Shown in pieces: positions 1 to 35,454 of a stretch of DNA of 35,454 nucleotides. The notes under the pieces are model-generated. The model was not told the DNA's origin. It saw only the letters and a program-made list of their open reading frames with translations, and did not search any database. The number at the start of each line of letters is the position of its first letter. The first letter of the stretch is position 1. The DNA comes from an uncultured cyanobacterium (GTDB lineage: Bacteria > Cyanobacteriota > Cyanobacteriia > Cyanobacteriales > Microcystaceae), in assembly GCA_963807635.1 (NCBI GenBank), contig CAWEDJ010000049.1, positions 1-35,454 on the forward strand. The letters are read 5' to 3'. The position numbers were made by a program, and so were the translations under genes.

Positions 1-62
1 GGGATTTTCTGGTGTACATCGTCCGATCATGAACGGCTATGGTAAGCGTTATAACACTTCAA
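1..62 (-). CDS. Possible 5' end of a further GT2-like glycosyltransferase running off the window
   Basis: One minus frame reads SVITLTIAVHDRTMYTRKS, which resembles a GT2 N-terminus. It joins the TTG at 62 only if one A is removed. Confidence 0.25.
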
Positions 63-89
63 AATATTCTTTCCTAAATGCTCCAGGAT

Positions 90-931
90 TTATTTCTGAT
101 AAACAACTAATACAGTTTGTGAATAGAATTTAATCGGTGGAAAGACTCTGAAAAGGAATTTATCCACTATTCGCAAAACATTGGTGTAGCGATAGCCTAT
201 CAACCTTTCCAGACGAATTGTGAAACCGTATGAGTTTAGATGAACATGTCGAAAATACCTTTCTCCACCAGCAATCAATTCTTGGTTCGTCATAGCCCTA
301 TCATCAAGCGCTCCGACATAATTATTCCATGATTTTCGTTGCAAGATAGATGGTCGGTAGTAATTACTTCCCTTTTTTCCTGCCGGGGAATAAATTTTGG
401 ATAAAGTCAAACAGTTTACTATTCTCAACGGGTTCAAGGAAAATTGCTATACCACCTGGCTTCAGTACTGTACAGCTCTCCTGGAGTGCTAACAAAACAT
501 CCAATTCAGAAAGATGGTGTAAAATAGCAAGACCTAAAACAATGTCGTAGGCATCTGATTCAAAAGGAAGGCTAGTCACATTGCACTGCTGAAATCTGCA
601 ATCAACTTGATTTACCATGTCCAAGGTTCCACTGAGCCACGATATTATAACCTATATCAACTCCAGTTACTTTCGCTCCTTGCTTTGAAAGTGAAACTGA
701 AACATCACCAAATCCACAAGCCAATTCGAGAATCTCTTTATCCTTCACCTGCGAAGGACTTAGCAAGGTAATTAACTCATCTCCACAAGTGTTGGCTTTC
801 CAAGGTGGAAGAAGAGATGCCTGTGCGTCGATAATATATTTATTCGGGTTTTTTTGAATATCCAATAATCGACTTTCACCATATGAGTTCCATCGTTCTT
901 GGGGTTTAGAATGCTCTGATTGTTTTTCCAT
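90..931 (-). pseudogene. Class I SAM-dependent methyltransferase split by two frameshifts (about 279 aa if repaired; may be sequencing error)
   Basis: ORFs 602-931 (ILELACGFG...VTGVDI), 364-624 (LPFESDAYDIVLGLAILHHL, LKPGGIAIFLEP) and 90-437 form one colinear methyltransferase. Shifts lie near 630 and at the G4 run 385-388. Confidence 0.8.
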
Positions 932-984
932 AAAAAATCCTTTGAAAGGGATAGAAGTGTAGAAAATTATGGCTCTTAGCTATT

Positions 985-1037
985 TTGAGTTTCTATTTAG
1001 AAATTGCTTACTTGGTAATTTCTAAATAGAAACTCAA
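985..1037. repeat. Perfect 21-bp inverted repeat with 11-nt loop
   Basis: TTGAGTTTCTATTTAGAAATT (985-1005) and AATTTCTAAATAGAAACTCAA (1017-1037). Confidence 0.9.
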
Positions 1038-1043
1038 CTAACT

Positions 1044-1243
1044 TACGACTTACGCATTGACAAAAGTTGTTCCCTGTGCGTCACGGAAAATTGGTATTTA
1101 ATGTTACATTATGAGAGGTTTTCAGTAAGATGGGTCGGGTTTGTCGACCATTTTTTCACTTCATACAGATTTTCTCAAAGTGGCTCAAATAGCGCAATTG
1201 CGTTGCTACACAATTTTATTATTCTGTCAATGCGTAACTCCTA
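1044..1243. mobile_element. About 200-bp MITE-like element
   Basis: Terminal inverted repeat core TTACGCATTGACA (1050-1062) / TGTCAATGCGTAA (1225-1237). Flanking direct repeat TAACT at 1039-1043 and 1244-1248. Confidence 0.75.
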
Positions 1244-1353
1244 TAACTTATTTAAAATAAATCGTTTCTACAAAAAGTCCAACCTGGTTCGCCCAAATAT
1301 TTGGTGTTCTAGCATTTTGAGTGTATAGTATCGATCATCCAATCTAGTTTTCA

Positions 1354-2199
1354 CTATTTTAACCCCATTTTTTGCAAAAATTCTCTGTAAATTGTAGAGA
1401 AACTCTTAGTTTGCTGATGACCAATAGCTAGTAGAATACTAAACTTGAAAGGTGCAAGTAAAAAAGTTGGTGACCCGTAGATGATAAATTCCACTAAATT
1501 AAACCTCTGAATCAGAATAGCCGCCCGCTCTAGCCAGCCTCTGAGAAAATTGTTTGGACTAGTTGAAAAACCACCCCTTTCAAAAAAAGCTACTTTAATG
1601 GGTATTTTACTCGCTTTACAGCACTGAGCAAAAATGAGTTCCCAAAAACTTTCTTGATCAGACTGAATTGCTTGAGATTTTTTATCTAAAAGCATAGATT
1701 CGCGAAATCCACCAATGCTTAGTAGTTTCTCTAGATCTACAAATACTGCCTGATGACATATATTTTTCCTAAAGATGTACGACTTAGTTATCTGCTCAGG
1801 ATAGTGAGTAGACTCAAGCTTAGGCTGCCAGATAATGTCACCATAAAATATGGTACTCTGACTATTACTAGTAATAAAGTCTTTTGTCTTCTCTAAGACA
1901 AACTGATCATAAAAAGCGTCTCCTGCATTAAGAAAATACACAAAACGTCCATTGGAAAGATTGAGAGCTTGATTCATTCCAGAGTATATTCCTATGTCTG
2001 GAGATGAGAAAAGAGAGGTTTTGTCTAACAATATATACTTTTTTAAAAGTTCTATTTCCTGAGCGTGAGAGCAAGCATCTTTAATTAGATGCTCGTAGTC
2101 TTTGCAAGTCTGCTGGTAAAGTGAATTCAATGTGACTTCGATTTTTTTGGAATCATTTAAGAAGACTGTAATGATAGTGAAAAAGGGCTTTGAATCCAT
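1354..2199 (-). CDS. GT2 glycosyltransferase (WcaE-like)
   Basis: FTIITVFLND, PDIGIYSGMNQAL, FLNAGD, ICHQAVF motifs. Confidence 0.85.
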   Translation of the reverse strand: MDSKPFFTIITVFLNDSKKIEVTLNSLYQQTCKDYEHLIKDACSHAQEIELLKKYILLDKTSLFSSPDIGIYSGMNQALNLSNGRFVYFLNAGDAFYDQFVLEKTKDFITSNSQSTIFYGDIIWQPKLESTHYPEQITKSYIFRKNICHQAVFVDLEKLLSIGGFRESMLLDKKSQAIQSDQESFWELIFAQCCKASKIPIKVAFFERGGFSTSPNNFLRGWLERAAILIQRFNLVEFIIYGSPTFLLAPFKFSILLAIGHQQTKSFSTIYREFLQKMGLK

Positions 2200-2238
2200 A
2201 TAATAACATTGTTTATAAACATTGGGAACGCCAGTAAC

Positions 2239-3174
2239 TTATTGCAACTCGGTAATAAGCTGTTTCACAAAGTCTGGGAAACTTAAGGAAGGTTTCCATC
2301 CAGTTTTTGTTCTTAATTTAGTTGAATTGCCAATTTTTACAGGTGAACGACGACGCAGAAGAGTTGGATCTTCAATAACATATTGTTCAGGATCTAACTT
2401 GAAATGCTTGAAGGCGATTTCAACAAATTCTTTGACTGAGTGAGCCTCACCTGTTGAAATAATAAAATCTTCACTATGATTAAGTTCAAGAATATCTTGA
2501 AAAGCTTTCACATAATCAGGAGCATAGCCCCAATCTACCCGAGAAGATAAATCACCGACAACTAGCTTCTCTTTAGAACCAGAGGCTATGCGTATCGCTG
2601 ATTGAACGATTTTTTGTGACAAAAAATGAGCTGGCCGCAGATAGGACTCATGGTTGTAAAGAATGCCAACTGAAGCAAAAACATTGAATCGTTCACGAAA
2701 CTCCCGACACAGTAACATTCCTTCCGCCTTAGTAATTCCATAAAATCCTTGGGGTGATAAAGAAGTTTTTTCATCCTGTACCTCACTATTTTCGTTACTA
2801 AAAACTAAGGATGAAGAAGCATAAAAAAACTTTGAATTAGGTGAAATTTCATAAATAGCAGATAGAAAGTTTAAAGGACCAATTACATGGGTTAGTTGCG
2901 AAAGATAGAAGTCATTCTTAGGATTATTTTCTGAGAGAGTTTCTGAGGAAGTGTGATGGGCGGCAAGATAATAAATCTGATCGGGCTTGATTCGGTCAAT
3001 TAGATTATAGATTGAGTCTGAGTCTTCAATGGACGCTTGGATATCTGAGTATTGAGGATCAGTTGAATAAGTAGATGAACGACTAAAACCAAATACCTGG
3101 TCTCCATTATTTTTCAGTCTACGACAGAGTAGGGTACCATCTTGTCCCCCATGACCAACGATGACGATCTTCAT
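2239..3174 (-). CDS. GDP-mannose 4,6-dehydratase-like extended SDR; probably a 4-ketoreductase
   Basis: GHGGQDG, YLAA, YGITK (YxxxK), ILYNHES, DWGYAPDYV. The usual S/T-S-E segment reads ASSSLVF. ATG at 3174 is preferred over the TTG at 3201. Confidence 0.8.
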   Translation of the reverse strand: MKIVIVGHGGQDGTLLCRRLKNNGDQVFGFSRSSTYSTDPQYSDIQASIEDSDSIYNLIDRIKPDQIYYLAAHHTSSETLSENNPKNDFYLSQLTHVIGPLNFLSAIYEISPNSKFFYASSSLVFSNENSEVQDEKTSLSPQGFYGITKAEGMLLCREFRERFNVFASVGILYNHESYLRPAHFLSQKIVQSAIRIASGSKEKLVVGDLSSRVDWGYAPDYVKAFQDILELNHSEDFIISTGEAHSVKEFVEIAFKHFKLDPEQYVIEDPTLLRRRSPVKIGNSTKLRTKTGWKPSLSFPDFVKQLITELQ

Positions 3175-3187
3175 GGATTTTGAGCCG

Positions 3188-4426
3188 CTAAACAATTTCA
3201 ATTTCAGGCAATGGAAAGATCAACTTACCCCCAGAGGCTAGATATTCGGCCTCTCGTCGAATAATGGAATCGCGGAAGTGCCAAGGCAACACCAGCATAT
3301 AGTCAGGTTTCATTGCTCGCACTTCTGCTTCAGATAAAATTGGAATATTGGTACCGGGGGTAAAGGCACCAAACTTATCAGGATTTACCTCAGCAACGCA
3401 AGCTATGTCTTGGTTGGTAAAATTACAAAACTGTAACAACACATTACCCTTAGTTGAAGCACCATAGCCAACGACTTTCTTATTATCTGCATTTAAGGCT
3501 CGAATTAAGCGAGATAGATCATCCCGATGACGAAAAACTCGCTCTTCAAAATCTCGAAAAGGCTTTGGTGTATGTAAACCCATACGATCTTCTTGACCAA
3601 GTAGCCAGTCGATAACGGGATCATTTGATTTAAGATTGGAAGACTTTTTAGCAACTGTCACTGCAAAACTTCCTCCGTTAACAGCATTCATTTGAACATC
3701 GATCAGTTTCAGACCACATTGTTCAATCAAATTTTTAACAACACCAAGAGAGTAGTATTCTAAGTGCTCGTGACATACAGTGTCATAGGAGTTCATTCGC
3801 AACATCGTGGGCATATAGCTTTGCTCAAAATGCCAAACACCGTCATCATCTAAAATCTCGTAAATATCGGCGACGAAATCGCGGGGTTTCTCTAAATCAT
3901 AAAACATGGCAATTGATGTAACAATCTTGGCTTTACGAGCCTGAAATTTTGATTGGAATGCTTTGGCGGTAAAGAAATCTGGTACTAGCTCTATCCCATT
4001 TTGATAAAATTCAGAGAATTTTTTTCCAGTAGGATCAATTCCAATCCGATTAAGTCCATTGACATTATAGGCCGACAATAATGTTGCGTCGTTACTTCCT
4101 ATATCTAGAACAATATCTTCGGATGTTAAAGGACGTAAACGTTGTAAGTAATTAACTTTGTACTGAAGATGTTGAACCATCGATTGATTTAACCCTGATC
4201 GGTAGCCATAATTCATCCCATACATCTCGGCTAAATCGTATGAGTGACGCAATTGTAATAGCCCACTATCTGGACACCAAACCAGTTGTAACGGCCCCTC
4301 TGTTATTGGTGTATCTATTTTTCTGGGAAAAACACCAGTTAATGACTGTAAACCCAAGTCAAGAACTGTTATTAAGTTTTTACTACCGCTAATCCGACAA
4401 GACTCAATTTCATTACGACTATTCAT
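3188..4426 (-). CDS. NDP-hexose C3-methyltransferase (sugar C-methyltransferase family)
   Basis: LDIGSNDATLL, IGIDP, YDTVCHEHLEYYSL, NGGSF, GYGASTKGNVLL, LVLPWHF. ATG at 4426 is preceded by GAGG. Confidence 0.88.
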   Translation of the reverse strand: MNSRNEIESCRISGSKNLITVLDLGLQSLTGVFPRKIDTPITEGPLQLVWCPDSGLLQLRHSYDLAEMYGMNYGYRSGLNQSMVQHLQYKVNYLQRLRPLTSEDIVLDIGSNDATLLSAYNVNGLNRIGIDPTGKKFSEFYQNGIELVPDFFTAKAFQSKFQARKAKIVTSIAMFYDLEKPRDFVADIYEILDDDGVWHFEQSYMPTMLRMNSYDTVCHEHLEYYSLGVVKNLIEQCGLKLIDVQMNAVNGGSFAVTVAKKSSNLKSNDPVIDWLLGQEDRMGLHTPKPFRDFEERVFRHRDDLSRLIRALNADNKKVVGYGASTKGNVLLQFCNFTNQDIACVAEVNPDKFGAFTPGTNIPILSEAEVRAMKPDYMLVLPWHFRDSIIRREAEYLASGGKLIFPLPEIEIV

Positions 4427-4889
4427 AGGGTAAACCTCATCTGAAATACAATAATAGGGTTGTTGGGTAATAAAACAAAAAATAGCTGTAATGCTTATGT
4501 ATACTGGGGTTCGGAGATTTTGCAAGAAAATCGCTCAAATGCTTGCCAGATAGGGGGTTCAAAGATTTTTGAGCTGATTACCCGACAGATCCAATAAGTC
4601 GAAGGTGATAAAGACTTCACTTTTAGGGAAAACTAATGGCAACTTGCTGTTCAAAAGGAAGCGAGACCATCATACAACAATATTGACTCTTGCATAAGAA
4701 TCACTTTAATGCATAGAGTCGTTTTGATTAATTACTCTATGGAGAACCTCGAATAAAAGACTGTGTTAACAAAATGTTGGTTAAGGAAATTTACTTGATA
4801 TACTGTAGCAAGGAGAAACCGTTTTAAATAACTAAAAATGTGTTTTGTAACTCAGCATCTTCTAACGTAATCGGGTTTATCTTTAGGGC

Positions 4890-4980
4890 TATAGCAGTCC
4901 TAAACTATTTGTAAATATCGATTCGCTCTGGGCAAGGGTTTCAAGTCTCTCAACAGCACGAATTATTTAGGATTGCTATA
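4890..4980. mobile_element. 91-bp MITE-like element with TA ends (IS630-like termini)
   Basis: TATAGCAGTCCTAAACTATTTGT ... ACGAATTATTTAGGATTGCTATA form an imperfect terminal inverted repeat. Confidence 0.75.
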
Positions 4981-5072
4981 TAGAAATTCTGAATCACATG
5001 AGGTACAAACAAACAGCTGAAACTTATCTCCTCTATTGATTTAACCGTACTTCGCTAAACCAAGATTTGAGT
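4979..5072. repeat. Degenerate second MITE-like repeat abutting the previous one
   Basis: TATAGAAATTCTGAATCACATGAGGTAC ... GTACTTC gives partial inverted symmetry; the right end is decayed. Confidence 0.4.
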
Positions 5073-5336
5073 TTTTGTTAGTTAATCGTCACTTGAATAC
5101 TTACCCTGAAAGAAATCTAGCGTTTAAAGAAGGTAACGGTTTCGCATGATTGATAGAAGAGCATTAAGATGTGGAAATAAGGTTTATACTGATTTTTTTT
5201 GGTAGAGTAGCCTTAAAAGCTTTGTCCAATAATTGTTCCACAATTTTATAAGCAAAGGCTATTATACAAAGTTGTGAAGAGCCTTTTTTTAATCTTTATG
5301 GCTGGTGGAATGTGGGTTAGATGCCAATAACAGGAA

Positions 5337-6681
5337 TTAATTAATACGTGAGCTAATAAGGAAATAAATATAATCCCATATGTTCTGAGTAAATACTTCA
5401 CCCTTCCAAAAAACCACTGTACCACCTGACAACGGAGGAACATTGGGCATATTTGTTAGCCAATATAAAAAGTACAAGAAAGATAATAAAAATGAAAAAT
5501 ATACAAATTTTTTATAGAATATTTTTTTTTCTTCTAAAACCAAAACAAGGAAAAAGCCGTGAAAAACGATTGAAAGCAAAATAATTCTAAATAGCAAATA
5601 AGGGTTAATCAATAATAAAATAAATTGAGCAAATTGAATGATAAACAATAAAAACAATAATAATGACAAATTTGAAGAAAAAGTTTTTTTCAAAAAAATA
5701 ACTATAGCTAGAGCAAAAAAGTTTACATAAAAAATCATTCCAATGCCTCGCCAAAAGTTGTTTCTAAAATTTAACCCTTGATAAAGTTCTGCTTTTGAAG
5801 AGCTAAAATCTGATAATTGTGTACTATTAGTTAGTTTAGATAAAAAAGTAAATAAACCAAACAAATTATTAATACTTGATCCTAAAATAACTACTGAAAA
5901 AAAAGTAAAAACAATAAAAATATTTTTCGCGGTTTTATTATTTATTAGAAACTTAGGTAGTAGAATTGTGCGAATAAAAGATGATAATTTATTTGTTAAG
6001 GAAAAACCATTAATTTTTTTGTCTAAAAAGAGCTTAAATTTAAAGAGAATTAAAAGAAGGATAGTTGGAATAGAAGAGAGATGAGAAAAAACAGATAAAA
6101 AAAGAAACAAAATAAAAGGTATTACAAAATCTATATTAACAACAGCTGCCATCAAAAATGCTACGGACAACATCTGTCTCATTTGAAAAACATGATAATA
6201 ATAAAATATGCTTGAAAAAACTATACCTAATAAGGTAGGATAATATTTTGTGGATATTTTTTTTGATATTACAAAAGTTACTAATATATTAAAAATAAGG
6301 CTTTGATTAAAAATAAACCAATACGGTGATGCATTAGAAAAGTAATTAATAGGAAGAGAAATTAGAGGGAGGACAAACTCTAATCCATAACCATAATATG
6401 GAGGAAGATTAAATAAAGAATTAAAGTCTGTCCAGTTAAAGTAATCATTCACATAAACTTCTGTATCTGAATAAACCGTAACTGAGGAACAAAAAATAGT
6501 CAAAGTCAGAACAATTAAGACCAATATCAAGTTAATAATGTATTTAGTTTTTATAGAGTTCCTTTGATTTTGATGTAATAAACACAGTCTGTATCCACCA
6601 GAGTAAAAAAAAGATTCCAACGATAGGGACTAAAGCCCATACTAAAAAACTGAAGATTAAAAAAGCACTATATTTTTTCAT
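5337..6681 (-). CDS. wzy: EpsG-family / Wzy-like polysaccharide polymerase (one frameshift near the 5' end)
   Basis: Very hydrophobic, AT-rich multi-pass protein with SDTEVY, QMRQ and HLSS motifs. ATG at 6681 (MKKYSAFLIFSFLVW...) joins ORF 5337-6620 if one base is removed at the T5 run 6548-6552. Confidence 0.7.
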
Positions 6682-6820
6682 TAATTATCTAGGTGTCGGA
6701 ACGAGAAGTCTTAGAGCATCTCAGCTGATTAGCTGGCAAAACATCATCGTAATATTATGACAAAAGTAGCCAATATTAAATATAAAGAAGTTGGTAAATT
6801 GCAGGGAGTGAGAAATTGGG

Positions 6821-6970
6821 TATAGCGAGCGTAAATAAATTGTGAGAACTTCAAGCTCTTTTTACTGATTCCTTATTTCTAACAGAAGTCATGGAGAGAG
6901 GTTAATTGAGCTTTGGGAAATTAAAAGATTTCATCTTTTGGCTGTTCACACTCTATTTAGACTGGCTATA
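6821..6970. mobile_element. 150-bp MITE-like element with TA ends
   Basis: TATAGCGAGCGTAAATAAATTGTGAGAAC ... GTTCACACTCTATTTAGACTGGCTATA form an imperfect inverted repeat. Confidence 0.6.
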
Positions 6971-7327
6971 TAATATAAAATTATTAAAAACGAGATTTTC
7001 AAGCAAATAATGCTAACTTCCAGTTTTCTAACAAGTTAATCGCACTATTGACTCTAAATTTGGCGAATAAAGCCATAGCAAAGTCAACTATTCTATAGAG
7101 CGAAAAACAACTTTCGTTTTTCAATGAAAAATGGCGATTGTCCAAATTATTCTTCTTTATTTTCGCTGTTTCACTCTTGGTATTACAGGAAAGCTAGGTA
7201 CAGAAAAAAATGTAAGGAGTCGAGAAAAAGAGAAGAATTGGTTAAAGAAGGTAAATTGTCACTATCATACATAGATCATAGTTTTTAATTTAATCGAAAG
7301 AAAAAGTTTAAAATTAACTATTACCAT

Positions 7328-8298
7328 TTAAGAATTATTGCTTAGCAATATATTTTGATATTGATAGTGATTTCTTTTAAAAAGCCTTGTTACATTAAAA
7401 CCTAAAAGCCCCAAGAATAAGTAAAATAGCAACTTGGTCTTTTGAGCTGGACTAAATATAACTGCTAACAGCATGAAATATAAAGCTTTTGGTCGGTTAG
7501 CAAGACCAGAAGAGAGTAAGATTTGTCCATTCGTAAAATATGCACTGCTAGTATATTGACTTTTAAAATCTTTTATTTTTATTTTCTTTTCTATTAAATG
7601 CACCCATTTATCACAAACTTGATTGAGTCCTTTAAGACGACGAGATAAGTTGATTGAAGTTCTTTCTTCGTTATGTTGGTAAAATTTTGTCACTAAAGCT
7701 TTATGAGACTTGATTGCGAAAGATTGATTGATTTTTATCCAAATATCATAATCTTGAAAACTCACTAAATCCTCATCGAATAACCCGACTTGTTCTAGTA
7801 TTTCTTTTTTGAACATTGATGAAGACAGAGTAACAGGGCAATTAATTTCAAGGCTACATCGGGGACTAATAATGCGGTCGGAAAGCTCGTATTTTGTGCT
7901 TAAGTTAAAGATTTTATCTACAAATATGGCACCACCATAAACCATTGCGACTGATGACGCATCGAACTGTTTGTAATGATTAACGAGGGCTTCTGGCAAC
8001 AACTCATCATCATCATCAAGAAACACAATATATTCGTAAATTGATTCTAACAACCCCGTATTTCTAGCGCCACATCCTCCTTTTTTTCGGTTATTTTTTA
8101 TATATCTTAACCTAGCATCACCTATTTGAAGAACAGCATCTTTGGTAGCTTGATATATCTCATTATTATCATTATCATCAACGACAATAACTTCTCCAAG
8201 TATTGCTCCTTGAATAAGTGAGCTATTAACAGTGCACAAATCATACCTGCCCTATTATAAGTTGGAATGACAATCGATACTTTAGGGAGCGTCAACAT
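7328..8298 (-). CDS. GT2 glycosyltransferase (one frameshift near 8240)
   Basis: ATG at 8298 gives MLTLPKVSIVIPTYNRAGMI. One added base joins it to ORF 7328-8239 (IVVDD, ARNTGL, FLDDDD, QDYDIW). Confidence 0.88.
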
Positions 8299-8303
8299 AG
8301 TTT

Positions 8304-9674
8304 TTATTGATTAAGGTAAAAAACAATACATATTGTTCCTTGTATAATTATGGGAATTGTCAGTTTTCTAAAAAAAATAATTACATTTTTTTGAAAACAA
8401 TATCTATACAAAAAATAATAAGCCTGAAAAAAATTCAAACTAAAAGCTAACAATAGGTTCCAAGATAGTAGAACCATATCGTGTTGAACAAGAACCCCAT
8501 AAATAATTGCAATTACCATAAGAATTGCCGATAGAAATCCACTCAGAAAAAGAATGTCTGGACGATTCATTGCTTGGAAGAAGCTGCCGCTAGTGGATAA
8601 AACAACTTGGATGGGGATTGAAAGAGCTAAAACACTAATAATTGGAATGACTTCTATCCATTGATTACCAAGCAGAAGAAGTACTATCCACTTACTGAAT
8701 ACTAAGACGATAATCCCAGCCGCGATGCCGATAAAAGATAGCTTAAAAACAAAGTCACTATGAATTTTTTCTGCTTGGATTGGGTCATGGGCATACTTCC
8801 TCATCACGGGTTGTATCGCTGGTGCCATCGCAAAGGTCAATAACATCAGAGGATAGCGCATGAGGGCGTAAGCTTTGTCATAAATCCCTAATGAAACAGC
8901 ACCAAGGTAACGTCCGACCAAGATATTATCTAAATTTCTGGAAAAAAAGTTAATGAAGTTAAAGCCAAATTGAAACAGCGAAAAGGATAATAGGGGTTTT
9001 ATTGCTGAAAATTTTGTGCCTAGCTTTGGCTGACCAAATTCAGTTTCTTTGGAGAAGTAATAAAGAACTACAAAGTTGATAGTTGGGATCGCAACTATTC
9101 TTGATGCGAGGGCATGAAGTGGAGAAACAAGCTGAAACAGTGAAACAACAATTATTAGCGAACTTACTTCGGCGACGAGTCCTGCTTGGGCGATACGAAA
9201 AAAATGTTGATCGCGATTAAGCGTTGCTGTAACGTAAATTAAAGCACCAGAGGATAAGGCACTGAGGGCAGCATATCGCATGACAACGCTAACACCCTCA
9301 ATTCTATAAAACGATTCTATGGGGTTGGCTAATAACAGCAACAACACAGAGGCACAAATCCCTAAAACGAGAGTAAGGGTAAATATTCCATTTCTGTCTT
9401 CATTGGATAACTCTTTCTGATTGATGATTGCAGGCCCTAGACCTGATTCGATAAACATTTGTAAAAATGTAGATACGATGGCAACTGCTCCAATAACTCC
9501 AAATTGTTTCGGTGTGAATAATCTCGCTAGAACCGCCATTGAAACTAAATTGACTAAATATACTGAATAGCGACTCAGCATACTCTTAGCGATAGCTTTA
9601 TGGAGTTCTCCTACATTCGATATACGAATTTTTTTTAAAACAAATGCTAACCATTTTCTTAAGGACAAATTCAT
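8304..9674 (-). CDS. wzx: Wzx / PST-family polysaccharide flippase
   Basis: LARLFTPKQFG, GLGPAIINQKEL, SRNLDNILVGRYLGAVSLGIYDKAY; many TM segments. Start is uncertain (9698 or 9674). Confidence 0.88.
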   Translation of the reverse strand: MNLSLRKWLAFVLKKIRISNVGELHKAIAKSMLSRYSVYLVNLVSMAVLARLFTPKQFGVIGAVAIVSTFLQMFIESGLGPAIINQKELSNEDRNGIFTLTLVLGICASVLLLLLANPIESFYRIEGVSVVMRYAALSALSSGALIYVTATLNRDQHFFRIAQAGLVAEVSSLIIVVSLFQLVSPLHALASRIVAIPTINFVVLYYFSKETEFGQPKLGTKFSAIKPLLSFSLFQFGFNFINFFSRNLDNILVGRYLGAVSLGIYDKAYALMRYPLMLLTFAMAPAIQPVMRKYAHDPIQAEKIHSDFVFKLSFIGIAAGIIVLVFSKWIVLLLLGNQWIEVIPIISVLALSIPIQVVLSTSGSFFQAMNRPDILFLSGFLSAILMVIAIIYGVLVQHDMVLLSWNLLLAFSLNFFQAYYFLYRYCFQKNVIIFFRKLTIPIIIQGTICIVFYLNQ

Positions 9675-9732
9675 TATGGGGATTTTTGTTTTTTGCAAGT
9701 ATCGAATTTCATTAGGAGGTTTTTATCTTAAA

Positions 9733-10680
9733 TTAATGCTTATTTTTAAGCAAAATTTTTCTCAATAAGTTTTTTGCCAAAAAGAGAGTATAAAGAAAGG
9801 GATAAAAAATTAATATTGATATCTTTAAATAAATTGGAAGCTTTTGAGAAGTTAGTATATGTTTTACAGCCCTAACACTTTGTAATGGATTTTTAGATAG
9901 GCGAAGCCGCCATTGTTGTTTATAAGTAAAAGCTAAACAAGCCAAAATCGATTTAATTGGTTGATCTTCAAATAGTCCCAAATAATTTTGATATATTTCG
10001 GTTAATAACCCTGAGTCATCATAAGCCCAATCTTTTGTATTCCCTTGACTAACCAGCACTTGAAATTGAGGAGCATAAATTGAATTATATTTATTTAAGT
10101 TAAACGATATAAAGTAAATGAAAAGATAAATATTTCTAAAATTGGTTTTAGATAAATATTCCTCTAGGGTTTGATCGCGATGAATAACTAAACCGCTTAG
10201 TTGATGTCCGAATTGGGACAAGTTAAGGATTGCAGATAAACCTGGTTTAGTTTTTACACTTTCACCTGCTCTTGACACAATTAAGGAGCCATCTTTATAT
10301 AGAGAGCTAAAACCTGGAATGACACATCCAATTTTATTTGTCTTAATTTGCTCAATAACAAACTGTATATATCCATCAGGCAAAAAATCGTCATCCCCTA
10401 AAAACATCACCCATTCGGCAGTGGAAGCAGATAATACTTTAACTGCATTAGATTCTAGTCCTAAATTGGTAGATGAGTTTAAAATATTGATACTAGTGGG
10501 AAAGTCTTTTTTGATTTTTTCTATAGAAGGTATTGTTCCGTCGGTCGAAGCATTGTCAGAAATAATAATATTGACTAACGAAGGATCACAAAGTTTTTGG
10601 ATTTGTATACTTAAGAGTTTTAAATTTTTAATTAAGTCTAATTGTCGATTATATGTAGGGATTAATATATCTAATAACAT
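9733..10680 (-). CDS. GT2 glycosyltransferase, candidate 3,6-dideoxyhexose (tyvelose) transferase (WbaV-like by position)
   Basis: ILIPTYNR, IIISDNASTDGT, FLGDDD. Directly follows tyv; the specificity is inferred. Confidence 0.8.
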   Translation of the reverse strand: MLLDILIPTYNRQLDLIKNLKLLSIQIQKLCDPSLVNIIISDNASTDGTIPSIEKIKKDFPTSINILNSSTNLGLESNAVKVLSASTAEWVMFLGDDDFLPDGYIQFVIEQIKTNKIGCVIPGFSSLYKDGSLIVSRAGESVKTKPGLSAILNLSQFGHQLSGLVIHRDQTLEEYLSKTNFRNIYLFIYFISFNLNKYNSIYAPQFQVLVSQGNTKDWAYDDSGLLTEIYQNYLGLFEDQPIKSILACLAFTYKQQWRLRLSKNPLQSVRAVKHILTSQKLPIYLKISILIFYPFLYTLFLAKNLLRKILLKNKH

Positions 10681-10705
10681 TTCAGGATAGTTTATCTTAA
10701 ATTTA

Positions 10706-11752
10706 TTAAGCAGATTCAGTCACCCATTTTAATTGCTTTTGAATGCCGTCTTGATATGAAATTTTTGGAATCCATTGTAACTTTTGTTCGGCTGCTTGAA
10801 TATCAGCCACAAAAATCTTTTGATCAGAATGTCTTGATGGTAATTTTTCAAATTGAAGATGAATATCTAACTCTTTTTCTAGATTATTAAATAATTCAAG
10901 TAAAGATAAGCTATTGAGAACTCCTCCTCCAATGTTAAAAATAGAACCGCCTAAATTCGTCCTTTTTTCAAAAGCTAAACTATATAAGTTAATTAAATCT
11001 TCGGCGTGTAAAACATCTCTCACTTGCTTGCCGTTGCCAGCGATAGTAAAACTTTCTATTGGTTCTCCTTTTTCAGCAAGTTGTTTTTGCTTGAGAGCTT
11101 GAAGACAAAACCAGCCAATCCAGCCTTGATCAAATGTTGAAAACTGTCGCCCGCCATAAATAGAAGAATGTCGAAAAACAATCGTATTTAAACCATAATT
11201 ACGATGCCAATCTCGCACGTATTGATCGGCAGATCCTTTAGAGCAACCATAAGGACTCGAAAAATCCAGAGGAAAAGACTGATCGAAACCTGTTGGAAAA
11301 TCTGGAGAGATATAGCGAGTATCCGTTTCTTCCAAACGAATTTGCTCCATCTCCCCATAAACCTTATTCGTACTTGAATAAACAAACACCGCATCGGGAG
11401 AATAAAGCCGTGTTGCTTCCAATAAATTAAAGGTTCCTACAGTATTTGTTAAAAAATCTCGACGTGGATCTGCCATCGAAGTTGTCATTGCAACTTGACC
11501 TGCTAAGTGGGCAATCGCATCAAATGTACCATACTTTTCAAAAAAGCAATTGACTGAATCCGAATCTGCAATATCAAAGGTTTGGATAATTAACTGTTTT
11601 GGAGATGACTGAGATTCTAACCAAGCTTTATTTTGTTCACTGCCAACTCTCATCAGAGCATCAATAACAAAAATTTCATCCCCTTGTTTTAAAGCATGGG
11701 CAACAATATTAGACCCTAAAAAGCCACACCCACCAGTCACTAATAGTTTCAC
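10706..11752 (-). CDS. tyv: CDP-paratose 2-epimerase (CDP-tyvelose 2-epimerase)
   Basis: TGGCGFLGSN, HLAGQVAMTTS, SSTNKVYG, SPYGCSKG, FRHSSIYGGRQF.TFDQGWIGWF, GNGKQVRDVLHAED closely follow Salmonella Tyv/RfbE as I recall it. Confidence 0.92.
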   Translation of the reverse strand: MKLLVTGGCGFLGSNIVAHALKQGDEIFVIDALMRVGSEQNKAWLESQSSPKQLIIQTFDIADSDSVNCFFEKYGTFDAIAHLAGQVAMTTSMADPRRDFLTNTVGTFNLLEATRLYSPDAVFVYSSTNKVYGEMEQIRLEETDTRYISPDFPTGFDQSFPLDFSSPYGCSKGSADQYVRDWHRNYGLNTIVFRHSSIYGGRQFSTFDQGWIGWFCLQALKQKQLAEKGEPIESFTIAGNGKQVRDVLHAEDLINLYSLAFEKRTNLGGSIFNIGGGVLNSLSLLELFNNLEKELDIHLQFEKLPSRHSDQKIFVADIQAAEQKLQWIPKISYQDGIQKQLKWVTESA

Positions 11753-11774
11753 GCTAGATTCTCCGTTTTGATTT

Positions 11775-12641
11775 CTAATTAATTATTTTTAATAAACCTC
11801 GTTCCAAAGTATTATTGGAAGTCCAACCAAAGGATTTTAATTTATCTAAGTTAGCTTCAGAAAACATAATTTCACCTTCTCGATAAGGCACAGTTCCAAA
11901 CTTTAAAATGGTTTTTGACTGAGTTAGTCTGTGTATCATTTCAACTAACTCTCGAATCTTTATTGCTTTACCACTTCCAACAGGATATTCTTGGTAAAAG
12001 CTAGGCTCTTTTTGAACTTTTTTAAGAAGTAGTTGATAAATAGAGACAACATCATCTATGTGGATAAAGTCTCTCTTTTGTTCTCCTGCTGTTAACTTCA
12101 ACTCTTCTATATTATTAAGACAGTTTTTGATAATGTAGGTTACAAATTTAGAATCATCATCACCTGCTCCAAAAATGTGTTCCAGCTTAAGATTAACAAA
12201 TTTAATTGTTTGCTTTTGGACAAATTGTTTACCCCAATCTAGAAAGTGCTTTTTTGAAGTCGAATAGATATTTAAATATGATGGCAACGTAGTATCAGTA
12301 TTTAAAAAGATATCAGTCTTAAAAAAAGTGGCAGCCTCCAACAATTTTAACGGAAAAATGACATTTGCTTCGACTATTTCAGTAGAACTTTCATTATTGC
12401 GTCCATAACAGGTTGCTGTATGAATGACCGAATCAATTTTACCTAAATCTTCAAACGGCTTCGTTAACTCACACTGATCAATATCATAAACACAACACTG
12501 GGACAAAATATTTTCAATGCGTTTAGTATTAGAAAAACTACGTTTTAGAATGATAACTCGATAATTATCTTTTAGTAAAGCCTTAACTAAATGGCTCCCT
12601 AAAAATCCCGTTGCTCCTGTTATGAGTACAGTTGATGACAT
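11775..12641 (-). CDS. prt: CDP-3,6-dideoxyhexose 4-reductase (CDP-paratose synthase Prt/RfbS; Abe/RfbJ family)
   Basis: TGATGFLGSHL, TATCYGR, NTDT, YSTSK, LEHIFGAGDDDSKF, GEQKRDFIHIDD. Position before tyv favours Prt over Abe. Confidence 0.8.
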   Translation of the reverse strand: MSSTVLITGATGFLGSHLVKALLKDNYRVIILKRSFSNTKRIENILSQCCVYDIDQCELTKPFEDLGKIDSVIHTATCYGRNNESSTEIVEANVIFPLKLLEAATFFKTDIFLNTDTTLPSYLNIYSTSKKHFLDWGKQFVQKQTIKFVNLKLEHIFGAGDDDSKFVTYIIKNCLNNIEELKLTAGEQKRDFIHIDDVVSIYQLLLKKVQKEPSFYQEYPVGSGKAIKIRELVEMIHRLTQSKTILKFGTVPYREGEIMFSEANLDKLKSFGWTSNNTLERGLLKIIN

Positions 12642-12662
12642 TTTTAGTGGTTCAAATTTATA

Positions 12663-14428
12663 CTACTTTAGCTCAACAAAATCCTTAATAACCTGACAAA
12701 TAAAATCTATCTCATCTGAACCAATGCCTGGATAAGTCCCCAGAAAAATGGCTTCGTTCATTAGTCGATCTGCACCTATCGTTTCAACCGCAATACGCAA
12801 TGTATCGGGCTGAGTTTTACGCAAATCCACAAAAACTGGCTGACGGAGCAAATTACCGCCAAACAACATTCGCGTACCGATACGATATTTTTCTAAATGC
12901 CGAGCTAAATCTGCTCGCTTAAAAGGAGCCGTTGGTTTCACTAATAATAAAAATCCGAACCAACTACAATCGCTACGATGTCCAGAATCATTCCACACAA
13001 AACCATCATGAGAATTCCAGCCAACGGCATGGGTCGGTAAGCTAAACTCAAACACGTCTTCTAAACCAGCTAAACCCTTGCGTAACATTTGCCAATTTTG
13101 TTTACGTGCTTCAATAAATTGGGGCAAACGTCGTAACTGAACACGACCGATCGCAGCCTGAGGATCAAGAGGTTTGAGATTATAACCCAAGTGAGAATAA
13201 ATATACTTGTGGTCATAGCCATCGGGGAGTTCACCCAACTGCCAATCGTAGCGTTTATTACAAGTGTTATCTTTTCCACTCGGACACCAACAATCCCGAC
13301 CCCAATCTCGAAAACTCTCTGCCACTCGTTTTAATTTTGCACTACGAACAATATTCACTGATCCGCCTTCACCCATTGTTAAATGATGCGGTGGATAAAA
13401 TGACTGGGTACTAATATCACCCCAGGTTCCTGTCCAACGAACAACGCGATCGCTTCCTTCATCTAAGCCTGGAGTATTCTCTTTAAAACCTAAAGCTTCG
13501 GCTTCTGAACGCGGCAAAGAATAGCTGCAACCTAACGCATCACAGTTATCTTCAATTAACCAAAGATTATACTTACGACAAAAAGCTAAAACAGCACCTA
13601 AGTCAAAGGGATTTCCTAACGCATGGGCGACCATCACCGCTTTGGTTTTACCTGGTGAATAAGCTTGCTCTAACTGATCTACTCGTAAATTACTTGTAAC
13701 AGGGTCATTATCAATAAAAACTGGGATACAGCCATTTTGTATAATGGGTGATACTGTCGTTGGAAAACCTGCCGCACAGGTAATAACTTCATCTCCTTTT
13801 TTTAACCGCCTAGACTCTTCGATTAATGGAGAGGTTAACGTACTTAAGGCAATTAAATTAGCGGATGATCCCGAATTAACGGCTAAACAGTAATGGACTC
13901 CTAAAAAAGCAGCTAATTCTTTTTCAAAGGCGGCTCCTTCAACTCCTAAGGTTAACCAAAAATCTAGAGTAGTAGAAACGGCCGCTTGCTACTTCCTCAC
14001 TAGTGAATACTCGTCCTGCGTAGGGAACACTTCCTCCCGAAAACGTAGGTCGTAGAGGAATCAATTGCGGGTCTATTTTGAAGATGTTTGAGGTGAGAGA
14101 ATTGACGGGTATTTTGTAATACAATAGCGCGATGAACTTCTGCTAATGTCTCTGTTTTTAATTGAATTCCTTGCTCGACAATAGTATTCAAAGGTACTGT
14201 CAAGGGTCGGTCTGTACGAATATAAACTGTTTTCTCAAGGATGCCTTCCGCTAAATCTTTGGAAGTAACCTCAAGTAAGTTTGGATAATCAGGATTATTA
14301 GTAACTTTTAAAAGACTGATTTCACCTTCTGAATCTACTTCTGATAATACCAAGGCAAATTGGTTTTGTTGCTTATTCGTATCTTCTGACGGTACAAACA
14401 GTTTAATGATTTGTCCTAATAACTTCAC
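12663..14428 (-). CDS. rfbH: CDP-4-keto-6-deoxyglucose 3-dehydrase (E1, RfbH/DdhC) with an about 100-aa N-terminal extra domain; two 1-nt frameshifts
   Basis: Removing one base at 14040-14043 and one at 13986-13987 gives ...VPYAGRVFTSEEVAAAVSTTLDFWLTLG...VNSGSSANL...AGFPTTV...AHALGNPF...EDNCDALG...SFYPPHHLTMGEGG (His in place of the PLP Lys)...RDCWC.....NTC, about 587 aa. GTG start at 14428 with upstream GAGG. Confidence 0.9.
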
Positions 14429-14494
14429 AATTAATCCTCGGCTACTTTGTGGGAATCGTTTGAGAGTAAAATCTTTAAGATCAGAGCAAAAATA

Positions 14495-15577
14495 TCAAGA
14501 AGCCTGATAATTAGCAATATCAGCTAAGACCTTGGCTTGAGCCTCTTTTGAATTGCTTAAGGTGTGGAGATACCAAAGCACCGTGCGTTCAATAGTGGTT
14601 GAAAAATTCCAGCGAGGCTGCCATCCCAGATGATGATAGGCTTTATCCGTTACTAGATTCAGTAAACCCGCTTCATGGGGGGCATTCGGGTCAGATTGAT
14701 CTTGCCAATCTCCTGGCCAATGACGTAGGATTTCCACTACTAAATTTTCTACTGTTCTGTTGGAACTGAGTAATGGGCCAAAGTTAAAAGCGGTACAAAC
14801 TTGAGCGAGTCGCTCTATGTCATTTTCTGTTAGATCTTGATAAATTTTTTCTGCTAACAATAAATAGCCACTTAAAGGCTCTAAAACGTGTTGCCAAGGT
14901 CGGGTTGCTTGGGGATTACGAACAGGGATTATTTCTTTCTTTTGGAGGGAACGGATAGCATCAGGTACAATGCGATCCTTTGCCCAATCGCCTCCTCCAA
15001 TTACATTACCCGCTCTTACACTGGCAATTTTAACGGGGCATCTACTATCGCTAAAAAAGGAACTTCTCCAAGAGGCGATCGCTAATTCTGCTCCTGCTTT
15101 ACTCGAACTATAGGGATCACGGCCTCCTAAATGGTCATTTTCTCGATATCCGTAGATCCATTCCCGATTTTCATAACATTTATCGGTGGTGATGAAGATA
15201 GCAACACAAGGATGATTGATTTTTCTTAGAGCTTCTAAGACATGAATTGTACCCATTACATTGGCATTCCACGTCTCAACAGGTTCTAGATAGGAAAACC
15301 TAACTAAGGGCTGAGCGGCTAAGTGAAAAACAACATCAGGCTGGGATTCTTGGATGAGTTTAGAAACTAAATCAGCATCGCGAATATCCCCTAAGTAATG
15401 AGTGAGATGTTTATCTAGTTCCAACTGCTCAAATAAAGCGGGTTGAGTATTAGGAGGCAAGCTAAGACCAATTACTTCTGCTCCTAACTCTAAGAGCCAA
15501 GTAGAAAGCCAAGACCCCTTAAATCCTGTATGACCCGTTAAAAAGACTTTTTTTCCTTGCCAAAAACTCAAGTTCAT
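14495..15577 (-). CDS. rfbG: CDP-glucose 4,6-dehydratase
   Basis: FWQGKKVFLTGHTGFKGSWL, HLAAQPLVR, TTDKCYEN, DPYSSSK, RAGNVIGGGDW, RPWQHVLEPL. ATG at 15577 overlaps the rfbF stop (ATGA). Confidence 0.95.
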   Translation of the reverse strand: MNLSFWQGKKVFLTGHTGFKGSWLSTWLLELGAEVIGLSLPPNTQPALFEQLELDKHLTHYLGDIRDADLVSKLIQESQPDVVFHLAAQPLVRFSYLEPVETWNANVMGTIHVLEALRKINHPCVAIFITTDKCYENREWIYGYRENDHLGGRDPYSSSKAGAELAIASWRSSFFSDSRCPVKIASVRAGNVIGGGDWAKDRIVPDAIRSLQKKEIIPVRNPQATRPWQHVLEPLSGYLLLAEKIYQDLTENDIERLAQVCTAFNFGPLLSSNRTVENLVVEILRHWPGDWQDQSDPNAPHEAGLLNLVTDKAYHHLGWQPRWNFSTTIERTVLWYLHTLSNSKEAQAKVLADIANYQAS

Positions 15578-16371
15578 CGCCACACCTGCCAAGGAGCTTG
15601 ATTCTTATTATGAAGGTCATTGAGAAGCTCTAATTCTCGATAGGTGTCCATACATTGCCAGAAGCCTTCATGCTGGTAAACGGCAAGTTCTCCTTTTTCC
15701 GCCAGAATATGTAATGGTTCAGCTTCAAAGACAGTGCTGTCATCTTGAATTAAGTCTAGAACCTTACGATGGAGAACAAAATATCCTCCATTAATCCAAC
15801 CTTCGCTAGTTTGTGGTTTTTCCTTAAATGTTCCTACTAGTTGATCCTGAATCACCATTTCTCCAAAACGAGAAGGGGGACGAACGGCAGTTACTGTTGC
15901 TAATTTACCGTGACTTTTGTGATAGTCAACTAATGCTTTAATATCAACATCAGCTACACCATCGCCATAGGTTGCCAAAAATAAGTCAGCTCCAATTTTA
16001 TCTAGATAGGGAGTTAATCTTTTTAAACGTCCGCCTGTTAAAGTCTCCTGCCCCGTATCGACCAACCACAATCTCCAGTCTTCTTCGTCGTGACCATTGT
16101 TTAACTTAGTAATACTTTTGTTTCCTAGCTCTAACAATATGTCGCTATGGTTCCAGTCATAATTGATAAAATAATCCCTGATTTGCTCTCCCTTATAACC
16201 CATGCACAACATAAAATCTTTAAATCCATAGTGGGCATAGGTTTTCATGATGTGCCAAATCATCGGGCGATCGCCTACTGTAATCATTGGCTTAGGGCGG
16301 AATTCTGTCTCTTCTCTCAGACGAGTTCCTTTTCCACCACATAAAATTGCTACAGGTATGGATGATTTCAT
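15574..16371 (-). CDS. rfbF: Glucose-1-phosphate cytidylyltransferase
   Basis: ILCGGKGTRLREETEFRPKPM, DTGQETLTGGRLKR, TYGDGV, WINGGYF, GFWQCMDT. Confidence 0.95.
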   Translation of the reverse strand: MKSSIPVAILCGGKGTRLREETEFRPKPMITVGDRPMIWHIMKTYAHYGFKDFMLCMGYKGEQIRDYFINYDWNHSDILLELGNKSITKLNNGHDEEDWRLWLVDTGQETLTGGRLKRLTPYLDKIGADLFLATYGDGVADVDIKALVDYHKSHGKLATVTAVRPPSRFGEMVIQDQLVGTFKEKPQTSEGWINGGYFVLHRKVLDLIQDDSTVFEAEPLHILAEKGELAVYQHEGFWQCMDTYRELELLNDLHNKNQAPWQVWR

Positions 16372-17160
16372 AGTTTGTTACTAGATTGAGACGCTATGGG
16401 CAATTGAATTGAAGTACTAACAAAGTTAATACTAAGAAATAATTTTTTATCTCTCTACTTATTACCTTAGAATAACTGCATTTTGTTAGGAAAAATGAAA
16501 GTTACGATATTTTCGCTACTTTAGTTCAAAAAATAGATGTTTATCAGACAGAATTGACTTTCTTTTTGATAGACCGAAAGACTAACACGTATTTTAAACT
16601 TTTACTTTTATAATTCAGAGGTTAAAAGTATTTATTCTCAGTGTTTATATTTTTTAACTATGAAATTTACAGTAGTCTAACTAAATTTAATTCAAACTTA
16701 CGCACTGTCGCACTTTACTTTGGGCAGTTTCTTTGAATAATTGTAAGTGTATGATTACGTGTTCAAGATTAGGCAGAAAATGATTAATCTTAAAAAAAGG
16801 CAATAACATACCTCTCTCTAAAACTTTAGAGTGCACTCAAATGGCGTCTTCTCGTTTAGTTTACAGCAAGCAAGCTGCTGGATTTAAAAAAATATTTGTT
16901 TTTTGAGATTGGTGGAGATTGGGATTTATTCCAACTACGGGACTATCCTACACGGCATTTTTAAAATAGGCAAGTGTTTTCTAGAAAATCATAAAAGATT
17001 ATTTTTTTTGACTTAGTTTTTTTGATAAGGTTTTTTAGACTCTACCACAAATAAGCAAAGTTTAATTTTTAAAAAAAAATTCTAAGATATTTTTTAAATT
17101 CTAAAATTTATCTTGGATTTTTGATTCCCAGACTAAGTCGTAAAAGCGATCGCAAAGTAA

Positions 17161-17181
17161 CTTCACAAAAGCTTCACAAAA
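17161..17181. promoter_or_regulatory. Tandem 10-bp direct repeat with 11-bp period; possible transcription-factor site
   Basis: CTTCACAAAA-G-CTTCACAAAA in the long region upstream of rfbF. Confidence 0.3.
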
Positions 17182-17202
17182 CACTGGATGTGATTATGCA
17201 CT

Positions 17203-17230
17203 AAAAAACCTCCCTAGTCAAGAGGAAGGC
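17203..17230 (-). terminator. Intrinsic terminator downstream of psb30
   Basis: Minus strand GCCTTCCT-CTTGACT-AGGGAGGT followed by TTTTT. Confidence 0.7.
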
Positions 17231-17262
17231 AAAAATTAATAATCAATGGGTAGATTACTGCT

Positions 17263-17382
17263 TTAGAGATTGCCGCCTCGGAGGGCCAAGAGGAAGATGA
17301 CGACGGGGCCTGCAATCAAAATAAGACCAACAAAGGTTAACTGAAAAATAGGTTCTAGATTAAGGGATGCTATTAAATCCAT
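17263..17382 (-). CDS. psb30: Photosystem II reaction centre protein Psb30 (Ycf12)
   Basis: [39 protein letters not shown] (39 aa); the true start is internal to the 88-aa ORF. Confidence 0.95.
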
Positions 17383-17546
17383 ATGTTCTCCTAAAAATCG
17401 TCTATGGTATGAATGGGATAGGACAAAACGCCACGAAAACCATTGTCTATGATACCTTGGGATGGTTTCCCTGTTTTTGAAAAATGACATAAATATACAT
17501 AAAGTTCTACAATGGCTGTCTTTGAGCAAGCGGGGGATTTTGGGAG

Positions 17547-17894
17547 ATGGCCACTTGGCAATGTATTAAAGGATGCGGGGCTTGCTGTAATCTTGACCCC
17601 AGCGATCGCCCTGATTTGGCGGAGTATTTATCACCAGAGGAGTTGACCCATTATCTAAGTTTGGTGGGGGAAGGCGGCTGGTGTATCAATTTTGATGCTG
17701 AAGCTAGGGAATGTCGGATTTATGATGAGCGTCCTCGCTTTTGTCGGGTTTTGCCTGAGACCTTTGAGCAGATGTTTGGGGTCAGCCCAGAAGAATTTAA
17801 CGATTTTGCCATTGACTGCTGTGAGCAACAGATCGCTGGGGTCTATGGAGAAGATAGTCGAGAGCTAGAGCGTTATGACCAAGCGATCGCGTAA
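17547..17894 (+). CDS. YkgJ family CxxCxxCC cysteine-cluster protein
   Basis: [30 protein letters not shown]; divergent from psb30. Confidence 0.88.
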
Positions 17895-18306
17895 TTGATT
17901 TTTCCTAGAGCGTGTCATCAATCAGCAATTCTCATTATGGCAAAAGCCTTATGCAGAAAGCAAAAACAGGCTTTTATCCTACAGAAATGAGACACCGTAA
18001 GGAGGCCATTAAGTCAAAATTCGTCAGATGACACACAAAGGGAGACAAAAATCACATTCCAGCTGTGAGCAACAGATCGCTGGGGTCTATGGAGAAGATA
18101 GTCGAGAGCTAGAGCGTTATGACCAAGCGATCGCGTAATTGATTTTTCCTAGAGCGTGTCATCAATCAGCAATTCTCATTATGGCAAAAGCCTTATGCAG
18201 AAAGCAAAAACAGGCTTTTATCCTACAGAAATGAGACACCGTAAGGAGGCCATTAAGTCAAAATTCGTCAGATGACACACAAAGGGAGACAAAAATCACA
18301 TTCCAG
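17818..18306. repeat. Exact tandem duplication with 244-bp period
   Basis: 17818-18062 equals 18062-18306. The unit holds the ykgJ 3' end, the IS5 tip and the left 140 bp of the MITE. Confidence 0.92.
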
Positions 18307-18390
18307 TTGTAATTATAAACAGAATCTTAAATCTTGAAATCCTTTAACAGCAAGGGGTTCAGGCGAGAATTTTCATAATGAGAATTGCTG
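18167..18390. mobile_element. 224-bp MITE with 17-bp perfect TIRs and 9-bp target-site duplication
   Basis: CAGCAATTCTCATTATG / CATAATGAGAATTGCTG; TSD GTCATCAAT at 18158-18166 and 18391-18399. Confidence 0.92.
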
Positions 18391-18443
18391 GTCATCAATT
18401 AACACACTTGACATTAGTGGATAATTATGCTGTTCAAGCTGGG

Positions 18444-19205
18444 CTACGCTAACCATATAACTGATGCTGCCAGATATATGCCGCCTAGAAAATTGGCTGA
18501 GCGCTTGTCGTAACGAGTCGCAAGCGCACGATATTGTTTGAGTTTCGCAAAGAAGTTTTCGACTAAATGACGCGCTTTATACAAAAATGTATCATAAGGG
18601 CGAGGTTCTTTTCGATTACTTTTCGAGGGTATCACAGGTATTATCCCTCTTTTTTCTAGAACCTTAATGACTCTATCGTCTGCGTCATAGGCTTTGTCCC
18701 CTAGCATCGCTTCTGCTTCTACGTTAGGCAATAGCACATCGGCTCCGTCTAAATCACACGCTTGACCTGGCGTTAGGAAAAAAGAGACTGGATTCCCTAA
18801 TGCGTCCACTACGGCATGGATTTTTGTACTTAATCCTCCTGTACTCCTTCCTATATCTTCTTCCTCTGCGCTACTGTTTTTTGCTCCTGCACTGTGTTGA
18901 TGCTCTCTCACAATCGTTGCATCTATCATTGCGTATTCATTATCAGCATCCTGCGCTAAGTGCTTGAATACCTTTTCCCACACCCCTGATTTCGTCCATC
19001 GCGTAAAACGCGTGTGAATCACTCGAAAATCTCCAAACCTTTCGGGTAAGTCTCTCCAAGGAATGCCCGCTCTATATCGATATAATACGGCTTCAACAAA
19101 CAAACGATTATCTTTGGCTGTTACTCCCACATCTCCCTCTTTTCCAGGTAATAGCTCTTTTATTCTTTCCCATTGGTCATCCCGCAACGCATAACGCCTT
19201 GTCAT
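18444..19205 (-). CDS. IS5-family transposase (DUF4096 plus DDE)
   Basis: LRDDQWERIKELLP, DNRLFVEAVLY...GIPWRDLPERFG, IDATIVR.HQHSAG, GGLSTKIH, GDKAYD, YKARHLVENFFAKLKQYR. ATG at 19205 with GAGG. Confidence 0.95.
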   Translation of the reverse strand: MTRRYALRDDQWERIKELLPGKEGDVGVTAKDNRLFVEAVLYRYRAGIPWRDLPERFGDFRVIHTRFTRWTKSGVWEKVFKHLAQDADNEYAMIDATIVREHQHSAGAKNSSAEEEDIGRSTGGLSTKIHAVVDALGNPVSFFLTPGQACDLDGADVLLPNVEAEAMLGDKAYDADDRVIKVLEKRGIIPVIPSKSNRKEPRPYDTFLYKARHLVENFFAKLKQYRALATRYDKRSANFLGGIYLAASVIWLA

Positions 19206-19450
19206 ATTCACACCTCTCTTCAATGTATATTTTGTCATTTCATACTCTGTGCATTATTTGCCACTAATGTCAACCCCCCTAATTGATGACACGCTCTAGG
19301 TAATCAGCTATCACGAATTTAGATTGTATAATAATTTTATTGAAAGTTTTGTCACAACGGGATTAAAATTCTTTAGACAATTAACAAATTACCGTGTTAC
19401 GCTGTACAAGATTTAAACGCTCTAAATCTTCTCATTTAATAGGGTAAAAT

Positions 19451-21099
19451 ATGTTTTCTTTAACACAAACAACAGGGCGACAACGGGAAATTATTGAAGT
19501 TGTTTTTGGTAACGGCTGGGACTATATGCGGGGTTTATTGACGGGGGAAAAATTGATGAACCCCAAATTCCGACTCCCGAAGTTCTGCGAAAAATTTTGG
19601 TTGAACTTGGCCCGTTTTATGTCAAATTAGGACAACTTCTCAGCACTCGTCCCGATTTATTGCCGCCTCGTTATATTCAAGCATTAACGGCTCTACAAAC
19701 CAATGTTCCCCCCGTTGCTTGGCAAGAAATTGAAACCTTACTCCAGGGGCAATTACAGCAACCTCTGAATACGATTTTTCAAACGATCAATCCTACAGCG
19801 ATCGCGGCGGGTTCTATTGGTCAAGTCCATCGTGGAACCTTAATTGATGGTCAAGAAGTCGCGATTAAAGTACAACGGCCTGGCATTGATAGCATTGTTG
19901 CTCAGGATATTACCCTGATTAGTGCGATCGCGGAACTAGTCGCCCTGACCGAATTTGGAAAAACCTATGATCTAGTGAAATTAACGGAAGAATTTACCCA
20001 AGCCGTCAAAGCCGAATTAAACTTTACCAAAGAAGGACAATATACCGATCAATTGCGACTCAATCTATCAAAAAGCCAATGGTTTGATCCCTCAGAAATT
20101 ATCATTCCTAAAGTCTTTTGGGAGATCACAACCGAAAAAATTTTGGTTTTAGAATGGCTAGAAGGCGGCCCGTTACTGGATGCGGATTTATCGATTCCCC
20201 CCAGTGAAAAACCTTTATCAGAAAGAAAAAAAGCGATTACTAGCCTATTATTTCGAGCATTTTTTCAACAACTTTATCGAGATGGTTTCTTCCATGCCGA
20301 TCCCCATCCAGGCAATCTTTTCTATTTACCTGATGGACGCATTGCCATTATTGATTGCGGCATGATTGGACGACTAGATCCGCGTACTCGACAAATCTTA
20401 ACCGAAATGTTATTAGCTATTTTTGACCTCGATGCCCAACGTTGTAGCCAGCTAACCTTAGAATTATCAGAATCGACAAATATTCCTGATTTAGAAAATT
20501 TAAAACTCGACTATGAACGGATGTTACGCAAATATTATGACCTCAGTTTATCCCAATTTAATTTTAGTGAAGTAGTCTATGAAATCCTACAAATTGCTCG
20601 CCAAAATAAGATAAAAGTCCCTGGCAGTTTAGGTTTATATGCTAAATGTTTGGCTAACCTAGAAGGAACGGGCAGACAATTTAATCCTAACCTGAATCTT
20701 TTTGATGAAATTAAACCCTTAATGACGGATTTATTTCGTCTCCAATTAATTGGCAATACTCCCTTAGAAACTTCTCTCAGAACCGTTTTAGATTTAAAAA
20801 CAACATTTTTAAAAACACCACGACAAATGGATGTTTTATTAAATCGTTTAACATCAGAAACCTTGCAATGGAACCTCAGACTCAAGGATTTAGATCCTGT
20901 CCGCCGCAGTATTGATGAATCTGCTAACCGTTTATCTTTTAGCATCGTAGTCGGTTCTTTAATTATGGGAGCGGCTATTATTTCCACAGGCGCAAATACC
21001 CAAGAATTAATTATTGTTGCCGATATTTTATTTGCCGCCGCAACCTTATTAGGCTTGTGGTTAATTATCAGTATTTTGCGCTCAGGACGATTAAAATAA
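19451..21099 (+). CDS. AarF/ABC1/UbiB family atypical kinase (one frameshift at the G5 run 19543-19547)
   Basis: ELGPFYVKLGQLLSTRPDL, AAGSIGQVH, VAIKVQRP, FFHADPHPGN, DCGMIG, two C-terminal TMs. ATG at 19451 (MFSLTQTTGRQREIIEVV) joins with one added G. Confidence 0.92.
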
Positions 21100-21109
21100 A
21101 AAATCAATC

Positions 21110-22060
21110 TTAACGAGGAACATTGACTTGTTTTAATAAATTGTTGATCACACTATCTATTATCACTCCATCTAATTGGGCTTCGGGTTTGAGAATTAAA
21201 CGATGGCGTAAAAGAGCAGGAGCCACACTTTTTAAATCATCAGGAATGAGGTAATCCCGACCTGTTAACCAAGCACGGGCTTGACTTGCCTGTAACCAAA
21301 GGACGGCGGCACGGGGAGAAGCTCCTAATAATATATCAGGATGGTTACGAGTTTTTTCAATTAATCCTAGTAAATAATCAATTAACTTTTCGTCTACAGT
21401 GATATTTTTAACAGCTTGGCGAGCGGCTAAAATTTCTTCGACGGTTGTTACCGATTCAATTTTTTCTAAATCTAATCGTTTAGCCTGAAAGCCTTGTTGA
21501 TAATTGAGTAACATTTGTTTCGCCGCGTCAGTATCGGGATAATCTACCACTAATTTGAATAAAAAACGGTCTAATTGCGCTTCAGGGAGAGGATAGGTTC
21601 CTTCAAATTCTAGGGGGTTTTGAGTCGCGGCAACCCAAAATAAATCGGGTAAAGCTAGGGTTTCCCCATCTAGGGTAACTTGCTGTTCTTCCATTGCTTC
21701 AAGTAACGCCGCTTGGGTTTTAGGAGGAGTACGATTAATTTCGTCGGTGAGGAGAATTTCCGTAAAAATAGGGCCTTTTTTGAGGGTAAAGTTACGATTA
21801 TTGAGATCAAAAATATTTGTTCCTAAAATATCCGAGGGTAAAATATCTGGAGTTAATTGAATGCGCCTAAAATCGGCTTGAATGAGTCGGGCTAGAATTT
21901 TAATTAAAACGGTTTTTCCTGTTCCTGGAACACCTTCTAAAATAATATGTCCCCCACTCAAGAGGGCAACGATTAATTGCTGAATTAAGGTTTTTTGTCC
22001 TAAAACATAGGAATTTAAGGCTTCACTCAGGCGTTTAAAAATAAGATTGTCCGCAGTCAT
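21110..22060 (-). CDS. MoxR family AAA+ ATPase
   Basis: EGVPGTGKT, RIQLTPDILPSDILG, DEINRTPPKTQAALLEAMEE, ATQNPLEFEGTYPLPEAQLDRF. Confidence 0.95.
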   Translation of the reverse strand: MTADNLIFKRLSEALNSYVLGQKTLIQQLIVALLSGGHIILEGVPGTGKTVLIKILARLIQADFRRIQLTPDILPSDILGTNIFDLNNRNFTLKKGPIFTEILLTDEINRTPPKTQAALLEAMEEQQVTLDGETLALPDLFWVAATQNPLEFEGTYPLPEAQLDRFLFKLVVDYPDTDAAKQMLLNYQQGFQAKRLDLEKIESVTTVEEILAARQAVKNITVDEKLIDYLLGLIEKTRNHPDILLGASPRAAVLWLQASQARAWLTGRDYLIPDDLKSVAPALLRHRLILKPEAQLDGVIIDSVINNLLKQVNVPR

Positions 22061-22066
22061 AAGGGG

Positions 22067-23167
22067 TTAGGGTTGGGATTGCTTTTTAATAGTGTGCCAC
22101 TTTTCTAGCCAAATTCGTAAAGCTTCGTTATTTTTGGGCATATTTTTCTCCTCTAATAGCGATCGCAATTTACTACTGGAATCTGAGTGTTGCTGTTCCC
22201 AAGCGGCGACCAAAGCGTTGCTGGGCAAGGGATTAGTCCCCAAACCTAACGCAGATTGAAGAGATTGTTGTTCCGCTTCCTGTAACCGAGAAACCACAAA
22301 ATCAGCACTTTCGGCTTTTTCTAAAACCCCTGCGAGGGCTTGGATATAGGCTTCACTATTATTGCGAGTTGGGGGAATTACTGCGATCGCCTGACCAAAC
22401 CGCCGATTGCCAGACCAGAGGAGAAATAATATCAGAATAACGAGTTGAATCAGGACGAATAACAGGGGAGTCTTGAGGAAAAATAACCAAACATTTTGAC
22501 CAATTTCTGAGCGAATCACGTCACTATCTTTGTAACCGTGTAGATATTCATCGACCCAGAGAGTGTATCCTTCTTTAGTCGCTAAATCCGCTAAAAATTG
22601 ATAATTACTCTGAAAATCTTGATAGGCATTGGCGGCTAAATTCGGCGTTGTCGCTAGGATAATTTCGCCTTGACCGACTTGTTCTCGCCATACAATTGCC
22701 CCAAAGCGATCGCCTAAAAGTTGCTCTTTTGCATTTTTAGACCGCCGACTGGTATCAATGGCAATATTCCCAAAAGAACTCGGTTGCATCGTGGTAAAAG
22801 GGGCTTCGGTGACGGGTTTTAAAACCCCTAAAATAATTAAGCGATTGCCTTTTTCTAACCATTGAGGTGATATTGTCAGTTGATTAACACCTTCAGACTG
22901 TAGGGAATTTTGAATTTGTAAGAGTGTAATTTTTTCCGACTTTTCTGATAGCTTAGATAAGGGTTTTTGCCATCGTTGAATCGGAGTTCCTTTTTCTTCC
23001 ATAAAAGCTGCCCAAGCTCCATAACCACTGGGATCACGGCCATAGGTCGAACCCTGTTGCAAAAGTTGACGATTGGGGGCAAAAATCGCGGTTAATAAAA
23101 TCAGAAATCCAACGGCGATCGCGATTATTAAAATTAATTTTTTACGGGGTAAATTTAGAGAATTCAT
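22067..23167 (-). CDS. DUF4350 domain membrane protein (MoxR-associated)
   Basis: N-terminal TM, GSTYGRDPSGYGAW, VDEYLHGY, second TM then RRFG; directly upstream of moxR. Confidence 0.8.
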   Translation of the reverse strand: MNSLNLPRKKLILIIAIAVGFLILLTAIFAPNRQLLQQGSTYGRDPSGYGAWAAFMEEKGTPIQRWQKPLSKLSEKSEKITLLQIQNSLQSEGVNQLTISPQWLEKGNRLIILGVLKPVTEAPFTTMQPSSFGNIAIDTSRRSKNAKEQLLGDRFGAIVWREQVGQGEIILATTPNLAANAYQDFQSNYQFLADLATKEGYTLWVDEYLHGYKDSDVIRSEIGQNVWLFFLKTPLLFVLIQLVILILFLLWSGNRRFGQAIAVIPPTRNNSEAYIQALAGVLEKAESADFVVSRLQEAEQQSLQSALGLGTNPLPSNALVAAWEQQHSDSSSKLRSLLEEKNMPKNNEALRIWLEKWHTIKKQSQP

Positions 23168-23179
23168 CTTAGAAAATTC

Positions 23180-24139
23180 CTACTCTTGTTTATGTTGAAA
23201 CCCATATAAATCTCTAATTAAATACAAAGGACGAGCCTTAACTTCCTCATAAACTCGTCCTAAATATTCTCCCATCACCCCCAAGCTAATGAGTTGAATT
23301 CCCCCTAAAAATAGGATTGCTACCATTAACGAAGCATAACCAGGTACATCAATTCCGAATATCAAAGTTCGAATGACCAAGAAGCTGGCATAAACTAAAG
23401 AAACAAGAGAAATGACTAATCCTAAATAACTCCAAATCTTTAGGGGAATGAGAGTAAAGGAAAGAATCCCATCTAGGGCAAAATTCCACAGTTTCCAATA
23501 ATTCCATTTCGTTTTTCCCTGATAACGGGGTTCACGGTCAAAGAGAATGGAGGTTTGTTTAAAGCCAACCCAGGAAAATAAACCCTTCATAAAACGGGTT
23601 CTTTCGGGCATTTGTTTAATCGCTTCGACTACTTGCCGATCCATTAGGCGAAAATCCCCTGTATTGGCAGGAATCTCGATCTGAGTCATTTTACCAATGG
23701 TTTGATAAAAAGTCTCCGCACTAAATTTTTTAAACCAACTTTCTCCCGATCGCGATCGGCGGGTGGCATAGACCACATCAAATCCTTCCCGCCATTTTGT
23801 CACTAAGTCACCGATTAATTCGGGAGGATCTTGTAGGTCAGCATCAATGGGAATAACGGCTTTTCCTTGGGAATAATCGAGTCCTGCGGTGAGGGCGATT
23901 TCTTTACCAAAGTTGCGAGAAAAATTAATAATTTTAATCGCTGAATTTTGTTTGTTATATTGAATCAGATTAAATAGAGTATTGTCTTTACTACCATCAT
24001 TAATACAAATTATTTCGTAGGTCATTTTTAATTGATCTAAAACTAAAGTAATTCGCTCGAATAGGTAATCAAGATTTTTTTCTTCGTTATAAAAGGGAAT
24101 GATAATAGATAGGTCTATAAATTCAGTTGATACTGTCAT
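23180..24139 (-). CDS. GtrB/DPM1-like GT2 polyprenyl-phosphate glycosyltransferase
   Basis: IIIPFYNEE, INDGSKD, FSRNFGKEIAL, IDADLQDPPE, GDFRLMDR, two C-terminal TMs, GEYLGRVYEEVKARP. Confidence 0.92.
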   Translation of the reverse strand: MTVSTEFIDLSIIIPFYNEEKNLDYLFERITLVLDQLKMTYEIICINDGSKDNTLFNLIQYNKQNSAIKIINFSRNFGKEIALTAGLDYSQGKAVIPIDADLQDPPELIGDLVTKWREGFDVVYATRRSRSGESWFKKFSAETFYQTIGKMTQIEIPANTGDFRLMDRQVVEAIKQMPERTRFMKGLFSWVGFKQTSILFDREPRYQGKTKWNYWKLWNFALDGILSFTLIPLKIWSYLGLVISLVSLVYASFLVIRTLIFGIDVPGYASLMVAILFLGGIQLISLGVMGEYLGRVYEEVKARPLYLIRDLYGFQHKQE

Positions 24140-24199
24140 TATGATGTTGAATTTTTTATAATTAAAAGTTATAAGATCTACCCATCTTACGGACACTCC

Positions 24200-24402
24200 C
24201 TACCGTTTACACAAATTTCTTTGTATCTCTAGAAGTTTGATCCCCCTGCCTACGGCATCCCCCTTAAAAAGGTGGACTGGGTTACTGATAGGAATATAGC
24301 CCCTCTTGTCAAGGGGGGTTGGGGGGATCAAAGCTCAAAAACTTAGATAGAAAGACTTGTATATACACAGTCGTTTATCAAGGAGGGGGACAGGGGAGAT
24401 CG
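24200..24402. repeat. Composite cyanobacterial REP/MITE-like palindromic repeat
   Basis: Outer imperfect IR CTACCGTTTACACAAATTTCTTTGTATC / GATAGAAAGACTTGTATATACACAGTCG encloses TTTGATCCCCC...CCCCCTTAAAAAGG and AAGGGGGGTTGGGGGGATCAAA. A further AAGGAGGGGGACAGGGGAGATC half-unit follows. Confidence 0.7.
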
Positions 24403-24512
24403 AGTGCGAAAATTATTGTCAGTTTAATTTTAACTAGCAATTTAGTAAAAGAAATGGAGTTCAAGAAATAACACAAAGACATAATATATTCTGTCCCTAC
24501 GGTGTTTTTTTA

Positions 24513-26856
24513 TCAATTTAAGGATTGGCTCCGAGGGAAAAACCACGACGGGCGGTATGGGGTTTTGCACGCTTGGACTTCAAAATTAACGTGATCTGAG
24601 TTTGCCCCATTTTTAACCGTTAATGTCCATTGTCCAGGCTTTAGGGGCCAAAAGACCGAATCTTTATTTCCCTCTGCTATTTGTTTTCCATTTAACAACC
24701 ATTGCACCATCTCTTGATTGGGTCTAGCAATTTTTAATTCTAAACGAGGAGCCGAATTTCCCTGGGGAGATAAAAAGCGATCGCCGTCCTGGGGGAATAA
24801 AATTTTAAGCTGATGGGATTTTAGCTGAGTTTGGGGTTGTTTGGCTAACCATTCATTATATTCTGGCGGTAAATTGAGTTGATAGGGCTTATTATTGCTC
24901 GTAACAGCTTGATAAAAAGTATCGGGATGATTTTCGTAATCGGCTAAATCTTCTGGCCAAAAATATTCCTGGGTGACAGAAGGACAGGCGAGGGTCGGTT
25001 TTAATCCTGAAAGGGCGCAAATCGGACGTTTGACTAATTTTTCAGGCGGGGTAAAGGGTTGGGAAAAATTTTGTTCGTGTAAGCGCAAAAAAATCCGATT
25101 CCATAACGGGGCGGCTCCTGTCACCCCAGAAACCTGACGCATGGGTTCCCCGTCAAAATTTCCGATCCAGGTGGCGACCGTATAATCTCTGCTAAATCCG
25201 ACTGTCCAGGTATCCCGAAAATTAGAGGAAGTGCCTGTTTTAACGGCAGTTTCAAAGGGCAAATTTAAAATCGAATCGACTCCAAAGGCTTTGGCTCTTG
25301 CATAGCGATCGCTTAGCATATTCGTGATTAATTGCCAGCTAGGAGCATTTTGTAAAGAAACGGAAGCTTTTGGAAGAGAATCAGCCGTTTGAGAAACTTG
25401 AGTGACTAAGGGCGTGATTTTTCCTGCTTGCGCCATAATGCGATAGGCTCTCGCCAGTTCCCAGAGACTCACTTCCCCACTGCCCAGGGTTAAACCTAAA
25501 CCGTAATATTCGGGCGGCTGGGTTAAATGTTCAAATCCCAATTCTCGTAAACGGTTTAAAAAGCTTGCTACTCCAACTTTTTCTAGCACTTTGACGGCGG
25601 GAATATTGAGGGAATTCGCTAAGGCAATCCGAACTCTGGCAGGGCCATAGAAGGTCTCCGTATAATCCCTGGGACTGTAGAGTTTCGCCCCTGGAATGGC
25701 GTAATGGGCAGGAACGTCTGCCAAGACCGTATTGGGACGAATAACCTTGTTTTCTAATGCTAATTGATACAAAAAGGGTTTGAGAGTCGATCCAGGTTGC
25801 CTCAGAGCTTGTACGCCATCATTTCGACCCAAGGCCCGATCGCTGAAATAATCCGTCGAACCGACATAGGCCGAACACCTCCCCCGTAGAATTATCGAGA
25901 ACCAATGCCGCCGCCTGATGGACATTATGGGAATTTAGGGAATGAACCACTCCTCGGACTTGGCTTTCCACAAATTGTTGTAGGGATTTATCAATCGTCG
26001 TGGGAATTTGGGGAGAATGATCGGCGGGGAGTTGTTTCGCTAACCAAAACAAAAAATGGGGCGCGGCTAAAATTCCCTGTTGTCGGGGTTGCAAATTGAC
26101 GGTTTCCTGTTGAATTCGTTTTGCTTGATGAGCGGTCAGATAACCCTCAGCCACCATGCGATTTAACACATATTTTTGGCGTTTTTTGAGGGATTTCCAA
26201 GCCGTATAGGGATTCAAATAGGTGGGATTATTCGGAATCGCGGCAAGTAAGCTAGATTGAGCAATATTTAACTCCGTTGCGGGAATGCCAAAATAAACCC
26301 GTGCCGCCGCTTCGACTCCATAAAGATTGCCCCCCATCGGTAAACGGTTAACATAGGCTTCTAAAATTTCATCCCGATTCATGCCTGCAACTAATCGCCA
26401 GGAAAGCCAAATTTCTCCTAATTTCGCCGACAAAGTGCGGGGAGAATTATCTAACATCCGCGCTAGTTGCATGGTAATCGTGGAAGCCCCACTCATTACT
26501 TTCTGGGTCTGGACAACCTGTAGAAGAGAACGGGCGATCGCCTTTAAATTCAGCGCACCATGTTGGTAAAATCCGCCATCTTCCGCCGCCAGGATAGCCT
26601 GAACAAATACGGGAGAAACGTCTTTCAGGGGAACCACTGCGGTATGGTCTTGATCTCGACTGAGAATCGTTCCCAGGGGTAATCCATTGCGATCGCTAAA
26701 TTCTACGGCTCGATCATTTTGTGGGATGTCTTGACGATGGATCGGAGCGAGATAGGGCAAGGCGCGACCGATTAATAGAAGAGATAATAAAATCAGTAGC
26801 GATCGCTGAGTCCAAGGCCGTTGTTGCCAAAGATGTTGGTAAAGAAAGTTAAGCAT
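24513..26856 (-). CDS. pbpC: Penicillin-binding protein 1C (frameshift near 25875)
   Basis: Transglycosylase motifs AAED..FYQH and GASTITMQLAR; transpeptidase motifs RQPGSTLKP, SLN, KTGTS. The two ORFs join as DNSTGEV-AYVGSTDYF. Confidence 0.9.
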
Positions 26857-26901
26857 TTTTTCATAAACACCTTTTAAAATGATAAATATTAACAAATAAA
26901 A

Positions 26902-28827
26902 CTAAGGTAATGTATCAGGTAATAATGGCGATTTTTCAAATAATGGTGACTTCTCAAAATTACTATTACTATTAATATAAAAATTTCGTTTTTTGGGATC
27001 TTCTCTTATAATATAATGAGATTTTTCTAGACTCAAAAATATTTTCCTAATTTTACTCTTAAAATACTCATATTTTTTAATATCAACTACTTCTTTTGAA
27101 GTGCGAAAATAAAGTATGTTTGATACTAAGTTGGCACTAGCAAATTCCTGCAAACTATATTTGTTAAGATGATAAATAGTGTTTAAAACATTCTTATAAT
27201 CATTGTTTAAATAATTATAATCTTTGCCAAAAATAGTCCTCAATTCTAATGTAAAATCGTCTTTTATCAATTCTCTATCAACTAAATAGACGGAATAAGG
27301 ATAAGGACTATCAGGATGTTTAAAAATCAATCCTTTCCCTTCTAAAGTTGCAATAATTTCAAAATGATTATTATCATGAGTTAATAAAATTGTATAACGT
27401 TCCAAGTAATTAAGCTTTTCAGTTTTAAAAAAATAGGATAATACAATTTTTTCTTCTATGCTAAGTTCTTTTCCATTACATTTCTTTTTTAAATAACCCG
27501 AAAAACTATCCAGCCAAGATTCTGACGATTCATCATAAACTTTTCCCTTGGGGATAACTAAATTAATATCTTCTCTTCTTAAAACATAATAAGGAATATC
27601 AATTTCATTATTTAAACAAGCATTCGTTAGGGAAGCCATGCCAATTCCTCGGCCTTCCCATTTATCATAGACTTTAAGAATTTCTGCGAGTTTAGGATTA
27701 CTGGCTTTAGGATCGGGAATAATTTGTCTAATTTTGATCTGATCTTGATCAACCGTAATGAGTTGTTGGGAACGAAAATTACCTGGATTCCGAATTTCTA
27801 AACTTTGGTTAGGGCGAATATTAATAATAACAAATTGATCACTACGATAATCTCGATGAGCGAGAGCATTATTAATTGTTTCCCGAATTAATTTTAAAGG
27901 ATATTCGGGTAACTTACTGCCACCTTTGGCATAGCTGATTCCTATTTGAATATTTTGCAGACAAAAATCATAGCTATCATCCATTAATTTCAAAATATTA
28001 TTTTTAAATATCTTTTTATTGCTTGCTAATTCTGTAAACGAATCAACTTCTACATAGGCATCTACTTGGCAACGTCCACCAACAAAATCATCAATATATT
28101 TACCACAAACTAACATTCCTAAAAGCGTTGGTTTTTGCTCCTTATTAATAAAGGATTTACGACTTAAAAAGGGAATAGCCGCTTCTAGATCAGACTTAAG
28201 CGTTTCAATGCGAGTAGATTGATTAAGGGATTGAATATATTCATTAAGTTTATCCAAATCTAAATCCTCAATGGTTGCATTGTCAACGGAATAAAGTTCT
28301 CTCGCACGCTTCCACTCTTCTCGTCGTTCTAATTGAGCATTAATTTCATCTTGGCTAATCTTATAATCACCAGTAATTTTTCGTTCATAAGCTATTTTTT
28401 TCCAACAAACATATTTTTGATCTTCTGGTAAAGCTCGGATGTCAATAATACAAATTCTTTTATCTAAAAAATCACGAATTTCCCAATGAAAAAATTCTCT
28501 TAAGTCTAACAAGTTAGATTCTACATTTTTGTCTTGAGAATCAGAAAATTGTTGAGCTAATCTGATTAAATTATTTTCATTACCATCATCATAACCTGTG
28601 AGTGTATATTTCGGAGGCTGCTTGGATTGGTTTAAATTTTCGTAAATTCCCACAATAATTGTGCCTCCCTGGGTATTTAAAAATGCACAGGCAGATTTAT
28701 ACAATTCATCCCACTTACCCCCACTAGATAGGTCTTTTAATTCAAAAGAATCAGTCTCTACTGGCTCGTAAGTGGCATTTTCGAGGCAGTTTTTGAGTTT
28801 GAGTAAGATATCATCAAGTTTGCTCAT
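26902..28827 (-). CDS. AlbA_2 (Schlafen-like) domain plus RecG-C-like/HATPase_c_4 domain protein
   Basis: ETDSFELK, CAFLNTQGGTIIVGI; YPLKLIRETINNALAHRDY, LEIRNPG, NPKLAEIL, EGRGIGM. Confidence 0.85.
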   Translation of the reverse strand: MSKLDDILLKLKNCLENATYEPVETDSFELKDLSSGGKWDELYKSACAFLNTQGGTIIVGIYENLNQSKQPPKYTLTGYDDGNENNLIRLAQQFSDSQDKNVESNLLDLREFFHWEIRDFLDKRICIIDIRALPEDQKYVCWKKIAYERKITGDYKISQDEINAQLERREEWKRARELYSVDNATIEDLDLDKLNEYIQSLNQSTRIETLKSDLEAAIPFLSRKSFINKEQKPTLLGMLVCGKYIDDFVGGRCQVDAYVEVDSFTELASNKKIFKNNILKLMDDSYDFCLQNIQIGISYAKGGSKLPEYPLKLIRETINNALAHRDYRSDQFVIINIRPNQSLEIRNPGNFRSQQLITVDQDQIKIRQIIPDPKASNPKLAEILKVYDKWEGRGIGMASLTNACLNNEIDIPYYVLRREDINLVIPKGKVYDESSESWLDSFSGYLKKKCNGKELSIEEKIVLSYFFKTEKLNYLERYTILLTHDNNHFEIIATLEGKGLIFKHPDSPYPYSVYLVDRELIKDDFTLELRTIFGKDYNYLNNDYKNVLNTIYHLNKYSLQEFASANLVSNILYFRTSKEVVDIKKYEYFKSKIRKIFLSLEKSHYIIREDPKKRNFYINSNSNFEKSPLFEKSPLLPDTLP

Positions 28828-28954
28828 TAATAAAATGGTAGTGAATATGATCACATCAAGCTATTACATTATAACAAATCTCATGATTTGCCTATTAAAG
28901 TAGTATTTAGGCTTTCTACACGATCGCTTCTATTTTCTCCGTTAAACTCTCCCT

Positions 28955-29917
28955 ATGTCCAGACAGATTACCTATAGTCCAGCTTATACCCTCGTTCCGA
29001 CCTACGAATGCTTTAATCGCTGTGATTATTGTAACTTTCGAGTTGACCCGAAGCAAGACCAATGGATGACTCTCGCAACAGCCAGAGATAAATTGCAATC
29101 TTTACAAAATCAAGGTATTTCAGAGATTCTCATTCTTAGTGGTGAAGTTCATCCGCGATCGCCGCGTAGAAAAGCATGGTTTGACCACATTTATCAACTA
29201 TGTGAACTCAGTTTATCCCTGGGATTTTTACCCCATAGTAATGTCGGCCCCTTGAGTTTTGCCGAAATGGAAAAACTTAAAAAAGTGAATGTTTCAATGG
29301 GATTAATGGTAGAACAAATTACTCCCAAATTATTAGAAACTGTCCATCAAAATGCCCCTAGTAAAATCCCTGAATTGCGCCTACAGCAATTAGCCTGGGC
29401 AGGAGAATTAAAAATCCCCTTCACCACTGGCATTTTATTGGGCATCGGTGAAGCTGAACAGGAGCGTTGGGAGAGTTTAAAGGCGATCGCCGAAATTCAG
29501 CAGAACTACGGTCATATCCAAGAAGTCATTTTACAACCCCATTCTTTAGGAACAAAACAAAGTTTTCAAAGTTCAGAATTTTCGATTAATCAGTTACCCC
29601 AAATTATTTCTAAAGCTAGGGACATTTTACCTTCTTCTATTACGCTACAAATTCCACCCAATTTAATTCCGACTGTCCCATGTTTACTAGACTGTTTAGA
29701 CGCAGGAGCAAGAGATTTAGGCGGCATTGGCCCCGTTGATGAAGTCAATCCTGATTATGTCCACTTCGACCATCAAAAACTCCTCAATATTTTGACAAAA
29801 GGAAATTGGGACCTCGTCCCCCGCTTACCGATTTATCCCCAATATTATCATTGCTTGTCGTCAGCGTTACAGCTAAAAGTCAAGGAATGGCAGAATAAAA
29901 TCCTCCTAAAAGTATAA
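28955..29917 (+). CDS. cofG: 7,8-didemethyl-8-hydroxy-5-deazariboflavin (FO) synthase subunit CofG
   Basis: ITYSPAYTLVPTYECFNRCDYCNF (radical SAM CxxxCxxC), NVSMGLM.E, PFTTGILLGIGE, GHIQEVILQP, QIPPNL, DLGGIGP.DEVNP. Confidence 0.95.
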   Translation: MSRQITYSPAYTLVPTYECFNRCDYCNFRVDPKQDQWMTLATARDKLQSLQNQGISEILILSGEVHPRSPRRKAWFDHIYQLCELSLSLGFLPHSNVGPLSFAEMEKLKKVNVSMGLMVEQITPKLLETVHQNAPSKIPELRLQQLAWAGELKIPFTTGILLGIGEAEQERWESLKAIAEIQQNYGHIQEVILQPHSLGTKQSFQSSEFSINQLPQIISKARDILPSSITLQIPPNLIPTVPCLLDCLDAGARDLGGIGPVDEVNPDYVHFDHQKLLNILTKGNWDLVPRLPIYPQYYHCLSSALQLKVKEWQNKILLKV

Positions 29918-29978
29918 TTTTCAAGGACACATTCAGCTTGAGTGATTTCAGACGGAAATTTAGGGTCTGTTGGGGCTT

Positions 29979-32498
29979 TTATTTAGACAAAGGGGATAAT
30001 AATTGAGAGACTTCAGGGTTATAAATCCGCATATAATTCCAATAATTACTGAAAACTGACTCTACATAATTTTTAGTTTCAGAGAAAGGAATATTCTCGA
30101 TAAAGAGATCGGGATCGCTGCCTTGATATTCTTTTAACCATTTGGCGACGTTGCCTGGCCCCGCATTGTAACTGGCGACGGCGAGGGCTGAATTATTACT
30201 GTATTCGTCGTGGGTATGTTGAAAATACCAGGTTCCCAGGTTTATGTTGTCCTGGGGGTTGGTTAGGGAAAATTTCTTGAGATCAATCTGGGGCGCGATC
30301 CAATCGGCGGTAGAGGGCATGACCTGCATTAATCCTGTGGCACCGACGGGGGAACGGATTTCTTTTTCAAAACGGGATTCTTGGCGGATCAGGGATGCCA
30401 CTAAGAGGGGATTGAGTTGGCGTTTTTGTGACCAATCGACAATAGATTTTTCGTAGGGAAAGGGAAATAAAGCTTGCCAATAGTCGGGGGTTTGACGGAG
30501 GGCTTGCCATTGTTTTTGATCCTGGGGATTTTTGGAATCTCTCAGGTTTAGAATCTGATTAATGCCCGCTAAATAGTCGCTTTGGGTGAGTTTTAGGAGT
30601 GCATCAGTAAAGCTTTGATAGACATCTAATTCTTTTTTGTCACTCATTTCTGCTTCAAAAAGAGCGATCGCGTCTTGATCCTGTCCGAGACGATAAAGCT
30701 CTTTAAACATATCCGATCCCGCCGTTGGTAAGGGACGAGTGTTGGGCATGACGATATTGGGCTGTAAAAAGCGCACACTATTAAAATCTCCGACTTGCCA
30801 GCCCGACAGAACCGCCGCCCGCCAAGCATAGTAGGACTGGGGATAACGGGCTAAGACATTTTCAAAGGCCGCCTTTGCATCATCAGGACGACCGAGTTGT
30901 TGGGCCCATTTCCCGATCCAAAAGGTTGCTTTAGGAGCGATCGCGCTATCAGGATTTCCTTGGGTTAATTTCTGCGCCCATTCCCAGGCTTGAACTAAAT
31001 TTCCCGCTTTGGCTTGTTTTTTGGCCTGTTCCCAGCGATATTCCGCCGCCGCGTCTGAGGCAGAATAATCTTTTAAGAGAGTTTCCCTAGTCTTTTGGGC
31101 CAAACTTGGATCAATGTTATCCAGAAGATTGGCTTTTTTCAGGAGAGCATTGGGCGCGTCTTCAGGGAATTTTTGAACGATTTGGTCTAAATAGCCGATC
31201 GCTTCTTGGGGAGGCGTGAGGGAAGCTAATCGTCGTAGGGCTTGGGCAGTTTCAGGCAGATTAGGATAACGCTCAATCAGTAATTGAAAATTTTTAATCG
31301 CGTCCGTTTTTTTATCTTGAATCTGTTGAGAACGGGCTAAGCGGTAAAGATTTTGGGGAGTTTCCTCGGCTTTGGCGTAGGCAGTCAGGGCTTTTCCGTA
31401 CTCCCGTTGTTGCCAATAACTATCGGCGATCGCTGTCCAATCTTGGGGTGTTAATTGCTCGGCATGATCTTTAACTAAGACCGTCCGAATTTTGGGCGTA
31501 GAACTGTCATCGGGGGACGTTTTGACAATCTGACGCATCAACTCCACCGACTGGGGATCTTTTTTGAGACGCTGGTGTAAAATCTCCAAGGTGCGGGGAT
31601 GGTTGGGATGTTCCACGATCGCCTGATCCCAGTATTTCGGGTCAGACCGTCCCAGTAAATCGAGGGCATCTACCACCACAGGAGAATCGGGGTATTTCTC
31701 CAAAAGTTCTTGCCAGGTTTCTTGGGCTTTAATTTTTTCATTAGACAACTCGTAACCCCGTCCGCGTTTCAGCAAAATATAGGGGGCGAGGAGGGGATAG
31801 TCCTGTTCTAAATTTTCTAATAACTGAATTGCTTCACCGCCTTTATAGGCTTTCAACAGATCAGCGGCCAATAGATATTTCGCTCGACTACGTTCCAAAC
31901 TGGATTCGGATTGGGTCGCGATCGCCTTGAGTTGTTCGTCTCGTTTTTCAGGGGGAAGGGTCGCGAGTTTCAATACCTCTGAGGGTTGATTGCTTTCGGT
32001 TTCTAGGGTTTTCAGAACCTGTTGTTGTTGTTGGTTTTCTACCCAATCCATCACTTTGGGGGCAATTAGGGCAAGACCACCTATAATCAGTAATATTCCG
32101 CCGCCTAATAACCAAGGAAAGGGTTTTTTGCCTGTTTTTTTATCTTTGCTAGTTTCTGAAGTTATCTCTTGCTCGGTTGTTGGAGATAGGGGCGTTGACT
32201 GAATTTCTTCTTGATTTAAGGGGGGGATTTTCCACAGCTCAAGCCGTTTTTTAGGGACTGCGGGTTCTATTGCTGGTTCGACTGACTCTGTTTCAACGGA
32301 TTCACTAGGCTCAATCGGTAGATTCCGACTCTCCTCAGCCAATGATTCTATCTCAGGTTGTGTTTCCTCAATGGGAATAATTTCTCTTTCGGGATCAAAC
32401 TTTTCTTCTGATTGTCTATGGTTTTCAGAAGATTCTGTGAGGTGATCCTTCTCATTGGAAAAGGTGTTTTTGAGGCGATCGCGAAAATCATTAATCAT
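29979..32498 (-). CDS. Membrane-anchored Slt-type lytic transglycosylase with TPR repeats
   Basis: C-terminal LIRQESRF, GATGLMQVMPST, ASYNAGPG, IPFSETKNYV; TPR-like helices; TM near aa 128-146. Confidence 0.92.
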   Translation of the reverse strand: MINDFRDRLKNTFSNEKDHLTESSENHRQSEEKFDPEREIIPIEETQPEIESLAEESRNLPIEPSESVETESVEPAIEPAVPKKRLELWKIPPLNQEEIQSTPLSPTTEQEITSETSKDKKTGKKPFPWLLGGGILLIIGGLALIAPKVMDWVENQQQQQVLKTLETESNQPSEVLKLATLPPEKRDEQLKAIATQSESSLERSRAKYLLAADLLKAYKGGEAIQLLENLEQDYPLLAPYILLKRGRGYELSNEKIKAQETWQELLEKYPDSPVVVDALDLLGRSDPKYWDQAIVEHPNHPRTLEILHQRLKKDPQSVELMRQIVKTSPDDSSTPKIRTVLVKDHAEQLTPQDWTAIADSYWQQREYGKALTAYAKAEETPQNLYRLARSQQIQDKKTDAIKNFQLLIERYPNLPETAQALRRLASLTPPQEAIGYLDQIVQKFPEDAPNALLKKANLLDNIDPSLAQKTRETLLKDYSASDAAAEYRWEQAKKQAKAGNLVQAWEWAQKLTQGNPDSAIAPKATFWIGKWAQQLGRPDDAKAAFENVLARYPQSYYAWRAAVLSGWQVGDFNSVRFLQPNIVMPNTRPLPTAGSDMFKELYRLGQDQDAIALFEAEMSDKKELDVYQSFTDALLKLTQSDYLAGINQILNLRDSKNPQDQKQWQALRQTPDYWQALFPFPYEKSIVDWSQKRQLNPLLVASLIRQESRFEKEIRSPVGATGLMQVMPSTADWIAPQIDLKKFSLTNPQDNINLGTWYFQHTHDEYSNNSALAVASYNAGPGNVAKWLKEYQGSDPDLFIENIPFSETKNYVESVFSNYWNYMRIYNPEVSQLLSPLSK

Positions 32499-32671
32499 GC
32501 CAAACCCTGAATACGGCCTAAGTTATTATTATCAATGGTGGTGGGATTTTTGTGAAATCCATGACATTTCTGATGGATTTTCTAATTAAAAAAACAATTA
32601 TCCCTTGTTTTTAGTGAACTTTTTGCAGTCCGTCCTACGCTATAATTTTTAGTCAATGATTCTAAGGTCTT

Positions 32672-33439
32672 GTGATGGCAACGATGAGATCAAAGGCGAT
32701 CGCGGTAACGGAACATGAGAATAGGTGTCCCGAATGTCTGCACCTGGAGATTTGGGGGGAACCTGTCGCGTCCAAAGGTCTTTTACCGAGTTTCAAAAAA
32801 TCTGAGCCTGATGCGATTGACTTATTTGTGCGGATTAATTTTAATGAACAGTGGGTTGATTTTTCTCTTGGGCGGGTTAAGTTTGGCTTGAGTGGGGGAG
32901 AGTTACGCTTAAAGCTGGAGAATGGCAAAATGCCTTCTGAGTTGAGAAATCAGGATTTGAAAAAGTCTTTGGAAAGGGAAATGAGTGTTGAACGTCAATC
33001 AGGGGGAGAGCAGGAAACAAAGTCTCAGGTTGAGGGATCTTTGGCTCCTGATTTATCGAAGGCTGGCTTAAAGGCAGTGGGAGAAAATCGTCAAAAAGAT
33101 TCTCGTTCGGATAAATTTCAGCTTAACCTTGCTCAGATTAGTCACAAGGGAGCGGATGATCAGCCCGTGTGGGTTTTTGAGAATAAAACGGGAGAACCTG
33201 TTTTGATTGGGGAATTAGCTGATTCCTTGGGTAAAATGTTAATTGAGGACATTACTTGGGGCGTTGAGGCGACATTTACGACTGAAATGCGTCAGATTGT
33301 TATTACAGGTTTAGAAAATTTATTTAAAGATGATATTTCAGGTCGAAAATTGAAAGCGTTTGAGTTAGGAGTTGCCAAGTTATTTCTGAAGCATAAAACC
33401 CAACCCCATCTAAGTCGGCAGGTATTACGTTATGAGTGA
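32672..33439 (+). CDS. Hypothetical protein, overlapping the downstream pentapeptide gene
   Basis: 255-aa ORF whose stop overlaps the next ATG (33432-33439). Start is uncertain (32672, 32675 or 32684). Confidence 0.8.
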   Translation: MMATMRSKAIAVTEHENRCPECLHLEIWGEPVASKGLLPSFKKSEPDAIDLFVRINFNEQWVDFSLGRVKFGLSGGELRLKLENGKMPSELRNQDLKKSLEREMSVERQSGGEQETKSQVEGSLAPDLSKAGLKAVGENRQKDSRSDKFQLNLAQISHKGADDQPVWVFENKTGEPVLIGELADSLGKMLIEDITWGVEATFTTEMRQIVITGLENLFKDDISGRKLKAFELGVAKLFLKHKTQPHLSRQVLRYE

Positions 33440-34049
33440 TGCAGATTTTATTCGAGAAGTTGAGGCGTTGTATCAGCGTATTGCAGAAGCCGATACCGAT
33501 AGTTTTTTTGAATTGGCTAAAATTGCGGGTTTAAATATTAAGACAGGTTTAGTTGGGACTGATTTAAGAAATGTAAATCTAAGAGAGACTTCCTTTTGGC
33601 AGGCTAACCTAAGTGGTGCTAACTTAAGTGGTGCTAACTTAAGTGGTGCTAACCTATGGGAGGCTAACCTGAGTGGGGCTAACCTGAGTAGGGCTAACCT
33701 TATTAGGGCTAACCTTATTAGGGCTAACCTGAATGGGGCTAACCTGAATGGGGCTAACCTGAGTGGGGCTAACCTGAGTGATACGGATCTGAGTAGGGCT
33801 AACCTGAGTGGAACTGACCTGAGTGGGGCTGACCTTAAAAATTCTCAGATAGATGAACAGACGACTATTGCGGATAAATGGCGTTTAGTTTGGGAAATCC
33901 TCAATGTTGTAAGAGAAAATAGACAATTAACTCAAGTTGATCTTAGTGAAGCTAACCTGAGATTGTCTAATTTAGTTGGGGTTGATCTGAGATGGTCTAA
34001 TTTGAGTCAATACCTTAGCCAAAAAAAGCGGATGAAGAGAGAGGACTGA
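33432..34049 (+). CDS. Pentapeptide-repeat protein, C-terminally truncated by IS insertion
   Basis: A(N/D)L(S/x)(G/x) repeats. Native sequence ends at ...WSNLS (34007); the tail QYLSQKKRMKRED is read from the IS end. Confidence 0.9.
   Translation: MSDADFIREVEALYQRIAEADTDSFFELAKIAGLNIKTGLVGTDLRNVNLRETSFWQANLSGANLSGANLSGANLWEANLSGANLSRANLIRANLIRANLNGANLNGANLSGANLSDTDLSRANLSGTDLSGADLKNSQIDEQTTIADKWRLVWEILNVVRENRQLTQVDLSEANLRLSNLVGVDLRWSNLSQYLSQKKRMKRED
33603..33836 (+). repeat. Imperfect 15-bp coding tandem repeat (pentapeptide units)
   Basis: Consensus GCTAACCTGAGTGGG repeated about 15 times. Confidence 0.9.
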
Positions 34050-35454
34050 ATGTAGTAGAGTGATAGTCTTCAAAAACAACACCTCGAAAACCACAGACAG
34101 CCCATGTTGGACATACTAACACTCTTGCAATGCCTAGTACCAGAAATAAAAGTGACAACGATGCGTCAGTTGAGGCGTATTATCATGGCAATGTTAGGCA
34201 TGAGCGGACGAGTGACAATGTTGGGAATCTCCCGTTGGGCAGGAACTGGTGGTAGTTATCGGACAGTGATGAGATTTTTTCATACAGTCATCCCCTGGGC
34301 AACAGTATTTTGGATATTTTTTCGTCGGCATTTGTTCTCTCCAAACGATGTTTATTTGCTGGCAGGAGACGAGGTAGTGATAACGAAAGCGGGCAAAAAA
34401 ACTTATGGATTAGATAGGTTCTTTTCAAGTCTATTCAGTAAACCAATATCGGGACTATCTTTCTTTACATTATCGTTAGTAAGTGTTGAACAAAGACACT
34501 CATTTCCGATTCAGATAGAACAGGTAATCAAGAGGGATGTAGAAAAAAGTAGTATCTCGCCAATTCCAGAAGTAAAACCTCAAGAAAAACGGGAACGAGG
34601 ACGACCAAAAGGAAGTAAGAACAAAAATAAAAAAGAGGTAGTTCTTACACCTGAATTATTACGAATTAAGAAAATGATTAATGAGTTAGTCAAGTTAATA
34701 GCAAACTTTATTCCCCTCACTTACTTGGTCTTAGACGGTCATTTTGGAAACAACAATGCTTTACAGATGGCGAAGCAGGTTAACTTCCACATCATTTCCA
34801 AGTTACGTCATGATTCAGCACTGTATATACCTTACCAACATTCTGACCCGAATCATCCCTCTCGTCGTAAATACGGGGATAAGCTGAACTGGCAGAATAT
34901 TTCTGATGAATATTTGCGTCAAAGTATTATTGAGGAAGATATCCAAACCGATACTTATCAAGCTACCTTACTGCACAAAGAATTTGCCCAGTCCCTGAAT
35001 GTAGTGATTTTGGTGAAAACCAATCTCAAAACTAATGCACGCAGTCACGTAATTCTCTTTTCCAGTGACTTAACTTTATCCTATGACAAAATTATCGACT
35101 ACTATAAACTACGCTTCCAAATCGAATTTAATTTTCGTGATGCCAAGCAGTTTTGGGGATTGGAAGATTTTATGAACCTCGGTCAAACCTCTGTTACTAA
35201 TGCGGCTAACCTTTCTTTTTTCATGGTCAATTTATCCTATCTTCTTCTAGCTCAGTTCCGTGAAGATAATCCTGGCTCTGGCATTGTTGATCTTAAAGCT
35301 TACTACCGTGGTTTGAACTATGCTCATGCAATGTTAAAAATGCTTCCCGAACAGCCAGAGCCTATTTTATTAGCCCAGATTTTTGCCAAGCTTACTTCTC
35401 TTGGTCGTATTCACAATGTTTCTACAACAATTGAACTCTCGTAATTTGGCAAAG
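34008..35454 (+). mobile_element. IS4-type insertion sequence; the window ends inside the right inverted repeat
   Basis: Left end CAATACCTTAGCCAAA (34008-34023). The last 10 nt TTTGGCAAAG match 9/10 of its inner part in reverse complement. Confidence 0.85.
34104..35444 (+). CDS. IS4/IS701-like DDE transposase
   Basis: LAGDEV, LVLDGHFG, and YKLRFQIEFNFRDAK, an exact Y(2)R(3)E(6)K signature. Confidence 0.92.
   Translation: MLDILTLLQCLVPEIKVTTMRQLRRIIMAMLGMSGRVTMLGISRWAGTGGSYRTVMRFFHTVIPWATVFWIFFRRHLFSPNDVYLLAGDEVVITKAGKKTYGLDRFFSSLFSKPISGLSFFTLSLVSVEQRHSFPIQIEQVIKRDVEKSSISPIPEVKPQEKRERGRPKGSKNKNKKEVVLTPELLRIKKMINELVKLIANFIPLTYLVLDGHFGNNNALQMAKQVNFHIISKLRHDSALYIPYQHSDPNHPSRRKYGDKLNWQNISDEYLRQSIIEEDIQTDTYQATLLHKEFAQSLNVVILVKTNLKTNARSHVILFSSDLTLSYDKIIDYYKLRFQIEFNFRDAKQFWGLEDFMNLGQTSVTNAANLSFFMVNLSYLLLAQFREDNPGSGIVDLKAYYRGLNYAHAMLKMLPEQPEPILLAQIFAKLTSLGRIHNVSTTIELS

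Follow-up and report, generated by a model that had tools for sequence, protein, structure and literature searches.

Can toxin-antitoxin (TA) modules guard surface-polysaccharide genes? This question is raised by an O-antigen locus in a 35,454-nucleotide stretch of DNA from an uncultured cyanobacterium of the Microcystaceae, the whole of which is called the window here. TA toxins are normally small free proteins. At this locus, a toxin-like domain lies in one reading frame with a core enzyme of O-antigen synthesis and has a helix in common with it.

The fusion ORF and its reading frame

The fusion is encoded on the minus strand by an ORF of 142 aa (14428..14000), which begins with a GTG start codon (14426-14428) and runs from the toxin-like domain into the N-terminus of RfbH without a stop or frameshift. 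Its translation, MKLLGQIIKLFVPSEDTNKQQNQFALVLSE...LAEVHRAIVLQNTRQFSHLKHLQNRPAID, is uninterrupted and contains all residues quoted in the first-pass annotation, which had described a degenerate toxin domain fused to RfbH. The toxin-like N-terminal domain comprises 108 aa. Based on the ORF, an AF2 model, Foldseek and the motif columns, residues 1-91 of the fusion were assigned to a MazF/PemK-like beta-barrel (14156..14428, minus strand). Residues 92-117 (TLAEVHRAIVLQNTRQFSHLKHLQNR; 14078..14155, minus strand) were assigned to a helix shared by both parts, using the domain and full-length models, the alignment with E1, the helix spacing and dN/dS. The body of RfbH (CDP-4-keto-6-deoxyglucose 3-dehydrase, E1) is located at 12663..14058 on the minus strand, where three-frame translation and Pfam placed it in two further frames: frame +1 from ∼14058 (PLRPTFSGGSVPYAGRVFTSEEV) and frame +2 from 13987 (AAVSTTLDFWLTLG...) to the stop at 12663 (stop codon 12663-12665). 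The longest RfbH ORF of the window (324 aa) matched Pfam DegT_DnrJ_EryC1 with an E-value of 8e-37. A separate internal start for RfbH is not supported: codons 97-105 of the window contain no in-frame ATG, GTG or TTG, and the GTG and TTG present in the same-genus genome G005 are not conserved.

Directly upstream of the fusion lies rfbG, encoding CDP-glucose 4,6-dehydratase (14495..15592, minus strand; NCBIfam TIGR02622, E 5e-152). It is preceded by rfbF for glucose-1-phosphate cytidylyltransferase, the first gene of the CDP-sugar pathway (15574..16371, minus strand; NCBIfam TIGR02623, E 1.4e-104). The gene directly downstream encodes a short-chain dehydrogenase/epimerase (11775..12641, minus strand; Pfam Epimerase, E 4e-36), for which no NCBIfam model reached its cut-off and which likely acts in a later step on the CDP-sugar. 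No E3 reductase domain families of Pfam were identified among the 23 window ORFs of at least 110 aa.

RfbH could not be read in one uninterrupted frame in the window, where insertions are located at ∼14060 and 13988. The first is a +1 insertion of an extra T in GATTCC (GAT[T]CC) at 14059..14060 and the second a +1 insertion of an extra C in GTAGCAAGC (GTAG[C]AAGC) at 13988, both given on the minus strand and both absent in the same five related loci (L020, L024, L025, L026, and L027). Since both shifts lie downstream of the junction and intact fusions are present in relatives, the in-frame fusion was not made by the frameshifts, as had already been argued from the window alone. The contigs used for comparison belong to relatives and came from four studies; no public run matched more than 27% of the sampled window words. 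The extra base at 14056-14060 was missing from the related contigs of 4/4 runs, with one minor contig of run X3 (depth 5.6 of 22.1) not showing the omission. Position 13988 is covered in two runs, X1 and X8, and in both the contigs lack the extra base. In three runs, one contig each skips 13988-14059, which is probably a split alignment; the loose end at 13987 goes on into the homologous sequence.

Compared with the intact 797-aa frame in G004, the PbpC-like penicillin-binding-protein gene in the same window contains three more +1 insertions. The window-specific single-base indels in coding sequence number 5 and are all +1 insertions. The three additional insertions in the penicillin-binding-protein gene make an assembly error likely, and for the two frameshifts in rfbH an error of assembly or sequencing is more probable than a biological cause. 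Should they be real, inactivation would be very recent.

The MazF/PemK fold and the helix shared with RfbH

When compared with Pfam PemK_toxin (PF02452), the window domain matched positions 4-105 of the 109 profile positions with 14.1 bits (E 0.057) and did not reach the cut-off of 23.1 bits. As this score alone is no better than chance, the identification is based on relatives, on a profile search and on the fold. The cut-off was passed by the fused proteins P0001 and P0002 (31 bits) and P0005 (25.8 bits); fused P0003 missed it (16 bits) and P0004 gave no match at all.

An AF2 model of window residues 1-108 was obtained with a pLDDT of 89.7 and a pTM of 0.81. It contains strands at residues 6-12, 21-27, 36-43, 51-54, 59-61, 68-79, and 83-90 and has the MazF/CcdB-type barrel with a C-terminal helix, modelled from an alignment made of PemK relatives. 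Foldseek with this model resulted in 70 PDB matches at E<=0.001. Among the matches listed, the top ones were all MazF/PemK-family toxins with a probability of 1.00 and a TM of 0.65-0.78 (for example 5hkc_B with TM 0.78 and 4mzp_C with E 1.6e-5), a fold match that is partly circular because the AF2 input alignment was rich in PemK proteins. A 125-sequence profile searched against the sequences in the PDB gave 13 matches, 12 of which are named as MazF/EndoA/PemK/YdcE-type toxins (best E 4.8e-7). AF2, Foldseek and the profile search thus agree on the MazF/PemK fold that had been recognized by eye in the extension. Of the family check suggested at that time, AlphaFold and Foldseek did lead to MazF, but the Pfam PemK_toxin score stayed under the cut-off.

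The catalytic roles of Arg-Pro and Thr are known from work on E. coli and B. subtilis MazF. In the window, Gln23-Phe24 are found in place of the Arg-Pro of the family, a column that we take to be Arg29-Pro30 of E. coli MazF, and Thr43 is retained. Arg-Pro is present in 128/128 stand-alone relatives vs 62/86 fused relatives. The reported loss of the catalytic Arg-Pro in the window is therefore correct.

In the domain model, the helix following the barrel spans residues 92-107, and the full-length model extends it to 92-117. According to these models, residues 92-117 are the C-terminal helix of MazF and the N-terminal helix of RfbH at once. Residues 2..437 of the solved E1 dehydrase 3bcx_B align to model residues 95..587, which places 3bcx_B residue 2 at model residue 95. 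For the fusion model of L025, which among the intact fusions is closest to the window, the comparison with 3bcx_B resulted in a Z of 42.0 and an rmsd of 3.3 A over 399 aligned residues with 46% identity. The helix spacing is identical, 22 residues, in fused P0199 and unfused P0196 (Mariniphaga-type RfbH). Both the position of 3bcx_B residue 2 and this equal spacing support the earlier proposal that AIVLQNTRQFSHL is the first helix of RfbH. In the full-length model, the interdomain linker has low confidence.

The RfbH part matched 3bcx in sequence with an E-value of 4e-123. With the NCBIfam RfbH equivalog NF011936 (cut-off 423), the intact homologs P0001, P0004, and P0005 scored 622-625 bits; P0004 is 91% identical to L025. 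RfbH of the fused cyanobacterial clade contains inserts of ∼25, 10, and 6 residues that are missing from unfused RfbH of related genera.

Distribution of the fusion and its armed and disarmed forms

The search for full-length homologs, which the first-pass annotation had proposed, identified complete fusion ORFs of 587-630 aa in 9/14 related loci, which come from genomes and metagenomes; in the remaining 5 the ORF is cut off by the contig end. The length of 587 aa that had been given for the repaired protein equals that of intact homologs. The same junction is present without a frameshift in the same-genus genome G005, and it is also open in the isolate genome of Cyanobium sp. Morenito 9A2. 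Five protein clusters of 587-595 aa carry the fusion, and in 41/42 further long proteins a DegT domain is found behind the toxin-like domain. At 90% identity the fusion was present in 46 protein clusters, one of which includes RfbH of a Mariniphaga MAG, and one Mariniphaga-type 90% cluster mixes fused (540 aa) with unfused (436-442 aa) RfbH. Therefore, the fusion is not a one-off, as had been thought: 46 clusters carry it, and the window represents a derived state, the commoner form resembling a live toxin with a dedicated, putative antitoxin. Conservation of the arrangement extends from cyanobacteria to a Bacteroidota MAG, with weaker leads to further phyla. The fusion proteins are presently annotated as plain 'RfbH', and a literature search did not find a fusion of this type described.

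In a sample of 401 cyanobacterial genomes, a PemK-like match at E<=1e-8 was obtained in 26. The fused kind was found solely in the genome of the window, so the fusion is rare among the genomes sampled; the other PemK-like open frames in the sample are 86-145 aa long. To follow the origin of the fusion, a tree was calculated from 87 rows (32 hand-picked fused and 55 random stand-alone domains) and 111 columns, and for this subset a single clade of all fused domains was rejected (p-AU 0.017).

A small upstream ORF was present in 8/8 loci that keep the motif Pro (7 Arg-Pro, 1 Tyr-Pro), and missing in 5/5 loci without it, counting only loci in which the upstream region is visible. This ORF is conserved, 64-68 aa long, co-oriented with the fusion gene and overlaps it by 4 bp. 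In its C-terminal tail, LQMPSF[LIV]R[GD] leads into a run of acidic residues. In G005/L020 the gap between rfbG and the fusion gene is 216 bp and contains a 64-aa ORF. The spacer in the window (14429..14494, minus strand) is 66 bp long and includes a Shine-Dalgarno sequence GAGGA at 14435-14439. In this gap after the rfbG stop (14495), from which the small ORF of related loci is missing, neither an ORF nor an adjacent putative antitoxin gene was found, and the gap had indeed been described as having no room for an antitoxin.

Among the 8 loci with the small ORF, the net charge of the domain ranges from +1 to +8; among the 5 loci that lack the ORF it ranges from -1 to -6, with -4 for the window. 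Armed domains keep Lys/Arg-Arg-Pro and Thr and are basic. In the clade of the window and in L023, the small ORF and Arg-Pro are gone and the domain is acidic. The window lineage consists of L024, L025, L026, P0004, and the window, in which Arg-Pro is changed to Gln-Phe/Leu. The joint loss of motif and putative antitoxin therein and in L023 corresponds to about two independent events, not five. The link between motif and ORF is imperfect, as L028 has Tyr-Pro yet the small ORF is present. In P0003, which is outside the upstream-ORF count, the motif is Phe-Pro. RNA binding, one of the functions suggested in the first-pass annotation, is disfavored by the loss of Lys, Arg and Pro and by the net acidic charge (-1 to -6 vs +1 to +8).

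An HMM of the small ORF was searched against 2644 ORFs of the collected loci, including 22 stand-alone PemK loci, and matched those 8 loci only. Pfam gave 0 families for the small ORF of L020 and chance-level matches (E 0.042 and 0.37) for one of the 8 members of this ORF, and no match was found in NCBIfam. A protein atlas search with the small ORF gave scores at the chance level (0.82); an AF2212-like cluster at rank 22 is a bare lead. The PADLOC defence models matched neither the fusion nor the domain nor the small ORF. For an armed relative, a complex with the small ORF product was weakly supported by prediction from custom alignments: the median score was 0.58 vs 0.00 for the best control, and it falls in the range up to 0.60, in which only 18/157 solved complexes and both mismatches reach the mark (116/157 and 2/215 over the full range). 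Agreement in contacts between the runs was 71% or more, and the partner had a pLDDT of at least 63.

Selection, possible explanations and known systems

For codons 1-88 of the disarmed domain, dN/dS was 0.15-0.39 in 6 pairs, which are related and non-independent and cover 88 codons; for the armed domain it was 0.13 in a single pair. RfbH showed a dN/dS of 0.01-0.08 (0.03-0.07 for RfbH of the window vs relatives) and the codons of the shared helix and junction 0.04-0.17. With a dN of 0.05-0.11 for the domain vs 0.008-0.035 for RfbH, the domain protein evolves 3-5x faster. The four window-type sequences with DNA have exactly 108 aligned residues each and no indels. The toxin fold can thus be called 'domesticated', as proposed before, in the sense of continued purifying selection.

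From the 3' end of rfbG to ∼14175, the armed and disarmed forms are ∼50-55% identical by eye and synonymous sites are saturated, vs ∼87-90% identity and a dS of ∼0.65 in the flanks; in the DNA alignment, the last ∼30 codons of rfbG are part of the block in which the two cassette forms differ. A simple decay in place from armed to disarmed was rejected, since divergence in the variable block far exceeds that of its flanks, synonymous sites included. Because of this divergence, the disarmed form needs old alleles or cassette exchange.

It is probable that the window contains a disarmed member of a conserved MazF/PemK-RfbH family, in which the domain is kept as a folded N-terminal module. In this two-domain family, a MazF/PemK-fold toxin domain is joined to RfbH via the single shared helix. 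Its commoner form may be a type II TA pair within the rfb operon, the toxin being attached covalently to the enzyme, and the lineage of the window would be a derived state, with the antitoxin gene lost, Arg-Pro replaced and the domain turned acidic. Judged from the charge reversal and the lost Arg-Pro, the disarmed domain has most likely lost any RNase activity. It would now be a structural module that RfbH cannot easily shed, carries the ribosome-binding site and start codon, and packs against the first helix of RfbH itself. That the fusion is an artefact, caused by a missed stop or a mis-join of separate mazF and rfbH genes, has a negligible probability: the assembly of the window does have indel problems, but the junction is likewise open in assemblies that are independent of it (9 complete ORFs, 46 clusters and Cyanobium sp. 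Morenito 9A2), and purifying selection acts on the codons of the junction. A real recent pseudogene, with both frameshifts present in the cells, no RfbH made and at most the 142-aa orphan domain, is possible though not the expected case. Both insertions are contained in the given assembly and lie outside long homopolymers, and phage pressure often leads to the loss of O-antigen genes. However, all 5 window-specific indels are +1, with a conserved penicillin-binding-protein gene accounting for 3, RfbH of the window is not under relaxed selection, and in the contigs of relatives the base at 13988 is missing wherever the site is covered and that at 14060 in all but the one minor X3 contig.

Two other readings assign a different fate to the disarmed domain, and both are improbable. 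It may have been co-opted for a new job, interacting with RNA, a redox partner or another O-antigen protein or regulating RfbH. Purifying selection that outlasts the loss of motif and antitoxin and a barrel that is confidently folded in the models would fit such a role, and docking is conceivable as an E3-family gene was not found among the 23 ORFs. However, no partner was identified, the protein sequence of the domain changes faster than that of RfbH, the interdomain linker is modelled at low confidence, and for RNA binding the change from basic to acidic and the missing conserved Lys, Arg and Pro are unfavorable. Alternatively, the domain may be a functionless relic of a selfish TA cassette that had inserted at the 5' end of rfbH, surviving solely as the source of a start codon and a ribosome-binding site. 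This would agree with the far stronger divergence of the toxin domain than of RfbH and with antitoxin and catalytic residues being lost together, and the Mariniphaga-type cluster with fused and unfused RfbH indicates that the enzyme is in principle independent of the domain. A mere leader would be expected to drift or shrink, yet the 108 residues are free of indels and under purifying selection. The kept, folded module of a disarmed family member is the preferred reading.

For the armed form, a more speculative and rather unlikely role is that of a checkpoint on the dideoxyhexose branch of O-antigen synthesis, which would police the retention of a surface sugar and from which the clade of the window would have escaped. 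The toxin would be made only within RfbH and a labile antitoxin would be supplied from the same operon. If the rfb operon were silenced, deleted or truncated, for example in a mutant evading a phage with an O-antigen receptor, the stable toxin-enzyme would be freed and the cell would arrest. In the clade of the window, the toxin would have been killed and the antitoxin discarded.

Armed forms, with motif Pro, basic surface and small partner gene, and disarmed forms, in which all three are lost and the fold is selected, offer a natural comparison. The pair is a testable case of a selfish toxin becoming a fixed part of a host enzyme. The known MazF/PemK toxins (Kid, EndoA/YdcE, ChpBK; PF02452) resemble the fused domain in the SH3-like barrel with a C-terminal helix and in profile similarity. 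Armed relatives additionally have in common with them the conserved Arg-Pro and Thr and, upstream, a small gene with a 4-bp overlap and an acidic tail. Unlike these toxins, the domain is not a free protein of ∼110 aa, as its last helix runs on into a 50-kDa enzyme; the partner ORF of armed relatives matches no Pfam antitoxin family, and the window has a Gln-Phe motif, an acidic domain and no antitoxin gene. The enzyme part corresponds to RfbH/DdhC/AscC (E1, CDP-6-deoxy-L-threo-D-glycero-4-hexulose 3-dehydrase; PDB 3BCX, 3BB8) in sequence, fold and equivalog score, and its gene comes after rfbF and rfbG, the order of classic rfb clusters. It differs from these enzymes by ∼95 extra N-terminal residues and the inserts of the clade, and the copy in the window is frameshifted.

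EzeT and CapRel are single-chain or fused TA proteins, in which the partner is an antitoxin or a phage sensor. As in these proteins, the toxin does not stand alone but is covalently attached to a second domain. At this locus, however, that second domain is a housekeeping enzyme of sugar-nucleotide metabolism, and the putative antitoxin, where present, is a separate gene. Chromosomal TA cassettes stabilize variable islands such as superintegrons. Similarly, a TA-like pair is found here in a mobile, variable O-antigen cluster, in a block whose history differs from that of its flanks. In contrast to the cassettes of superintegrons, the toxin shares its frame and a helix with a gene of the operon, and therefore the cassette would not be cleanly excisable.

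The fusion ORF and its surroundings

The feature lies in a polysaccharide cluster of the O-antigen type, which extends on the minus strand from 16371 down to ~1354. First in the cluster is rfbF, encoding a glucose-1-phosphate cytidylyltransferase (TIGR02623, E 1.4e-104), and second is rfbG, encoding a CDP-glucose 4,6-dehydratase (TIGR02622, E 5e-152), which directly precedes the fusion ORF. Two short-chain dehydrogenase/epimerase genes and three family-2 glycosyltransferases follow it, and next in order are genes for a Wzx-like flippase, an EpsG-like protein and a C-methyltransferase and a GDP-mannose-dehydratase-like gene, all on the minus strand. The two-domain sugar C-methyltransferase of this CDP-sugar cluster is encoded at 3188-4525 (minus strand). 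Despite the presence of rfbF, rfbG and rfbH, no recognisable gene for an E3 of the ferredoxin-NADH reductase type was found among the 23 window ORFs scanned. An IS4/IS5-type transposase (DUF4096 and DDE_Tnp_1; 18444-19238, minus strand) is located just past the rfbF end of the cluster, and a DDE_5-type transposase (34104-35444, plus strand) at the far end of the window.

The fusion ORF (14428..14000, minus strand) has a GTG start and encodes 142 aa. Its translation is identical to that reported in the first-pass annotation and runs into AIVLQNTRQFSHLKHLQNRPAID with no stop in between. The rest of RfbH is found in frame +1 (PLRPTFSGGSVPYAGRVFTSEEV) and then in frame +2 (AAVSTTLDFWLTLG...) up to the stop at 12663. 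The 66 bp from the rfbG stop to the GTG contain GAGGA at 14435-14439 and no ORF.

Both frameshifts in rfbH are single extra bases, which are absent from the related fusion loci L020, L024, L025, L026 and L027. They were checked in contigs of four sequencing runs from four studies other than the source sample. The extra letter at 13988 was left out by every covering contig (runs X1 and X8), and one letter at 14056-14060 was left out in contigs of all four runs, with one minor contig in run X3 (depth 5.6 of 22.1) lacking this omission. Three +1 insertions (~26876, ~25873 and ~24569) also disrupt the minus-strand gene of a PbpC-like class A penicillin-binding protein, leaving one ORF for the transglycosylase (25819-26895) and another for the transpeptidase (24513-25925); its orthologue in G004, a genome of the same genus, is one intact 797-aa frame with 96% identity. 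All five coding indels specific to the window are +1 insertions, and the window's RfbH gave no sign of relaxed selection (dN/dS 0.03-0.07), which together point to assembly error, although this is not proof.

One contig each in three of the four runs showed a joint skipping exactly 72 letters between the frameshift sites (13987-14060), which probably reflects a divergent stretch whose alignment was split. At 12653, in the short stretch that separates the rfbH stop from the following gene, the window has one further extra base that L024 and L025 lack. The broken penicillin-binding protein gene adjoins a gene for a 650-aa protein with an N-terminal Schlafen/AlbA_2 domain (26902-28854, minus strand), the counterpart of which in G004 is a region with a run of N.

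MazF/PemK fold, shared helix and spread of the fusion

Scored alone against Pfam PemK_toxin, the window domain reached E 0.057 and 14.1 bits, under the cut-off of 23.1, which is only suggestive of a MazF/PemK relationship. Fused relatives exceeded the cut-off (proteins P0001 and P0002 at 31 bits, P0005 at 25.8 bits). A profile of 14 fused domains, searched against 1.84 billion representatives, matched 1075 proteins at E<=0.001, and most of the 150 profile matches listed had the size of free toxins (100-130 aa). When window residues 1-108 were modeled with AF2 using a 125-row alignment, seven strands and a C-terminal helix were predicted (pLDDT 89.7, pTM 0.81). Foldseek comparison of this model with the PDB gave 70 matches at E<=0.001. 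The best of them, with TM-scores of 0.65-0.78, were all MazF/PemK-family toxins, from S. aureus, M. tuberculosis (MazF-mt1 and MazF-mt3), B. subtilis (YdcE) and E. coli. Among 13 PDB sequences matched by the 125-row alignment, 12 were named as MazF/EndoA/PemK/YdcE-type toxins. The predicted structure thus shows a MazF/PemK fold, a match that is not independent of the sequence evidence, because the alignment behind the model consists of PemK relatives.

For L025, the closest intact fusion to the window, the full-length model had a mean pLDDT of 71, with blocks of 81-93 in the N-domain except for residues 11-20 (49), and contained a single helix (92-117) and, after it, a linker of low confidence. 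The E1 dehydrase of known structure, 3bcx_B, matched this model with Z 42.0 and an rmsd of 3.3 Å over 399 residues, its residues 2..437 aligning on model residues 95..587. Since this alignment starts at residue 95, the first helix of the enzyme is the helix that closes the MazF fold. Unfused P0196 (...LRKEIIEKTIEYYQARFAQQEF...) and fused P0199 (...LRKLPRISVNGMMETIHEKQEF...), members of one 90% cluster, have the same 22-residue spacing. The earlier guess that the stretch after the domain is the first helix of RfbH was right, and this helix serves both folds. Fused cyanobacterial RfbH also carries inserts of ~25 aa (PRSEAEALGFKENSPGLDEGSDRVVRW), 10 aa and 6 aa (columns ~330-355, 493-510 and 563-568 of the RfbH alignment A4), which are missing from the unfused RfbH of related genera. 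At the first site (A4 columns ~330-355), the longer fusions P0169 and P0172 have even larger inserts.

The fusion is real and is found beyond the window. In G005, a genome of the same genus, rfbG is followed by a 64-aa ORF and a frame joining a PemK domain, 48% identical to that of the window, to RfbH across an identical junction that has no frameshift. This frame covers 244 aa before the contig ends. A search for longer protein forms yielded five clusters of 587-595 aa, including the window's own type (P0004; 30 members, 9 contigs). DNA scans identified the fusion at 4 genome loci (a Snowella MAG, Cyanobium sp. Morenito 9A2 and two cyanobacterial MAGs) and 10 metagenome loci, with complete ORFs of 587-630 aa in 9 of the 14 and contig edges ending the other 5. 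RfbH followed the domain in 10 of 14 longer proteins from the profile search, two ended within a fusion-type junction and two were of other kinds. An alignment of 8 distant N-domains retrieved 42 long proteins, 41 of them with a DegT family domain, and PemK was also precomputed in 29 of these 41. A 540-aa fused member from a Mariniphaga MAG is named RfbH. As a lead only, protein atlas 'RfbH' clusters of ~530 aa and ~800 aa had PemK_toxin in 41% and 25% of members, with Thermodesulfobacteriota and Verrucomicrobiota as the commonest taxa. Of 401 evenly sampled cyanobacterial genomes, 26 had a PemK-like match (E<=1e-8), and the fused kind was present in the window's genome only; unfused RfbH frames of 439-458 aa were found in 6 of 61 genomes searched. 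The one long protein without DegT, P0194 (356 aa, metagenome), joins a PemK-like domain to a RimJ/RimL-type GNAT acetyltransferase and is another toxin-enzyme fusion, with GNAT instead of RfbH as partner.

Armed and disarmed forms

Loci with a visible upstream region were divided into armed fusions (L020, L021, L022, L027, L029, L030/L031, L033 and L028), with at least the Pro of the Arg-Pro motif and a small upstream ORF, and disarmed fusions (the window, L024, L025, L026 and L023), with neither. Armed domains have K/R-R-P (Tyr-Pro in L028), whereas the window's clade has Gln-Phe or Gln-Leu and L023 is highly divergent. The upstream ORF of armed loci encodes 64-68 aa and overlaps the fusion by 4 bp, except in L022, where it stops 2 bp before the fusion start; in disarmed loci there is none, and the fusion starts 65-66 bp after rfbG (14 bp in L023). 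Domain net charge was +1 to +8 in all eight armed and -1 to -6 in all five disarmed loci. Motif, charge and partner ORF thus co-occur, the losses of motif and antitoxin representing about two events (window's clade and L023), not five independent ones.

The small protein has a conserved LQMPSF[LIV]R[GD] motif and then an acidic tail. Its HMM, run against 2644 ORFs of all collected loci, matched in armed loci only, with no match in 22 stand-alone PemK loci. Among all domains collected, each of the 128 stand-alone rows has Arg-Pro, as do 62 of the 86 fused rows, and 16 of the 24 fused rows without it belong to the window's clade. Arg-Pro is replaced by Tyr-Pro in L028 and by Phe-Pro in P0003, and in both an Arg precedes this site by 3-4 residues. 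As L028 keeps the antitoxin-like ORF, it may represent an intermediate state or have a shifted catalytic loop. Complex prediction for an armed domain and the small protein, on self-built alignments, gave 0.70, 0.58 and 0.23 (median 0.58; best control 0.00), with contact agreement of at least 71% and partner pLDDT of at least 63. Of 157 solved complexes, 116 reached the mark, as did 2 of 215 mismatches, with only 18 of the 157 and both mismatches at <=0.60, so that the predicted pairing is weakly supported.

The window's genome also holds a canonical stand-alone pair (L002; contig C39:55323-58601), in which a 73-aa antitoxin-like ORF (1283-1504) overlaps a 112-aa PemK toxin (1477-1815; Pfam E 5.7e-7) with intact Arg-Pro. 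Directly downstream, two more small ORFs form another toxin-antitoxin-like pair.

Selection, history and possible function

dN/dS was calculated (Nei-Gojobori) for six collinear Snowella-type sequences. For domain codons 1-88 it was 0.15-0.39 in six disarmed pairs and 0.13 in one armed pair; for the helix and junction (codons 89-124) it was 0.04-0.17 and for RfbH 0.01-0.08 in all pairs, those with the frameshifted copy of the window among them. The disarmed domain evolves at 3-5 times the rate of the enzyme, and purifying selection on it persists.

Between armed and disarmed DNA, flanks are ~87-90% identical, and identity drops to ~50-55% (by eye) from the last ~30 codons of rfbG to ~14175. 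This diverged block within similar flanks indicates that the two forms are old alleles or exchanged cassettes. Recent decay of an armed into a disarmed form in place is rejected, since codons 1-88 have reached saturation at synonymous sites, against a dS of ~0.65 in flanking RfbH. The 'fused' label required 5 changes on a 206-domain tree (shuffled mean 61), and a single clade for all fusions was rejected (p-AU 0.017, 87-row subset). Domain hits covering <70 profile positions, proteins >1000 aa and 11 further rows (P0074, P0008 and nine near-duplicates from the window's own cluster) had been left out of the trees.

We infer that the armed form would be a live toxin-antitoxin pair with the toxin tethered to RfbH. 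The window's form would be catalytically dead and retained as a folded N-terminal module that would contribute the ribosome-binding site and start codon and pack against the first helix of RfbH. Speculatively, an armed module might penalise loss or silencing of the O-antigen operon.

A full-text literature search found no paper describing the fusion, and the passages matched in PMC2701414, PMC3493377, PMC7285500 and PMC3218107 do not mention it. The architecture is already in databases, named only 'RfbH' or 'CDP-6-deoxy-D-xylo-4-hexulose-3-dehydrase'. Its main interest is the natural comparison that it offers between an armed and a disarmed form.
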